From Candidatus Melainabacteria bacterium (GTDB lineage Bacteria; Cyanobacteriota; Vampirovibrionia; 2-02-FULL-35-15), in the NCBI GenBank assembly GCA_016201905.1, contig JACQBQ010000018.1:56667-120666 (forward strand): 64,000 bases of DNA, given 5' to 3'. The position numbers and the translations under genes were made by a program. Below are positions 1 through 64,000 of the stretch, in pieces (the stretch's first letter is position 1; each line of letters begins with the position of its first letter). Under the pieces are notes generated by a model that searched no databases, had not been told where the DNA came from, and saw only the letters and a program-made list of their open reading frames with translations.

Positions 1-125
1 GCAGGCATTCCCAAACTGGTGGAATTTATTACTGCAACCTTTAGGTTTTCACTGGCCAGATGAGCAGCAGTAGAGTTACCAATAATTCCACTGCCAATTA
101 TGATTACATCGTAATTTTCTGTCAT
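1..125 (-). CDS. FAD-dependent oxidoreductase (glycine oxidase ThiO/DadA-like), 5' part, runs off the window
   Basis: Manual translation from ATG at 125: MTENYDVIIIGSGIIGNSTAAHLASENLKVAVINS, with a GxGxxG FAD-binding motif. Confidence 0.75.
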   Translation of the reverse strand, partial: MTENYDVIIIGSGIIGNSTAAHLASENLKVAVINSTSLGMP

Positions 126-230
126 GTAGTTATTTTCTCATGAAAGTTGCTGTAATGGTTTAAGAGCACGTGTGGAATGCTTCTCAAATAGTCTCACATG
201 CTTATAATTAAGCCCAAAAACTAGGCTATC

Positions 231-357
231 TAATAAAGTGAGGCTTGTTCAATTAATTTGACAAGCCGAATGTTCTTTGGAAAGGTGGCTCTGAGGAGCA
301 ACGTCACCGCCCGCCAGAGGCGAGGCTCGTCAAGGCGGCAAGAACCACCTGAGTAAT
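231..357 (+). ncRNA. Candidate structured RNA motif B, copy 1 (5' of nrdR)
   Basis: Aligns with 36862-36958. Stems GGCTTGT/ACAAGCC and AGGTGGCTCT/AGAACCACCT; invariant 18-mer GAGGAGCAACGTCACCGC; TATAAT at 203-208 upstream. Confidence 0.65.
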
Positions 358-390
358 AAGGTATAATGTTTGCTTGTGAGGAATGAATAG

Positions 391-897
391 ATGTTATGTC
401 CGTTTTGCAGTTCAGAAAATAGCCGTGTTCTTGAATCAAGAACTACTGAAGAAGGCAACAGCATCAGGAGGCGCAGAGAGTGTGAGAATCCTGCATGTAA
501 TAAAAGATTTACTACTTATGAACGAATAGAAGTGATGCCTGTTTTAGTTGTTAAGAGATCTACACAAAGAGAACCATATACCAGAGAAAAACTCAGAGCA
601 GGTATTGTCCGGGCTTGTGAAAAAACATTAATTACTGCTGAGCAGATTGATAATGTTATTGAAGATATAGAAAATGAATTGGCTAAGCAGGGAAAAAGAG
701 AAGTGAGTAGTACAGTTTTAGGTGAACTGGTTTTAAATGAGCTTAAAGATCTTGATCAGGTTGCTTATGTTAGGTTTGCTTCGGTCTATAGACAGTTTAG
801 AAGCGTTGATGATTTTATAAAAGAATTACAAGGACTACAAGCTGAAAAATCCTCTTTTAAATTTAATGATGGTGATTTCGTTTTAGCGAAAAACTGA
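391..897 (+). CDS. nrdR: Transcriptional repressor NrdR
   Basis: CPFC...SIRRRREC...RFTTYE Zn ribbon plus ATP cone, and AYVRFASVYR. Confidence 0.97.
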   Translation: MLCPFCSSENSRVLESRTTEEGNSIRRRRECENPACNKRFTTYERIEVMPVLVVKRSTQREPYTREKLRAGIVRACEKTLITAEQIDNVIEDIENELAKQGKREVSSTVLGELVLNELKDLDQVAYVRFASVYRQFRSVDDFIKELQGLQAEKSSFKFNDGDFVLAKN

Positions 898-905
898 GAA
901 TTGTT

Positions 906-1508
906 TTACTTGTGAATAATCTTTGGCTGATTAATTCTGATTTGTAATTCTTTTCCTTGTTTAGTTTTCATTTCATCCAGTATTCTGAATGCTCCAAAAC
1001 TTCCCTGACCCTGCATTTTTGCAGCGCCATATGCTGTGCAGGCTTGAAATAACATTGTTTTTGAGAGTGTTTCCAGTTTTATTTTTTTTCTTTGAAACAT
1101 CCCAAAACCAAACAAAAGGCTGCTTATAAATACCCCGATTAAATAATAGACTAGAAATGAATTAGTAAAATTAAATGGCCTTGTAAAAGCAAGTAACAAT
1201 GAAAATGTAATTAATAAAACAAATCCTAAGACCATTGGTACTGCCATTATAATTATTGATTTTTTTACGTTTTGCATTTCAGGCATTAGTGCTTCAGCTA
1301 TTTCCATAGCAATCTGAGAGGTCATTTTATCTTTTTCCATACGTTTAATTATTTCTTTTGTGTAATCAAATGAAGGATCAACTTTGTCTTTTTTTATAAA
1401 TTTGTGATAAACAGTGTTCCATGAAGAAAAGTCTTTTTTATGATCTAAGATGTATTTTTGTGCGTGATTAATATAATTGGTTGTTAATTGTTTTGATTTA
1501 TCTTCCAT
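906..1508 (-). CDS. Hypothetical membrane protein (2 TM)
   Basis: 200-aa ORF with two hydrophobic segments. Confidence 0.7.
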   Translation of the reverse strand: MEDKSKQLTTNYINHAQKYILDHKKDFSSWNTVYHKFIKKDKVDPSFDYTKEIIKRMEKDKMTSQIAMEIAEALMPEMQNVKKSIIIMAVPMVLGFVLLITFSLLLAFTRPFNFTNSFLVYYLIGVFISSLLFGFGMFQRKKIKLETLSKTMLFQACTAYGAAKMQGQGSFGAFRILDEMKTKQGKELQIRINQPKIIHK

Positions 1509-1565
1509 TTTTTTTGAAGTTCAGACAAGCTGAACTTTCCTTCTGTCAAACTCTCTCACTTGATC

Positions 1566-1594
1566 GGATTTGTCCGCCTTAGGCGGACAAATCC
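1566..1594. repeat. Perfect palindrome with a TCCGCC-TTA-GGCGGA core (REP-like; may act as a terminator)
   Basis: GGATTTGTCCGCC tta GGCGGACAAATCC, just downstream of the gpmI stop. Confidence 0.7.
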
Positions 1595-1614
1595 TTTAAG
1601 TTTAAGAAATAAAT

Positions 1615-3231
1615 TTATTTTTGATTCTTAATTACCAAAGACTCTCCTGTCATTTCTTTTGGTTTTCCTACTTCCATAATATCAAGAATAGTAGGGGCAA
1701 TATCTGCAAGACAACCACTTTGTTCTAATTTGGTATTTTTTAGAGACTTATTTATAAGTATTAATGGTACTGGGTTTAAGCTGTGAGCTGTTCTTATAGA
1801 GCCATCATTGTTTAGCATTTGATCTGCATTTCCATGATCGGCTGTAATAATTAGAGTACCATTTTTTTCTAGTGTTGCTTTATAAATTTCTCCTAGTGCT
1901 TTATCGATGACTTCTACTGCATGAATCGTAGCGCTGATAATTCCTGTATGTCCTACCATATCTGCATTTGCAAAGTTTACAACAATTAGTTCATAATTCG
2001 ATGACTTAATAGCAGAGACAGTCTTTTCGCATACCCCGAGAGCACTCATTTCTGGCTGCAAATCATATGTGCGTACATGAGGAGACGGTATCAGTACTCT
2101 TTCTTCACCCTTAAACTCTTCTTGTCTTCCCATATTAAAAAAACTTGTTACATGTCTGTATTTCTCAGTCTCTGCAATTCTAATTTGTTTTTTATTTAAG
2201 TCTGCAATAATTTCTCCAAGTGATTTCTGTCGATTTACTTCCGGCAAGTCTTTATTTGTAAAAGCAGTAGGTACTACCGGATTTGCAAACTCTTTATTGT
2301 GAAGCTTAATATCATACTCAGTAAGACATACATAACATAGGTTCTTTGGAAGAAGTCCTCTTTGAAATTCTACAAAATTGTTTTGTGTTAGAGCAGTAGT
2401 GATTTCTCTTGCTCTATCTGGTCTAAAATTAAAAAATATTACAGCATCATTATCACAGATCAAATCATCTTTACTGCCTGTAAGTGTTGGCATTATAAAC
2501 TCATCAGAATTTTCCAAGGGACAGTCTTTTTCATCGACTGATTCTTTTTTTTCTCCTCTTTTGTAAGCATTTTCAACTGCTTCTAGAGCTTGTGATGCTG
2601 TCAGCCCTGCTCCTTGTGTGATTAGATCATAGTAGCGCTTAATCCTTTGCCATCTATTGTCTCTGTCCATTGCATAGTAACGACCACATACAGTAACAAT
2701 TTTTCCTTTGCAGATTTTTATTTTCTCTTCAATTTTTTTAATCAAACTTAATGCAGATTTTGGGGGATCATCTCTCCCATCAGTAATGGCATGGAGCATA
2801 ACCTTTTCAGTTTTGTTTTTTGCTGCAAGTTCAAATAGTGCATATAAATGTCCTAAATGGCTGTGGACATCACCTTCGCTTATCAACCCCATTAAGTGTA
2901 ATTTGGAGTTAAACTTTTTAACGTGTTCAATTGCGCTTAGTAATGTTTTATTTTTAAAAAATGATCCATCTTGTATGGTTTGGCTAATCAGTGTTAATTT
3001 TTGAGTAACAACTCTTCCGCCACCAATGTTTTCGTGACCGACTTCAGAATTTCCCATTACGCCTTCCGGCAAGCCTACGGCTTTTCCGCTTGTATACAGA
3101 ATTGTATTTGGATATTCTTTAAGGAAGAAATTAAAGTTTTGCAAACTTGCCTGAGCTATTGCATTTCCATTTTTTTCACTGGAAGTTCCCCAACCGTCAA
3201 GTATTACAAGAGTAACAGGTGTATGTTTCAT
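1615..3231 (-). CDS. gpmI: 2,3-bisphosphoglycerate-independent phosphoglycerate mutase
   Basis: LVILDGWG, MGNSEVGH, GRYYAMDRD, NADMVGHTG and ITADHGN motifs. Confidence 0.97.
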   Translation of the reverse strand: MKHTPVTLVILDGWGTSSEKNGNAIAQASLQNFNFFLKEYPNTILYTSGKAVGLPEGVMGNSEVGHENIGGGRVVTQKLTLISQTIQDGSFFKNKTLLSAIEHVKKFNSKLHLMGLISEGDVHSHLGHLYALFELAAKNKTEKVMLHAITDGRDDPPKSALSLIKKIEEKIKICKGKIVTVCGRYYAMDRDNRWQRIKRYYDLITQGAGLTASQALEAVENAYKRGEKKESVDEKDCPLENSDEFIMPTLTGSKDDLICDNDAVIFFNFRPDRAREITTALTQNNFVEFQRGLLPKNLCYVCLTEYDIKLHNKEFANPVVPTAFTNKDLPEVNRQKSLGEIIADLNKKQIRIAETEKYRHVTSFFNMGRQEEFKGEERVLIPSPHVRTYDLQPEMSALGVCEKTVSAIKSSNYELIVVNFANADMVGHTGIISATIHAVEVIDKALGEIYKATLEKNGTLIITADHGNADQMLNNDGSIRTAHSLNPVPLILINKSLKNTKLEQSGCLADIAPTILDIMEVGKPKEMTGESLVIKNQK

Positions 3232-3285
3232 AAATTAATTTAAAACCTTTAATATTATAATGTAGATTCTGTTAACTTTAGAAAA

Positions 3286-3708
3286 TCATCTGCTTTTTAC
3301 AATACCAATAGCTTTAATTTGTAACCCCAATGAAGCAGCCAGGATGGCTGTTGGTACTAGGTTATAACAGTATGCTTGTACTCCTACGTTTAATAAAATT
3401 TTTTTTTCTTTATCATTTGGATGAACTCCATTTTTTAAACCAGCGACAATGACACCTTTCTTTGAACTGTAGGTATCTGTAAGTGAAACAAAATTTGGAC
3501 CTTTTAGTGGATTTATGCCGGAAAGATTTACGTGATCTTTTATTGAAAAAATCTTTTTACTTAATTTTGTTAGCGGATAAATATAATCGACTATCTTTAT
3601 TTTGTTATATTCAGATAAATTGTTTTTAGTTAGAGGTAGTCTTGAGTTTTTTTTTGTAAAGTTAACCTCAATGAGCTTTTCATTTGATTTAAGTTTGTGC
3701 TTCTTCAT
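3286..3708 (-). CDS. Small protein resembling a fragment of purine nucleoside phosphorylase
   Basis: IKDHVNLSGINPLKGPNFVSLTDTY resembles the PNP DHIN..G.NPL.G motif, but the ORF is only 140 aa. Confidence 0.5.
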   Translation of the reverse strand: MKKHKLKSNEKLIEVNFTKKNSRLPLTKNNLSEYNKIKIVDYIYPLTKLSKKIFSIKDHVNLSGINPLKGPNFVSLTDTYSSKKGVIVAGLKNGVHPNDKEKKILLNVGVQAYCYNLVPTAILAASLGLQIKAIGIVKSR

Positions 3709-3715
3709 GAATTAT

Positions 3716-4126
3716 TCAAGAAGCTTTCTTCCAGGCTTTATTGTCGATAAGAACAGCATTGCTCCAGAATCTTTCTAACTTATAGTAATCTCTTTCTCTT
3801 TCATGCATAATGTGCACTACTAAATTCCCAAAGTCTAAAACAATCCAATTGCTGTCTATGAAACCTTCTTTTGAAATCATTTGGTAATTAAACTTGGTTA
3901 GCCTTTCTTCAATATGATTTGCCAGTGCTTGTATTTGAGGAGTACTTTTTGCAGATATTATTAAAAAGTAATCTGCAACAACCGTTAACCTGCTTACATC
4001 AAGCAATAAAACCTTCTCGCCTTTTTTTTCTTCTGCAGCTTTAGCTGCTGTATATGCAAACATTAAATCATTGTTCTCTTCTTTTAAATTAATTTTTAAT
4101 CTATTGGCTTGTTTACTTCTTTTCAA
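3716..4126 (-). CDS. rsfS: Ribosome silencing factor RsfS (Iojap)
   Basis: KKGE.V..LDV, ADYFLI, WIVLDFG.LVVHIM..ER.YY.LERFW. Confidence 0.95.
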   Translation of the reverse strand: MKRSKQANRLKINLKEENNDLMFAYTAAKAAEEKKGEKVLLLDVSRLTVVADYFLIISAKSTPQIQALANHIEERLTKFNYQMISKEGFIDSNWIVLDFGNLVVHIMHERERDYYKLERFWSNAVLIDNKAWKKAS

Positions 4127-4132
4127 TATTAG

Positions 4133-5503
4133 TTAACCCTTCCTTACATTCTCTGACGTTTCTAGTTTACCAATGGATGCTAATAAAAACCAGAAGGGGA
4201 TAAATATTTGGGGCCTAAAAAAGACTGTATCTGCCATTCCATGTGTTAGTAATGCAATTAATGAAATAAATATTCCTAATGACAAAACTCCCCCCTTTTC
4301 CCAGAAGATATAATGTAACTTTAAAAATGAAGTTAAGAAAATGAGAACAAATAATAAACACCCGATAAAACCGCATTCAATAGCAAATTCTAAAAATATA
4401 TTGTAAGCGCCTAATGCATCAAAGCCACTTATCATATAAAGCCCATAAGCTAGCCTGAATGCATTATTTCCAGGTCCAATGCCAATAAGCCAGTTATCCT
4501 TTAACATCTTTAAGCAAGCCAACCATACATTAATTCTATAGCTGTTACTGCTGTGTTCTCTAAGTGTAAAAATCGTTGCAATTCTTTCTGCAAAAACCGG
4601 GAACACATAAGTTAACAAAAGGTGAAAGACTGCTAATAATACAAAAAGAATAAATAGTATACTCCCAACTTTAAGTTTACTTTTTTGATTGAATAAATAA
4701 TTTAAATAGATAGTTAAGCCAAAAAGTAAACTAGCTATTAACCCTAGATAGCCTCCTCTTGAACCTGTAAGGATTAAGCAGATTAAAATTAATAAGGTTC
4801 CTATCAAGAAAACAATTTTGTAAAAAATATTAGCTTTTAATTTAAATGGAATAACAATACCTACTGGTAAGACTAAAAGTAAATATCCTGCTAACAGATT
4901 TGGATTTCCCAGTGTTGAATAAACTCTTGTATGAATATTTTCATATGATGGATCTTCCCATGTGGCTAAAGGCTCTACACCAACAATATACTGATAGAGT
5001 CCAATCAATGCAGTTATAACTGTACAAAGAAATAAGAAACACCAAAGGTTTATGAAGGTTTTGTTTGATGAGTTAAGGATTGTGATTTTTATTACAAAAT
5101 AGGATGTAAATAAAACAATATATTTTAATAAACCCAGAAAACTTTCTTTGAAAAAATAAGAACTAAAAGTACTAATTACAGCAGTAAGTATGAAAGCTAA
5201 AATAAGAAGGTCTAGAGTATTGAAATTAATTATGGTAATGTTTCTTGAAAAGATATTTAATAAAAAGATGCAAAAACAAAAAATAATAATAAAGCCAATT
5301 CCAAAACGATCGTTTGCAAATTGTGGTAATGATAGAGAAGCAAATAAAGTACAAATTGAAATTAAAAGCATAAGAAGCAATGGCTTATTGGCTTTAAAGT
5401 AAGGTTGTATTTTAGTTGTTAAAAAAGTAAAAAATCTTCCAAGAATTGATTTTTTAATTACTTCATCTGAGTATTTGTCCAGCTTTTCTATGATTTTATT
5501 CAT
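4133..5503 (-). CDS. ictB: IctB-family / O-antigen ligase-like membrane protein
   Basis: EPLATW.DP, TRVYSTLGNPNLLAGYL, SSN.YRINVW and GIGPGN.AF motifs typical of cyanobacterial IctB. Confidence 0.85.
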   Translation of the reverse strand: MNKIIEKLDKYSDEVIKKSILGRFFTFLTTKIQPYFKANKPLLLMLLISICTLFASLSLPQFANDRFGIGFIIIFCFCIFLLNIFSRNITIINFNTLDLLILAFILTAVISTFSSYFFKESFLGLLKYIVLFTSYFVIKITILNSSNKTFINLWCFLFLCTVITALIGLYQYIVGVEPLATWEDPSYENIHTRVYSTLGNPNLLAGYLLLVLPVGIVIPFKLKANIFYKIVFLIGTLLILICLILTGSRGGYLGLIASLLFGLTIYLNYLFNQKSKLKVGSILFILFVLLAVFHLLLTYVFPVFAERIATIFTLREHSSNSYRINVWLACLKMLKDNWLIGIGPGNNAFRLAYGLYMISGFDALGAYNIFLEFAIECGFIGCLLFVLIFLTSFLKLHYIFWEKGGVLSLGIFISLIALLTHGMADTVFFRPQIFIPFWFLLASIGKLETSENVRKG

Positions 5504-6014
5504 TTAGTGGATAAACATTAATAACTTTTCCATTTAGTCTATAGTTGAAGCCTTCAAGCTCGATTTGATTGCCGGTTTTTATTTTATTTCCGCCTATAAC
5601 ATAGCCGTCATTTGTTTTTAAAGCAGTATCACTTAAGGTTACAATGTAATCTTTTGTGTTGGGTCTGGTCGGATCAGTGATGGTTTTATATGACCCGGAA
5701 AGGTTTGGAATTATTACAACTTTTGGTTTTGTCTCAACTTTAATTATGTTTAGTTTTGTGTAAGGCCTGTTTCTGATTGTAATTGCTGATTTTTCACCAA
5801 CTTTGAAAAAACTGTTTGTGCTACCTTCACTCTCAGAAGAAAATACATCAGGAAGCAACAGCTCAATTGCAATGTTCTCTTTTCCTTCTATAACTTTATT
5901 TAATGGTATTTTTTCAGCTCTGGCAAATATGTACCCTGTAATACTAAAAATTATGGCTAGAAATAGTAAAAGATCTAAAAAATTTAAACTTATTTTTGTT
6001 TTTTTTCTTTCCAT
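5496..6014 (-). CDS. DUF4330-like protein
   Basis: N-terminal TM, IRNRPY and GGNKIKTG.IELEGFNY motifs resembling the cyanobacterial family. Confidence 0.7.
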   Translation of the reverse strand: MERKKTKISLNFLDLLLFLAIIFSITGYIFARAEKIPLNKVIEGKENIAIELLLPDVFSSESEGSTNSFFKVGEKSAITIRNRPYTKLNIIKVETKPKVVIIPNLSGSYKTITDPTRPNTKDYIVTLSDTALKTNDGYVIGGNKIKTGNQIELEGFNYRLNGKVINVYPLNE

Positions 6015-6040
6015 GGCTAATATTATATTATTCTTATAGG

Positions 6041-6865
6041 GTGTTAGATGAAGGGTATCTGGATAAAGTTTATTATCGGTTCTGGAAAACCAATGAACCA
6101 GATAATGCTACAGCAAATGTATTTGCTATTCATGGGCTTGGTGGTCATAGTTTTTGGTTTGAAAATGCAGGGACTTTACTTAATAAAAACAAAATAAATC
6201 TTTTTTCCTTTGATTTGCCTGGCTTTGGCAAAAGCAAGTTTAAGCTGGAGGAGATAACTTCCTACAATGTATGGCTTAATGTTACAAGAGAAGTATTAGA
6301 AAATTTTTTACTGACATTTCAAATAAAATCCCCAGTATTTATCTTAGGTCATAGCATGGGAGCACTCTTAGCTGTTTTATTAAATAAGACTGTGAAAGCT
6401 AATGGCTGGATACTTTCAGTTCCTGGTTTTGAAGGAAATGATAAAACCTGGCCATTAAATAGCTTTGTTCTACCAGTTTTATTTAAAGCTGTATTTAACC
6501 CAAGGGAAAACTTTGCCGTTCCTTTTGGACCAGAGCTTTTAACTAAAAATGCTGAAGTACAGCTAAAGGTAAAAAAAGATCCACTCAGAGTAATTAATCT
6601 CAATGCAAGTATTTTTAGGCATGTTTACTTCTTGGCACAGAGAACAAAACGCTCTGCTAATTTGCTTAATGGTCCAGTACTTATGCTTATGTCAGGCAAA
6701 GATATGATTTGTTCAAATGCAGCTACAGAAAGGTTTTTTGATGAGATCACAGTTAGTGATAAAAGTAAGAAAATTTATACAAACTCTTTTCATGATTTGT
6801 TTATAGAGGATGAATTGGAAGAAATAGTCGATGATATTACAAAATGGATTAAAAGATTCAGCTAG
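6041..6865 (+). CDS. Alpha/beta hydrolase (lysophospholipase-like)
   Basis: HGLGGH, DLPGFG, GHSMG nucleophile, FHDL. GTG at 6041 chosen to avoid overlap with the divergent gene. Confidence 0.9.
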   Translation: MLDEGYLDKVYYRFWKTNEPDNATANVFAIHGLGGHSFWFENAGTLLNKNKINLFSFDLPGFGKSKFKLEEITSYNVWLNVTREVLENFLLTFQIKSPVFILGHSMGALLAVLLNKTVKANGWILSVPGFEGNDKTWPLNSFVLPVLFKAVFNPRENFAVPFGPELLTKNAEVQLKVKKDPLRVINLNASIFRHVYFLAQRTKRSANLLNGPVLMLMSGKDMICSNAATERFFDEITVSDKSKKIYTNSFHDLFIEDELEEIVDDITKWIKRFS

Positions 6866-7003
6866 TAAATAATAGTCAATCACTAAAAAGATGGATTTTA
6901 TTATCTTAATAGTGTTAGCCCTGACAACACTTTTAAATAGTGGGTTTTATATAAACAGACGATAATCTTTTCTTCGTCTTTTTAAGTTGACAGGGGATTA
7001 GTT

Positions 7004-7195
7004 GTGGATTTTAATACAAATAAAAAAGCTGATTTTATTAGAGAAATGCTCTTGAAAACTGTTAGCAAGAGTCCGGATCTTTTTTCTTATTTCGTTGCAA
7101 TTCAAGAAGCAAGAGAATTATTGGGACAAAAACAAGAGTGCAAAACCAATAAATTCAACAGACTTAAACCATCTAAAAGATTGGGTGATGGATAA
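7004..7195 (+). CDS. Small hypothetical protein
   Basis: 63-aa ORF with a GGGGA SD-like sequence before GTG. Confidence 0.5.
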   Translation: MDFNTNKKADFIREMLLKTVSKSPDLFSYFVAIQEARELLGQKQECKTNKFNRLKPSKRLGDG

Positions 7196-7212
7196 GCTAC
7201 AAGTTTTCAACT

Positions 7213-7767
7213 TTAGTCTTTTAAATAATCTTTGATTTCTTTAAGTCTTTCTTTTAATTCTTTTGAATTAACAATATAAGTTTTATTCATCATTTCCCAT
7301 TCCAAAAGTAACTGCTTGAAGAGTCTGTCTATCTGGTTTTGATATTCTTCATCGTTCCATCTAAAGCCGTCGTCTTTTGGTTTAAACAAGCGTGGGATGT
7401 AAATGATGTGGGAGTATTTAAGAGCTTGGGAATATGCAAGCTTGAAATATTTCTCAGATTCGAAAGTTTTTCTGGAACACCAACTCCATCTTATCCAATG
7501 AACCCAGCAGTCAATCGTAGAGCGATCAGATATAAATTGATTAAACTTTTCCTCTAATTTGATTTGCTTCTTAAGAGTTAAAGATCTGAATTTTGTAGGA
7601 TCCTTTATTTCGTAGATATTTTTGTAACCAAGTTCTTTGCATATAACTCTTGCTTGTTCAGGTATTACCTTTAAACTTAAGCTCTTTTTAATTTCATTTA
7701 ATAATGAAGTTTTGCCAACGCCTGCAGAGCCAATTATTACTATTCTTTTTAGAGATTTATTTTGCAT
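7213..7767 (-). CDS. P-loop ATPase, NadR/Ttd14 AAA-like
   Basis: GSAGVGKTS Walker A, E.AR, ISDRSTID, DDGFR. Confidence 0.8.
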   Translation of the reverse strand: MQNKSLKRIVIIGSAGVGKTSLLNEIKKSLSLKVIPEQARVICKELGYKNIYEIKDPTKFRSLTLKKQIKLEEKFNQFISDRSTIDCWVHWIRWSWCSRKTFESEKYFKLAYSQALKYSHIIYIPRLFKPKDDGFRWNDEEYQNQIDRLFKQLLLEWEMMNKTYIVNSKELKERLKEIKDYLKD

Positions 7768-7855
7768 GATTTAAGGATTAATTGTGCAGTTTAAAGCTGT
7801 CCGTGAACTACCCTTATCAAGAAGTAGCTCTTTAATGTTAAACTAAATTAGAAAA

Positions 7856-8233
7856 ATGAGGTTGGCTGACATGAAAAAAATATTTATTTTCTTGAATCTT
7901 TTGATTTTGACTGGAATCTCAATTTCCTCTTCTTTTGCACTTGATCCCAAATATACAGTTCATACTTCCAGTGCAGATATAGAATTTAAAAAGAAAAAAG
8001 TAATGGAGTGGTATGCAGGCAATGTAGATGGAAATAAGTTTTACTGGTATGATGCAAAAAAACATGTTAGCTGGTTAAAAAATAGAACTTTAAGATGGTA
8101 TAAAGCCAATATTACTGACGGAAAGTTTTACTTTGTCCATTCTGATAAAGAATTAGATTTTACAAAGAAAAAAGCACTTAGATGGTTTGAAAATAATAAT
8201 TTACTCCTAGAAAAAGCTAAAAATGATACTTGA
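7856..8233 (+). CDS. Secreted protein with about 29-aa aromatic/basic repeats
   Basis: Signal peptide (MKK...SSFA) and repeated W(Y/F)xxN units. Confidence 0.7.
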   Translation: MRLADMKKIFIFLNLLILTGISISSSFALDPKYTVHTSSADIEFKKKKVMEWYAGNVDGNKFYWYDAKKHVSWLKNRTLRWYKANITDGKFYFVHSDKELDFTKKKALRWFENNNLLLEKAKNDT

Positions 8234-8255
8234 TTTTTTATTTTATAAAGTCTAA

Positions 8256-9539
8256 ATGCCCTTTCAAATACAAGAACAGATAGTAGAAATTGATAATCCT
8301 AAGTTGTTTCAATGGATGGATGTTTACTCAGCCATTCAAAAATCAATTAAAAATTTAAAAGATAACTACATTATTAAATTAAATCTGGTTAAATCATCAA
8401 AAAGTAAATTATATTTTCATGTGGTTTATGTAGAGGATTTTATAGGTTTTATTGATGAACCATTCAAACCCAGTATTATAGAAAGCTTCAAAGATATTTC
8501 TAAAGCTGATGAAATATCATGCTTAATTATTCCTACTGGTGTAGGTGCACAGTTTGGTGGCTATGCCGGGGATGCAAATCCTTTGGCAAAAGCTTTAGCT
8601 AATAGCAGCAAATATCTTCTTACTCATCCTAATGTAGTAAATGGTGCAGTTTTAACTGATCTGCCACAAAATCTAATTTATCTTGAAGGTTTTCTCTTGG
8701 ATCAATTTTTAAGTGGCAGAATTAATTTATTGCCAAATAAACGAAACAAAATTGGAGTAATTTTTGATAGTGGTATTAATGAGAAAAGGCTTGAATATGA
8801 AATTAATGTATTGAATGCAGTAAGAGCATTTTATGGATGCAATATTTTGGCTTGGACTTTAACAGATAAACCAATGCTAATTAATCCTTCTATAAATGAG
8901 TTTGGATTTTCATCTGGCAGTATTAAAAACTTTGAATATGTAATTGAAAAAGCATTTAAGTTAAAAGAAGCAGGTGCAACTGCTATAGCTCTTTGTACAG
9001 CGATACCGGACAGTGATTCTAGTCAGGGTTATATGTGTGGCAGTGGTGTTGATCCCATTGGTGGTGTTGAATCAATAATGTCTCATATAGTATCTAGTGC
9101 ATGTGGTTTAGTATCAGCACATGGACCTGTTTTATTATCAGATGATCAGCATAAAAAAACTGATTATAAAAACATCTCGCCTTTGGCAGCTGGCGAATAT
9201 ATTGCAGAGACCTTTTTACCGTCAGTTATTTCAGGATTACGTTTTGCTCCGCAAATCACAGAGTCTCCGGATTCAAAATCTGTTAAAAATGTCTCTTCTA
9301 TAATTGTTCCATATAATGCTTTTGGCAGTGCAGGTGTATTTTACTGTAATGAAGAGTTTCAAAACGTAGTTTTAGTTAAAGAAAATAAAACTTGTTTGGA
9401 TATTTCTCCGGACGATTTAAATATAAGATTTAAAGTTGTTGATAGTTACATTGATATCACTAATTCAAGGATGCTCAGTGAATCAGGAATTGATACAGAT
9501 GCTTTAAGAAGACCAATTAAATCAATACAAAAAATTTAA
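8256..9539 (+). CDS. DUF3326 family protein
   Basis: IIPTGVGA..GGYAGDA, THPNV.NG.., GVDPIGGVE..SH motifs. Confidence 0.85.
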   Translation: MPFQIQEQIVEIDNPKLFQWMDVYSAIQKSIKNLKDNYIIKLNLVKSSKSKLYFHVVYVEDFIGFIDEPFKPSIIESFKDISKADEISCLIIPTGVGAQFGGYAGDANPLAKALANSSKYLLTHPNVVNGAVLTDLPQNLIYLEGFLLDQFLSGRINLLPNKRNKIGVIFDSGINEKRLEYEINVLNAVRAFYGCNILAWTLTDKPMLINPSINEFGFSSGSIKNFEYVIEKAFKLKEAGATAIALCTAIPDSDSSQGYMCGSGVDPIGGVESIMSHIVSSACGLVSAHGPVLLSDDQHKKTDYKNISPLAAGEYIAETFLPSVISGLRFAPQITESPDSKSVKNVSSIIVPYNAFGSAGVFYCNEEFQNVVLVKENKTCLDISPDDLNIRFKVVDSYIDITNSRMLSESGIDTDALRRPIKSIQKI

Positions 9540-9546
9540 ATTTTCT

Positions 9547-10386
9547 TTATCCTACTAATCGGCATTTTTTTCCAAAGATCATTTCTTTTACGGATTTGTT
9601 TATATTTTTTTCAGTTAAACTCTTTGCAAATAATCTTCTTAAAATGGTGGGTGAAAGCCTTGTCTTAAAACCATTTTCGCTTGAGGTCTTATCTATTATT
9701 AAGTTTATGCTTCTTGTTGAAAGTGGTAACTTTCCCAAGGTCGTAGCATGTCGAGGCATACCACTGATTAAATAGTCTTCAAGTGCAATTGGAGATTTTT
9801 CATTTATTTTTGAAAAAAATATTTCCATTAACATGACAGTTTTATCATCTATAAAAGTTAATTGATTCCTTGAAACTATTATTTGTCTGTTTGCCAGGTT
9901 TATATCTTTGATTTTTAGTGAGAGTAATTGTTTTATTGTTAGCCCTGATTTAGCAATTAGTGAAAAAATAAGCTTATCTCGAATTTCTTGTAGATTATTT
10001 TCAGGTAATGAATCTATTAGAGATAAAATCTCTTCATATTTAATAGGGAGATTGAAATTAACTTCAGGCATTGGTAGAGAAATTGATATGAAATGATCCG
10101 GTACATTTATTCCTGTTTCAATTAAATACTTTGTAAAATTCCTAAGTACTGTTATTTTCCTGCGATATGAAGCATAATTATATTTTTCCTTCATTGTATA
10201 TAAATATTCGTCCATTTCGTTTTTACTTGGCAGGTCATTTTTTTCAATGCGAAGAAAATATTTTAGAAATTGAAGCAAATCCACCTGATAAGCTCTAAAT
10301 GTCTGATATGGTGCATGTTTAATATTTTTTAGCCACTCTAAATAGTTTTGTACTAATTCATCAAGAGGTAGGATGTTTATCGTCAT
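9547..10386 (-). CDS. XerC/D-like tyrosine recombinase homolog lacking catalytic residues
   Basis: SAM-like N-domain (T.RAY..DL..F), RDKLIF.L...SGLT, LSPTILRR; no catalytic Tyr. Confidence 0.8.
   Translation of the reverse strand: MTINILPLDELVQNYLEWLKNIKHAPYQTFRAYQVDLLQFLKYFLRIEKNDLPSKNEMDEYLYTMKEKYNYASYRRKITVLRNFTKYLIETGINVPDHFISISLPMPEVNFNLPIKYEEILSLIDSLPENNLQEIRDKLIFSLIAKSGLTIKQLLSLKIKDINLANRQIIVSRNQLTFIDDKTVMLMEIFFSKINEKSPIALEDYLISGMPRHATTLGKLPLSTRSINLIIDKTSSENGFKTRLSPTILRRLFAKSLTEKNINKSVKEMIFGKKCRLVG
9740..9767. repeat. Degenerate 28-bp GTAG-type REP inside the Xer-like CDS
   Basis: GTCGTAGCATGTCGAGGCATACCACTGA, an imperfect palindrome encoding ISGMPRHATT. Confidence 0.45.
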
Positions 10387-12749
10387 AAAAGATTTACCGA
10401 ATCAATATCAAGTACAATGTCTACTTTAGCATTTTTGTTTATTCTTTGAAATAGACGATTAAAAATGAAATTGGTTTTTTCTTCATTTGGTATTTTACAG
10501 AGTATGTGATAGCGGTATTTGTTATGTAGTTTGGTGAAAAAGCAAGGAGCTGGACCTAAAAAGGATTGCCCGCCAGAGGTGGGTCCACCTTCGGTGGAGG
10601 AAGTAAGATTTAGCAACCCTGAACTTATCTCTAAAAGATGTTTTAATATTTCATTTGCAAAATCAAGACATTCTTTTTCATTGAGTGATTGAAAAATAAT
10701 TCTTGAAAGCTTTGTAAAAGGAGGATATGAAAAAAGCTCTCTTTGTTTAATCTCATTTTTATAAAAGCTATTAAAATTGTGATCTTGTATGAATTTAAAA
10801 ACTGGATTATCGGGTTGATAGGTTTGTATGAAGACTTTTCCTTCTTTTTGTCCTCTTCCTGCTCTTCCAGTTACTTGCGTTAAAATCTGAAAAGCTCTTT
10901 CATGTGATACATAGTCAGGGAAATGCAGCATGGTATCTGCTAGTACAACACCTACCACAGTAACATTTGGAAGGTCTAAACCCTTAGCAACAAGTTGTGT
11001 CCCAATCAATATATCGGCTTTATGAGAAGAAAAGTCTTTCCATATTTTTATATATTCATCTTTTTTTCTTAATTGATCACTGTCTACTCTGATTACTTTT
11101 GCATTACTAAATATTTTTATAACTTCTTCTTCAAGCTGTTGAGTGCCTAAACCAGAATACTTAAAGTGAGGACTTTTACAATCAGGGCATTCTCTAATGG
11201 TATTGGCTTGATAGCCGCAATGATGGCATATCATAAGAGAATAATTTTTATGAAATACAAGCGGTACAGAACAATTTTTACAAAACTGGATAAAGCCACA
11301 AGCTCTGCAAAAAATATGACTGGAATAACCACGCCTGTTTAACAGCAGAATGATTTGCTCATTTTTACTTAGGGCTTCATTTATACTGCTTTTTAATACA
11401 TTTGAAATTATGTTTTTATTCGTTTGAGGATATTCATTGGTTAAGTCCACTAGGTAAACTTTTGGCATTGGAACATTTTCAATTCTATTTGGCAGTTCAA
11501 GAATTGTGTGGTTTTTAAGACAATTATGGTAATCCACAATATTAGGTGTAGCTGTACCTAATATTACTGGACAGTTTTCAATTTCTCCTCTTTTTAGTGC
11601 GACTTTTATGGCATCATATCTTGGAGCAGGTGAAGCCTGCTTATATGATGGATCGTGAGCTTCGTCCAGCACAATTAGACCGATGTTTTTAATTGGAGCT
11701 AAAATTGCTGACCTTGCTCCAAGGATAATTTTTACTTTTTTATCATTACTTTGTATCTTTTCCCAGCTATTGAAACGCTCTTTTTTACTGACTGAGCTGT
11801 GCCATATTACAATCTCATCTGAGTTAAATCTTTTAGCCAATCTTTCAAATGCCTGAGGTATTAAATAAATTTCGGGTACTAGATAAATAGCTGTTTTATC
11901 TTTTTTTAAAACATCTTCAAATAGCTTTAGATAGACCTCTGTTTTTCCAGAGCCTGTAATGCCATGCAAAAGAAATGTCTTTGCTTCTTTTTTTTGAATT
12001 GATTCTAGTATTAAGTTATAAGCATTTTCTTGTTCTTTATTTAAAGTAAGGGTGGAAGGTTTAGGGCTGAAAGCTGGAAATTGCAAGTTAAGCTCTTTGT
12101 TCTTTCCATTTTGAGTTTTTGTCTCCTTCTTTTCTATGTATTTTATCTTTGCTCTTAAAACGCCTTTATTTTTTAACTCGTTAATTAACTGATAAAACCT
12201 TTGTTTAGTAAATCTTGATTTTTGTAATAAGAATTTGTAGCTTAAACTCTTTTTTGTACTTTTTAATAATTTATCGATTATAAATTTTTGCTCAGAGGTG
12301 AATATGGTTGAATCATGAATCTCTTCTGAGAGTTCTACTTCATGGGTGTATTGATCAAAAAAATCAGAACTTGCTGAACTTGAAAGCACAGTGCCAATAT
12401 TCGTTAGATAATAATTGCTAATCCATCTGGCTAGCTTTAAATAATTATCATCCCATATGGGGCTATTGTAAATAACGCTATATATGGGCCTGATTTTAAA
12501 ATCATTTTTGCTGTTTAAAGTATTCACTGTTTCTAAAACATAACCAGTGGATTCCTGTTTCCCAAATGGTACATGTACTACAGTGCCAACTTTTATTTCT
12601 TCTTTTAGTTCTTCAGGTATGAAATAATAAAAATAATCATGTTCAGTAGAGCTTAGCGGGACAGGAAGATCAATTGCTACTTTTGCATAATGTGTGACTT
12701 GTGGCTCATTGCTGCTTTCTTTTAGTTCTAAGCACGTATCACTTTTCAT
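10383..12749 (-). CDS. priA: Primosomal protein N' (PriA helicase)
   Basis: HGITGSGKTEVY, DEAHD, paired CxxC Zn motifs, GTQLVAKGLD, QVTGRAGR. Confidence 0.97.
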   Translation of the reverse strand: MKSDTCLELKESSNEPQVTHYAKVAIDLPVPLSSTEHDYFYYFIPEELKEEIKVGTVVHVPFGKQESTGYVLETVNTLNSKNDFKIRPIYSVIYNSPIWDDNYLKLARWISNYYLTNIGTVLSSSASSDFFDQYTHEVELSEEIHDSTIFTSEQKFIIDKLLKSTKKSLSYKFLLQKSRFTKQRFYQLINELKNKGVLRAKIKYIEKKETKTQNGKNKELNLQFPAFSPKPSTLTLNKEQENAYNLILESIQKKEAKTFLLHGITGSGKTEVYLKLFEDVLKKDKTAIYLVPEIYLIPQAFERLAKRFNSDEIVIWHSSVSKKERFNSWEKIQSNDKKVKIILGARSAILAPIKNIGLIVLDEAHDPSYKQASPAPRYDAIKVALKRGEIENCPVILGTATPNIVDYHNCLKNHTILELPNRIENVPMPKVYLVDLTNEYPQTNKNIISNVLKSSINEALSKNEQIILLLNRRGYSSHIFCRACGFIQFCKNCSVPLVFHKNYSLMICHHCGYQANTIRECPDCKSPHFKYSGLGTQQLEEEVIKIFSNAKVIRVDSDQLRKKDEYIKIWKDFSSHKADILIGTQLVAKGLDLPNVTVVGVVLADTMLHFPDYVSHERAFQILTQVTGRAGRGQKEGKVFIQTYQPDNPVFKFIQDHNFNSFYKNEIKQRELFSYPPFTKLSRIIFQSLNEKECLDFANEILKHLLEISSGLLNLTSSTEGGPTSGGQSFLGPAPCFFTKLHNKYRYHILCKIPNEEKTNFIFNRLFQRINKNAKVDIVLDIDSVNLL
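10569..10598. repeat. Two tandem 15-bp hairpins inserted in frame in priA
   Basis: CCCGCCAGAGGTGGG + TCCACCTTCGGTGGA, encoding about STEGGPTSGG. Confidence 0.6.
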
Positions 12750-13468
12750 AAATTAAATCCGCCACTATATTCAATATGAGCACCGGTTGTGTAGTCACTT
12801 TGAACCGTTTGAATTACAAGCTCTGCAAGACCTTTTAATGATCCTGTTTTCTTTAGAGGAATTTCTTTTTTTGGATAATGAATACTGTTTTCCATAACGC
12901 CTGGAGATATCATGTTTACTAGGATATTGTTCTTGGCTTCGTTTAACGCATATGCTTTTGTCATGAGTAAAATACCTGTTTTTGCAATTTGATAAGGTAG
13001 AATCAGTGGTTTTGCTACCATTTGCCCGCTTGATGCATAGCCTATATTAATGATTCTTCCTGACTTACTTTTTCTTAAGAGCGGAAGTGCATAATGTGTG
13101 CAATAAAAAGTTGAGTTTAAATTACCATCTATAATTTCATGCCATTCCTTAATAGTTAATTTATCCAAGCTTTTTTTTAGATAATTTCCTACATTGTTTA
13201 CAAGAATGTCTAATCTTTTATGTTTCAATTTAATTTTTTGAAACATTTGTGACACTTCATTTTTGTTTGTTAAATCTGCTGAAACAGATGAGATGTTTAA
13301 ATTTCTTTTTTGTAATTCATTTAATAAGGCTTTTGTTTCACTGTTACTTTTATAATAATGCACAATTACTCTATAGCCATTTTCGGCTATAGCTAGGAGA
13401 ATGGCTTTTCCAATGCCGCGGGAAGCACCGGTAACTAATGCGATTTTGCTATTGAGTTTTAAAGCCAT
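12746..13468 (-). CDS. SDR family oxidoreductase
   Basis: TGASRGIG, LVNNVG, YQIAK catalytic motif. Confidence 0.92.
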   Translation of the reverse strand: MALKLNSKIALVTGASRGIGKAILLAIAENGYRVIVHYYKSNSETKALLNELQKRNLNISSVSADLTNKNEVSQMFQKIKLKHKRLDILVNNVGNYLKKSLDKLTIKEWHEIIDGNLNSTFYCTHYALPLLRKSKSGRIINIGYASSGQMVAKPLILPYQIAKTGILLMTKAYALNEAKNNILVNMISPGVMENSIHYPKKEIPLKKTGSLKGLAELVIQTVQSDYTTGAHIEYSGGFNL

Positions 13469-13538
13469 ATCAACAATATAATAACAGTATAGATATGCTG
13501 CAGCATGTCCTTACATAGATAAAGAATTTTATAAACAA

Positions 13539-14507
13539 CTACGCATTAACAAAAATGCCTATATTCCTAAATTTTTCTTGTCTGTCTTTTTTTATTTCAT
13601 TGCTTGAAAGTCTGCTCAGTTCTTCTAAATGTTTCTTTACTGCAATTAGCAATTGTTCGCTAGTTTCTTTAGGATTATAGTGAGCTCCGCCTTCTACCTC
13701 AGGTATAATTTCGTCGATAATCCTTAATTTATATAAATCATAGGCTGTTATTTTCAGAGCATTTGCTGCTTCTTGCACTTTATCTTTTGTACGCCACAAA
13801 ATTGCTGCACAACCTTCAGGTGAGATGACAGAATAAACTGAATTCTCAAGCATTAAAATTCTATTTGCAACTCCAATTGCAAGAGCTCCACCCGATCCGC
13901 CTTCGCCAGTTATAACTGCTATTACAGGAACTGTAAGCCCGGCAAGTTCTCTTAAGTTCATTGCAATTGCATGGCTTTGATTGTGAGCTTCAGCTTCAAG
14001 CCCAGGATAAGCGCCTGGTGTGTCTATAAAAGTTAGAATAGGGAAATTAAACTTTTCAGCATGGTAAAAAAGCCTCAGAGCCTTTCTATAGCCTTCAGGT
14101 GATGGCATACCAAAGTTTCGTTTTTGATTTTCTTTTATATTTCTACCCTTTTGAGTACCAATTGCCATGATTGTCTGACCTTCAATTTCAATTAATCCAC
14201 CAATGATTGCTCCATCATCTTTACCTTCTCTGTCACCATGCAGTTCATGCCAGGTCGGACTTATTAGCTGTATGTAATCAAGTGGGTATGGTCTTTGTGG
14301 GTGTCTAGCAATTTTAACTCTGTCCAGAGGAGAGAGATCTTTATAAATCTGGCTTTTAACTTTGGCATATTGATTTTTTAAATCATTAACAACTTTCTTA
14401 TTGCCGTTTTGCAAAGTCTTTTGTTCTAACTCATTGATTTGCTTTGATAAAGCAATTAACGGTTTTTCAAAATCTAAAGCTATAAAATCTTTTTTTGTTT
14501 CTTTCAT
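13539..14507 (-). CDS. accA: Acetyl-CoA carboxylase carboxyltransferase alpha
   Basis: LDFEKP, ARHPQRP, PEGYRKALR, GEGGSGGAL. Confidence 0.97.
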   Translation of the reverse strand: MKETKKDFIALDFEKPLIALSKQINELEQKTLQNGNKKVVNDLKNQYAKVKSQIYKDLSPLDRVKIARHPQRPYPLDYIQLISPTWHELHGDREGKDDGAIIGGLIEIEGQTIMAIGTQKGRNIKENQKRNFGMPSPEGYRKALRLFYHAEKFNFPILTFIDTPGAYPGLEAEAHNQSHAIAMNLRELAGLTVPVIAVITGEGGSGGALAIGVANRILMLENSVYSVISPEGCAAILWRTKDKVQEAANALKITAYDLYKLRIIDEIIPEVEGGAHYNPKETSEQLLIAVKKHLEELSRLSSNEIKKDRQEKFRNIGIFVNA

Positions 14508-14515
14508 TAGTATGT

Positions 14516-15481
14516 TTAAATCCTTGCAAGTATCTTATCAATCATTGTTTTATCAATCCCATTACCAGAAAAGCTCTTTTTTGTATTCTGGGAGTGTAGT
14601 CTTATTAAGTCAGAGATGTGTTGTTTTAAATTTGGTCTTGGAACTACCAGATCAATTTGTCCGTTTTCTAATAAATATTCTGCAGTCTGGAAATCTTTAG
14701 GGAGCTTTTGCCTAATAGTCTCTTCTATAACACGACGGCCTGCAAAACCAATCCTGGCATGAGGTTCTGCAATTAATATATCTCCAAGCATTGCAAAACT
14801 GGCTGTTACACCACCAAAAGTGGGCTCAGTTAAAATTGAAATATATAATAATTTTGCTTCGTGAAGTTTTTTTAGGGCACCGGCTGTCTTTGCCATCTGC
14901 ATTAGACTTAAAATACCTTCATGCATTCTTGCTCCACCAGAACTTGATATAAGGACTAATGGCAATCTTTTGTCTATAGCATTTTCAATTAGTGAAACGA
15001 TTTTTTCTCCTACAACAGAACCCATACTACCGCCAATGTACTGAAACTCCATAACACCAATAGCAGTGAGTTGATTGTTTATGCTGCCTAGTCCTGTAAT
15101 GATGGCCTCTTTTACACCGGATGTTTTTTGTGCTTCATTTAATCGATTTTTATAGGGTTTTAAATCAACAAAGTTTAATGGGTCATCGGGTAATATATTT
15201 TCATTTATTTCGATAAAACTTCCATAGTCGATTAGCTGGTCGATTCTTTCTTGGGCACTTAGCCTATGATGAAAGCCGCAATGCTTACAAACTGATAAGT
15301 TCTTTTTAAGCTCGCTTGTATATAAAAGCTCATTGCAGCCCTGGCATTTTGTCCACAGGGTGCATAACAGTTCATCTGGTGGCTGAGCCTTTAGGTCCTG
15401 ACCATTAGCATTAGCAGTGCCGTTTTGCAGTTTAGCGGCCTTTTTTAATTGCCTGGTTTTAAAAAAATCTTTAAGTCCCAT
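14516..15481 (-). CDS. accD: Acetyl-CoA carboxylase carboxyltransferase beta
   Basis: LWTKC Zn finger, GGSMGSVVGEKI, SGGARM.EG, GFAGRRVIE. Confidence 0.97.
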   Translation of the reverse strand: MGLKDFFKTRQLKKAAKLQNGTANANGQDLKAQPPDELLCTLWTKCQGCNELLYTSELKKNLSVCKHCGFHHRLSAQERIDQLIDYGSFIEINENILPDDPLNFVDLKPYKNRLNEAQKTSGVKEAIITGLGSINNQLTAIGVMEFQYIGGSMGSVVGEKIVSLIENAIDKRLPLVLISSSGGARMHEGILSLMQMAKTAGALKKLHEAKLLYISILTEPTFGGVTASFAMLGDILIAEPHARIGFAGRRVIEETIRQKLPKDFQTAEYLLENGQIDLVVPRPNLKQHISDLIRLHSQNTKKSFSGNGIDKTMIDKILARI

Positions 15482-15681
15482 AGTTATTTACGCTGGTCCT
15501 TTCTTACATTTTTCTTTTTTGGTCATTTTCACCGTTATATTCTATTCCTTTAATTGTCTTGCTTAGTTTATAAGACCTATACTTTGTTATGATTTTTTTA
15601 TTTGAAAGTAGGTATATAAGCGATTATACAATTGAAAAATTAATAAAAAAAATAAAAAAATAATTAAGCGTTAAATGGAGA

Positions 15682-16716
15682 TTGATGTCAGTGTCAGATA
15701 TTAAAAAGGTTAACAAGTTAAATGAACTAAAAGTTGCATTTATTGCAGATGGTGTAAAAAATTTTTCTAAATCTGACATTTTTCACGACTCGAGTTTTGC
15801 GCTGATGTTAGCAGCGCAAGAATTGGATAAGAAAAATGTAAAGATCTTACTTACAGAATCAAATAATTTAAAAATTATTAATAATAAAGTTTTTGCTAAA
15901 TTTGATGAAGTTTCCTTAAAAAAGGAAGAAAGTAACCATTTACAGGTTAAAAGTACTAATGAATACGCCCTTGATACATTAGATATTATCTTTGCAAGAA
16001 AAGATCCGCCGATAAATGAAAGCTACCTTTCATACATTCTTATGCTTTCTTTGGTGCCTCATATTGGAAATGGTTCTCCAGAAAATGATTTTAAAACTCT
16101 TATTGTAAATAATCCTCTTGGAATTTTAAAAGCAAATGAAAAACTTTATGCTTTAAATTTTCCAGCTCTTATTCCTCATACTTTAGTTACTTCTAGGAAA
16201 AATGAAATCCTAGATTTTTTAAATGAGCATAAAGAAGCAGTTATAAAACCTTTATATGACAAGGGTGGCGGCGGAGTGTTTTATCTGAGTAAAAACATGA
16301 ACAATGTTCAGTCTATTATCGAAATTAGTACACAGGATGGTACAAAAGTTGCAATGGTTCAAAAATATATTCCTGAAGTTATAAAGGGAGACAAAAGAAT
16401 AATTCTTTTAAATGGAAATCCAATTGGTGCAATTCTTAGAATACCGAAAGTCGGTGAGTTCAGAGCAAATATGAATAGAGGAGCTTCAGTTGAACACTGT
16501 GAATTAAACAAAAGAGATCTAGAGATCTGTGAAACTATAAAGCCACATCTTCAAAAAGATGGCTTATATTTTACCGGCATAGATGTTATCGGAAATTATT
16601 TAACAGAGATAAATGTAACAAGCCCGACTGGCCTGCAGGAAATTGAAAGATTTACCGGAAGATCACTAGCAAAAGAGATAATTGATTGGGCAATTGAGAC
16701 TGCTTGTGATCATTAA
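15682..16716 (+). CDS. gshB: Glutathione synthetase
   Basis: DSS..LM, RKDPP, ANEKL, GDKRI, FRAN...G, TEINVTSPTG. Confidence 0.93.
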   Translation: MMSVSDIKKVNKLNELKVAFIADGVKNFSKSDIFHDSSFALMLAAQELDKKNVKILLTESNNLKIINNKVFAKFDEVSLKKEESNHLQVKSTNEYALDTLDIIFARKDPPINESYLSYILMLSLVPHIGNGSPENDFKTLIVNNPLGILKANEKLYALNFPALIPHTLVTSRKNEILDFLNEHKEAVIKPLYDKGGGGVFYLSKNMNNVQSIIEISTQDGTKVAMVQKYIPEVIKGDKRIILLNGNPIGAILRIPKVGEFRANMNRGASVEHCELNKRDLEICETIKPHLQKDGLYFTGIDVIGNYLTEINVTSPTGLQEIERFTGRSLAKEIIDWAIETACDH

Positions 16717-16770
16717 AAATGTGGTTAACTCTAAAGATCTGGGTATATAACGTAGAAATGCCAGGATCCT

Positions 16771-17259
16771 ATGGAAACATTAACAACAGATTTACAAGTA
16801 GCACAAATAATAATTATAAGAATTTTAGTTTCTTTTATTTTAGGTGTTTTAATTGGAATTGAAAGAGGAATAAGCCACAAAGCAGTGGGTTTTCGGACTT
16901 TGTCTTTAGTATGTGTGGGTTCTACTGGATTCACATTAATTTCAATTTATGGATTTCAAGGAGTAGACACTTCGCGTGTAGCTGCACAGATAGTAACTGG
17001 TATTGGTTTTCTTGGTGCAGGTGCAATACTGCATAGGGGATATATTACAAAAGGTTTAACTACTGCTACTGCACTCTGGGTGGCTGCAGCAGTAGGCATG
17101 GCGTGTGGAACTGGGATGTTTGTTCTTGCTTTTGTTATAACTTTAATGTCTTTAATTTTACTCTGGGTATTAAAACCATTTAAGATTCATCTCGATCGTA
17201 TGCTTGATAATGGAAATGGGAAGTCTAGCAAGAAGAAAAGTTCTGAGGATGAAGAGTAG
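16771..17259 (+). CDS. MgtC/SapB family protein
   Basis: IGIER, GFRT..LV, RVAAQIVTGIGFLGAG, GLTTA. Confidence 0.92.
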   Translation: METLTTDLQVAQIIIIRILVSFILGVLIGIERGISHKAVGFRTLSLVCVGSTGFTLISIYGFQGVDTSRVAAQIVTGIGFLGAGAILHRGYITKGLTTATALWVAAAVGMACGTGMFVLAFVITLMSLILLWVLKPFKIHLDRMLDNGNGKSSKKKSSEDEE

Positions 17260-17340
17260 GCATGGTTTTTTTAATTGTGCTTCGTACCTCAGTGCTTAAA
17301 TGTTCAATTCTTGCAAACTGTTTTGCGTGATAAAAGACTT

Positions 17341-17412
17341 TGCGCCTGGCGCGAATCGAACGCGCGGCCAATCGGTTAAAAGCCGAGTGCTCTACCCCTG
17401 AGCTACAAGCGC
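17341..17412 (-). tRNA. tRNA-Lys(UUU), CCA not encoded
   Basis: Reverse complement GCGCTTGTAGCTCAGGGGTAGAGCACTCGGC-TTT-TAACCGATTGGCCGCGCGTTCGATTCGCGCCAGGCGCA folds as a cloverleaf. Confidence 0.95.
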
Positions 17413-17474
17413 ATAAAGAAAAAGAACATGTATTAGATTAGCATATTAGGACTAAAGACCAAAGAGATACATTT

Positions 17475-18533
17475 TTAATTTTCATTTGATTCGCCAAGCT
17501 GCTCAAGCGAGTATTTAAATATTACATTTAGAACTCCAAAGATTGGCAGGGCAAAAAGTATACCAATTAGTCCAGCAGTTTTCAGACCAGCTAAAATTGC
17601 TATTAAAACTAAAACAGGATGCATGCCAATTGCATCTCCCATAATTCGTGGGGTGATCAGATTGTCCTGGATTAATCTTGTAAATCCTTCATAGACAACA
17701 ATTGGAATCCAAATTTTATATGGAGCAGTAAAAGCAATTACAAGCAATGCAGGCACAAGTCCTATCCACCCACCCACAACCGGAATAATAAAAGATATGA
17801 AGTGCCATAAGGCAAGCAATAAAGCATAGGGAAGATTTAATACGACATAAGATATAAACATAACCGTAGCATTGATTGCAGCTAGCTTTACCATGGCACC
17901 GTAAAAACCTCTTAAACACTTGTCCAGTTCGCTTACCAGGTTATGGATGTGATGTTGGTATTTGTCTGGAATATGTTTTGTAAGTTCTTTTATAATATTA
18001 TGTCCGTCTAAAAGAAAATAATAAGAAGTTACAGCTGTGACAAATATATAGAAAACAATGTGAAAAGTATTTTTAGCTACTCCTAAGATATTTCCAATTG
18101 GATCTAAGGTAAGGTTGCTAAACCTCTTCGTTAGCCCGCTTGTAGCAGTAGTTAAATTAACGGGGATGTTGTTTTTGTTTAGATACGTTTGAATGTTATG
18201 TATCTTTTGATCCAAGTGAATTCTGATAGCAGGAATTTGTCTAGTGAACTCTCCAAATTCTTTTGTAACTTTTGGAGAAATAAAAATAAATCCAGTGATA
18301 AGCAGGCTAAAAAGTGCTAAGTACGTCAGCATCACTGCTATTGCCCTAAACCTTACAATTTTTGTTAAAAAGTCAACAGGTCCTATAAGTAAATAAGAAA
18401 TTAATATTGAAATTCCAACAACAATTAAAATATCTGCAAAATATTTTGTAAATTTTAAACAAGCAAAAAGTAAAAGTACAATACCTGAAATTACTAAAAG
18501 TTGTTTTGCACGTCTGTCCCAAAATTCTGTCAT
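17475..18533 (-). CDS. AI-2E family transporter
   Basis: Multi-TM, YFLLDG, IPVVG, DNLITPRIMG..IGMHP. Confidence 0.9.
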   Translation of the reverse strand: MTEFWDRRAKQLLVISGIVLLLFACLKFTKYFADILIVVGISILISYLLIGPVDFLTKIVRFRAIAVMLTYLALFSLLITGFIFISPKVTKEFGEFTRQIPAIRIHLDQKIHNIQTYLNKNNIPVNLTTATSGLTKRFSNLTLDPIGNILGVAKNTFHIVFYIFVTAVTSYYFLLDGHNIIKELTKHIPDKYQHHIHNLVSELDKCLRGFYGAMVKLAAINATVMFISYVVLNLPYALLLALWHFISFIIPVVGGWIGLVPALLVIAFTAPYKIWIPIVVYEGFTRLIQDNLITPRIMGDAIGMHPVLVLIAILAGLKTAGLIGILFALPIFGVLNVIFKYSLEQLGESNEN

Positions 18534-18570
18534 TTTATTTCCCTTTTCTAGCTGTTAAATGGAGACGATG

Positions 18571-19389
18571 TTAAACACTTTTTGTGGCAGTGGTGGCTTG
18601 CTTTGGAATGCTTAATTCTCCACCAACTCTGTTTATAAGTGTTCCTATCTCTTCAATTTCAACAGCAACTTTATAATTTCTTTTTATAGGTCCAACTCCA
18701 CTAGGCGTTCCGGTCAAAATAATATCGCCTGGATACAGTGTCATGACTCTTGTTACGAAACTTATAAGATAAGGGATATTAAAAACCATTGAGCTGGCTT
18801 TTGCAAATTGGACAGGCTTGTCGTTCACATAGGTTTTTAATGTAAGGTTTTGAAATTTTGGAAACTCAGTAGCTGGAAGGATCCATGGACCTACAGGACA
18901 AAAGGTTTTAAAACCTTTTGCTCTTGTCCATTGACCGTCTTTTTTTTGTAGCTCTCTTGCTGTGATGTCATTTGCACAGGTGTAGCCTAAAACATAGTCC
19001 AGTGCTTTTTCCTCGCTGACATTTTCTGCCTCTTTTTTGATAACTACTGCAATTTCACCTTCATAATCCACCTGCCCAACATCATTTGGCAGAATAATTC
19101 TTTCTTCAGGTCCAATAATGGATTCAGGAGATTTTAAAAATATGATCGGTTCACTTGGAATCTCGGATTTAAATTCTTTTATGTGACTTTTATAATTTTT
19201 ACCAATTCCAATGATTTTTCTGGGTTCAATACATAAGAGAGGATGCAGCTGATTAAAATTAAACGGACTGCCTGTTTTATTTGGATAGAAGATGGACTCA
19301 ATTGGATAAACCAGATTTTCTTCTCGATCATAGTGACCATAAAATGCTAATTTCTTGCGTGGATGAAAAAATTTACCTAAGTAATACAA
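18571..19389 (-). CDS. Fumarylacetoacetate hydrolase family protein
   Basis: IGKNY..H, DYEGE, NDITARE, LTGTP.GVG. Confidence 0.92.
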   Translation of the reverse strand: MYYLGKFFHPRKKLAFYGHYDREENLVYPIESIFYPNKTGSPFNFNQLHPLLCIEPRKIIGIGKNYKSHIKEFKSEIPSEPIIFLKSPESIIGPEERIILPNDVGQVDYEGEIAVVIKKEAENVSEEKALDYVLGYTCANDITARELQKKDGQWTRAKGFKTFCPVGPWILPATEFPKFQNLTLKTYVNDKPVQFAKASSMVFNIPYLISFVTRVMTLYPGDIILTGTPSGVGPIKRNYKVAVEIEEIGTLINRVGGELSIPKQATTATKSV

Positions 19390-19392
19390 TGG

Positions 19393-20673
<1,281 letters not shown>

Positions 20674-20764
20674 TTAGAGTCGTTTGTAATCTAAATCATT
20701 TTAACAAACTTTATTATATTATTGTGCCTAAGTACTTAAATACCTAAGCACTTATAATTAAATT

Positions 20765-22717
20765 ATGACAAAAGTTTTGTATGAAATTGATTCAGCTTTA
20801 AAGAGTCAGCTAAAAAATGTTCCATCATTATCTGGCATTTACATGATGATGGATAAAAAAGGTGAAGTTATATACATTGGTAAAGCTTTAAACTTAAAAG
20901 ACAGAGTCAGATCGTATTTTAATATTGCTTCATGGAAAGACAGACCAAAGCTTTGTTTCATGATGCCAAAAGTCAAAGAAATAAAGACAGTCGTTACCCG
21001 TTCTGAAAAAGAAGCGCTCATTTTGGAAGCCAGTTTAGTAAATAAGCATCAACCCAAATACAATGTAACTTTAAAAGATGATAAGAAATTCCCATGGCTA
21101 ATGATTACACATGATGAAAGCTATCCGCGGGTAGTGCCTATTCGTGATGTAGCAGGGTTTAAACATAAATATCCAAACACTAAAAACAAATTCTTTGGAC
21201 CGTATAGTGACAGTGGTGCTATGTGGGAAACATATAAAGTCTTAAAAGAAGGTTTTCAGCTTAGGCTTAGAAGAAAACCTCTTTTTAAAGACAGACCGTG
21301 TATGAATTACCATCTGAGGCTTTGTTCTGGACCTTGTCAAAGTCTTATTATTTATGATGATTACCAGAAAATTGTTAAGCAGGTTGAGGATTTTTTGCTT
21401 GGTAAATATGATGTCGTTTTAGAAGATTTAAAAAAACAAATGAAAGAAGCTAGTAAAAATCTTCAATATGAAAAAGCCGCAAAATTTAGAGACACAATAG
21501 GAAAAATAAAAAAAGTTTTGGAAAAACAAATTGTAGTAAGTGATGAGGTGAGCCTTAGTCAGGATATTTTTGCTTGTGACTGGAGTGGGCAAAATATGCT
21601 TCTGGAGTTGCTTATGGTAAGAGAAGGAAAGGTTGTTGCTGTCGAGTCATTGCCAGTAGATCTTCCGAAAGATACTGAGTTGGAAATTGCATTTAATGAA
21701 GCTATAAAACAATACTACACAAGGATTAATGATGAAAATATCCCGAAAGAAATAATAGTACAGTTTAAACTTGCTGAAATAAATTATATAGAAGAATGGC
21801 TTACCTCAAGGTCTAAGAAAAAAGTAACAGTGATATGTCCTAAAAAAGGGAAAAAGCTGGAGCTTATAAAGATGGCAGAGCACAATGCAAAGCTTGCTTT
21901 ACAGAGAGTTTTGCTTTCAAATATTAATAATGTAGGGGCAATTCGAGAATTGCCCCTACAGGAATTACAAAAAGAATTAGGTTTAAAAAATATTCCAAAT
22001 CGCATTGAATGCTTTGATATTTCTCATCTTGGTGGTACTGGTACTGTTGGAAGTATGGTTTGCTTTATTAATGGAAAACCAGATAAAAATGAATACAGAA
22101 AATTTAAATTAAAGACAGTATTAAATAAAATTGATGACTTTCAATCAATGAAAGAGATTATTTCTAGGAGATATAGAATGCATAGCGTCATTGCGAGCGA
22201 AGCGAAGCAATCTCAAGATCGTTCTAAGAGTAATGAGATTGCTTCGTCGCCTTTGCAGGCTCCTCGCAATGACGTGGTTTTACCTGACCTCATAATCATC
22301 GATGGTGGCAAAGGCCAATTAAGTGCTGCAAAAGAAGCTCTGGAATCTTTAAATATTGATCTAAATAAAATTGATTTAATCAGCCTTGCAAAAAGATTAG
22401 AAGAAGTGTTTAAGCCTGGTGAAAAGAAATCGATTCTACTTGATCGAAAATCAAAAACATTATTTTTACTTCAAAGGATAAGAGATGAAGCACATAGATT
22501 TGCAATAACTTTTCAAAGAGACACAAGAACAAAGGACACATTTCAGTCTGAATTAGAAAAAATCTCAGGGTTAACCAAAGCAAAGATTCAAAGACTCATG
22601 AATTATTTTGGATCGTTGAAAAATATTCAGGAAGCGGATTTGGAGACTTTTGCAAAAGTGCTGCGACAGAACAAAGATGTAGTCGGAAATATTTTGGAGA
22701 AAATTAAAAATCTATAA
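20765..22717 (+). CDS. uvrC: Excinuclease ABC subunit C
   Basis: GIY-YIG domain, RIECFDISH, DGGKGQ, RDEAHRFA; two repeat-derived insertions. Confidence 0.96.
   Translation: MTKVLYEIDSALKSQLKNVPSLSGIYMMMDKKGEVIYIGKALNLKDRVRSYFNIASWKDRPKLCFMMPKVKEIKTVVTRSEKEALILEASLVNKHQPKYNVTLKDDKKFPWLMITHDESYPRVVPIRDVAGFKHKYPNTKNKFFGPYSDSGAMWETYKVLKEGFQLRLRRKPLFKDRPCMNYHLRLCSGPCQSLIIYDDYQKIVKQVEDFLLGKYDVVLEDLKKQMKEASKNLQYEKAAKFRDTIGKIKKVLEKQIVVSDEVSLSQDIFACDWSGQNMLLELLMVREGKVVAVESLPVDLPKDTELEIAFNEAIKQYYTRINDENIPKEIIVQFKLAEINYIEEWLTSRSKKKVTVICPKKGKKLELIKMAEHNAKLALQRVLLSNINNVGAIRELPLQELQKELGLKNIPNRIECFDISHLGGTGTVGSMVCFINGKPDKNEYRKFKLKTVLNKIDDFQSMKEIISRRYRMHSVIASEAKQSQDRSKSNEIASSPLQAPRNDVVLPDLIIIDGGKGQLSAAKEALESLNIDLNKIDLISLAKRLEEVFKPGEKKSILLDRKSKTLFLLQRIRDEAHRFAITFQRDTRTKDTFQSELEKISGLTKAKIQRLMNYFGSLKNIQEADLETFAKVLRQNKDVVGNILEKIKNL
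21931..21960. repeat. GTAG-type REP palindrome, in frame within uvrC
   Basis: TGTAGGGGCAATTC-GA-GAATTGCCCCTACA, encoding VGAIRELPLQ. Confidence 0.8.
22187..22273. repeat. GTCATTGCGAG...CTCGCAATGAC palindromic element (87 bp), in frame within uvrC
   Basis: Terminal inverted repeats plus internal CGAAGCAATCTC/GAGATTGCTTCG; second copy at 25192-25285. Confidence 0.85.
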
Positions 22718-24091
22718 TTTACAAAACAAATCATACTCATCACAGCTAGTTACTTTTACTTTAATAAATTCACCAGGTAGTGGCACTGCCTCATTAGCTT
22801 TTAAATCAATATAAAGTTGTCCATCAATTTCAGGTGCATCTCTGAAAGAACGTCCTACAGCTCTTACAGGTTGGGGCATGCCATGGCGTGCCCTTACAGT
22901 ATGTTCAAGGTGTTCTACAAGCATTTCAATCTCTTGCCCAATAAACGCTTGATTCTTTTCTAGTGAAATCTTTTGCTGTAATTTCATAATTTTATCTCTG
23001 CGTTCTATTTTGACTTCTTCAGGTACTTGATTTTCAAAATCATTTGCTGGTGTACCTTTTTCTTTTGAATAGGTGAAGACCCCTACTCTGTCAAAACAGC
23101 TTTCTTTTATAAAGTCATAAAGCTCATTAAAGTCTTCTTCGGTTTCGCCGGGAAAGCCTACTATAAAAGTCGTACGGATAGTTCCGCCTGGAAGTTTTTT
23201 ACGAATAAGTTCTACTGTATCTCTTACTGTAGGTGGGCGGCGCATGAATTTAAGTATTTTTGTGCTTGCATGCTGAAGTGGAATATCAATATATTTAACT
23301 ATGTTTAATTTTTTATTAATTACATCTAATATTTCTTCATCCATTTCTGTCGGATATGCATACATAAGGCGAATCCATTTGGCACCAGATTTGTCTGCTA
23401 CTGCTCTAAGTAAATCTGCAAGAGCTCTTCTTTTATAAATGTCAGTTCCATAAGCTGTACTATCCTGTGAAACCAAAACTATTTCTTTAACGCCATTTTT
23501 TACAAGTGTTTTTGCTTCAGTTACTATGTCTTCAATGGTTCGTGATTTCATATCACCTCTTAGATAAGGAATAATACAGAAAGCACATCTATGATCACAG
23601 CCCTCAGCAATTTTTAAATAAGCACTGGGACCGATTTGTGTATTTAAGCGAGGAGTAGATGAATTAGCTACTGCCATTGGTATTTCATCGACTCTAACTA
23701 TCTTTGAATCTTTGCCGGCATTTAAGTTAACAGTTACTTTTTTTACTACATCTAGAATATCTTTTATATTTCCTGTACCGACTACTGCTTGTGCTTGAGA
23801 GAATTCATCAAAAAGGTTTCCTTTAAATCTTTGAGCCATACAGCCAGTGATAATTAATTTTTGCTCTTTATTTGATAGCTCTGATAAGACTTCTTTACTT
23901 TCATTTGTACTTCCTTCTATAAATGTGCAGGTGTTTACAAGAGATAAATCAGCTTTATCGTGATCAGCTGTTATTGGATAGCCTGCAGCATGTAAGATAC
24001 CTATGATATTTTCAGTATCCACAAGGTTTTTAGGGCATCCTAGGGTTGAAACACCAATGGTTGGTAACACTTTATGTTTTTTTGTCTTCAT
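22712..24091 (-). CDS. rimO: Ribosomal protein S12 methylthiotransferase
   Basis: LGCPKNLVD.E, AYLKIAEGCD..C.FC.IP, GRS..DAPEIDG. Confidence 0.96.
   Translation of the reverse strand: MKTKKHKVLPTIGVSTLGCPKNLVDTENIIGILHAAGYPITADHDKADLSLVNTCTFIEGSTNESKEVLSELSNKEQKLIITGCMAQRFKGNLFDEFSQAQAVVGTGNIKDILDVVKKVTVNLNAGKDSKIVRVDEIPMAVANSSTPRLNTQIGPSAYLKIAEGCDHRCAFCIIPYLRGDMKSRTIEDIVTEAKTLVKNGVKEIVLVSQDSTAYGTDIYKRRALADLLRAVADKSGAKWIRLMYAYPTEMDEEILDVINKKLNIVKYIDIPLQHASTKILKFMRRPPTVRDTVELIRKKLPGGTIRTTFIVGFPGETEEDFNELYDFIKESCFDRVGVFTYSKEKGTPANDFENQVPEEVKIERRDKIMKLQQKISLEKNQAFIGQEIEMLVEHLEHTVRARHGMPQPVRAVGRSFRDAPEIDGQLYIDLKANEAVPLPGEFIKVKVTSCDEYDLFCKL
22870..22897. repeat. Degenerate GTAG-type REP, in frame within rimO
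   Basis: GTTGGGGCATGCCA/TGGCGTGCCCTTAC; protein reads VRARHGMPQPVRA. Confidence 0.65.
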
Positions 24092-24122
24092 ATTAAGAGG
24101 TTTATAATTATATCAAATTGAT

Positions 24123-25247
24123 ATGGATATAAAACAATTAATCACTGAAATAGCCTTTGACCTTGGTTTTGATGCTGTTGGCATTACAGTAGCTGATGAT
24201 TTAGAAAAATCAAATGAGCATTTTATACGGTGGAGAGAAAAAGGATTTGCTGGAGATATGAAATATCTTCTCAGAGAAAACCCAATAAATGCAAAGCCAA
24301 AACAAATTCTTCCGGAAGCTAAATCAGTAATTAGCTTGCTTGTAAATTATTACACAGAACCACCCAGCGATCCTGGAGCTAACTATGGGAGGGTTGCAGC
24401 TTATGCGGTAGGGCTAGATTATCATAAGGTCTTAAGAAAAAAAATAAGACAATTTCAAGAAAAGATTGAGAAAAATATTGGTAAACACTTTCTTTCAAGA
24501 GGTTTTTCTGACTCTGTGCCATTGCTTGAAAAGTCATTTGCAAGGAATTCTGGCTTAGGTTTTTTTGGAAAACATACTTTAATTATTAATAAACCATTTG
24601 GCTCTTATTTTTTTATATGTGAGTTAATCTCAGATCTTGAAATTGAAACTACCCATGAAATCTCTGGCACATGTGGACAGTGTACAAGGTGCAAGGATAT
24701 TTGCCCGACTAGTGCTTTAGATAATGAATATCAGCTTGATGCAAGGCTTTGCATTTCGTATTTAACCATTGAAAATAAAGAAAACATTCCACTTGAATTA
24801 AGAGAAAAAATAGGACCGTGGGTTTTTGGCTGTGACTTATGTCAGATGATTTGTCCTTATAATAAAGAAATTAAATCTACAAATTGGGAAGAGTTTAAAC
24901 CAGAGTCAGGAGCTAGCCACTGGTTGAGCTTAAAAGAGATTTTAAGTATTAAATCTGAAAAAGAATTTCACGACAAGTTTTGTCATACACCACTTACCAG
25001 GCCAAAAAGGTCTGGGCTTTTAAGAAATGCAGCTGTTGTTGCAGGAAACAGGCTGGCAGAAAATGTTTTACCGGAGCTGATTTGGCTAGCTGAAAATGAG
25101 CCAGATCTGGTTATTAGAGAACATGTTTTGTGGGCATTGTCTAAATATCCAGATCGCAAGGCTAGTCAAATAGTTAGTAAGTTTGCGACACGTCATTGCG
25201 AGGAACAAAGTGACGAAGCAATCTTACTAACTTATTCACATTTTTGA
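24123..25247 (+). CDS. queG: Epoxyqueuosine reductase
   Basis: YA.G.DYH, two 4Fe-4S motifs (CG.C.RC...CPT; FGCD.CQ..CP). Confidence 0.95.
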   Translation: MDIKQLITEIAFDLGFDAVGITVADDLEKSNEHFIRWREKGFAGDMKYLLRENPINAKPKQILPEAKSVISLLVNYYTEPPSDPGANYGRVAAYAVGLDYHKVLRKKIRQFQEKIEKNIGKHFLSRGFSDSVPLLEKSFARNSGLGFFGKHTLIINKPFGSYFFICELISDLEIETTHEISGTCGQCTRCKDICPTSALDNEYQLDARLCISYLTIENKENIPLELREKIGPWVFGCDLCQMICPYNKEIKSTNWEEFKPESGASHWLSLKEILSIKSEKEFHDKFCHTPLTRPKRSGLLRNAAVVAGNRLAENVLPELIWLAENEPDLVIREHVLWALSKYPDRKASQIVSKFATRHCEEQSDEAILLTYSHF

Positions 25248-25285
25248 GATTGCTTCGTTGGCTCTTTGAGCCTCCTCGCACTGAC
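25192..25285. repeat. Second GTCATTGCGAG...CTCGCA(C)TGAC palindromic element overlapping the queG 3' end
   Basis: Same termini and internal GAAGCAATC/GATTGCTTC as the uvrC copy. Confidence 0.85.
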
Positions 25286-25300
25286 AACTGGAAGTAATAT

Positions 25301-26077
25301 TTATTTCAAGTGTTTAATTAATTCACTGTGTATAAATCCATTAGTGGCAACGATTTCTTTGCTGTAGAGATCATATTTTTTACCTTTAAACTTTGTGATT
25401 TTTCCACCTGCTTCTTTTAAAATGAGTGCCCCAGCTGCTACGTCCCACGGACTAAGTTTTAATTCCCAGAAACCATCTACTTTTCCTGATGCTACATAAC
25501 ACAAATCAAGTGCTGCTGCACCGTCCCTTCTGACACCTTGACTAACTAGGGTTAGGTTTCGAAAGTTATTAAAATTATTTGTTTTAGGGTTTTTTCTGTC
25601 ATATGAAAATCCTGTTACAAGAAGGCTATCTCTTAAAGTTTTAATTTTTGAGACTGAGATTACTTTTCTATTTAATTTTGCACCTTTATTTTTTCTTGCG
25701 CTATAAAGCTCATCGGTTAAAGGATTTTTTATAAGCCCAAATTCAAGAATGTTATTTACAGAAAAACCAATTGATATGCAAAAGCATGGATAACCGTGTG
25801 CAAAATTTGTTGTTCCATCTATTGGATCAATAAACCATTGATACTTTAAGTTTTTTGTGTGTATGCCTGATTCTTCAGCAACTATAGAATGATCAGGATA
25901 CTTTGAGTTTATTTCTTTTAATATTAGAGCTTCAACTTCATGATCAACATTAGTTACCAGATTAAAATCACCTTTTTTATAAGAGATTGTTCTTATTTTG
26001 TCGTAACTTTTTAGAATTACTCTATTAGCTTTTTCTATTAGTTGTTTTGCAAAGTTAAATACATTGTCCACAAGCAC
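25301..26077 (-). CDS. suhB: Inositol monophosphatase family protein
   Basis: LVT.VD, AEES, IDPIDGTTNF, PWDVAAG. Confidence 0.92.
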   Translation of the reverse strand: MLVDNVFNFAKQLIEKANRVILKSYDKIRTISYKKGDFNLVTNVDHEVEALILKEINSKYPDHSIVAEESGIHTKNLKYQWFIDPIDGTTNFAHGYPCFCISIGFSVNNILEFGLIKNPLTDELYSARKNKGAKLNRKVISVSKIKTLRDSLLVTGFSYDRKNPKTNNFNNFRNLTLVSQGVRRDGAAALDLCYVASGKVDGFWELKLSPWDVAAGALILKEAGGKITKFKGKKYDLYSKEIVATNGFIHSELIKHLK

Positions 26078-26402
26078 AAATTCTAATTTAAAAATAAGGG
26101 TAATGAGTTTAGAGTTTAGGTTTTAAACCATTTTTTGCCTTGACTTGTATATGTAGCTTGTTATCGGTCAGTGTTCTTAACCTTTATTCTTAACTAATCA
26201 AGATAATGTTTGCAAGTTAAGAGATTTAGGTTTTTCATCAATTTTCCTAAAAATTTCTTTAAAAAATCAGTGTTTTAACCCCACTTTAGTATTAAGCCAT
26301 ACTTAAATATAAAATATTTATATATTTTTTAATACATTCGTCAATACTACGATAGATTATATATTCGGAACGAACGGTAATAAAAAAGTAAGAGGGAGAA
26401 AT

Positions 26403-26657
26403 ATGGATACATTGTTAAATCAACAACAAAGCCGAAAGAAAACTGGTCCTAAGCCTTTATATGGAGAAGCAAAAAAGATGGTTTCATTCCGTCTATCTCC
26501 AAGGGCATTGGAAATAATCAGACATGTTGCTACACAAAAAGGTGTAAGCCAAGCTGAAGTTATTGAACAATGGGCTCGTTTAATTGGCAGTAATGCAGAT
26601 AGTCTTTTCACACAAAAGACTGAAGCTGTCAGTGAACTAGTTCCATCATTAAACTAG
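26403..26657 (+). CDS. Small ribbon-helix-helix (CopG-like) DNA-binding protein
   Basis: KMVSFRLSPRALEII..VA...GVSQAEVIE; GAGGGAG SD. Confidence 0.7.
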   Translation: MDTLLNQQQSRKKTGPKPLYGEAKKMVSFRLSPRALEIIRHVATQKGVSQAEVIEQWARLIGSNADSLFTQKTEAVSELVPSLN

Positions 26658-26680
26658 TAAGCTTTGATTGTAAAAAATTT

Positions 26681-26717
26681 AAAAGCCCTCAGGATTTATT
26701 CTGGGGGCTTTTATTTT
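26681..26717. terminator. Bidirectional intrinsic terminator
   Basis: AAAAGCCCTCAG...CTGGGGGCTTTT between convergent genes. Confidence 0.75.
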
Positions 26718-26738
26718 GTAAGAGAAAAAAGAAATTTA

Positions 26739-26954
26739 TCAACTGACTTTACTTACCGGATAAATCATTTTATTTGAGACCAGTGTCTTTGATATAATTT
26801 CAGGTTCTTTTTGAATCGGTTCATTTTTATACTGCAATAAATATCTTCTTAGAGCTTCTCTTATAAGTGAACTTCTAGTTCTGTGTTCAAGCTCTGCAAT
26901 TTTGTCGATCTCTTGTAAAAACTCATTTTGAAAATTTACTAAAACTTTTGCCAT
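26739..26954 (-). CDS. CopG/RHH family transcriptional regulator
   Basis: KVLVNF...FLQEIDKIA....RTRSSLIREALRRYL. Confidence 0.8.
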   Translation of the reverse strand: MAKVLVNFQNEFLQEIDKIAELEHRTRSSLIREALRRYLLQYKNEPIQKEPEIISKTLVSNKMIYPVSKVS

Positions 26955-27068
26955 AATTGTTTTTCCTTTTTTCTGTTTTGCTTAAATTAATTTTATCAAC
27001 AATTAAATTTTAGACAATGGATTTATACAGTTATAAGAAAATATTCATAAAGCATTAATAATAGAAAT

Positions 27069-28043
27069 CTATTTTATAAAGTTGCTGGCAGACATTATTA
27101 TTTCGCGAATATCATCATGTTTGGGCTGCCAATTTAAGTCTTTTCGTATTTTACTTGAATCTGCAATTAATACAGGTGGATCTCCTGGTCTCCTCTTACA
27201 AAGTTTGTATTGAATGTCTTTTTTTAGAACTTCTTTTGCTGAGTTTACAATTTCTAATACAGAATATCCATGACCGTAGCCTATGTTATAAATGATTTCA
27301 TGTTTTTTGTTTGTAATGAGTATCTCAAGTGCTCTTATGTGGGCGTGGATTAAATCTGCTACATGTATATAATCCCTAATTGCAGTACCGTCTTTAGTGG
27401 GATAATCATTGCCGTAAACTGATAACTCATAGTTTTTGTTGTTTGCAGCTCTAATTACTAGAGGAATTAAATGTGTTTCGGGATTATGGTTTTCACCATG
27501 CTTTTTAGATGCACCGGCTACATTGAAATATCTAAGAGCAATATAATCTAAATTATGGTTTTGCTTATACCACGCAAGGGCTTTTTCAAAAGCTAGTTTT
27601 GACTCACCATATGGATTAATTGGTTTTGTTTGTGTCTCTTCTTTTATTGGTATATCATCAGGCTTTGGTATTCCATATGTTGCGCAGGTAGATGAAAATA
27701 CAATTTTTTTTACATTGAAACGAATCATTACGTCTAACAGGTTTTGAGCTTGACAAAAATTTATATCAAAGTACTTCAATGGATCTCTCATTGACTCTTC
27801 AACTAAAGCTGCTCCTGCAAAGTGCAAAACAATATCAATCTTATTTTCTTTAAAAATTTTTTCTACAGAAGCAGTATTGCCAATGTTTGTATTAAAAAAA
27901 GGAATATTAGGGGGTATTGCTTCCATGTGTCCTGTCGAAAGATCATCTACAGCTAGGACCTCGTATCCTTCTTCAAGTAACATTTCTGAAGCTATTGAGC
28001 CTATGTATCCTGCAGCGCCAGTTACTAGTATTTTAGATTTCAA
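27069..28043 (-). CDS. galE: UDP-glucose 4-epimerase
   Basis: TGAAGYIGS, FSSTCATYG, NPYGESK, LRYFN, DGT.IRDYIHV. Confidence 0.95.
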   Translation of the reverse strand: MKSKILVTGAAGYIGSIASEMLLEEGYEVLAVDDLSTGHMEAIPPNIPFFNTNIGNTASVEKIFKENKIDIVLHFAGAALVEESMRDPLKYFDINFCQAQNLLDVMIRFNVKKIVFSSTCATYGIPKPDDIPIKEETQTKPINPYGESKLAFEKALAWYKQNHNLDYIALRYFNVAGASKKHGENHNPETHLIPLVIRAANNKNYELSVYGNDYPTKDGTAIRDYIHVADLIHAHIRALEILITNKKHEIIYNIGYGHGYSVLEIVNSAKEVLKKDIQYKLCKRRPGDPPVLIADSSKIRKDLNWQPKHDDIREIIMSASNFIK

Positions 28044-28059
28044 ACTTTTGGGAGCCTTT

Positions 28060-28887
28060 TTATTTTTTACTATCTTTTTTTTGAAGATTCATTTTATTAC
28101 CAAGCAAGATTCTTTGTAACTCTGCTGTGGCAGCCCTAAGTCTCCTCGATACCTGCATTTGGGAAATTCCTAGTCTTCTTGCAACTTCTGTTTGACTTAG
28201 ATCTTTATAGTAAGTCATTTCAACTACTTGTCTTAGATTGTCTTTTAGCTGGCGTATGGCTGCTTGAAGCATTATATTGTCTTCTTCTGAACCAAATTTA
28301 AGCTGGTGGGATGAATCTTCTAATGTATCTATAAGTAGTTGTTCACTGGTTCCATCAGTAGTTAATGTTTGGTCAAGCGAAATAAGTGTTCTTCTGCGAT
28401 CAACTTCATAGGCCTCAGATATTTTATCAGGGTGAATCTGTAGAACTTCAGCAACTTCAGCATCTGTAGGTTCTCGTCCCAGCTCATGAATTAAATCCTG
28501 GACTAGTCTTGAAATCCTGAAACTTAATTCCTGTAGTTCTCTTGGAGCCCTAATCATTGATGTTTTATCTCTTAGGTAGTGTCTTATTTCACCGGTGATT
28601 AAATGTGTGGCATAAGTATGAAACTTTGCTCCAGCATCAGGATCAAACTGTTCAATTGCTTTAACAAGTCCAATACTGCCTACCTGAATCAGATCATCAA
28701 CAGGGTCTGTGCTTCGTCTGGCTAAACCATAAGCAATTCTTTTAACTAAAGAAATAGAATATTGAACGATTTTATCTCTTATATTTTTATCTTTGGTTTT
28801 ATGATATTGAGAAAGAAGTTTATGAATATCCTTACTATCTAATTCATCAAAATCTGTTGATGTTGAGTTTATTGGACTGGGTGACAT
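28060..28887 (-). CDS. RNA polymerase sigma factor, SigF/SigB type
   Basis: DLIQVG.IGL.KAIE.FDP, GEIRHYLRD, ISQMQVSR. Confidence 0.9.
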   Translation of the reverse strand: MSPSPINSTSTDFDELDSKDIHKLLSQYHKTKDKNIRDKIVQYSISLVKRIAYGLARRSTDPVDDLIQVGSIGLVKAIEQFDPDAGAKFHTYATHLITGEIRHYLRDKTSMIRAPRELQELSFRISRLVQDLIHELGREPTDAEVAEVLQIHPDKISEAYEVDRRRTLISLDQTLTTDGTSEQLLIDTLEDSSHQLKFGSEEDNIMLQAAIRQLKDNLRQVVEMTYYKDLSQTEVARRLGISQMQVSRRLRAATAELQRILLGNKMNLQKKDSKK

Positions 28888-29003
28888 GCAGTCTTTACCT
28901 TTATTAAATATATTTTAAGTGTTAGACAATTACTATTATATTTGCTTTATGATGAGCATATTTATTAAAATGTTACCACAGTATGGCCGCTAACTGAATT
29001 AAT

Positions 29004-29951
29004 ATGAAAGTTTTAGAAGTACATAACTTAACTGTATCTTTTGATGGTAAAGCTGCTGTTGATAATGTTTCTTTTGATCTTAATTCAGGTGAAATTGTGG
29101 GTTTGGTTGGTGAATCAGGATGCGGTAAGTCTTTAACAGCTTTTTCTATACTAGGAATTTCACCTCCAAGCAGTATATTGAGTGGAAAAATTATTTATAA
29201 AGATACTGATTTGTTGTCAATGGATGATGAATCAAAAAGAAAAATCAGAGGAAATAAAATATCCCTTATACCCCAAGATCCCTTGTCAGCTTTAAATCCT
29301 GTTTATACCATTGGTGAGCAAATATCAGAAGTCTTAGAGGTTCACAAAAATGCTACACATCAGCAGGCTCTTTTAGAGTCTGAAAAAGTATTAGAAAGTG
29401 TCAACATCCCAAACCCAAAACAAAGATTAAAAGATTATCCACATCAATTCTCAGGTGGTATGAAGCAAAGAGCACTTATTGCAATGGCTTTAGTGGCAGA
29501 ACCGGATATATTAATTGCGGATGAGCCTACTACAGCTTTAGATGTAACTATTCAGTTGCAAATATTAGAAATCATGAAAGGCCTAAAAAATAAAGGCAAG
29601 GCTATTTTATTAATCACTCATGATTTAGCGCAAGTGGCTGAAGTATGTGATCGTGTTTTTGTAATGTATATGGGAAAAATTGTTGAATCTGCACCTACAC
29701 GAGAAATATTTCTTAACCCGAAACATCCTTATACAATTGGTTTGCTCAACTCTCTTCCAAGTGACAGTAAAAAATCATTAAGCCCAATTCTAGGCCAGCC
29801 GCCAAGTATAGATTCTATTCCACAGGGCTGTGCATTTAACCCTCGATGTCCATTTGTTTTCGATAAGTGTAAAAAAGAAGTACCAGAATTATATGATGTA
29901 AAAAGCTCAAACGATCATAAGAGTAGATGCTTCTTAGAAATTAAAAATTAA
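29004..29951 (+). CDS. Oligopeptide ABC transporter ATP-binding protein (OppD-like), orphan
   Basis: GESGCGKS, YPHQFSGGM.QR, ADEPTTALD, P.HPYT. Confidence 0.92.
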   Translation: MKVLEVHNLTVSFDGKAAVDNVSFDLNSGEIVGLVGESGCGKSLTAFSILGISPPSSILSGKIIYKDTDLLSMDDESKRKIRGNKISLIPQDPLSALNPVYTIGEQISEVLEVHKNATHQQALLESEKVLESVNIPNPKQRLKDYPHQFSGGMKQRALIAMALVAEPDILIADEPTTALDVTIQLQILEIMKGLKNKGKAILLITHDLAQVAEVCDRVFVMYMGKIVESAPTREIFLNPKHPYTIGLLNSLPSDSKKSLSPILGQPPSIDSIPQGCAFNPRCPFVFDKCKKEVPELYDVKSSNDHKSRCFLEIKN

Positions 29952-30679
29952 TGTTCTTCAGCATGCTCTCCATGAGCAACTGCAGTACCTATGTAAACAG
30001 TGGTAAGCAGTGAAAATACTAAAGCTTGTATTAAGCCTACAAAGAGTTCAAATGCTAGAGCAAACATTGGCAAGACCAGAGCAACTAATCCTAGGATAGA
30101 CATTACAAGCACTTCGCCAGCAATAGTGTTTGCAAAAAGCCGTAGCGATAATGTCAAAGGCCTTATTAACAAATCCAACCATTCAACAAATCCTAAAGGC
30201 TTAAAATAATTTAGGATGTATCCAGCTCCTCCGGATTTAATACCAGCAATAATATATGTTACTAATGAAATTAGTGCCATACCAGCTGTAACATTTATAT
30301 CTGCTGCTGGTGAAGAGCCTTCCCAGTGATTACCATTGTCTAATTTTGGCCACCAACTAAATGCCTCTCCTATTTTCCATGGCATAAGTCCAAGCCAGTA
30401 GGCAAAGAGCGTGAAAATAAAAATGCCACCAATTAATGGAATATAATTTTTGCCTTTTTTACCTGGGATTTGAGATGAAGTTAAACCGTTTATTAATTGC
30501 CATATTGTTTCCAGGATGGTTTGTCTTAAACTGTAACCCTCAATCCTTAGATTTCTTGTTAGAAGAAATGAGACAGCTAATATTGAAGCCATGATTACCC
30601 ATGAATAAGCGATGGTATCCATATGGACTTTCTGTCCTAGTATTTCATTTGTAATATGTACTCCAAGAGAAGATGACAT
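29948..30679 (-). CDS. atpB: F0F1 ATP synthase subunit a
   Basis: RPLTLSLRLFAN, LF...IQA.VF..L...YI. Confidence 0.93.
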   Translation of the reverse strand: MSSSLGVHITNEILGQKVHMDTIAYSWVIMASILAVSFLLTRNLRIEGYSLRQTILETIWQLINGLTSSQIPGKKGKNYIPLIGGIFIFTLFAYWLGLMPWKIGEAFSWWPKLDNGNHWEGSSPAADINVTAGMALISLVTYIIAGIKSGGAGYILNYFKPLGFVEWLDLLIRPLTLSLRLFANTIAGEVLVMSILGLVALVLPMFALAFELFVGLIQALVFSLLTTVYIGTAVAHGEHAEEH

Positions 30680-30700
30680 TTTTATTCAATTAAAATTTAT

Positions 30701-31072
30701 TTATTCCTTAATTTGCATATTTGCATAAAACCAGACAAAAATTAAATATATTGTTTGGCAAATCGCAAAACCAATAAATAATGCTATCAGGTTAGAATGC
30801 AATTTGTGAACAAGTATTGCGCAAGGCAGGGCTACAATTACAAGCCTAATTGGAAAACCTAAAAGAACAAATATTTTACTATAGCTGCTGGCCTTAATTA
30901 ATTGTGTGTAAGTAAATGATGTGAGCCCACTGATTAGTATTCCTGTCAAAATTGAAAACTCTTTATATATTAAATAAATCAGACTTATTAAACAAGTTAT
31001 ACCTGCTTGTGTGTAAGATATTTTGTTTAACATATCAGTAAAACTAGTTATCTTTATTTTCATTTTTCCCAA
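30701..31072 (-). CDS. atpI: ATP synthase protein I-like membrane protein
   Basis: Four TM segments, directly upstream of atpB. Confidence 0.6.
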   Translation of the reverse strand: MGKMKIKITSFTDMLNKISYTQAGITCLISLIYLIYKEFSILTGILISGLTSFTYTQLIKASSYSKIFVLLGFPIRLVIVALPCAILVHKLHSNLIALFIGFAICQTIYLIFVWFYANMQIKE

Positions 31073-31259
31073 GCTGATTTTTATAAATCTGATTTGATTT
31101 AATTACAAGTCTGGCTAAGCCGAAAATTATTGCTGTGATTCCGAAAATTATTGCTAGTGCTGGACTAGTGTGAAATTTTTTGTCGAGATAGTTCCCAAAT
31201 GTAGCCAGTAGGGCTGTAAGAACAAAAACCCCAAAAATTAAATCATAAAGAAGACCCAT
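31044..31259 (-). CDS. AtpZ/AtpI-family small membrane protein
   Basis: G.YLDKKFHTSP motif, upstream of atpI-atpB. Confidence 0.75.
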   Translation of the reverse strand: MGLLYDLIFGVFVLTALLATFGNYLDKKFHTSPALAIIFGITAIIFGLARLVIKSNQIYKNQLGKNENKDN

Positions 31260-31291
31260 GAGGGCATTATAGCTTAAAATAGTATATTGAA

Positions 31292-33094
31292 ATGCTTAGA
31301 AAATATATATTAATTTATGTTTTATTTTTTCTTTTTACTAATGCTTTGTTTTGCTTTGCGCAGGACGAGAGCTATCCGCAAGATCCAGAGATAGTGAGAT
31401 TAGTAAATGAAGGTATTAAATTGCATAAGGATAAGGATTATTTAGGTGCACTTAAATCTTTTAGTGAAGCACTTTCTATAGAGCCTAATAATGTTCTTGT
31501 CAAACAAAATATAAGTATTGCTCATAATAATTATGGAAAATATTTAGCTGAAAGAACAGACTATGAAAAAGCTTTAAAAGAATTCAGGCTTGCAATTTAT
31601 TATGATTCACAGAACAAAACAGCTGATGCAAATCTGGATGCATTGCTAAAACAAAAAGGCGTTAGGTCTGACGATCCACAAGCAAGAACTCAGATTGGTG
31701 ATAAGTTAAGGGCTGATGCAAATTTTGAACTTGCTTTAATTGAATATCAAAAAGCTCTAAGCTTGTCAAAATCACCAGATCCAAATTTATTGATAAGCAT
31801 TGGAGATATTCATTATATTCTGTACTTAAGGGAAGGGCAAAAAACAAACGATATTGATAAAGCTAACGACTATTATAAAAAGGCACTTGAAATTAAAGAG
31901 ACAGCTAAAGCTCATATAAAAGTGGGCGACGGGTTGTTAGCTTTAAAAGATATTGCCGGTGCGGTACAGCATTATAAACGTGCCCTTGAGCTAGAACCTA
32001 ATTTGCCTGATGCTTTAACAGCAAATATCAGAGGCTGGAATGAAGCGGTTAGACTGGCACCACTAGTCAGTGAAAATCATATTGGTTTAGCAGTAGCCCT
32101 ACAGTTAAAAAAAGATTTTGTCAATGCAGAAGAAGAATACAATCAGGCTTTAAAACTTGATCCAAATAATGAAACAGCCCTTAAAGGGCTGGAATCCCTT
32201 AAAAAGGATAAAGTTAGAGCTCAGGCTGCTCAATATTCGGATAGTGCACTTAAGCTGCAAGTGGAAGAGAAATATGATGAAGCCATTGAACAATATATAA
32301 AAGCGCTTGAAATAAATCCAGGTGATTCAAAGCTTCACTACAATATTGGAACTGCATTCCAGGCAAAAGGAGATTTTGAACATGCCGAAAAAGCATATAG
32401 AAAATCATTAGAAACAGATGCTGCTAATGAAAAAGCAAAAAGTGCTTTAGAGCAGCTAACCAAGCAAATAAATGCTAAAAAAACTCAAGAGCTATCTTCA
32501 AGAGCAGTTGAGTTACAAAAATCTGGAAATTTTCAGGAGGCTATTACTACTTACCTAGCTGCAATTTCTATAGACTCTTCTAATGCATCCCTTCTTTATA
32601 ATCTCGGCACAGCATATCAGGCAGCTGGTGATTTAACAAATGCCCAAACCCAATATCAAAAAGCATTAGACCTGGATAAAAATAATCAAACATATTCTAA
32701 TGCTATAAAGCTTTTAAAGACGGAGCTTGCAAATCCATTAATTCAAAGTGCTGTAAATAAACAATCAAGCAATGATTATGCTGGTGCTGTAGCTGAATAT
32801 ACTAAAGCTCTTGAACTTGTTCCTGATGATGCTCAAACACATTTTAATTTAGCAACTGCATATCAAGCAAATAAACAAACCGATCAAGCCATTCAATCAT
32901 ATTTGAAAGCAGTTGGTCTCGATCCAAAAGGCCAAGTTGATGCATTTTTTTTCTTGGGTACTTTATATGAGGAAAAGAAAAATAATAAGTCTGCAATTGA
33001 AAATTATCAAAAATACATACAAAATGCTCCTACAGGTTCGTATGCTAAAGATGCAAAGGAAAGAACGGCTTATTTAAAGACACAGAAGCAGTAA
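31292..33094 (+). CDS. Secreted tetratricopeptide repeat protein
   Basis: Signal peptide and many A...Y.KALEL.P TPR units. Confidence 0.9.
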   Translation: MLRKYILIYVLFFLFTNALFCFAQDESYPQDPEIVRLVNEGIKLHKDKDYLGALKSFSEALSIEPNNVLVKQNISIAHNNYGKYLAERTDYEKALKEFRLAIYYDSQNKTADANLDALLKQKGVRSDDPQARTQIGDKLRADANFELALIEYQKALSLSKSPDPNLLISIGDIHYILYLREGQKTNDIDKANDYYKKALEIKETAKAHIKVGDGLLALKDIAGAVQHYKRALELEPNLPDALTANIRGWNEAVRLAPLVSENHIGLAVALQLKKDFVNAEEEYNQALKLDPNNETALKGLESLKKDKVRAQAAQYSDSALKLQVEEKYDEAIEQYIKALEINPGDSKLHYNIGTAFQAKGDFEHAEKAYRKSLETDAANEKAKSALEQLTKQINAKKTQELSSRAVELQKSGNFQEAITTYLAAISIDSSNASLLYNLGTAYQAAGDLTNAQTQYQKALDLDKNNQTYSNAIKLLKTELANPLIQSAVNKQSSNDYAGAVAEYTKALELVPDDAQTHFNLATAYQANKQTDQAIQSYLKAVGLDPKGQVDAFFFLGTLYEEKKNNKSAIENYQKYIQNAPTGSYAKDAKERTAYLKTQKQ

Positions 33095-33110
33095 CGCTAT
33101 AATTAACTTT

Positions 33111-34205
33111 ATGACTTATCTTGTTTCAAATCCTAAATATAAAAGACGAAAATCAAAAAGACTTTTTGTTGGTTCTGTTCCAATTGGTGGTGATGCACCA
33201 GTAGTAATCCAGTCAATGACTACGACAGATACAAGGGATGCTGAATCTACATTAAGACAGATAAATGAACTTTATGATGCTGGTTGTGAAATAGTTCGAG
33301 TTGCAGTTCCTGATAAAGAAGCTGCAGCTAGGCTTGGTGAAATAAAAAATAAATCTCCTATTCCTGTAATTTCTGATATTCATTTTGACTGGCGTCTTGC
33401 CCTTGAAGCAATTAGACAGGGCGTTGATGCTCTTCGCTTAAATCCTGGAAATATTGGAGAACATAGTCGTGTAAGAGAAGTAGTAAGTGCTGCTAAAGAA
33501 AGAAAGATTCCTATAAGAATTGGAGTAAATGCTGGTTCGCTTGATGCAAAATGGGGTTCTACTTATGGTGCTGATAGAGTTCATGAAGCAATGGTGGCTA
33601 GTGCTCTTGAGCATGTAAAAATTTTAGAAGACCTGGACTTTGATTTGATAAAAATTTCCTTAAAAGCATCGGATGTTCCGGTAATGCTAGAAGCTTATCG
33701 TCTCATGGCAGAAAAAGTTGATTATCCCCTTCACCTTGGTGTTACAGAAGCAGGAACTCCAAAAGGTGGTACGATTAAATCATCAGTAGGTATTGGAACG
33801 CTTTTAGCTGAAGGGCTTGGAGACACTATCAGAGTGTCTTTAACAGGGGATCCTGTCAATGAGATTGAAGTTGCAAAGGGTATTTTAAAATCTCTTGGCT
33901 TAAAACATGAAGGATTAAATTTGGTTAGTTGTCCAAGTTGTGGCCGTATGGAATTAAATGGTTTTGAAGAAATGGCTAAAACAATTGAAGAAAAATTAAA
34001 AAAATTAAAAAAACCAATTACTGTTGCTGTTATGGGCTGTGTAGTAAATGGTCCGGGGGAATCAAAAGCAGCAGATATTGGTATTGCTGGCGGTAATGGC
34101 AAAGGAGTAATTTATAAGAAAGGTGAAGTGTTTAAAGTATTACCTGAAGAAAAACTGCTGGATACTTTGCTAGAAGAAATAGATAAGATGGTTGTAGAGG
34201 CTTGA
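33111..34205 (+). CDS. ispG: HMBPP synthase
   Basis: QSMT.TDT, DIHF, RLNPGN, YPLHLGVTEAG, SCPSCGR, MGCVVNGPGE. Confidence 0.97.
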   Translation: MTYLVSNPKYKRRKSKRLFVGSVPIGGDAPVVIQSMTTTDTRDAESTLRQINELYDAGCEIVRVAVPDKEAAARLGEIKNKSPIPVISDIHFDWRLALEAIRQGVDALRLNPGNIGEHSRVREVVSAAKERKIPIRIGVNAGSLDAKWGSTYGADRVHEAMVASALEHVKILEDLDFDLIKISLKASDVPVMLEAYRLMAEKVDYPLHLGVTEAGTPKGGTIKSSVGIGTLLAEGLGDTIRVSLTGDPVNEIEVAKGILKSLGLKHEGLNLVSCPSCGRMELNGFEEMAKTIEEKLKKLKKPITVAVMGCVVNGPGESKAADIGIAGGNGKGVIYKKGEVFKVLPEEKLLDTLLEEIDKMVVEA

Positions 34206-34304
34206 TATATCAAGTCTTCAAGTTGTATTACATTGAACAATTTAATTTTTTTAGGTATTATTAAATACTCTGAAACAAGTAAAGAAGTTTAAGATTGTTT
34301 GAGA

Positions 34305-34400
34305 TAAGTAGACTGAGCGAAGGATGAGTCCACTGCGGTGAGCAATATCCTGAGCGTCGGGAAGGAAAAGGAAAAATCATGTTTGATCCATGATTTTTCC
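34305..34400 (+). ncRNA. Candidate structured RNA motif A, copy 1 (5' of rpmE)
   Basis: AGCGAAG-stem-GGTGA loop-stem-TGAGCGT..GGAAGGAAAAGGAAAA-hairpin; aligns with 36771-36862. Confidence 0.6.
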
Positions 34401-34411
34401 GGTATAAAAAA

Positions 34412-34615
34412 ATGAAAGAGAAAATACACCCACAATATCACAGGCTAGTTGCTACATGTATCTGTGGCAATGAAATCGAAATTGGTTCTACAAGAGCAGA
34501 AATAAGAGTAGAAATTTGTAGCGCATGTCACCCTTTCTATACAGGTACGCAAAAAATCCTTGATTCAGAAGGTCGTGTTGATAGATTCCAAAAGCGTTAC
34601 GGTACAAAGAAATAA
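34412..34615 (+). CDS. rpmE: 50S ribosomal protein L31 (Zn-binding type)
   Basis: MK..IHP.Y, CICG, CSACHPFYTG. Confidence 0.96.
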   Translation: MKEKIHPQYHRLVATCICGNEIEIGSTRAEIRVEICSACHPFYTGTQKILDSEGRVDRFQKRYGTKK

Positions 34616-34624
34616 ATTTTCCAT

Positions 34625-34900
34625 TTGAAACAAAAATCAAAAGTAGAAATATATACTTGGGATCATTGTCCTTATTGTCAAAAGACAATTCAACTTTTTG
34701 ATAATAAAGGCATTAAGTATACCCGGTACAGAATAGATGGGGATGAAGTAGCAAGAGAAAAGATGTCTATCAGGGCAGGTGGTAGAAAGACTGTTCCACA
34801 GGTATTTGTTGATGATAAGCATATTGGTGGTTGTGATGATACTCATGTGCTAGACAGTAAGGGTGAACTAGATAAGTTAATCTTTGAAAAGGCAACTTAA
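34625..34900 (+). CDS. grxC: Glutaredoxin 3
   Basis: CPYC, TVPQVF, IGGCDD. Confidence 0.9.
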   Translation: MKQKSKVEIYTWDHCPYCQKTIQLFDNKGIKYTRYRIDGDEVAREKMSIRAGGRKTVPQVFVDDKHIGGCDDTHVLDSKGELDKLIFEKAT

Positions 34901-34917
34901 TTTTAAAAATTAGAAAA

Positions 34918-35745
34918 ATGAAAAAAAGCTTCGGACAGCATTTATTGACTGATAAAAATTACTTAAAAAAAATTCTTAATGAAATGGATTTAAAACGAGA
35001 TGATAGTGTCTTAGAAATTGGTTCTGGGACTGGTCTTTTAACTTGTCTTTTGGCTCAGAATTCAAAAAAAGTTTTTGCTGTTGAACCTGAAAAAGGTATT
35101 TTGAAAAAACTGAAAGAAAATCTTGCGGTAAACAATGTAAAAAATGTTGAAATTGTTGAAGCTGATTTCTTAGATTTGGATTTAACTGAAATGTTAAATA
35201 GTTCGGGTATTGTTGTAGGTAATATTCCATACAATATTACTTCAAAAATATTGATTAAATTGTTTGGTGAGATTGATAAGCCTGTACCTCATATAGGATT
35301 ATTAAAGAGAGTATATTTAATGCTGCAATATGAAGTAGCTAAGCGAATTGTTTCAAGTCCCAATACAAAAGACTATAGTCCTTTAACATTATTAGTTCAG
35401 TATTTTTCCTGTCCTAAAATATTATTTAAAGTTCCAAGAGGTGTATTTTACCCTGTGCCAAGGGTTGACTCAGCTTTTGTGAGATTAGACATTAAAAAAA
35501 ATCTTCAAACGATTAAAAATCCTTCATTGTTGAAAAATGTAATTAGAATTAGTTTCCAGCAAAGGAGAAAAAAAGTTATTAATGCTTTAAGCAAACTATG
35601 TGAGAATAAGGACCTTTTGGGAGAAATTTTTACTAAGCTGCACTTAGATCATAATTTAAGAGCAGAGAACCTTGAGTTTGAAAAGTTTTTAGCTATATCA
35701 GATATTTTAGACGTCAGTAATTACAGACATGCCTCGATTTTTTAA
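34918..35745 (+). CDS. rsmA: 16S rRNA adenine dimethyltransferase
   Basis: KKSFGQH.L, EIGSGTG.LT, GNIPYNIT, P.VDSA. Confidence 0.95.
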   Translation: MKKSFGQHLLTDKNYLKKILNEMDLKRDDSVLEIGSGTGLLTCLLAQNSKKVFAVEPEKGILKKLKENLAVNNVKNVEIVEADFLDLDLTEMLNSSGIVVGNIPYNITSKILIKLFGEIDKPVPHIGLLKRVYLMLQYEVAKRIVSSPNTKDYSPLTLLVQYFSCPKILFKVPRGVFYPVPRVDSAFVRLDIKKNLQTIKNPSLLKNVIRISFQQRRKKVINALSKLCENKDLLGEIFTKLHLDHNLRAENLEFEKFLAISDILDVSNYRHASIF

Positions 35746-35997
35746 GCCAATAGCGTTGTATAATTCTAATTCTCTTATTTTCTTTTCTGCATTTATTATT
35801 GCTTGTGCTATGTTAAGTGCATCTTGTGCTTTTTCTTGAACAGTGCGTCTTGGATCGGACAATTTTTTCTTGGCTTCATCCATGTATTCATCTGTTGCTT
35901 CTTGAACAATAAATAAAACCTGTTTTAACTTTTCAGGATCTTTTAGAACCTTGCTTGCTTGATTGTCTTTTGCAAAATGTTTTAATAGTTTTGACAT
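35707..35997 (-). CDS. Hypothetical helical protein, possibly FlgN-like chaperone
   Basis: Follows the FlgM-like gene; C-terminal LYNAIG...DV pattern (weak). Confidence 0.35.
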   Translation of the reverse strand: MSKLLKHFAKDNQASKVLKDPEKLKQVLFIVQEATDEYMDEAKKKLSDPRRTVQEKAQDALNIAQAIINAEKKIRELELYNAIGLKNRGMSVITDV

Positions 35998-36003
35998 TGA
36001 TTT

Positions 36004-36504
36004 TTATACGTTGCCTCCTATGAATGCTTCTATAATTCTTGCTGCGACATCAACTGTATCTGGATCGAAATTTTTATTTCTAGAATATCTATTGCGAATA
36101 TTTGTTGCTATTTGTGCAGCAGCACCAGTAATGCTTCCTTCTCTGTGAGCGCGGGTAGATGAAGTTGCAGCTTGGCTCAATATCTGTACTTGTTTTGGAG
36201 CAAGGTTGACTTGTTGGTTTGTTGAGGCTTCAAAACCTGCTTCAAATATTAACCTTGCAGTGTCTCCTATTAAACTTCTAGCGGCATTTATAACTCTTAT
36301 TATTATGTCTGCAGTAGTTGTGCGTGTAGGTGTAGGTGTAGGTGGTGCTTGTCTTGTTACCTGAGTTTCCGCATCTTTTTCTTCTGTAGTTTGTGGATGA
36401 GTCTCTGCTCTTTTAGTTTTTTCTTGTTGCTTAATATTACGAACTTGCTGGGCCGCCAGAGCACGTGCAGCATTTGATAATGGATTGTTCGGATTTACTG
36501 GCAT
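36004..36504 (-). CDS. Hypothetical protein, possibly FlgM-like anti-sigma factor
   Basis: Disordered N-terminus; C-terminal VNL...QILSQA...AQIA.NI..RY......VAARII pattern; divergent from flhB-fliA. Confidence 0.45.
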   Translation of the reverse strand: MPVNPNNPLSNAARALAAQQVRNIKQQEKTKRAETHPQTTEEKDAETQVTRQAPPTPTPTRTTTADIIIRVINAARSLIGDTARLIFEAGFEASTNQQVNLAPKQVQILSQAATSSTRAHREGSITGAAAQIATNIRNRYSRNKNFDPDTVDVAARIIEAFIGGNV

Positions 36505-36770
36505 AAAAAAGTAGAGTACTTAAGGAACCTCTTTCTCCTTATAGCCGTACAGTTTAGTGGTTTAGACTAAGAATTGGTAAAGAAGTGTAATTGTAAAAAT
36601 ATTTTAGGTCTAACCCTTGATTTAAAGCAGAGTTCTAATGTTTTCTAACTTTAGATATATTTTTTAATTTATTGTGAATAATTAAGATGAGATTAAACAT
36701 AGTTATGATTTAACCAAACGCTATCTTTTATTGGTTAGTTTATAGGATAAATGGACATAGATAAATTATA

Positions 36771-36958
36771 AAGCAAATAAGCGAAGAATATTCTGGTGAG
36801 GAATATTCTGAGCGTTAGGAAGGAAAAGGAAAAGGAAAAGTCTTGTGAGAACTAAACTTTTTAATGAAGCGAGTCTTGATCCAATTTATTTAGGCAAGCC
36901 GAGTGCTTTGTGGAAAGCTGGTTCGAGGAGCAACGTCACCGCAGAACCAGCGGAGTAA
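36771..36958 (+). ncRNA. Tandem RNA motifs A (36771-36862) + B (36862-36958) forming the flhB leader
   Basis: Both halves have separate homologs in this window; the last stem ends immediately before the GGAG SD of flhB. Confidence 0.65.
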
Positions 36959-36963
36959 AAAAC

Positions 36964-38043
36964 ATGGCTGATCAAGAAGCCGGTGATAAGCAGTTTGATG
37001 CTACACCGCATAAATTAAGAGAAGCTCAAAAAAAAGGACAGGTTTTTAAAAGCAAAGACCTTACTCAGCTTGTTACTTTTATTGTTGGTTTTTTTATGAT
37101 TTATTACAATGTGGGTTTTATTTGGGAAAACTTTGCAAGATTATTTAACACTCTTTGGAGAGAGATTCCTCATAAATCGCTTTCAGCAATTGGTGGTGGA
37201 TATATTTTTTATGAAAGTTGGCATTGTATAGTTGTTATTATTGTCCCGTTGTTACTGGCTCTTTTGGCAACAGCGCTTGTGGTGGAGTTTTTCCAAGTCG
37301 GACCAATTTTCACGACTGAAACTATGAAATTTGATCTTGCTAAGCTTAATCCATTTGAAGGTTTTAAAAAGGTTATTTTCAATGTCAGATCATTGTTTGA
37401 ATTAGTTAAGTCTGTTTTTAAAGTAAGTGTTTTAGGATACATTGCATTCTTAAGTTTAAAGAGATATATGCCTGAACTTTTGGGTCTTGTTGAAGTAAAT
37501 AACAGGTTTGCTTCAATCGCAATACTAGGAAAAGTATTTTATGATTTTGCAGTTAAAAGTGTAATCTTTTTGTTGATCATATCAATCCTTGATTATCTCT
37601 TTCAAAGATGGAGATATATGAATGATCAAAAAATGACATTTAAAGAATTAAAGGATGAATTTAAACAAACTGAAGGTGATCCTTTGGTTAAATCTATGAG
37701 ACGTCAGAGACAGCAACAAATTGCCTATGGTCAAATGATGGCGCAAGTTAAAGAAGCAGATTTTGTTGTGAAAAATCCAGATCATATTGCTATGGCATTA
37801 AAATATGATTCACAGATGAATCAAGCACCAAAAGTTTTAGCTAAAGGGTCGGAGTTGATTGCTGAGCAGATAATTGAGATTGCAAAAGAATACGGAATTC
37901 CTATTGTAGAAAATATACCATTGGCCAGGGCATTGTTTCGCCTTGTCAGGGTTAATCAGGAAATCCCAGCTGAGCTTTACAGAGCTGTAGCTGAGGTGCT
38001 TCTATTTGTCTATCAATTGCGTGGGAAGGAGCAGTTTCGTTAA
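36964..38043 (+). CDS. flhB: Type III/flagellar export switch protein FlhB (SctU)
   Basis: K...AT.HKL.EA.KKGQV.KS, K.NP..G, EGDP..K, NPDH cleavage site, P.V.AKG, ELY.AVAEVL. ATG at 36964 follows a GGAG SD. Confidence 0.93.
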   Translation: MADQEAGDKQFDATPHKLREAQKKGQVFKSKDLTQLVTFIVGFFMIYYNVGFIWENFARLFNTLWREIPHKSLSAIGGGYIFYESWHCIVVIIVPLLLALLATALVVEFFQVGPIFTTETMKFDLAKLNPFEGFKKVIFNVRSLFELVKSVFKVSVLGYIAFLSLKRYMPELLGLVEVNNRFASIAILGKVFYDFAVKSVIFLLIISILDYLFQRWRYMNDQKMTFKELKDEFKQTEGDPLVKSMRRQRQQQIAYGQMMAQVKEADFVVKNPDHIAMALKYDSQMNQAPKVLAKGSELIAEQIIEIAKEYGIPIVENIPLARALFRLVRVNQEIPAELYRAVAEVLLFVYQLRGKEQFR

Positions 38044-38211
38044 AATCAAGCTGACATTTAGAATTTCTTATCTTGAATTAGATAAAAAATTTAAATAGAG
38101 CAACTAATTAAGCAAATGAAGTATTATTTAAAATTAGGCGTAAATAAAATGCCAGAGCAGGGTATTAATTTATAAAGAAGAGAGCAAGAGCTTTTTTCTA
38201 AATATAAAAGA

Positions 38212-38988
38212 ATGAAAGCAAGCGAAGAAAAATATAAAAAAAATAAAAGAGTAGAGAAGGAAAGTCTGACTTTGGGAAAAGAAAAGCCTCCTGTATCTAC
38301 TAAAGATCTTTTCATTGGTCCAGGCACAGGTACTAGTGAAGAAATTCTAAAGCAATACTTGCCAATAATAGAAATGGTCGTAAAAAAAGAATATAAAACA
38401 ATACCATCTTATCTGGCTGAGTATAGTGAATTAATTAATATTGGATTACTTTCAGTAAACAAGCTTCTTAAAGAAGCAGAAAAAAATAATAAGACTTATA
38501 ATTCTAGCTACATTGCACAAGCAGTAAAGTGGGCAATTAAAGATGAACTGCGTTCTAAGTACAACTGGTATGGGGTTAAGCAGACACAAGCTAAAGAAAA
38601 AAGTTTTGAGAATGATACCGATGCTTATCCAAAGGAAATTGCTAGTGAGGGTGACTTGGGTAGCATGACCGAAGAAGAAGCTACTGAAAAAGTATTTGAA
38701 ACAATTTTGTATCTGGATGATTTTACGAGAGAAACGGTCTCTCAGGATCAGTTGACTACTGATGAGCTTGCAAAATTAGAACTTATGGAACTTAAAGCGG
38801 CTGTAAAAAGAGCTATTGACAAGCTGCCTCCAAAGCATAAGAAAGTAATTGAGCTGCGTTTCTATGAAGGTAAGCGAGGAAATGATATTGCATCCTGGCT
38901 TGGAGTGACACCATCAAGGGTTTCACATATGATTCAGGATGCTATAGAAAAAGTTCGACAGTCCTTGTTAAGTGAAGGCTTTAGCTAA
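38212..38988 (+). CDS. Divergent sigma-70 factor, FliA/WhiG-like
   Basis: YLPII, AI.DELR, region 4 LP..HKKVIELRFYE....DIA..LGVTPSRVSH; true start uncertain (see findings). Confidence 0.75.
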   Translation: MKASEEKYKKNKRVEKESLTLGKEKPPVSTKDLFIGPGTGTSEEILKQYLPIIEMVVKKEYKTIPSYLAEYSELINIGLLSVNKLLKEAEKNNKTYNSSYIAQAVKWAIKDELRSKYNWYGVKQTQAKEKSFENDTDAYPKEIASEGDLGSMTEEEATEKVFETILYLDDFTRETVSQDQLTTDELAKLELMELKAAVKRAIDKLPPKHKKVIELRFYEGKRGNDIASWLGVTPSRVSHMIQDAIEKVRQSLLSEGFS

Positions 38989-39004
38989 TTAACGAAAATC
39001 AAAA

Positions 39005-40492
39005 ATGACGGGATTTGGAAACAATTTATCGTTCAATATTTTGTCAGCCATAAAAAACATTGGCAAGCAGGCTAAAGAAGTGCTTAATAAGGAAATATTT
39101 AATAAAGCAAATCAGATTGAGCAAACTACCAAAAACATCCAGCAAGCTCAAGCTAATCTAAATCAGAATCCTGTTAATCAGAGTATAAGCCTGGCTGAAA
39201 ACCAGTCTACACTGTTGACTAATAATGCTGCAAGCCAGGCTGCTTTAAATACTTCAAATCAACCACAGACGAATTTAAACTCTGACATAAAAAATATTTC
39301 TAATATTCAAGTAAAACCAACACCATCACAAGCTGAATTTCAAGGACCTAAAGACTTGCCTGCTTATGCTGGCATTGCAAATATGTCATTGAAGTCATGG
39401 ATTGCTGGGCACGATAGCAAAAATCTTGTTAATGTGGAGCCGAGAGGAAAAGAGTTAACTACTACCCTTGAAGGGATTAAAGGATTTCAAAGACAAAACC
39501 AGGAAGGGTTTGATGGTGATTCTGAAAAAGGTAGAAATGCTAAGGGCTTAAAATTGCCTAACAGAAATAAAAATCTTCTTATTCTGTCACATATATTTTC
39601 AGATATTGAGCAATCTGGCTCACAGGAAACTGAATTGTTTGTCAATATCACTAATTTTAAAAAGTTGGGTTCATCCTTAAAAGAAAATGAAAGTAACTCT
39701 ACAGAGGAGGAACTATATTCTGACATTAAGTTGGCCCCTCCGTTACCAAATGAACTTCAGAAGCTAGATAGCCTGGATCCAACGCAGATAAAATATTTGC
39801 ACCAACTGCTAGCCTTACCTTCAGAATTTCCTGAATGCCTTAGGTTGTTTGCAAAAGATAACATTGAAATTAATCCCAGGGATTTAAATTCTTTTCTTAT
39901 GCAGAGGTTAGAACTTGCTCAAGGACAGATTTTTGGTGGAGACAAGTTTCTTAATAAAACAATTTCAGATTTTGTACCACTTTTAAAACATATAGATTTT
40001 CCTGTATTGCTTCCATTAATTTTACTTTATTATCCTTTGCCATTACCTAATATAAAAGAATTTGATTTTTTACATGAGTGGAGAAAAAAGAAAAAAGAAG
40101 CTAATAAAGATCTCGATATAATTGCGTCCTGCGAAATATACTACTTATCAAAAATACGAGGTAGATTCCTGCTTAAGTTTTTGCTAAATGAAAAGCAGGA
40201 ACTCTCTTTCGATGTTCAGACTTCTGCTGAGAATAATGGTATAGTTCAGGATTTGGAGGTGGCAGTTGCTGAAAGCATGTATTTGCTTGAAAAGCCTCCG
40301 CTGCTGACAGATTTAAATGTAATGTTAACTGAAGAAATTTATAAAGCTACAGACTTAGATGAAGAGTTGTCTATTGTGTCTACTGGTCCTTTAAGATTAG
40401 AAATTGTGCTGGCAGTATACGCTGTATTGATTGCTTTAAATAAGCTAAATGATGAACCAGATCCATCTGGTTTAATTGAAATGAATGATTAG
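39005..40492 (+). CDS. Hypothetical protein with Q/N-rich disordered N-terminus, possibly FliK/SctP-like
   Basis: Low-complexity N-half, compact C-domain, located after flhB and the sigma factor. Confidence 0.4.
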   Translation: MTGFGNNLSFNILSAIKNIGKQAKEVLNKEIFNKANQIEQTTKNIQQAQANLNQNPVNQSISLAENQSTLLTNNAASQAALNTSNQPQTNLNSDIKNISNIQVKPTPSQAEFQGPKDLPAYAGIANMSLKSWIAGHDSKNLVNVEPRGKELTTTLEGIKGFQRQNQEGFDGDSEKGRNAKGLKLPNRNKNLLILSHIFSDIEQSGSQETELFVNITNFKKLGSSLKENESNSTEEELYSDIKLAPPLPNELQKLDSLDPTQIKYLHQLLALPSEFPECLRLFAKDNIEINPRDLNSFLMQRLELAQGQIFGGDKFLNKTISDFVPLLKHIDFPVLLPLILLYYPLPLPNIKEFDFLHEWRKKKKEANKDLDIIASCEIYYLSKIRGRFLLKFLLNEKQELSFDVQTSAENNGIVQDLEVAVAESMYLLEKPPLLTDLNVMLTEEIYKATDLDEELSIVSTGPLRLEIVLAVYAVLIALNKLNDEPDPSGLIEMND

Positions 40493-40506
40493 AGACTGTA
40501 AAACTT

Positions 40507-41442
40507 CTAGTTTGATCTTAAGGATTTAAATTTATCGTCTTGATTTGATTTAAGCTTATATTCTTGCCATTCGTCAAAGTTATTAAATGCTTCTTTTGCA
40601 ACAGTATCATTTACTTTTGCATACCGCAAAGTTGTTCTGATGTCATTATGTCCGGCTAGTCTTTGCAACACAAATGAATCAATATGTCCTGCTCTTTCAG
40701 TGCAAAAGGTGTGTCTTAATTGGTGAATGGTAATTTGAGTGTTGTCGGAATTTAAAATATTTCTTGCAGCTTCCATAAACAACTGTCTTGCTCTTGCATA
40801 TGATAGCCTTTGTCCATGAGTTGTTACAAAAAGTGGACCGCTGCTTGGGTTTCCTCTTTCTTCTAAGTATTGAATTAATAATTTTTCTGTTTGTTTACTT
40901 AAATATGCTTGACGCGGTTGATTTCCTTTACCTTGTTTGATATGTATAGTGCCGTCATGAATGTCTTGGATATTTAAGTCTAATGCTTCACTTATTCTGG
41001 TACCGCTTGTATATAGCAGAGTAAACAACAGTCTTTCTCTAGTTGTTTGAGCATTTTTAAGTAATTTCTCTACTTGCTCTTTCCTTAAAGATCTTATAAT
41101 TGAGCCTGGTGTTACTTCACCCATATCTTTGTTAGGCCTTCTCCTTGGAAGATTTTCCATGGGGTTTTCTTCAATTAATTTCTCCTGAAGGCACCATTCG
41201 AAAAATCTGTGCAATGATGCATAGTGCCTGTTTTGAGTTGCAAGTGAAACTCTTTGTCCATATTTTGAAGTCAAATTGTCCAAATAGTTTTTTAATGTGT
41301 CTTTTGTTATGCTGTTTAAAGGAATATTTTCTAAGGTTTTTTCAAATCTATGTAGGTCAATTGTATAAGCTCGAAGCGTATCCCCATCTAAATTCAGACT
41401 TGATAAATATCTTGTTGTTGATTCAAAAAGTTCTATTTGCAT
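40507..41442 (-). CDS. Tyrosine recombinase (Xer/integrase family) with an intact active site
   Basis: TSGTRISE, GKG, HQLRH, LAGH..IRTT.RY. Confidence 0.92.
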   Translation of the reverse strand: MQIELFESTTRYLSSLNLDGDTLRAYTIDLHRFEKTLENIPLNSITKDTLKNYLDNLTSKYGQRVSLATQNRHYASLHRFFEWCLQEKLIEENPMENLPRRRPNKDMGEVTPGSIIRSLRKEQVEKLLKNAQTTRERLLFTLLYTSGTRISEALDLNIQDIHDGTIHIKQGKGNQPRQAYLSKQTEKLLIQYLEERGNPSSGPLFVTTHGQRLSYARARQLFMEAARNILNSDNTQITIHQLRHTFCTERAGHIDSFVLQRLAGHNDIRTTLRYAKVNDTVAKEAFNNFDEWQEYKLKSNQDDKFKSLRSN

Positions 41443-41551
41443 AATTGCTTTTTATTTGAAACATTTATCTTAGACGGAAAACAAGGTAAATTAAGTTCCG
41501 AAAGGTTTACAAGTTAAATGTTATCTGAAGCTTATTGGATTCATTTATATG

Positions 41552-42847
41552 TTAAACAGCTGAGATAACCTGCTTATATACAGCTAAGGTCTTTTTTATA
41601 TCTTCTTCTTTATGAGAAGTGGATATGAAATTTGCTTCAAATTGGCTGGGTGCTAAGTAAATCCCATTCTGTAACATATTCTGAAAAAATTTAGTAAAAA
41701 TTTTTGTGTTGGATTTCTTTGAACTTGCATAGTCATAAACTCTGGTTCCTGTAAAAAAGATAGTAAACATTGAGCCAACCCTGTTTATTTGTACTTTGTT
41801 GTTAGTTTCTTCATTGATTTCTTTTATACTTTCGCATAAAAGCGATGAAATACTTTCCAGGTAAGTATAGGTCTCTTCATTTAGCATGTTTAAAGTTGCA
41901 ATGCCACAAGCAACAGATATTGGGTTTCCGGATAGTGTACCAGCTTGGTAGACAGGTCCTAATGGTGCTAAAAGTTCCATAATTTCTTTTTTCCCACCTA
42001 CAGCGCCTATTGGCATGCCACCACCAATAATTTTTCCAAGTATTGTTAGATCAGGAATTATTTTATAGATATTTTGTGCTCCACCTAATGCTAGTCTAAA
42101 GCCAGTTATTACTTCATCAAAGATAAGTAAGCAGTTATGTTTTTTTGTTAGTTCTCTTAATGATTTTAAAAAGTTAGCTTCTGGTGGTATTACTCCAGAA
42201 TTTCCTACTACTGGCTCAACTATAACTGCAGCAACTTCTTTTGGAAACTTGCTGATTGTCATTTCTACATTATGAAAATTGTTAAATGGAAGAGTAATTG
42301 TTTCACTTGCTGTATTTTTAGTAACACCTGCACAAGATGGCAGCCCAAGAGTTGCAATGCCTGATCCACTGTTTGAAAGAACTGAATCTGAGTGACCGTG
42401 ATAACAGCCTGAGAATTTAATTATTTTATTCCTTTTTGTAAAGGCTCTTGCCAAGCGTAATGCTGTCATAACTGCCTCTGTACCAGAATTTACAAGTCTA
42501 ATTCTTTCAATACTTGGCATGTGCTTAATTATTATCTCTGCCAGTTCTATTTCATTTTCATGTGATGCACCGTAACTGATTCCTTTTGCTAGTGCGTTCT
42601 CTATAGCTTCAGTAGCTTCAGGATGTGCATGTCCGTGTATTAAAGGACCCCATGAGCAAACATAATCTATATATTTATTTTGATCTGCATCCCAAATATA
42701 AGATCCTTTGGCCTTAGTAATAAATAAAGGTTCTGATTCAACTGCTTTAAAAGATCTAACAGGAGAATTTACTCCACCTGGTATTAATTCACATGCTCTT
42801 TTGTAAAGTTCTTTGGATTTTTTTGTGTTGGTTAGAACATCTTGCAT
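41552..42847 (-). CDS. hemL: Glutamate-1-semialdehyde 2,1-aminomutase
   Basis: PGGVNSPVR, VNSGTEA, FDEVITGFR, GKIIGGG.P, YQAGTLSGNP. Confidence 0.97.
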   Translation of the reverse strand: MQDVLTNTKKSKELYKRACELIPGGVNSPVRSFKAVESEPLFITKAKGSYIWDADQNKYIDYVCSWGPLIHGHAHPEATEAIENALAKGISYGASHENEIELAEIIIKHMPSIERIRLVNSGTEAVMTALRLARAFTKRNKIIKFSGCYHGHSDSVLSNSGSGIATLGLPSCAGVTKNTASETITLPFNNFHNVEMTISKFPKEVAAVIVEPVVGNSGVIPPEANFLKSLRELTKKHNCLLIFDEVITGFRLALGGAQNIYKIIPDLTILGKIIGGGMPIGAVGGKKEIMELLAPLGPVYQAGTLSGNPISVACGIATLNMLNEETYTYLESISSLLCESIKEINEETNNKVQINRVGSMFTIFFTGTRVYDYASSKKSNTKIFTKFFQNMLQNGIYLAPSQFEANFISTSHKEEDIKKTLAVYKQVISAV

Positions 42848-42860
42848 TTTTTTTTGTATT

Positions 42861-43556
42861 TTATTGTGTAGAAACTAAGATCATCTTTACTGGATTTGAT
42901 GGCCTGTCGCTTCCTGGGTATACAGGCTTAGAATCTTTTGCAATCTTTTTTACTGTTTCAAAAGTATCATCAGTGACTTGGCCAAATACAGTATAGCCAT
43001 ATGGGTCTACACCACCGGGATCTAAAGAAGGAAGGGCTTGTAATGCAATAAAAAACTGGCAGCTTGCGCTGTTTGGAGCAGAAGTTCTTGCCATTCCTAC
43101 TCTTCCTGCTCTATCAAATTTTAAATTTGGATTTGTCTCAAGCTTTATAAATCTTGGTTTTCCAGTATCTGGATCTATATAATTTCCTGTTCCATCCCCA
43201 ATGGGATCGCCTCCCTGAATTACAAAATTTTCTACTACCCGGTGAAAAATAGTACCGTTATAAAATCCTTTTTTAATAAGTTCAATAAAATTGTTTGTAG
43301 TAATAGGGGCTTCTTTTGTAAAGAGTTTAATTTTAATAATTCCTTTATCGGTTTGAATTGTTACTGTACCGCTTGTTTGGTTTTCATTTTGAACCACAAG
43401 TGATTCGTTTTTAATTGTTTGGTCTTTTTTTATTGTTGCAGTTCCTTGTTTTTGACTTGTTTCTTTTTTATTTTTTTCTTGAGCATTAGTAAGGAGATTG
43501 GAAGAAAAAACTGTAAATATTGTTATTAAGGCAAAGTACTTAATGTATTTTTTCAT
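42861..43556 (-). CDS. Cyclophilin-type peptidyl-prolyl isomerase, secreted
   Basis: AP.T..NF, FHRVV..FVIQGGDP, SAS.QFFI, Y.VFG.V; signal peptide. Confidence 0.92.
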   Translation of the reverse strand: MKKYIKYFALITIFTVFSSNLLTNAQEKNKKETSQKQGTATIKKDQTIKNESLVVQNENQTSGTVTIQTDKGIIKIKLFTKEAPITTNNFIELIKKGFYNGTIFHRVVENFVIQGGDPIGDGTGNYIDPDTGKPRFIKLETNPNLKFDRAGRVGMARTSAPNSASCQFFIALQALPSLDPGGVDPYGYTVFGQVTDDTFETVKKIAKDSKPVYPGSDRPSNPVKMILVSTQ

Positions 43557-43582
43557 ATTCCTTTATCTTTTAAATCTTCTAA

Positions 43583-43999
43583 TCATGGAGTTACTTCAAC
43601 TAATTTACCTTCTTCAGGGATTACTTCTTTTGGTAAACTGGCAGCCTGTGAAGCAAATAAATTCTCTTTAAGCTTTGTAGCTTTTCCTGCTCTTTCTCTC
43701 AAATAGTAAAGCTTGGCACGTCTTGATTTTCCTGATCTAAGAACTTCTACTTTTTCTATTTTTGGTGAGTGAAGGAAAAATACTCTTTCAACTCCAACTC
43801 CCTGAAATACTCTTCTTACTGTAAACGTTTTATTTAATCCACCACCTTTAATCTTTATGATAGTACCTTCATAGTTCTGACTTCTTTCTTTAGTCCCTTC
43901 TTTAATTCTTACGGTAACCTTAACAGTATCCCCAACATGAATATTATGCAGTTCTTTTTTTATATTCTTTGATATAAGCTCTGTAATCTTAGGGTTCAT
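43583..43999 (-). CDS. rplS: 50S ribosomal protein L19
   Basis: [29 protein letters not shown]. Confidence 0.97.
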
Positions 44000-44143
44000 T
44001 CTTAATCCTCAAATTTTTTAAAAAGCAGGCTTTGATTGTATCATGGAAGACATAATTCTGAGATTCATTGCTTAGCTTGAAAAACGCTTAATTTGTCTTG
44101 GCGATTTTTATTATACAGAAGCGAGTATCTGGCAAAGATAAGC

Positions 44144-44490
44144 TCACTTAAATAATTTAATTACCAGCTTTGCAAAAAAACCAATTATTGAGTACAAAAA
44201 CAACTGATAAATTAATTTAAAAACGTTATCAATTTTTTTTAGATTCATATCTGCAGGCAGTGAACTAATGCCTGATTTTATGTAATTCATGACAGGGATG
44301 CCACCTCCATTTCTAATAAAAAATTTTATAAGTTCCATAGGTTTTAAATTTTCTAAAATTGTCTTAATTAACTCCTTTAAAGTCTAACGTATATTGATAA
44401 TAGTATAAATTCCCAAGTCGTCAATTCTTTGAAATGTAAAGTTTTTAAACTTCTCTATATTCTCATATTTTTCTTAATAACCATTGATTA
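44144..44490 (-). pseudogene. Possible degraded gene remnant
   Basis: The frame of the 64-aa ORF continues upstream through in-frame TAG and TAA stops; no recognisable family. Confidence 0.25.
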
Positions 44491-44566
44491 ATTCATATTG
44501 ACTCCTGTAATTTGATGTTTATAAGCCTTTGTCTTTGATAATTCAGAAATTCAAATTTTTCAATAA

Positions 44567-45265
44567 ATGAAAAAGAATAAGTTAATAGAGTTTGACTCCT
44601 TATATACACAAAGCTTTACTGGCTTTTATTTTATTGGAATTGATGAGGTAGGTAGGGGAGCACTGGCTGGACCAGTTATAGCGTGTGCATTTTCCTGGAA
44701 AAAAAAACTAGATTTTTTGCTTGTTGGATCAAATAAGTCATTATTAGAATTAAATGATTCAAAACAGTTGAGTAAAGAACAGAGGGAAAAACTTTACCCC
44801 TTGCTTTTAAAGCTTGGAGATTTTGGTTTGGGCTATGCATCAGTGCAGGAAATAGAAAAATTAAATGTTTTAAATGCAACATTTTTAGCCATGAAAAGAG
44901 CATATGACAATTTATCGATAAGCAGAGATGAAAGAGACTTAAAGCCTTATCTTTTAGTTGATGGAAATAAATTTAATCCATATATAAACTGTCGCCAGTC
45001 TTGCATTACTCATGGTGATGCCAAATCGTCTTTAATTGCAAGTGCATCTATTATTGCAAAAGTTTATAGGGACTTACTTATGCGGAAAATTTCAAAATTA
45101 AAAAGATGTAAAAAATTTGGCTGGGATAAAAATAAAGGCTATGGAACTTTGTTCCATAGAAAAGCCATCAAAAAGCATGGCATAACTCCTTTACACAGGA
45201 AATTGTTTGTAAGAAAAGTATTTGCTAGATTAGAATTTAGTAAAGCAAAAATCAAATCACTGTAA
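44567..45265 (+). CDS. rnhB: Ribonuclease HII
   Basis: GIDEVGRGALAGPV, DSK.L, LVDG, ASIIAKV.RD, NKGYGT..H. Confidence 0.95.
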   Translation: MKKNKLIEFDSLYTQSFTGFYFIGIDEVGRGALAGPVIACAFSWKKKLDFLLVGSNKSLLELNDSKQLSKEQREKLYPLLLKLGDFGLGYASVQEIEKLNVLNATFLAMKRAYDNLSISRDERDLKPYLLVDGNKFNPYINCRQSCITHGDAKSSLIASASIIAKVYRDLLMRKISKLKRCKKFGWDKNKGYGTLFHRKAIKKHGITPLHRKLFVRKVFARLEFSKAKIKSL

Positions 45266-46762
45266 AAGACTCATTGCCCTTAAAAGGGCTCCACCTTTTC
45301 TAAGAGTTTCTTGATATTCGTTTTCAGGATCAGAATCTGCAACAATGCCTCCACCTGCCTGAATCTCAAGATGATCTCTGTAAATAACAAATGTTCGTAT
45401 TGTCATGCAGGTATTTATCGTATTATTTAATCCAAATAAACCTGTGCAACCGCCATAAGGTCCTCTTTGATCTTTTTCTAGTTCGTTTATTATTTCTAGA
45501 GCTCGTACTTTTGGGGCACCACTTAACGTGCCAGCAGGAAATGAGGCACATAAAAGATCTATAGCTGTTTTATCTTTTTTTAAATTTCCTTCGACCAGAC
45601 TCACCATGTGTAAAACGTGTGAATATTTTTCAATGATCATAAGTTCGCATACATTTACTGATCCTGTTTCACAGACTCTTCCTAAATCATTCCTTGCAAG
45701 ATCAACCAGCATTAAATGTTCAGCTCTTTCTTTTGGATCACCTAATAGTTTTGAAATGTTATGTAGATCTTCAACTTCATCTTTTCCTCTTGGATAAGTT
45801 CCGGCAATAGGTCTTAAAGAAGCTACTTTAGTTAAGCCGCGATCTTCACATTTAACCATTACCTCAGGAGATGAACCAGCAATTTCAAAATCGTTAAAGT
45901 TTAGATAAAAAAGATATGGAGAAGGATTTATACTTCTTAGTGCTCTGTATAGCAATAAACCATTGTGGTTCCCACGAACAGTAAGTTTTTGTGAAGGTAC
46001 TACCTGAAAAATATCACCACTTCTTATGTATTCTTTTGCTTTAATGACCATTTTTATGTAGTCTTCTTTTTTGTAATTACTGGTATATGAAACTTCTGTT
46101 GTATTCTTACTGTAGTTTATAGATAGTGGTGCTACATTCTTTGATTTGCCAAAATCTGTTAATAAGGTTTCCAGCTTTGACTTTGCTTCCTTGTGTTTTT
46201 CTTTAATGTCGTTTTCACTCTTGGCAAAAGTAATTGAAATTAGATTTACTTTATGTAAAATGTGATCAAAGATTACAAGTTTTCCTGGCAGCATTAAACA
46301 AACATCAGGTACCTTTTTGCAAGGATTAAATTTAGTTTTTGGTTCAATCCATCTGATATTTTCATAACCAAAATAACCTACAAATCCCAAGAATCTTTCA
46401 TTTCCATTGTCAAGTACATTGAAATCTTTTAATAAATTATTTAATGCTGTAAATGGGTTATCTTCTAATTGTAGTTTTTGACCATCTGTAAAATTATCTA
46501 AATAAGTTTTGTTATCTCTGTTTGTGAATAACAAAATTGGTTCTGTACCAATTATTGAATATCTGCCTAACTTTTCATTTCCTTCTACAGATTCAAGTAG
46601 AAATGAATATGGTTTTTTTTCGCAGAGTTTATAAAATGTGCTGACAGGTGTATCTAGATCAGCTAGTAACTCAAGGTTAGCAGTTATGATATAAGGCCCA
46701 ATTTTTTTATGACTACCAGTCGTGGATTGGCTTGATTTGGTTTCATTGGATTTCAGGTTCAT
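45257..46762 (-). CDS. trpE: Anthranilate synthase component I
   Basis: LLES, GDIFQVV.S, NPSPY, PIAGT.PRG, KE.AEH.MLVDLARNDLG, PAGTLSGAPK. Confidence 0.93.
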   Translation of the reverse strand: MNLKSNETKSSQSTTGSHKKIGPYIITANLELLADLDTPVSTFYKLCEKKPYSFLLESVEGNEKLGRYSIIGTEPILLFTNRDNKTYLDNFTDGQKLQLEDNPFTALNNLLKDFNVLDNGNERFLGFVGYFGYENIRWIEPKTKFNPCKKVPDVCLMLPGKLVIFDHILHKVNLISITFAKSENDIKEKHKEAKSKLETLLTDFGKSKNVAPLSINYSKNTTEVSYTSNYKKEDYIKMVIKAKEYIRSGDIFQVVPSQKLTVRGNHNGLLLYRALRSINPSPYLFYLNFNDFEIAGSSPEVMVKCEDRGLTKVASLRPIAGTYPRGKDEVEDLHNISKLLGDPKERAEHLMLVDLARNDLGRVCETGSVNVCELMIIEKYSHVLHMVSLVEGNLKKDKTAIDLLCASFPAGTLSGAPKVRALEIINELEKDQRGPYGGCTGLFGLNNTINTCMTIRTFVIYRDHLEIQAGGGIVADSDPENEYQETLRKGGALLRAMSLLQ

Positions 46763-46787
46763 CTCATATATTGTACAATTAGCATTT

Positions 46788-47210
46788 GTGAAGAACTTTT
46801 TATCTTTGAATCGTTTAGTAGTATTTTTTCTTGGTTTAGGCTTTTTAGTGCTTGCATTTGAAATCTACCTCCAGCATTATGAGCTATTGTCAGCTAAAAA
46901 GATAATGTGGACTCCTATAGTTTTTGGAACAGTTGGAGGACTAATTACTATTTTAATCGCGCTCATTTTTAACAAAACAACTTATTATTTATTTTTTGCT
47001 TTAATGATCATTTCAATTTTTGTAGGAACTTTAGGTTTATATCTTCATAACAGGTGGAGATTTCCTGCTTTTGCTGGTTTTCTATTTCATGAAAAACCGT
47101 TTGATTTCAGTATTTTAACTTCATATACTCCATTGCTTGCACCTTCAGCTTTTATTGCAATGGGAGGACTTGGTATTTTGATAGCTATTTATGATAGGTG
47201 GGGTGATTAA
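46788..47210 (+). CDS. Hypothetical membrane protein
   Basis: Four hydrophobic segments with His residues and PLLAP; GTG at 46788 avoids overlap with trpE. Confidence 0.7.
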   Translation: MKNFLSLNRLVVFFLGLGFLVLAFEIYLQHYELLSAKKIMWTPIVFGTVGGLITILIALIFNKTTYYLFFALMIISIFVGTLGLYLHNRWRFPAFAGFLFHEKPFDFSILTSYTPLLAPSAFIAMGGLGILIAIYDRWGD

Positions 47211-47279
47211 AAGTAGAATTTGTATGTTGTTAAATACGTTAAAATCTAAAACAGAAAGAAAAGAAAGGGTGAAATTGAT

Positions 47280-47807
47280 ATGTCAAAAAATAAAAAAGTT
47301 GCAATTATAGTAGATCAATTATTTCAAGATTCAGAAGTAACTGACCCAAAAGAAAAAGTAGAAAACGCAGGTTTTAAAGTTGAAATAATTGGACCTAATA
47401 CTACCGAAGAGTACATTGGTAAAAAAGGCACAAAAATTAAAGCTGATAAATCAATTGATGATGTTTCAGCAGGTGATTATATTGGGCTTGTAATTCCAGG
47501 TGGTTGGGCACCGGATAAAATGCGGATGAATATAAAGATGGTTAAACTCATAGAAGAAATAAACGCAAAAAATAAGCCGATAGCCTGTATTTGTCACGGT
47601 GGTTCCATGCTTGTTGAAGCTGATGTCGTAAAAGGTAAGAGATTAACCAGTTATGCAAGCATAAGAACTGATCTTATTAATGCAGGAGCAAGGTGGAGTG
47701 ACAAGGAAGTTGTGGTAGATGGGAATTTGATTACATCAAGAACACCGGCTGACTTGCCTGCTTTTTGTGCAGAATTTTTGAAAGTACTTTCACTGATAGA
47801 AGTTTAA
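47280..47807 (+). CDS. PfpI/DJ-1 family protein
   Basis: F.D.E...P, IPGG.APD..R, ICHG, VVVDGNLITSR.P.DL. Confidence 0.93.
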   Translation: MSKNKKVAIIVDQLFQDSEVTDPKEKVENAGFKVEIIGPNTTEEYIGKKGTKIKADKSIDDVSAGDYIGLVIPGGWAPDKMRMNIKMVKLIEEINAKNKPIACICHGGSMLVEADVVKGKRLTSYASIRTDLINAGARWSDKEVVVDGNLITSRTPADLPAFCAEFLKVLSLIEV

Positions 47808-47809
47808 TG

Positions 47810-48037
47810 CTATCCCCCGCCTACAAATGTTACAATCTCTATTTCATCTTTTTCATTTAAGATGACAGACTGAAAGCTTTCCTTTTTTAAAATAACCTTG
47901 TTTAGCTCTATAACAACTCTACCGTTATTAATTTTGTATGTTTCTAACAGTTCTAAAATAGAAATATTTTGAGGAATAAATTTGTTTTCACCATTAATTT
48001 TAATTAAAACTTTTGAAGTACTTGAATCTGTTTTCAT
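47810..48037 (-). CDS. thiS: Sulfur carrier protein ThiS
   Basis: INGE, V.IELN, D.IEIVTFVGGG C-terminus. Confidence 0.92.
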   Translation of the reverse strand: MKTDSSTSKVLIKINGENKFIPQNISILELLETYKINNGRVVIELNKVILKKESFQSVILNEKDEIEIVTFVGGG

Positions 48038-49196
48038 TTTTTTGTTTCCATTTGCTCTTGTTATGTCTATTACTTTTACGGGTATTTTGGTTTATTTGGG
48101 TGCATTTGTTTTTGTTATCCTACTTATTCTAAAGCAAAAGGAAAAAATTAATTTAGGTGAAGGGATACCATGGCATGTCTCGTGTTTTTTAATTTACATT
48201 TTTGCATTTACGATTAGCAAGTTCGTTAACTCTGGTCTTGAAGGTGGCTTTAACACTTTTTCACGAACCTCTCAGGATTATTTTATTTTCTTATGGATAT
48301 TCTTCTTTGTAAGTAAGTCGAATAAAAACCAAAAGCTGGTAATCTCTGCGATTTTAGCAGCTTCTTTAGTTTCAGTTGCTTATGGACTGCTTCAATTTTT
48401 TCATATGGACTTTTTTCACAGACAGTCACATGTTGACAGGTTATCCGGATTTCATAAAAATCCGTATTCATATGGTGGACAGTTAATTATTCTTTTCTTT
48501 TTCTTGTTAAATTACTATAAAGATAAAATTAGCAAAATTTACCCCCTTTTGATTTTAGCGGCATGTTTGTTTTGCATTTTAAATACTTCTGAAAGAGCAG
48601 TAATTTTTGCTGTTATAGCTGGAACAATGTTTTATTTCCTTGTACAGAAAGTAAAAAAAGAAAAGCTTCTTCTTTTGGCAGTGCTATTTTCTATCCCTGC
48701 TTTTCTTACCAGTTTTTATAATAAGAAAGTTTTAAAAAGGGTAAAGAGTGTGCTCTTGCCTAGTAAGCATTCCAGCCCGAATGTTAGATTTAAGCTTTGG
48801 GAAATCGCATTTAGTATTTGGAGGAGAAATATAATTTTTGGAGTCGGAAAATTTCCGACTGTTTACCATGATGTGGGGTGTTCATTTCCTGTACAGGTTT
48901 TAACACATGCTCATAATGTTTACTTGCAAGTCTTGGTTACACACGGTTTAATTGGACTTTTGGCTTACTTGAATCTGTTTTTTATGATTCTAAAAAATCT
49001 TGCCACGAGCTTAAAAAATAACCAGTACGCTTTATGTCTTATGACAGTAATTTTGGCTCTATTTATAGAAGGTTTTTTTGAATATTTTTGGGGAGATAGT
49101 GAAGTTAGATATTTATTCCTTTACTTTACAGGCTTTGTGTCTGGAACAATATCAAATAATTTCGAAAATAAAGAAAAAACGAAGGAAAAAGTGTAA
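47982..49196 (+). CDS. O-antigen ligase family protein
   Basis: RLSGF..NP, T.ERA, R..LW, FGVG, HAHN.YLQ. Confidence 0.85.
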   Translation: MFSPLILIKTFEVLESVFIFLFPFALVMSITFTGILVYLGAFVFVILLILKQKEKINLGEGIPWHVSCFLIYIFAFTISKFVNSGLEGGFNTFSRTSQDYFIFLWIFFFVSKSNKNQKLVISAILAASLVSVAYGLLQFFHMDFFHRQSHVDRLSGFHKNPYSYGGQLIILFFFLLNYYKDKISKIYPLLILAACLFCILNTSERAVIFAVIAGTMFYFLVQKVKKEKLLLLAVLFSIPAFLTSFYNKKVLKRVKSVLLPSKHSSPNVRFKLWEIAFSIWRRNIIFGVGKFPTVYHDVGCSFPVQVLTHAHNVYLQVLVTHGLIGLLAYLNLFFMILKNLATSLKNNQYALCLMTVILALFIEGFFEYFWGDSEVRYLFLYFTGFVSGTISNNFENKEKTKEKV

Positions 49197-49221
49197 AATA
49201 GGTGTCGAAAACAAATTCCCC

Positions 49222-50142
49222 ATGAAGTTATTTTATAAAAAGAAAAAAATTGTTTGCATACTTTGTTCTTCTTTGCTCCTGTTTTTATACTCGGGCTTAT
49301 ATTTGTCTTATATTGCACAAAGTAACGAACCTCAGGAAGGTGTTGAAAGTGTAAATCAAGAATTAAACTTCGTTGATCCAAAAGAACCTACAATACTTAA
49401 AGGTTATGTTAGCAAGATACCTAGTGGGACAAAGTTAAAAATCATTCTTGAAACCCCTATTGATGAAGTGACAAGCATGATAAATGATGAAGTTACTGCA
49501 AGAACATCTGAAGATATTGTTGTTGATGGAAATGTAGTAGTTCCAGCAAGCAGCACTGTAGTTGGAGAAATATCTGAAATAAATCCAGCCAAAAGGATGC
49601 ATAAAGCAGGTAGCGTAAGAATTGAATTTAAGAACCTTACTGTACCGGATGGCAGGCAAGTTCCTATTGTTGCCAGTGTTTTAACTCGCAGTGGATTGAT
49701 AAAAGGAAAATTTACAAAAAAGACTGCTTTAATATCTGGAGCAACAATTGTTGCTCCAGTTGCAGCTGGAATCGGTGTTGGATTAGCTGCTCAAGGTAGT
49801 GCTGTGGGAGCAGCAATTGGCGCTGCTTTAGGTGCAGTAGCTGGAATAGCTTTGTTTGCTTTTCAACGAGGTAACATGGTCGATATAAAAGCAGGCAATG
49901 AAATGGATATAGAGTTGGTTGAAGAAGCCTTAGTGCCAAACTCACAAAGTAAGCCAGATATTCTGGAGCCAGAAGAAAATAAATTAGATACAGATTCAAG
50001 TGGCAATAAAATTGAAAAACCAAAAATGGATTCTACTGAAATTGATTTTACAGAGCCCAAAGAAATAGAAGTAAAACCACAAGGAAGCCCAAGTTGGGAG
50101 AAAGAGCCTGCAGAATTAAAAGATGGTTCTAAAGATAAATAA
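49222..50142 (+). CDS. Hypothetical exported protein (TrbI/VirB10-like beta fold with a Gly/Ala zipper)
   Basis: IPSGT.L...L, VVVP..S.V.G, I.F..L..PDG, GAAIGA.LG; ATG at 49222. Confidence 0.6.
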   Translation: MKLFYKKKKIVCILCSSLLLFLYSGLYLSYIAQSNEPQEGVESVNQELNFVDPKEPTILKGYVSKIPSGTKLKIILETPIDEVTSMINDEVTARTSEDIVVDGNVVVPASSTVVGEISEINPAKRMHKAGSVRIEFKNLTVPDGRQVPIVASVLTRSGLIKGKFTKKTALISGATIVAPVAAGIGVGLAAQGSAVGAAIGAALGAVAGIALFAFQRGNMVDIKAGNEMDIELVEEALVPNSQSKPDILEPEENKLDTDSSGNKIEKPKMDSTEIDFTEPKEIEVKPQGSPSWEKEPAELKDGSKDK

Positions 50143-50734
50143 TATGGTTGTAAAAAAAAGTGAAAGTGAAAAATCTTATAGTGTTGTTAAACTAAAAGAT
50201 AGACTTGAATACTTGGATAAAGGTATCTTTGAGGATACAAGTGTTGAAAATCCTTTTGATAAGCTAACCTTTCGGGAATATAAAAAAAAATACGAAACTA
50301 AAAATAATGTATTAGGATATTTTTCTTCTTATAATTTTGGATTATTTGTGCTTGTAGTCTTTTTGCTTAGTACAAGTATTCTTTTCAATAGAGTCTTTTT
50401 AGAAAAATTAGATCCAAAAATATTTAAAGTAGCTTTTCGCTCTGTTTCTTTTACAAAAAAAGCTTTTGTTTCATCTTGGAATTTTTTTGTTGATCAAATT
50501 AAAAAGCCATATGTTGTAACTTTGGGTGAGTTTGGCAATTTTGCAATTGCTAAAGAAGAAGCGATTGCAAAATTGCCTAAATTAAGGCAGGTAGATATAA
50601 AACAGTTAAATGGTGGCATTTATACATTTGAAATAGAGAGGTTTGCTTCTAAGGAAAAAGCATACTCTTTAGCCAATGGCTTTATTAAGGATGGCTTTGA
50701 TGCAGTGCATGTACGCTATCTGCCAGATCAATGA
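50123..50734 (+). CDS. Membrane-anchored protein with a SPOR-like C-terminal domain
   Basis: One TM; Y.V.LG.F...A.A and F.SKE.A..LA......G.DA.V. Confidence 0.55.
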   Translation: MVLKINNMVVKKSESEKSYSVVKLKDRLEYLDKGIFEDTSVENPFDKLTFREYKKKYETKNNVLGYFSSYNFGLFVLVVFLLSTSILFNRVFLEKLDPKIFKVAFRSVSFTKKAFVSSWNFFVDQIKKPYVVTLGEFGNFAIAKEEAIAKLPKLRQVDIKQLNGGIYTFEIERFASKEKAYSLANGFIKDGFDAVHVRYLPDQ

Positions 50735-51470
50735 TTTTTGCGAATTCTTCAAACTTTAAGCTGGCCCCTCCAACAAGTCCACCATCAATGTCAGGATATT
50801 TAATGTGTTCACTAAAATTATCTGATTTTATACTTCCACCATATAATATCCTCACCTTTTCTGAAACTATATTTGTGCTTAATTCTTTAATAGTCTCCCG
50901 AATCATTTTTACTATTTTGTTTGCGTCTTCACCACTGCAAATTTTCCCAGTACCTATAGCCCAGATTGGTTCATAAGCGACTATTATTTTTTCAAGATCA
51001 ATTTTACTTAGATCCTTCAGTCCTGCCAAAATTTGTCTTTTTACCCATTCTTCTGCTTTACCACTTTCTCTGACTTTTAAATCTTCACCAACACAGAAAA
51101 TAGGTGTAAAACTAAACTTAAGAGCTGATTTTATTTTTAAATTAATGTCACTGTCTGTTTCATGAAAATATTGTCTTCTTTCACTGTGACCAACAATAAC
51201 CATATTTACGTGTAAGTCAGTTAGCATTTCGGGTGAAATTTCACCAGTGTAAGCACCATTTTCTTTATGAAACATATTTTGAGCACAGATGTGAATGTTA
51301 CTACCTTTTAATATGTTAACTAGTGTTAAAAGATAAACATAAGGTGGACAAATAGCAACCTCCACAGCGCTTTTTGTTTTTACCTGGTTTTTTAATTTGA
51401 AAACTAAGTCCTGGGCATCAGCTAGGCTTAAGTTCATTTTCCAGTTTCCAATAATTATTTTTTTTCTCAT
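50685..51470 (-). CDS. tpiA: Triosephosphate isomerase
   Basis: GNWKMN, GHSERR, AYEPIWAIGTG, LYGGS, LVGGASL. Confidence 0.97.
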   Translation of the reverse strand: MRKKIIIGNWKMNLSLADAQDLVFKLKNQVKTKSAVEVAICPPYVYLLTLVNILKGSNIHICAQNMFHKENGAYTGEISPEMLTDLHVNMVIVGHSERRQYFHETDSDINLKIKSALKFSFTPIFCVGEDLKVRESGKAEEWVKRQILAGLKDLSKIDLEKIIVAYEPIWAIGTGKICSGEDANKIVKMIRETIKELSTNIVSEKVRILYGGSIKSDNFSEHIKYPDIDGGLVGGASLKFEEFAKIIDLADSVHALHQSHP

Positions 51471-51529
51471 TTTTTTTATGCTAACTTTAAGTTAATTTAT
51501 TATATAATACTTTTCAAAGTTTGTGAAAA

Positions 51530-51748
51530 ATGAAAAAAGAATACAAAATACAATTAAATAACATTATAAGTGAGCTTTCGTATTTTTTAGAAAGAGACTT
51601 TTCCTCACAGTTTAGAAATCTTTCAAACAAAGAAGATAGACAATTGTTTTTTCTTGCAAAAATATTAACGAGATTGAAGAAATTATCCAGAAATATGAGT
51701 GATGAAGAAAAGATTTTACTTTTTCCTCCTCTAATAACGAAATCATAA
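51530..51748 (+). CDS. Small hypothetical protein
   Basis: 72-aa ORF filling the gap between tpiA and the GT9 gene. Confidence 0.5.
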   Translation: MKKEYKIQLNNIISELSYFLERDFSSQFRNLSNKEDRQLFFLAKILTRLKKLSRNMSDEEKILLFPPLITKS

Positions 51749-51755
51749 GTTTATA

Positions 51756-52832
51756 CTAAGTGGCTTTTGTCAAGTTCAATTGTCTGTTTATTGCATCTAG
51801 CATCATTTCAGGTGTTACATCTAAGCAGACAGGTGTTGAGCAGGATTCCTTTCTTGTATCAAACAAACAAGGCCGACATGCCAGATCCCTTGCGTGTACT
51901 GAAATAAATTTTGGATCGCATGGAAGTAATTTTTGTGGATCAGTCGGACCAAAAAATGCAACAAGTTTTTTACCGAGCGCTACCGCAAGGTGCATAGGAG
52001 CTGAATCTACACAAACTAAAAGGTCAGAAGAACTTATTAGTGCTCCAAGTCGCTCTGTGGATATATCTAATGTACTTAAATCAAAATAATTTTTCGGCCT
52101 TGCAAAAAAACTTAGTTTTTTATGGATCTCAGCAATTGTATCAAGATCATTTTTTCCTCCAAGAAGGATTACAGCGTTATCAGAATTTTCCAATAATTTT
52201 TCTATTAATAATGCCCAGTTTTTAGGTGCCCAGTTTTTTAATATATTTTTTTGAATACTTAATTTGCTGACTCCTGGATGAATGAAAATCTTTTTTGCAT
52301 AATATCTGTCCTTTATTCTTGGATTTAATATTTCTCTAGCCCACTGAATCGTATCTGGATTTAATTTAATTTCTGGTGCTAAATCTGATTGTTTAATTAA
52401 CTCATTTACTTCTGGGATTATTGGTGATAAAAGTTCTGCGAACATGTTTGCAGCATATTGTTTAGTATTTAGCCTTACAGTATGCGTTAAAAATAAGCGA
52501 CTAAAAAGTCCTCTATAAAAACCAACTTTCATTTCAGCATCACTTAAATATGCTGTAAAGTTAGCTTTATATGATGAGCCTGTTAAAATAAGAAATTTAT
52601 ATGGGCGTTTTCTAATTAGTTCTCTAAGTTTTAAAATATTTAATTTTTTTTCTTTAAAATCAAATTCTCTAATTTTTCTATATAAATTTGTAAGTTCACC
52701 TATGCATGAGCTTCGTGGTTCTGTAATTAAATCTATTTCACAGTCAGGAAATTTTTGCTTTAAGAGTTTAACAGCAGGTAATAATAATATTTGATCTCCA
52801 ATACCACCTGGGTTAATGAATAGTGCTCTCAT
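51756..52832 (-). CDS. Glycosyltransferase family 9 (heptosyltransferase-like)
   Basis: GIGD.IL, HPG.S, K.W, DSAPMHLA.A, FGPT.P, C.PC. Confidence 0.9.
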   Translation of the reverse strand: MRALFINPGGIGDQILLLPAVKLLKQKFPDCEIDLITEPRSSCIGELTNLYRKIREFDFKEKKLNILKLRELIRKRPYKFLILTGSSYKANFTAYLSDAEMKVGFYRGLFSRLFLTHTVRLNTKQYAANMFAELLSPIIPEVNELIKQSDLAPEIKLNPDTIQWAREILNPRIKDRYYAKKIFIHPGVSKLSIQKNILKNWAPKNWALLIEKLLENSDNAVILLGGKNDLDTIAEIHKKLSFFARPKNYFDLSTLDISTERLGALISSSDLLVCVDSAPMHLAVALGKKLVAFFGPTDPQKLLPCDPKFISVHARDLACRPCLFDTRKESCSTPVCLDVTPEMMLDAINRQLNLTKAT

Positions 52833-52882
52833 ATACTTATTTAATTCTCTCTTTATCTTTCACAAATTATTTTTACAACGAT

Positions 52883-52996
52883 GTAGAGACGATATAAATC
52901 GCGTCTCTACCTATTTTACTTGTCCATGTTGTAATCAGTTAACAACGTCTCTACACTTCTACATTATCATGTTCTTGAGGGTAAATAGAGACGTTG
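52883..52996. repeat. Cluster of GTAGAGACG...CGTCTCTAC REP-like palindromes
   Basis: Full unit at 52883-52910; CAACGTCTCTA (52943-52953) and its exact inverse TAGAGACGTTG (52986-52996). Confidence 0.75.
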
Positions 52997-53083
52997 ACCA
53001 AAATATCATTGATGGGTAGAATTAACCTTTGCATCTTTAAATATGATTGCACAAACAATAATAATTAAAGCTAATTATAAAAA

Positions 53084-53746
53084 ATGCCGAAATCAAGCAC
53101 ACAAAATTTGGATGAAAAAAATAAGGATTTTAAGCTACCCGATCTGTTTAAAAGTTTAAAACCCAATACTCATTTATTACATTTATCAGTTTTAAGACAA
53201 TTAGCTAACCAGAGAGCTGGTACAGCATCTACCAAAACCAAAGGGGAAGTTCGCGGCGGCGGCAAAAAACCTTGGAAACAAAAAGGTACAGGTAGGGCAA
53301 GGGCAGGCTCTATAAGATCTCCATTATGGGTTGGCGGAGGTATAACTTTTGGTCCAAAACCAAGGACTTATAATATTAACCTTCCTAAAAAAGCCAGGAA
53401 TTTGGCAATTGCTCAAGCACTGGTATCAAAATCAGATAATGTAGTTCTGTTAAAAAGCTTACCAGTATTAAAGGAGATTAAAACCAAAGAACTGCTTTCA
53501 CAGCTTAAATCCATGGGTGATTTAAAAGCACCGATTTTATTTATAGCTGATTCAAGTGAAGCTGACTTCATAAAAGTAAAGAAAGCGTCAAATAATTTAC
53601 AGGATGTAGTTTTTACTGACCAAAAAGTTGTAGGAACTTTTGAGATTCTTAAGTCTAATACAATTTTAATAACACAGCATGCAATGACTGAGCTTGAAAA
53701 AAGGTTTTCAAAGCTTCTAAAACGTGGAAGTACAAAGGTAACGTAA
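53084..53746 (+). CDS. rplD: 50S ribosomal protein L4
   Basis: GTASTKT.GEVRGGG.KPW.QKGTGRARAGS.RSP. Confidence 0.97.
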   Translation: MPKSSTQNLDEKNKDFKLPDLFKSLKPNTHLLHLSVLRQLANQRAGTASTKTKGEVRGGGKKPWKQKGTGRARAGSIRSPLWVGGGITFGPKPRTYNINLPKKARNLAIAQALVSKSDNVVLLKSLPVLKEIKTKELLSQLKSMGDLKAPILFIADSSEADFIKVKKASNNLQDVVFTDQKVVGTFEILKSNTILITQHAMTELEKRFSKLLKRGSTKVT

Positions 53747-53750
53747 AAAA

Positions 53751-54044
53751 ATGAGTGGAAATTTGTCAAATATATTATTAGAACCAATTATTACAGAGAA
53801 GAGTACTGCCTTAAGTCAGCACGATAAGTATACTTTTAAGGTTGCCAAGGATGCTACAAAATCCAGTATTAAAAAAGCTTTTCAGGAGATATTCCCTGAT
53901 AAAAAAGTTTTATCAGTAAAAACATTAATTGTAAGGGGACATAAGAGACGAACTAAATATGGACATTCATTGCCAAAGGATGGTAAAAAGGCAGTTGTAA
54001 CTGCAAGTGGTTCAAAAATTACATATTTCCCGGAGGTTTCATAG
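53751..54044 (+). CDS. rplW: 50S ribosomal protein L23
   Basis: PIITEKS, YTFKV...ATK..IK, KKAVVT. Confidence 0.93.
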   Translation: MSGNLSNILLEPIITEKSTALSQHDKYTFKVAKDATKSSIKKAFQEIFPDKKVLSVKTLIVRGHKRRTKYGHSLPKDGKKAVVTASGSKITYFPEVS

Positions 54045-54100
54045 ATAAAAGGTCGAGGTGGGAATTAAGAATTGAGAATTAAGAGGTTGAAAAATAAATT

Positions 54101-54925
54101 ATGCCAGTAAAAGAAAGAAGACCAATTACACCTGGACAACGTGGAATGAGCTTTATTGATTTTAGTGAGATAACTAAATCAAAGCCTGAAAAAAAATTAC
54201 TTAAATCATATAGAAGGATATCAGGCAGAAATAATCAAGGAAGAATTACTACAAGACATAGAGGTGGTGGACATAAAAAGCAGTATAGAATAATTGATTT
54301 TTTAAGAAATAAAGATAATGTCCCAGCAAAAGTAATTGCTATTGAATACGATCCAAATAGAAATTGTAGAATTGCATTACTGTCATACAGTGATGGCGAG
54401 AAGAAATATATACTGGCTCCAAACGGACTAAAAGTAAATGATGTAGTAATGTCTGGTGAGAGTGTAGAACAAAAAGTTGGCAATGCTCTGCCTATTAGAA
54501 ACATTACCGTTGGTGAGTTTATCCATAATGTTGAATTAAAACCTGGAGCAGGTGGACAGCTTGCCAGATCAGCAGGTGCAGCTTCACAGCTTCTGGCAAA
54601 AGAAGGCGAGCTTGCAACACTCAGGCTACCTTCTGGTGAAATGAGAAGAGTTAGTAGTAACTGTAGAGCTACACTAGGACAGCTTGGTAATTTAGATCAG
54701 CTAAATGTTCAGCTTGGAAAAGCAGGACGTAAGCGTTATTTAGGGATCAGACCTACCGTCAGAGGCTCTGCTATGAATCCTGTAGACCATCCGCATGGAG
54801 GCGGAGAAGGCAGAAGTCCTATTGGTGGACAGCCAAAGACTCCTTGGGGAAAACCAGCCATGGGACTTAAGTCCAGGAAACCGAAGCAGTCAGATAAGTA
54901 TATTATTTCAAGGAGAAAGAAATAA
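54101..54925 (+). CDS. rplB: 50S ribosomal protein L2
   Basis: [30 protein letters not shown]. Confidence 0.98.
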
Positions 54926-54928
54926 ACA

Positions 54929-55255
54929 ATGGGCAGATCACTAAAAAAAGGTCCTTATGTTCATCCTTCACTAATAAATAAAGTTAATGAAATGAATAAA
55001 TTGGGGAAAAAGCAAGTAATTAAAACTTGGAAACGCGCTTCTATGATTGTGCCTGAGATGATTGGACACACAATTGCAGTTCATAATGGCAGGAAATTTG
55101 TTCCTGTTTATATTACCGAACAAATGATTGGTCATAGGCTAGGCGAGTTTTCGATTTCAAGATATTTTAGAGCTCACTCTGGTATTGCTAAAAAGGATGA
55201 AGCTGGAGCAGGTGCTGCACCAGCCCAGGCAAGTGCCTCTGAGGGTAAAAAATAA
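54929..55255 (+). CDS. rpsS: 30S ribosomal protein S19
   Basis: RSLKKGP, IAVHNG, GHRLGEF. Confidence 0.97.
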
Positions 55256-55263
55256 AGGATAAA

Positions 55264-55845
55264 ATGGCAAAAGCAGTTGCAAAATTTATAAGAATGTCAC
55301 CTCGGAAATTGAGAAGAGTAATCAATGTTATTCGTGGTAAAGATACAGGCAGTGCAAAAACAATTTTAAAGTTTATGCCTTATAGTGCAGCGCGTGTCGT
55401 TGAAAAGGTTTTAACATCTGCAATTTCAAATGCAAAAGAAAATGAGAAACAAAATCCTGAAGAATTAAGAATTACTAAAGCTTATGTTGATCAGTCAGCT
55501 ACTTTACGTCGCTGGAGAGCAATGTCAAGAGGTAGAGGTTTTCCTATTTTAAAAAGAATGAGTCATGTAACCTTAGAGGTTAATCATGATCCTGATCTGG
55601 CTGAACGTAGATCTAAAATGCCAGGAAAATCCACAGTTCATAAAACAGTAGAGCACAAACATGATCATAAACACGATCATAAGCATGATCACGCGCATCA
55701 TGATGAGCATGAACATGAGAAGAAAGAAGCTAAAACAACTCATAAGCAACCCAAGACAAAAGAAGTTAAAGAAATTAAGGATAAAGTAGAAAAAACAAAA
55801 GAACCTAAGAAGAAAAAAGAAAATAAGGAGAAGAAAGAGAAATAA
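55264..55845 (+). CDS. rplV: 50S ribosomal protein L22 with a His/Lys-rich C-terminal extension
   Basis: RMSPRK.R.V...IRGK, SA..NA, SH.T..V, then HKHD repeats. Confidence 0.95.
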
Positions 55846-55846
55846 A

Positions 55847-56593
55847 ATGGGTCAAAAAGTACATCCAAAAGGTTTTAGATTAGGCATTATCCAGACATGG
55901 GATTCTCAGTGGTATGCCCCACCCAAGTATTATTCAGATTTAGTATTAGAAGATAGACTGATTCGTGAACACATAAAAAGAAAACTTTTTAATGCAGGGA
56001 TTAGTAAAATTGAAATCTGGAGAAAAGCTCAATTAATTCAAATTAATATTCATTCTGTAAGACCAGGCATTGTAGTAGGTAAGGGTGGGCAAGGCTTAGA
56101 GACTCTGCGAAATGAAATAATGAATTTAATTAACAGAAAAGATGTCGTTGTTCAGACCAATGTTATAGAAGTTACAAAAGCAGACTTAGATTCTCAGCTT
56201 ACAAGTGAGGCAATTGCTCAGCAGTTGGAACGCAGAGTAGCTTTTCGAAAAGCAATGAAACAGGCAATGCAAAGAGCTATGCGTGCAGGTGCAAAAGGTA
56301 TAAAGGTAATGGTTTCTGGACGTTTAGGTGGAAATGATATAGCGAGAACCGAGTGGTTAAGAGAAGGTGCTATACCACTTCATACTCTTAGAGCTGATAT
56401 TGATTATGGATTTGCAATTGCTAAAACAATTTTTGGTGTAATTGGTGTGAAGACATGGATATACAGAGGATTAGTTCCTCCTGGAGAAATGGTTCAAAGG
56501 AATGTAAAGCCAGTTTCTAACTTAAATTTGGAAGAAGATGAAATAGGTCAAGGACAAAGAAAGAAAAAAAGAAGAAGGGATAATAAGGAGTAA
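55847..56593 (+). CDS. rpsC: 30S ribosomal protein S3
   Basis: [23 protein letters not shown]. Confidence 0.98.
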
Positions 56594-56596
56594 AAA

Positions 56597-57019
56597 TTGC
56601 TAGTACCAAGACAGACAAAATTTAGAAAACAAATGCGCGGGCGTATGACTGGAAAAGAGTCACGGGGTGTAAGACTTCATTATGGAGAATATGGTCTACA
56701 GGCATTGCAGCCAGCTTGGGTTTCATCCAGGCAATTAGAAGCTGCCAGAAAAGCAATGGTGCGAAGTATTAAAAGGGGTGGCAAAATCTGGATTATGGTT
56801 TTTCCAGATAAACCAGTTACAAAAAAACCTGCTGAGGTAAGAATGGGTTCTGGCAAAGGTAATCCCGAATTTTGGGTTACTGTAGTTAGACCAGGTCGTA
56901 TTCTTTTTGAGATGACAGGCGTTCCGCAAGATATAGCAGTTGAATCATTAAAGCTTGCATCACACAAGCTCCCGATCAGGTGCCGTATTATTCAGAAAGA
57001 GGAACACGTAAAAGGATAG
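56597..57019 (+). CDS. rplP: 50S ribosomal protein L16
   Basis: [21 protein letters not shown]. Confidence 0.98.
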
Positions 57020-57022
57020 GTT

Positions 57023-57376
57023 ATGTTGAAGTTGGTTGAAATAAAAGATTTATCACGAGGTGAGATTGTTGATCAATTAAAAAAATCACGTCTTGAACTC
57101 GTTGATTTGCGAATGAAATTTATAAGCAGACAGTTAGAAGATCCCTCGCTTATAAAAAAGAAAAGAAAAGAAATAGCCAGACTTCTTACGATTGAAACTC
57201 AAAAACAAAGTGATAAAGATCAAAAGTTGGAAAGTAAACCTGCAAAGAGTCTAAAGAATAAAAAAGAAAAAGAAATAATTGAAAAGAAAGTCGAAGAGAA
57301 AAAAGTAGAGAAGAAAACTAAAAAGGTAAAAAGTGTTGGGAAGAAAGGTTTAAAGAAGGAAGAAGAAAATGCCTAA
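57023..57376 (+). CDS. rpmC: 50S ribosomal protein L29 with a Lys-rich extension
   Basis: EL..LR......QL..P..I...RKEIAR..T; position in the operon. Confidence 0.9.
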
Positions 57377-57614
57377 AAAGGTACTAAAAGGAAGAGTAGT
57401 AAGTAATAAGATGGATAAGACCATTGTGGTTGCTGTTGAAAACAGGAGTCCTCATCCAAAATATAGAAAAATGGTAGCAAGAACCAAAAAATTCAAAGCA
57501 CATGATGAATCAAATCAATGCAATATTGGTGATCTGGTAGAAATTTTAGAGCACACACCAATAAGCAAAACCAAAAAGTGGTTATTAAAAGAAGTATTAG
57601 TTAAAGCTGATTAA
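57369..57614 (+). CDS. rpsQ: 30S ribosomal protein S17
   Basis: [24 protein letters not shown]. Confidence 0.97.
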
Positions 57615-57625
57615 AGGGAGATGAA

Positions 57626-57994
57626 GTGATACAACAAGAAACAAAATTAGAAGTAGCAGATAATACAGGTGCCAAAAAAGTACAGTGCATCCGGGTATTA
57701 AAAGGTGGTAATGCTCGCTATGCAGGTGTTGGAGATCTTATTATTGGTGTTGTAAAGGATGCATTACCAAATATGCCTGTAAAAGAACATGAAATTGTAA
57801 GGTGTGTAATCGTCAGAACAAAAAAAACTTTAAGCAGAAATGATGGAAGTAAAATCAGGTTTGATGAAAATGCTGTAGTAATAATCGATAAACAAAACAA
57901 CCCAAGAGGAACACGTGTATTTGGACCAGTCGCAAGAGAGTTGAGAGAAAAGCAATTTATGAAAATTATTTCATTGGCACCGGAGGTATTATAA
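57626..57994 (+). CDS. rplN: 50S ribosomal protein L14
   Basis: [33 protein letters not shown]. Confidence 0.98.
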
Positions 57995-58013
57995 AAACTA
58001 AGGACTAATAAAA

Positions 58014-58478
58014 ATGAGTGAAACATATATAAAAATAAACAATAAAAATAAAAAGAATAGATTAATCTATTCAAATGCACCGATTAGTGGACGTCCAAAA
58101 AAAGATGGATTTTATATTGTTTCAAGAGCATTCTTACAACAAGGTGCTACAAACCCAAGGGTTAAACTGCATGTTAAAAGAGGCGATACGGTAATGGTTA
58201 TGTCAGGAGAGGATAAAGGCAAGACAGGTAAAGTTATAGCAGCTTTTCCATGTGAAGGGAAAGTAATCGTTGAAAACGTAAATATGATTAAAAAACATCA
58301 AAAATCTAGAGGTGTAGGTCGAGCAGGTGAAATAATTGAAAAAGAAGCTCCAATTTTTGCGTCAAAAGTAATGGTATATGATTCAGCAAAGAAAAAACCC
58401 ACCAGGCTTGGACGTAAAGTTCTAAAAGATGGAAAGAAAGTTCGTATTTCAAAGGTAAGCGGTGAACAAATTGATTAA
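58014..58478 (+). CDS. rplX: 50S ribosomal protein L24 with an N-terminal extension
   Basis: HVKRGDTV.V.SG.DKGK.G, EKEAPI.ASKV. Confidence 0.95.
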   Translation: MSETYIKINNKNKKNRLIYSNAPISGRPKKDGFYIVSRAFLQQGATNPRVKLHVKRGDTVMVMSGEDKGKTGKVIAAFPCEGKVIVENVNMIKKHQKSRGVGRAGEIIEKEAPIFASKVMVYDSAKKKPTRLGRKVLKDGKKVRISKVSGEQID

Positions 58479-58494
58479 GTCGTAGGGTACAAAA

Positions 58495-59049
58495 ATGAAA
58501 AAGAATTTAAGAGAAAGATTTAAAACAGAAATTATAAATGAACTGATGAAAAAGCTTGGTTGCGAAAATATTCTTCAAGTACCAGCCTTAGAGAAAATTG
58601 TTGTAAATATGGGTATGGGTGAAGCTATGTCGGACTCTAAGTACTTAGATGGTGGCCTTGAAAACTTAAAGATGATCACAGGACAAAAGCCAGTTATAAC
58701 GAGAGCAAAAAAATCTATAGCTACTTATAAAATTAGGCAAGGTGGACCTGTTGGGTGTATGGTTACTTTAAGAGGTCAAAGGATGTATGATTTCTTTAGT
58801 AAACTAGTTAACTTTATCCTTCCCAGGCTAAGAGATTTTAGAGGGGTATCTCCAAAAAGTTTTGATGGAAGAGGAAATTATAATTTAGGCTTAAAAGAAC
58901 AAATTGTTTTCCCTGAAATAAACTATGACAAAATTGACAATGTTAGGGGTATGGATATTGCTTTTGTAACTACTGCAAAATCAGATGAAGAAGCAAAAAC
59001 GCTTTTAAGTGCTTTGGGAATGCCCTTTAGGAAGCAGGGTGGGAATTAA
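58495..59049 (+). CDS. rplE: 50S ribosomal protein L5
   Basis: KIVVNMG.GE, ITGQKP, RDFRG...KSFDGRGNY. Confidence 0.98.
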
Positions 59050-59106
59050 CTATGCGAGGGAGCAAAAAACTAGTAATGCGGAATGAAAAATCCCTGCATT
59101 TATTAT

Positions 59107-59178
59107 GCGGGTGTAATTCAGTGGTAGAATGCAAGCTTCCCAAGCTTGACGTCGCGGGTTCGAACCCCGTCGCCCGCT
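59107..59178 (+). tRNA. tRNA-Gly(CCC), CCA not encoded
   Basis: GCGGGTGTAATTCAGTGGTAGAATGCAAGCTT-CCC-AAGCTTGACGTCGCGGGTTCGAACCCCGTCGCCCGCT folds as a cloverleaf. Confidence 0.95.
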
Positions 59179-59202
59179 TAGGAAAAGGAGTATAAAACGA
59201 AA

Positions 59203-59409
59203 ATGGCAAAGCTTTGTATGATAGAAAGAGAAAGAAAGAAAAGGATACTAGTCGCTAAAGGCAAATATCCAAAAATAGGATTACATAATCGTTGTAGAAA
59301 ATGTGGTCGTTCAAGAGGCTATTATAGGGACTTTGGTCTTTGCAGATTGTGCTTGAGAGCCATGGCACACCTTGGATTATTGCCAGGTGTTACAAAGGCA
59401 AGTTGGTAA
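59203..59409 (+). CDS. rpsN: 30S ribosomal protein S14 (short Zn-binding type)
   Basis: [25 protein letters not shown]. Confidence 0.95.
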
Positions 59410-59441
59410 GGAAAAAAAACAAAGAAGAGGAAATCTATTAA

Positions 59442-59846
59442 ATGTCTAATACTGATCCAATAAGTGATATGTTAACAAGAATACGAAATGCAATTAAAGC
59501 AACACATGAAAGTGTTGAGATTCCAGCTTCTAAGTTAAAGATTAGAATTGCGGAAGTTCTAAAAAAGGAAGGTTATATTAGCTCATATGAAGTTGTTGAG
59601 GCAGATGATAAAGTAAAAAGAAAACTTAAAATATTTTTAAAATATGGACCAAGGGGTGAAAAACTAATTACCAGCATTAAAAAGATCTCTACTCCTGGGT
59701 TAAGAGTTTATTCAAAGTCAAAATATGCACCTCGTGTTCTAGATGGACTTGGCATATCAATTCTTACAACAAGTAAGGGACTAATGAGTGATCGTCAGGC
59801 AAGAAAAGAAAAAGTAGGTGGAGAAGTGCTTTGCCAGCTATGGTAA
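59442..59846 (+). CDS. rpsH: 30S ribosomal protein S8
   Basis: DPISDMLTRIRNA, S.PGLRVY, VGGEVLC. Confidence 0.98.
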   Translation: MSNTDPISDMLTRIRNAIKATHESVEIPASKLKIRIAEVLKKEGYISSYEVVEADDKVKRKLKIFLKYGPRGEKLITSIKKISTPGLRVYSKSKYAPRVLDGLGISILTTSKGLMSDRQARKEKVGGEVLCQLW

Positions 59847-59859
59847 GTTAAAGGAAACA

Positions 59860-60420
59860 ATGTCAAGAATAGGAAAAAATCCGATACAAATACCAGAAAA
59901 AGTAGAAGCTACTATTTCTGATTCTCCCTCTGGGCAAACCGTAAAGGTGAAAGGTCCAAAAGGAGAACTTGAAAGTATTTTTAGAAAAGAAATAAAAATT
60001 ACTAAAGAGGAAAATAAAATTGTTTTGAAAAGAGATAGCGATGAAAAGCTAAATAAAAGTCTTCATGGAATGACAAGATCTTTAATTCAAAATATGATCC
60101 TTGGAGTTACTCAAGGGTATAAGAAAGAATTAGATATAGTTGGAGTTGGTTATAGAGCACAAGTACAAAACAATAAACTCCTTTTGCAAATAGGATACAG
60201 TCATCCTGTAGAAGTTGAATCACCTACAAAAGAAACAAAGATCGAAGTAGATAAAAACCAGACACGTATAACCATAACAGGCATAAGTAAACAAACTGTT
60301 GGTGACCTTGCTGCTCAGATAAGGTCTGTTAGGTTACCTGAGCCTTACAAAGGAAAAGGTATTAAATATTCTGATGAAAGAGTAAGAAGGAAGGTTGGAA
60401 AGTCTGCTGCTAAGAAATAG
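59860..60420 (+). CDS. rplF: 50S ribosomal protein L6
   Basis: MSRIGK.PI (ATG at 59860), [15 protein letters not shown]. Confidence 0.97.
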
Positions 60421-60431
60421 GTTATAAAACA

Positions 60432-60800
60432 ATGATTATAAAAACTTCAAAAAAAGAAAGAGCAAGAAAAAGGCATAATAGGATCAGAAAAAAAATTTCT
60501 GGGACAAAAGAAATGCCAAGACTGTCTCTTTATAAATCAAATAAACATATTTATGCTCAGCTGATAGATGATGTTCAGTCTTCTACGCTTGCTTATTGTT
60601 CTACGCTACAGCCATTGCTGAAAAAAGAACTAAAGGCCACTTGGTCTAAAGAAGCAGCAAAAAAGATAGGTGAATTAATTGCTAAAGATGCTTTATCGAA
60701 AGGTATAAAAAAAGTTGTTTTTGATAGAGGTGGGAATAGATATCATGGTAAAGTTTTAGCTTTTGCTGAAGGAGCAAGAGCCAGTGGTTTAGAGTTTTAA
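60432..60800 (+). CDS. rplR: 50S ribosomal protein L18
   Basis: RH.RIRKK..GT...PRL, HIYAQ.IDD, VVFDRGG..YHG. Confidence 0.97.
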
Positions 60801-60828
60801 TTAAAAAATTAGCAAGGAAAAGTGAATT

Positions 60829-61605
60829 ATGACTGAAGAAGAAAAAGAAAATATAACAGAGCAAGTACAAAACCAGGAAGAAAAACCATCTGATGCTCCT
60901 CGTGAGGAATCATCTAAGCCTTCTGGTGAAGAGGCTGTAGATGCTGGTGAACCAAAAGCTGTTTTGCCTGATGAAGAGGCTGAAGAGGAAGATGAATTAA
61001 GTGAGCTAACTGGTATTGAAGAAGCAACAGAACAAGAAATTGTCCAGAAAGTTACAAAGAAAGAAACATTCAAAAAGAGAAAGAAACGACGCGGTGACAA
61101 ATCTCAGGATAAAAAGGAAGCTTCGGAATGGATTGAAAAAGTTGTTCAAATAAGAAGAGTTACTAAGGTTGTAAAAGGCGGGAAGAAACTAAGTTTTAGA
61201 GCTGTTGTAATTGTAGGCAATGCTAAAGGACAGGTTGGCGTAGGTGTAGGAAAAGCTCTGGAAGTTATAAGTGCAATTCAAAAAGGTGTTGTTGATGCAA
61301 AGAAAAGTTTAGTAACAGTGCCGCTTATTGATTCGACTATTCCTCATCAGGTTCTTGGTAGAGCAGGGGCTGCAAAGGTACTTTTAAAACCAGCCAGAGA
61401 AGGGACAGGTATAAAAGCAGGTGGAGCAGCAAGAACAGTTCTTGAACTAGGTGGTATTGGAGATATATTGTCAAAGTCACTAGGTTCGAGGTCTCCGCTA
61501 AACGTAGCAAGAGCAACTTTAAATGGCTTAGTTCAGTTGAGAAAATTTGATGGAGTAGCAAAGTTAAGAGGATTGACTTTAAAGGAAATGATATCTGCAA
61601 GTTAA
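60829..61605 (+). CDS. rpsE: 30S ribosomal protein S5 with an acidic N-terminal extension
   Basis: [17 protein letters not shown], preceded by about 90 aa rich in Glu. Confidence 0.96.
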
Positions 61606-61659
61606 GACTTGGGGTAATATAATATAGACAAAAATAGGCAAAATCAGTAAAACATAAAA

Positions 61660-62178
61660 ATGAAATTAACAGATTTAAAATCAAGCAAAGGATCCAGAAG
61701 GGAAGCAAAAGAAGTTGGCCGCGGCAGAGCGTCAGGTCATGGAAAGACATGCTGTCGTGGAAATAATGGGCAGGGACAAAGAGCAGGTAAGGGAATGAGG
61801 CTTGGTTTTGAAGGTGGACAAACCCCTTTATACAGAAGGCTTCCAAAATTTCAAACAAATGAAAGACCAAATAGAAGAGTTTGGACTATACTCAACCTTT
61901 CTGATTTAGAAAAACTTTCAAATCAGAAACAAATTACTCCAGAGCTTCTTTTAGAAAAAGGTATTATTGATAAATTGAACGATGGCTTAAGAGTATTAGG
62001 TGATGGTGACTTTAAATCTTCTGCTTTGGTAAAAGCACATTATTTTTCAAAATCAGCAAAAGAAAAAATTGAAGCAAGTGGTGGTAAATGTGAATTGATT
62101 GAAGTTAAATCAAGAGAATTAAATAATAAAAAAACAGTAAAGGTAGAAAAGAAAACGGAAAAAAAGAGACAAAAATAA
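61660..62178 (+). CDS. rplO: 50S ribosomal protein L15
   Basis: GRG..SG.GKT, GFEGGQTPLYRRLPK. Confidence 0.97.
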   Translation: MKLTDLKSSKGSRREAKEVGRGRASGHGKTCCRGNNGQGQRAGKGMRLGFEGGQTPLYRRLPKFQTNERPNRRVWTILNLSDLEKLSNQKQITPELLLEKGIIDKLNDGLRVLGDGDFKSSALVKAHYFSKSAKEKIEASGGKCELIEVKSRELNNKKTVKVEKKTEKKRQK

Positions 62179-62192
62179 ATAAGAAGTAAACT

Positions 62193-63656
62193 ATGGCGGT
62201 CTCTGCAAGAAAACTTGGAAAAGAAGCTGATATCATAACCTTTGCTGAAATGTTTAAAGTTGCTGGCTTAATGCCAAAGATTCTTTTTACCATTGGAATG
62301 CTTTTTATTTACAGGCTTGGAGCTCATATTCCACTAATAGGTGTTAATCATGATCTTTTAAAAAGATCAAATGTGCTTACCAGCGGACTTTTGGGGCTAG
62401 TTGATTTATTTGCTGGTGGTGCTCTTAGTGCTTTGTCGATTTTTGCTTTAGGAATTGGACCATATATTACTTCTTCGATCATTATGCAGTTAATGACTGA
62501 GGTTATTCCAGCCTTAAAAAATATGCAGAGAGAACAGGGAGAGCAGGGAAGAAAACAATTCCAACAACTTATAAGAAGAACAACAGTAGTTTTGGCAATA
62601 ATACAATCATTAGCTTTAGCTAGGTTTCTGGATGTAGCAGGTGTGGCTTATGTGGGTACGCCAGCTTTTTATTTAAACACCATTGTAATTCTTGCATGCT
62701 CAAGTGTATTTATTATGTGGCTTGGAGAAGTGATTACTGAAAGAGGAATTGGCAATGGAGCATCGATATTGATTTTTATTGGAATTGCTTCCAGAATGCC
62801 AATCATGATAAGAGATACTGTTACTGCATTAAACACTGGTTCATCACCAGCATGGGGGGTTGCTGTTTTGCTTATGGTATTTTGTTTGTTAATAGTTTTG
62901 ATTATTTTTATCCAAGAAGGTGCAAGGAAAGTTTTGGTATTAGGGGCACGAAGGCAAACCGCAGGTGGACGAGTGGCTAGTGCGCCTGATCACTATATGC
63001 CGCTAAAAATCAATCCAGCAGGTGTCTTGCCAATTATATTTGCCAGCTCATTAATGTTTCTCCCATTACAATTGCTTGCTTTTGCTGGATTACAAAATAA
63101 ATCAATTTCAATAACTCTTAGGGACTTTTTTACAAATACACCTGGATTTGCACAACTTTGTTTTGCTTTGTCTCAAGTAAAAGTTGGTGAAAATTATATA
63201 TTCAGTGATTTTGGTAACTTTCTTGCCTTGCAAGTTGAATACCTTTTTAGGAGCGGACACTGGCAGCATTCATCGGTGTACTTTTTGTTGATCATTTTAT
63301 TTTCGTATTTTTATGCTTCAATTATTTTAAATCCGCGTGAAGTAGCTGAGAACCTAAAGAAAAATGGCTCAGCAATTCAAGGAGTAAAGCCCGGAAAGCC
63401 TACCAGTGATTACCTCGATATGATTATAAACAGGATAATTTTTGTCGGAGCAATAGCAATTGGTTTAATTGCAGTTTTGCCAATACATGTAGAGCATCTT
63501 TGTCAGGTAGCTACATTAGGTGGTTTAGGAAGTACATCGCTCATAATTTTAGTTGGTGTTGCAATTGATACCAGAAATCAAATTATTACTTATGCGCAAA
63601 CTCACAGGTATCAGACAAGAAGTATATTAAGTTTTGGCTCAAAGAAACCTTTATGA
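62193..63656 (+). CDS. secY: Preprotein translocase subunit SecY
   Basis: ALGIGPYIT.SIIMQL, GIGNG.S, PIIFA, PG.PT..YL, G.TSLII.VGV. Confidence 0.97.
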   Translation: MAVSARKLGKEADIITFAEMFKVAGLMPKILFTIGMLFIYRLGAHIPLIGVNHDLLKRSNVLTSGLLGLVDLFAGGALSALSIFALGIGPYITSSIIMQLMTEVIPALKNMQREQGEQGRKQFQQLIRRTTVVLAIIQSLALARFLDVAGVAYVGTPAFYLNTIVILACSSVFIMWLGEVITERGIGNGASILIFIGIASRMPIMIRDTVTALNTGSSPAWGVAVLLMVFCLLIVLIIFIQEGARKVLVLGARRQTAGGRVASAPDHYMPLKINPAGVLPIIFASSLMFLPLQLLAFAGLQNKSISITLRDFFTNTPGFAQLCFALSQVKVGENYIFSDFGNFLALQVEYLFRSGHWQHSSVYFLLIILFSYFYASIILNPREVAENLKKNGSAIQGVKPGKPTSDYLDMIINRIIFVGAIAIGLIAVLPIHVEHLCQVATLGGLGSTSLIILVGVAIDTRNQIITYAQTHRYQTRSILSFGSKKPL

Positions 63657-64000
63657 ACCAAGATGTTGGTACTTTGTTTTTAAATACTAAGCAAAAGCTT
63701 CAATCAAAACTGGTTTTAATTAGTAATTTTATTTCTACACTAACTTTGAGTTTACTGGAGGCATTCCAATTAGTTTTTATTCAAAGAAAAATATATATAA
63801 ATAATTTTCTTGAAAGCTTAAGAAAAATAATATGGACATGCTTGCCAATTGCTACTCTAACAGTGGGTACGAGTTCAATTATTTATTCTATTCATGTAGC
63901 ACCTGAGTTTGCAGAAAGGGGTTTAAGTGTTTATCTGGGTGGATTGGTAGCACTGGCTTTAATTCGTGAGGGTGCTCCTGTAATGGGGGCATTGGCTATA
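63653..64000 (+). CDS. MlaE-family ABC transporter permease, partial
   Basis: ATG overlaps the secY TGA; manual translation ends LGGLVALALIREGAPVMGALAI, matching the MlaE RE..P motif. Confidence 0.8.
   Translation, partial: MNQDVGTLFLNTKQKLQSKLVLISNFISTLTLSLLEAFQLVFIQRKIYINNFLESLRKIIWTCLPIATLTVGTSSIIYSIHVAPEFAERGLSVYLGGLVALALIREGAPVMGALAI

What the first reader, a model, noticed from the sequence alone, without database searches (positions are those of the whole stretch)
36771..36958. Unrecognised two-module structured RNA (A+B) as the flhB leader, with each module reused alone elsewhere
Seen: the ~190 nt before flhB split into module A and module B. A reads AGCGAAG, a GAATATTC stem, a GGTGA loop, TGAGCGT..GGAAGGAAAAGGAAAA, then a hairpin. 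B reads AAG(C/T)GAG, a CTTG/CAAG stem, CCGA..TG..TGGAAAG, then a GCTGGTTC/GAACCAGC stem enclosing GAGGAGCAACGTCACCGC. A recurs alone at 34305-34400 (before rpmE) and B alone at 231-357 (before nrdR). All copies are sense-oriented just upstream of a start codon. Stems vary while single-stranded linkers are conserved, which is typical of functional RNA. The last B stem ends directly against the flhB SD (GGAG, 36952-36955). I could not match it from memory to a known riboswitch. Inference: a new cis-regulatory RNA family (riboswitch or protein-binding leader) linking type III export, dNTP control and ribosome genes.
Basis: partly seen in the sequence, partly recalled or inferred. Interest (0 to 1): 0.85.

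Follow-up and report, generated by a model that had tools for sequence, protein, structure and literature searches.

The report
Dispersed hairpin repeats, not a riboswitch
The stretch before flhB is a recent fusion of two small hairpin-forming repeats scattered through this bacterial family's genomes; one of them almost always sits right in front of gene starts, which is unusual and unexplained.

Summary
The sequences are there as described, and nothing in Rfam matches them. They are not a two-module flhB riboswitch.

Module A is an ~90-nt two-hairpin element: P1, a purine tract, P2 and an A-rich tail. This genome holds 31 full and about 4-7 partial copies. All point the same way as the next gene. 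28 of the 31 full copies end 6-27 nt before a start codon or 8-10 nt before a tRNA gene.

Module B has 7 copies here and 0-22 in sister genera. It shares A's P1 base motif, so the two belong to one superfamily.

At flhB, B sits inside the loop of A's P2, and P2's 3' strand is lost. Five relatives have neither A nor B at flhB or at nrdR.

Both elements covary strongly in their stems. Some copies are flanked by 26-54-nt target duplications, which marks them as insertions. No transposase or reverse transcriptase was found.

Some A copies (sodB, metK, murA, rpmE) are kept at the same loci in other genera, at sodB better conserved than the nearby coding sequence.

Best reading: a family-restricted, mobile "gene-start cassette" that acts as RNA. 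What it does is not shown.

The parts
36781..36813 (+). A element, hairpin P1 (about 14 pairs, tandem G.A/A.G at the base, loop GGTGA)
   Evidence: Sequence read; fold; covariation.
36814..36833 (+). A element, purine-rich single-stranded linker (GGAAGGAAAAGGAAAAGGAAAA, one extra GGAAAA unit)
   Evidence: alignment A1.
36834..36849 (+). Remnant of A's hairpin P2: the 5' strand GGAAAAGTCTTG plus the start of the loop. The 3' strand is missing.
   Evidence: no complement within 380 nt. The homologous C31 copy keeps both strands, 122 nt apart.
36850..36868 (+). 5' extension of the inserted B element (AACTAAACTTTTTAATGAA)
   Evidence: It aligns with the 5' flanks of other B copies and with the C31 composite.
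36869..36904 (+). B element, hairpin P1 (same G.A/A.G base motif as A)
36917..36951 (+). B element, hairpin P2' (GCTGGTTC/GAACCAGC) with the conserved loop GAGGAGCAACGTCACCGC
36952..36966 (+). B's 3' tail. It supplies GGAG (36952-36955) 8 nt before the flhB ATG (36964-36966).
   Evidence: The tail GCGGAGTAA is shared with the C31 and G009 B copies.
36682..36709 (+). Candidate flhB promoter (TTAAGA-16-TATGAT), about 70 nt upstream of A
   Evidence: Consensus scan only.
34317..34411 (+). Intact A element before rpmE: P1 34317-34355, linker, P2 34370-34400, A-rich tail 34401-34411. The ATG is at 34412.
   Evidence: z = -4.6; Ribosomal_L31.
34233..34261 (+). rpmE promoter-like site TTGAAC-17-TATTAT, conserved in G005 and G010. 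It places A inside the 5' UTR.
233..362 (+). Long B variant (extra hairpin inside the P2' loop). It lies directly upstream of the TATAAT box (362-367) of nrdR (ATG at 391).

Best explanation
The 190 nt before flhB are a lineage-specific composite of two members of one superfamily of small, non-coding, hairpin-forming dispersed repeats. The superfamily is confined to one family of Melainabacteria.

Element A (about 90 nt) consists of hairpin P1, a purine tract, hairpin P2 (GGAAAAA...UUUUUCC) and the A-rich tail GGUAUAAAAAA.

Element B (100-160 nt) has the same kind of P1. Its second hairpin is different and carries a conserved 18-nt loop.

Shown:
- Both are multi-copy, their copy number differs widely between genera, and some copies carry long target duplications. 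So they are, or were, mobile.
- At flhB, and at one other locus (C31), B sits inside the loop of A's P2. At flhB the 3' strand of P2 was then lost, and B's tail supplies the GGAG before the ATG.

Inferred:
- A acts as RNA. It is a portable 5'-leader or intercistronic cassette that brings its own A-rich initiation region.
- Its two self-contained hairpins lock up the upstream sequence. This keeps the start codon, or the tRNA 5' end, single-stranded. They may also define or protect RNA ends.
- Selection keeps the hairpins intact because an unfolded U-rich or purine-rich arm would pair with the start region.
- It senses no ligand and defines no specific regulon.
For: Copy number and placement:
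- A has 35 nhmmer hits (31 full) and 38 covariance-model hits. All 31 full copies are sense to the next gene.
- 26 end 6-27 nt before the start of an ORF of 45 aa or more. 2 end 8-10 nt before tRNA-Ser or tRNA-Tyr. 1 ends 84 nt before a start. 2 have B in between.
- The genes are unrelated housekeeping genes: LytB, UPRTase, L7/L12, L34, L31, Cpn10, MetK, SOD, MurA, LigA, SSB and others. 25 of 29 products have Pfam hits.
- 11 of 31 copies fill the gap 3-36 nt after a same-strand ORF, so they are intercistronic. 12 of 31 follow a divergent ORF.
- In relatives, five further A copies directly precede tRNA genes.

Structure:
- 97.3% of cells pair, and 18 of 24 pairs change on both sides (63 copies, 7 genomes).
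- Compensatory changes occur inside the A5/U5 part of P2 itself.

Function-like conservation:
- At sodB (G000 vs G001), the element is about 93% identical by my count on the printed alignment. Flanking intergenic DNA is mostly unalignable, and the CDS looks less conserved.
- metK (G011), murA (G005) and rpmE (G005, G010) keep copies at the same loci. The metK pair shares locus-specific features.

Mobility:
- flhB and nrdR lack the elements in 5 of 5 relatives each.
- Copy numbers are 0-38 for A and 0-22 for B.
- Direct repeats of 26-54 nt flank 6 of 24 B copies and 2 of 56 A copies. The maximum in 60 controls is 15 nt.
- In two cases the duplicated stretch is the 3' part of a tRNA gene.

Composite:
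- In C31, the P2 strands GGAAAAATCAC and GTGATTTTTCC lie 122 nt apart, around B. The flhB and C31 composites share the same A/B junction.

Accessibility:
- Predicted unpaired fraction around the start has a median of 0.58 in 27 A genes against 0.49 in 500 other ORFs (p = 8e-4).
Against: - No RNA data. No RNA run was listed, so transcription, ends and processing are unobserved.
- The accessibility difference is modest. The comparison set uses crude start calls.
- A role shared by mRNAs and tRNA precursors is hard to reconcile with a purely translational effect.
- The metK copy lies exactly where the expression platform of a SAM-I riboswitch is expected, in two genera. No other terminator-like hairpin lies there. 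This favours a terminator reading of P2.
- No transposase (Y1) and no reverse transcriptase was found, so the way the elements move is unknown.
- The two A copies with clear duplications are 75-83 nt from the next start, not abutting it. So the strict abutment of old copies is not explained by where the elements land.
Confidence: 0.55

Rival explanations
1. A is a generic transcription attenuator. P2 is a weak intrinsic terminator of the A-tract/stem/U-tract type. A trans-acting factor that binds P1 and the purine tract sets read-through for a large housekeeping set: tRNAs, r-proteins, chaperonin and others.
For: - P2 has the A5-stem-U5 shape of bidirectional terminators.
- A P2-like pattern finds 104 stretches in public genomes, mostly in unrelated taxa where such hairpins are ordinary terminators.
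- On the minus strand, P2 plus UUUUCCUUCC is called terminator-like.
- Before metK, A is the only terminator-like hairpin between a SAM-I aptamer and the ATG. This holds in two genera.
- Presence before tRNA genes argues for a transcription-level role.
Against: - Compensatory changes inside the U-tract (for example AAAACA/TGTTTT) show selection for pairing, not for a U run.
- Some P2 variants have almost no G-C pairs.
- The element sits inside essential operons (rplJ-rplL) and between tRNA-Thr and tRNA-Tyr.
- I found no conserved alternative (antiterminator) pairing, by inspection only.
- The fixed 6-15 nt spacing to the start is not expected of attenuators.
Confidence: 0.17
2. A and B are essentially selfish or neutral dispersed repeats. 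Their position reflects a preference for A-rich DNA at gene starts, promoters and tRNA ends. Hairpins are kept only by the mobility mechanism or to remain harmless.
For: - Copy number ranges from 0 to 38 between sister genera. G002 has neither element.
- Insertions at flhB and nrdR are lineage-specific.
- Long flanking duplications are present.
- B is inserted into the loop of a c-di-GMP-I-type riboswitch hairpin and into A's P2.
- At least 5 of 21 B copies in relatives lie between convergent ORFs.
- Loop sequences occur in both orientations, which is a DNA-level flip.
- There is no coherent gene set.
Against: - 31 of 31 full A copies are sense-oriented, and 28 of 31 abut a gene start. No A copy in G000 is in a 3' intergenic region.
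- Copies at orthologous loci are conserved better than neighbouring intergenic DNA and, at sodB, better than the CDS.
Confidence: 0.2
3. One reading: a new metabolite- or second-messenger-sensing riboswitch with two aptamer modules controlling flhB, nrdR and rpmE.
For: The elements are unmatched in Rfam, structured with covariation, and lie upstream of start codons.
Against: - There is no multi-helix junction.
- About 30 unrelated genes plus tRNAs carry A.
- The elements are absent at flhB and nrdR in 5 of 5 relatives.
- B at nrdR lies upstream of the -10 box.
- The tandem G.A is replaced by Watson-Crick pairs in 3 of 31 copies.
- Loops are flipped in 4 of 31 copies.
Confidence: 0.03
4. A DNA-level element of the REP/REPIN type, moved by a RAYT (IS200/IS605 Y1 transposase) that recognises single-stranded DNA hairpins.
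For: The copies are imperfect hairpins with conserved flanks and are multi-copy. Hairpin covariation is also expected for such elements.
Against: - There is no Y1_Tnp match in G000, which is 98.9% complete and has the most A copies. Matches in relatives do not track element content: G002 has a match but neither element.
- REPs lie mostly 3' of genes and give no long target duplications.
Confidence: 0.05

Closest known systems
BOX elements of Streptococcus pneumoniae (modules boxA-boxB-boxC); recalled, not tested here
   Same: Short, non-coding, multi-copy intergenic repeats. They are built from modules that also occur alone or in other combinations, fold into stable hairpins, often lie near gene starts, and can be part of the mRNA.
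   Different: A shows strict sense orientation and abuts start codons and tRNA 5' ends. It has an A-rich tail and long variable target duplications. There is no sequence relation that I could test.
REP/BIME/REPIN elements with RAYT transposases (enterobacteria, Pseudomonas; REPIN paper PMC3116915 seen only in the search listing and abstract start)
   Same: Species- or family-specific imperfect hairpins in tens of copies, showing concerted evolution within a genome.
   Different: G000 has no Y1 transposase. A lies 5' of genes rather than 3'. The copies are not arranged as inverted pairs.
Correia elements of Neisseria and cyanobacterial MITEs / small dispersed repeats (recalled)
   Same: Tiny mobile repeats that land in intergenic DNA, nest within one another and within hairpins, and become part of transcripts.
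   Different: No terminal inverted repeats are seen in the A or B consensus. Target duplications are 26-54 nt and variable, not 2-9 nt and fixed.
Intercistronic RNA processing and stabiliser hairpins (phage T7 RNase III sites; 5' stabilisers such as the Bacillus STAB-SD; recalled)
   Same: Conserved hairpins placed just before gene starts inside polycistronic RNAs. A purine-rich, SD-like tract lies far from the start codon.
   Different: No processing data exist here. Those elements are not mobile multi-copy families.
Riboswitch or attenuator leaders (Rfam classes)
   Same: Sense-oriented structured RNA in the 5' leader. P2 resembles a terminator.
   Different: There is no Rfam match, no ligand pocket and no alternative pairing. 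The elements are not tied to a gene family. One copy lies downstream of a genuine SAM-I riboswitch.

Membership tests
Riboswitch (metabolite-sensing leader) | Match to a described aptamer class | tested here: not met
   Rfam 15 gives no hit at gathering score in the window. At E <= 10 there is no hit at flhB. At nrdR and rpmE there are only chance-level hits (best: glycine-GGAnGA, 13.3 bits against a cut-off of 110).
Riboswitch (metabolite-sensing leader) | Conserved upstream of orthologous genes across taxa | tested here: not met
   For the flagged loci, flhB lacks it in 0 of 5 relatives and nrdR in 0 of 5. It is met for A at sodB, metK, murA and rpmE, but those genes share no pathway.
Riboswitch (metabolite-sensing leader) | Multi-helix junction or pocket with conserved unpaired nucleotides | tested here: not met
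   A and B each fold into two separate hairpins. The only internal loop, the tandem G.A, is replaced by Watson-Crick pairs in 3 of 31 copies.
Riboswitch (metabolite-sensing leader) | Expression platform with mutually exclusive pairings | tested here: inconclusive
   No conserved alternative to P2 was seen in folds or alignments. This was by inspection only.
Intrinsic terminator / attenuator | Stable stem followed by a U-tract on the transcribed strand | tested here: inconclusive
   The scan calls P2 terminator-like only on the minus strand. On the sense strand the U5 is paired with A5. If only the upper stem is counted, U5 follows it. Compensatory changes occur within the U5.
REP/REPIN | A RAYT (Y1 transposase) in the genome | tested here: not met
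   PF01797 has 0 matches in G000. It matches in 6 of 11 relatives, without relation to A or B content.
MITE | Terminal inverted repeats and a short target duplication of fixed length | tested here: not met
   By reading, the consensus ends are not inverted copies of each other. Duplications, where visible, are 26-54 nt and variable.
SINE-like retroposon | Reverse transcriptase available in the host | tested here: not met
   PF00078 has 0 matches in 12 of 12 family genomes. Variable duplications, an A-rich 3' tail and a variable 5' extent are present.
CsrA-binding leader or sponge (GGA motifs) | CsrA encoded in the genome | tested here: not met
   PF02599 has no match in G000, G010, G005 or G003, which are rich in A. 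Some A copies lack GGA in the linker.
Modular dispersed intergenic repeats (BOX-like) | Multi-copy, intergenic, hairpin-forming modules that occur alone and combined | tested here: met
   This is likeness in kind only. No homology test was possible.

The most novel reading that the evidence does not exclude
A and B are a new class of tiny non-coding mobile elements. They spread without a recognisable transposase or reverse transcriptase and duplicate 26-54 nt of the target. The A type has been taken over by the host as a standard 'gene-start cassette': an RNA module that sets processing, stability or Shine-Dalgarno-independent initiation for 30 or more housekeeping genes and tRNA precursors per genome. 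Only 23% of long ORFs in this genome have an SD-like motif.
Probability: 0.2. Interest if true: 0.8.

Novelty: new variant of a known kind. Interest (0 to 1): 0.55.

Why it matters
If A is functional, it is a rare case of one portable leader shared by dozens of unrelated genes and tRNAs in an uncultured, SD-poor lineage that is sister to Cyanobacteria. It would show how such bacteria organise RNA ends or initiation.

The long, variable target duplications without a known enzyme point to an undescribed way of moving small DNA.

Practically, these repeats mimic riboswitch-like leaders and will mislead motif hunts. A covariance model of each is now defined and could mask or annotate them.

Tried and rejected
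- Rfam at permissive thresholds on all three loci gave nothing usable.
- A loose regular-expression scan for P1-type hairpins gave 127 hits against 99-127 in shuffles, so it was not informative.
- I looked for a -10 box at a fixed distance upstream of A. Hits were scattered with no peak. The script then stopped on an error after printing the counts.
- A promoter inside P2 and the tail: TTGACC-16-TAAAAT is called at metK, but the start site would fall after the ATG. Rejected.
- Shine-Dalgarno supply by A: 5 of 29 A genes have an SD-like 4-mer, against 372 of 1615 ORFs genome-wide. There is no difference.
- CsrA binding is rejected because G000 has no CsrA.
- RAYT is rejected.
- Retroposition is unsupported because no RVT_1 was found.
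- RNA evidence: no RNA holder was listed.
- The first exact pattern scan of public genomes found none. The second, looser one found 104 stretches, mostly unspecific terminator-like hairpins. It included several contigs titled Candidatus Melainabacteria.
- Literature: 'Melainabacteria' + 'riboswitch' gave 4 papers, none relevant by title or abstract start. 'Gastranaerophilales' + 'repeat' gave 239, with 10 listed and none relevant. 'small dispersed repeats' + 'cyanobacteria' gave 6. I read only the listings. Supplements were not consulted.
- I did not use the metagenome scan, structure prediction, complex prediction or protein searches.

Full report
**What is in the window.** The core 18-mer of B and a 22-mer of A each occur twice in the window, with none expected in shuffles. 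Rfam 15 finds only two tRNAs in the window at gathering score. It finds nothing meaningful at E <= 10 on the three loci.

**Module A is a high-copy element.** The window's assembly is 2.28 Mb in 59 contigs, 33.8% G+C and 98.9% complete.
- Iterated nhmmer finds 35 copies of A at E <= 1e-4, 31 of them full length. A covariance model built from those 31 finds 38.
- The element is about 90 nt and has four parts:
  - P1, about 14-16 pairs. Its base is G-C, C-G, a tandem G.A/A.G, then A-U.
  - A purine-only linker (consensus CGGGAAGGAAAAGG).
  - P2, 9-12 pairs (GGAAAAAUCUYG...CRAGAUUUUUCC).
  - An A-rich tail (GGUAUAAAAAA).
- On the 31 copies, RNAalifold and my pair counts support both hairpins.
- On 63 copies from seven genomes, 97.3% of cells pair and 18 of 24 pairs show changes on both sides. 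0 of 500 shuffles reach this, and slid controls pair at 29-66%. That alignment was fitted to the model, which favours the structure.
- The tandem G.A is replaced by two Watson-Crick pairs in 3 of 31 copies.
- The P1 loop is reverse-complemented in 4 of 31 copies. The P2 loop occurs as UUCRAAG in 12 copies and as its near reverse complement UUUGANC in 12. So the loops and the G.A motif are not recognised in a strand-specific way.

**Where A sits.** All 31 full copies point the same way as the next gene.
- 26 end 6-27 nt before the start codon of an ORF of at least 45 aa.
- 2 end 8-10 nt before tRNA-Ser and tRNA-Tyr.
- 1 is 84 nt from a start.
- 2 (flhB and C31) have B between A and the start.
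- Pfam names 25 of 29 downstream products. They are unrelated housekeeping proteins: LytB, Na/Ca exchanger, UPRTase, biotin carrier, PRAI, L7/L12, RimM, NAD synthase, Cpn10, OMP decarboxylase, L34, Mrp, L31, a B12 radical-SAM protein, Glu dehydrogenase, MetK, a ferredoxin, SOD, an epimerase, FliQ, an ABC ATPase, thymidylate kinase, MurA, LigA and SSB.
- 11 of 31 copies start 3-36 nt after the stop of a same-strand ORF, for example 3 nt after the ORF before rplL. These are intercistronic.
- 12 of 31 follow a divergent ORF (ORFs are crude calls of 90 aa or more).
- At rpmE, a promoter-like TTGAAC-17-TATTAT conserved in three genera lies upstream of A. That puts A in the 5' UTR.

**Distribution.** Among 40 relatives searched, A is found only in the window's own family. 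It is in 7 of 11 genomes: 12, 10, 8, 11, 1, 18 and 4 matches. Two single weak matches in another family look like plain terminators.
- In G010 and G003, most copies again precede a start codon by 2-34 nt or a tRNA gene by a few nt.
- The gene sets overlap only partly with G000.

**Conserved and new copies.** Some loci keep the element across genera: sodB (G000 and G001), metK (G000 and G011), murA (G000 and G005), rpmE (G000, G005 and G010) and a 73-aa ORF (G000 and G010).
- At sodB the element is about 93% identical by my count on the printed alignment, while the surrounding intergenic DNA barely aligns and the CDS looks less conserved.
- The metK pair shares locus-specific features: a GGAGGAGG linker and the same loop type.
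- That pattern means vertical inheritance under constraint.

By contrast, flhB (protein 77-86% identical) has no A or B in 5 of 5 relatives. The same holds for nrdR (80-86% identical), as judged by alignment and by both models within about 1.5 kb.

**Module B.** B has 7 model matches in G000. In relatives the counts are 2, 13, 22, 7, 3, 7, 17 and 7 in eight genomes of the family, none in G002, G010 or G011, and none in 29 genomes of other families.
- Its two hairpins covary strongly: 28 copies, 96.5% paired, 16 of 24 pairs changed on both sides, 0 of 500 shuffles.
- Its P1 has the same base as A's (G-Y, Y-R, G.A, A.G), and the linker begins alike. So A and B are two branches of one superfamily that differ in the 3' hairpin.
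- In G003, G005 and G007 the repeated unit is about 158-163 nt, that is 58 nt longer at the 5' side, with nothing larger attached.
- B is not a strict leader. At least 5 of 21 copies in relatives lie between convergent ORFs.
- At nrdR in G000, B lies immediately upstream of the TATAAT box. In five relatives that box sits 15-25 nt before the ATG.
- B's second hairpin also occurs inside the terminal loop of a c-di-GMP-I-GGC-type aptamer on another contig (58.6 bits, cut-off 59).

**The flhB composite.** The flhB region and a locus on C31 share the same A/B junction. Their B parts are nearly identical. Overall identity is 80% over 210 aligned positions.
- In C31, the two strands of A's P2 (11 perfectly complementary bases) lie 122 nt apart, with B between them.
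- At flhB, the 3' strand is gone and the ATG follows B's tail. That tail contains the GGAG.
- In the fold of B, the last 14 nt, including GGAG and the start, are unpaired.
- So the flhB leader is a nested insertion that has decayed. It is not a designed two-aptamer device.

**Signs of insertion.** 6 of 24 B copies are flanked by direct repeats of 26-54 nt with at most one mismatch.
- The downstream repeat starts 0-2 nt after the element in five cases and 24 nt after it in one.
- The largest repeat in 60 random controls of the same geometry is 15 nt.
- One case duplicates the last 54 nt of tRNA-Phe.
- For A, none of the 31 G000 copies has such repeats, but 2 of 25 copies in relatives do. One is 52 nt, the 3' part of tRNA-Arg. 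The other is 26 nt, before smc.
- In these two cases the A-rich tail lies inside the duplication, so it belongs to the element.
- The distance from the upstream repeat to the B core varies from 26 to 58 nt.
- I found no Y1 transposase in G000 and no RVT_1 reverse transcriptase in any of 12 family genomes. The mechanism is unexplained.

**What A might do.**
- Shine-Dalgarno use is low genome-wide: 372 of 1615 ORFs against 11% in shuffled upstream regions. It is no different for A genes, at 5 of 29.
- The predicted unpaired fraction around the start is somewhat higher for A genes: median 0.58 against 0.49, p = 8e-4.
- P2 resembles an A-tract/U-tract terminator. A P2-like pattern hits ordinary hairpins in many unrelated bacteria.
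- At metK, A lies 65 nt after a bona fide SAM-I aptamer and 9 nt before the ATG in two genera. No other terminator-like hairpin lies between.
- Against a terminator role: compensatory changes occur within the U5, some variants have nearly all-A-U stems, and A sits inside rplJ-rplL and between tRNA-Thr and tRNA-Tyr.
- CsrA is absent from the A-rich genomes.

I therefore favour a passive but selected RNA cassette: self-contained hairpins plus its own A-rich initiation region. An attenuator and a neutral repeat are the main rivals. No RNA run was listed for this organism, so none of this is observed directly.

**Limits.**
- Gene calls are simple ORF scans.
- Covariance-model E-values are rough.
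- Searches of more than 40 genomes used strict filters.
- Relatives are a sample of MAGs that are 79-99% complete.
- The analogies to BOX, Correia, small dispersed repeats, STAB-SD and T7 sites are recalled, not tested.

Noticed in passing
G000 contig C34, about 14333-14454 (locus L083 134-255): A c-di-GMP-I-GGC-type riboswitch aptamer (58.6 bits, cut-off 59). Its second hairpin carries the B-type hairpin (loop AGGGAGCAATGTCACCGC) as an insertion in its terminal loop.
   Followed up: partly
G000 contig C32 52826-53157 (locus L263 327-658): A SAM-I riboswitch aptamer (66.4 bits) lies upstream of metK. It has an insert of about 86 nt in its P3 region relative to the G011 orthologue. An A element fills the space where the expression platform is expected. 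A UGAGC/GCUCA pairing could compete with aptamer P1.
   Followed up: partly
G000 contig C32 97373-97636 (locus L087 1374-1636): An intact tRNA-Phe is followed by a B element and then by a second, 5'-truncated copy of the same tRNA (54-nt direct repeat).
   Followed up: yes
Alignment A1 (31 A copies of G000): Both hairpin loops exist in two orientations. The P1 loop is GGTGA or TCACC. The P2 loop is TTCAAAG or TTTGAAC. These are flip-flop inversions of the loop between the stem arms.
   Followed up: partly
G000 contig C49 28992-29762: The ORF after one A copy is 257 aa, but only residues 7-75 match FliQ (Bac_export_3). It may be a fusion, or the ORF may be over-extended.
   Followed up: no
G000 contigs C20 about 105094 and C37 about 3012; also C37 about 7532: Further repeat types. 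One is a 75-nt hairpin with the same AAGCGAG...CGAG base, in two copies. The other is a GTCATTGCGAG...CTCGCAATGAC palindrome.
   Followed up: no
window 17341-17412 (-) and 59107-59178 (+): Two tRNA genes, the only Rfam gathering-score hits in the window.
   Followed up: no
G000 contig C31 7700-7930 and locus L050: A conserved block AATTTGTAAATCAAGATT lies about 50-60 nt upstream of the sodB A element in two genera. It may be an operator or a promoter.
   Followed up: no
loci L200 and L220 (G009, G003) and window 200-370: Several duplicated target stretches around B contain -10-like boxes (TATACT, TATAAT). Insertions may favour promoter DNA, and the downstream copy may keep the gene expressed.
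   Followed up: partly
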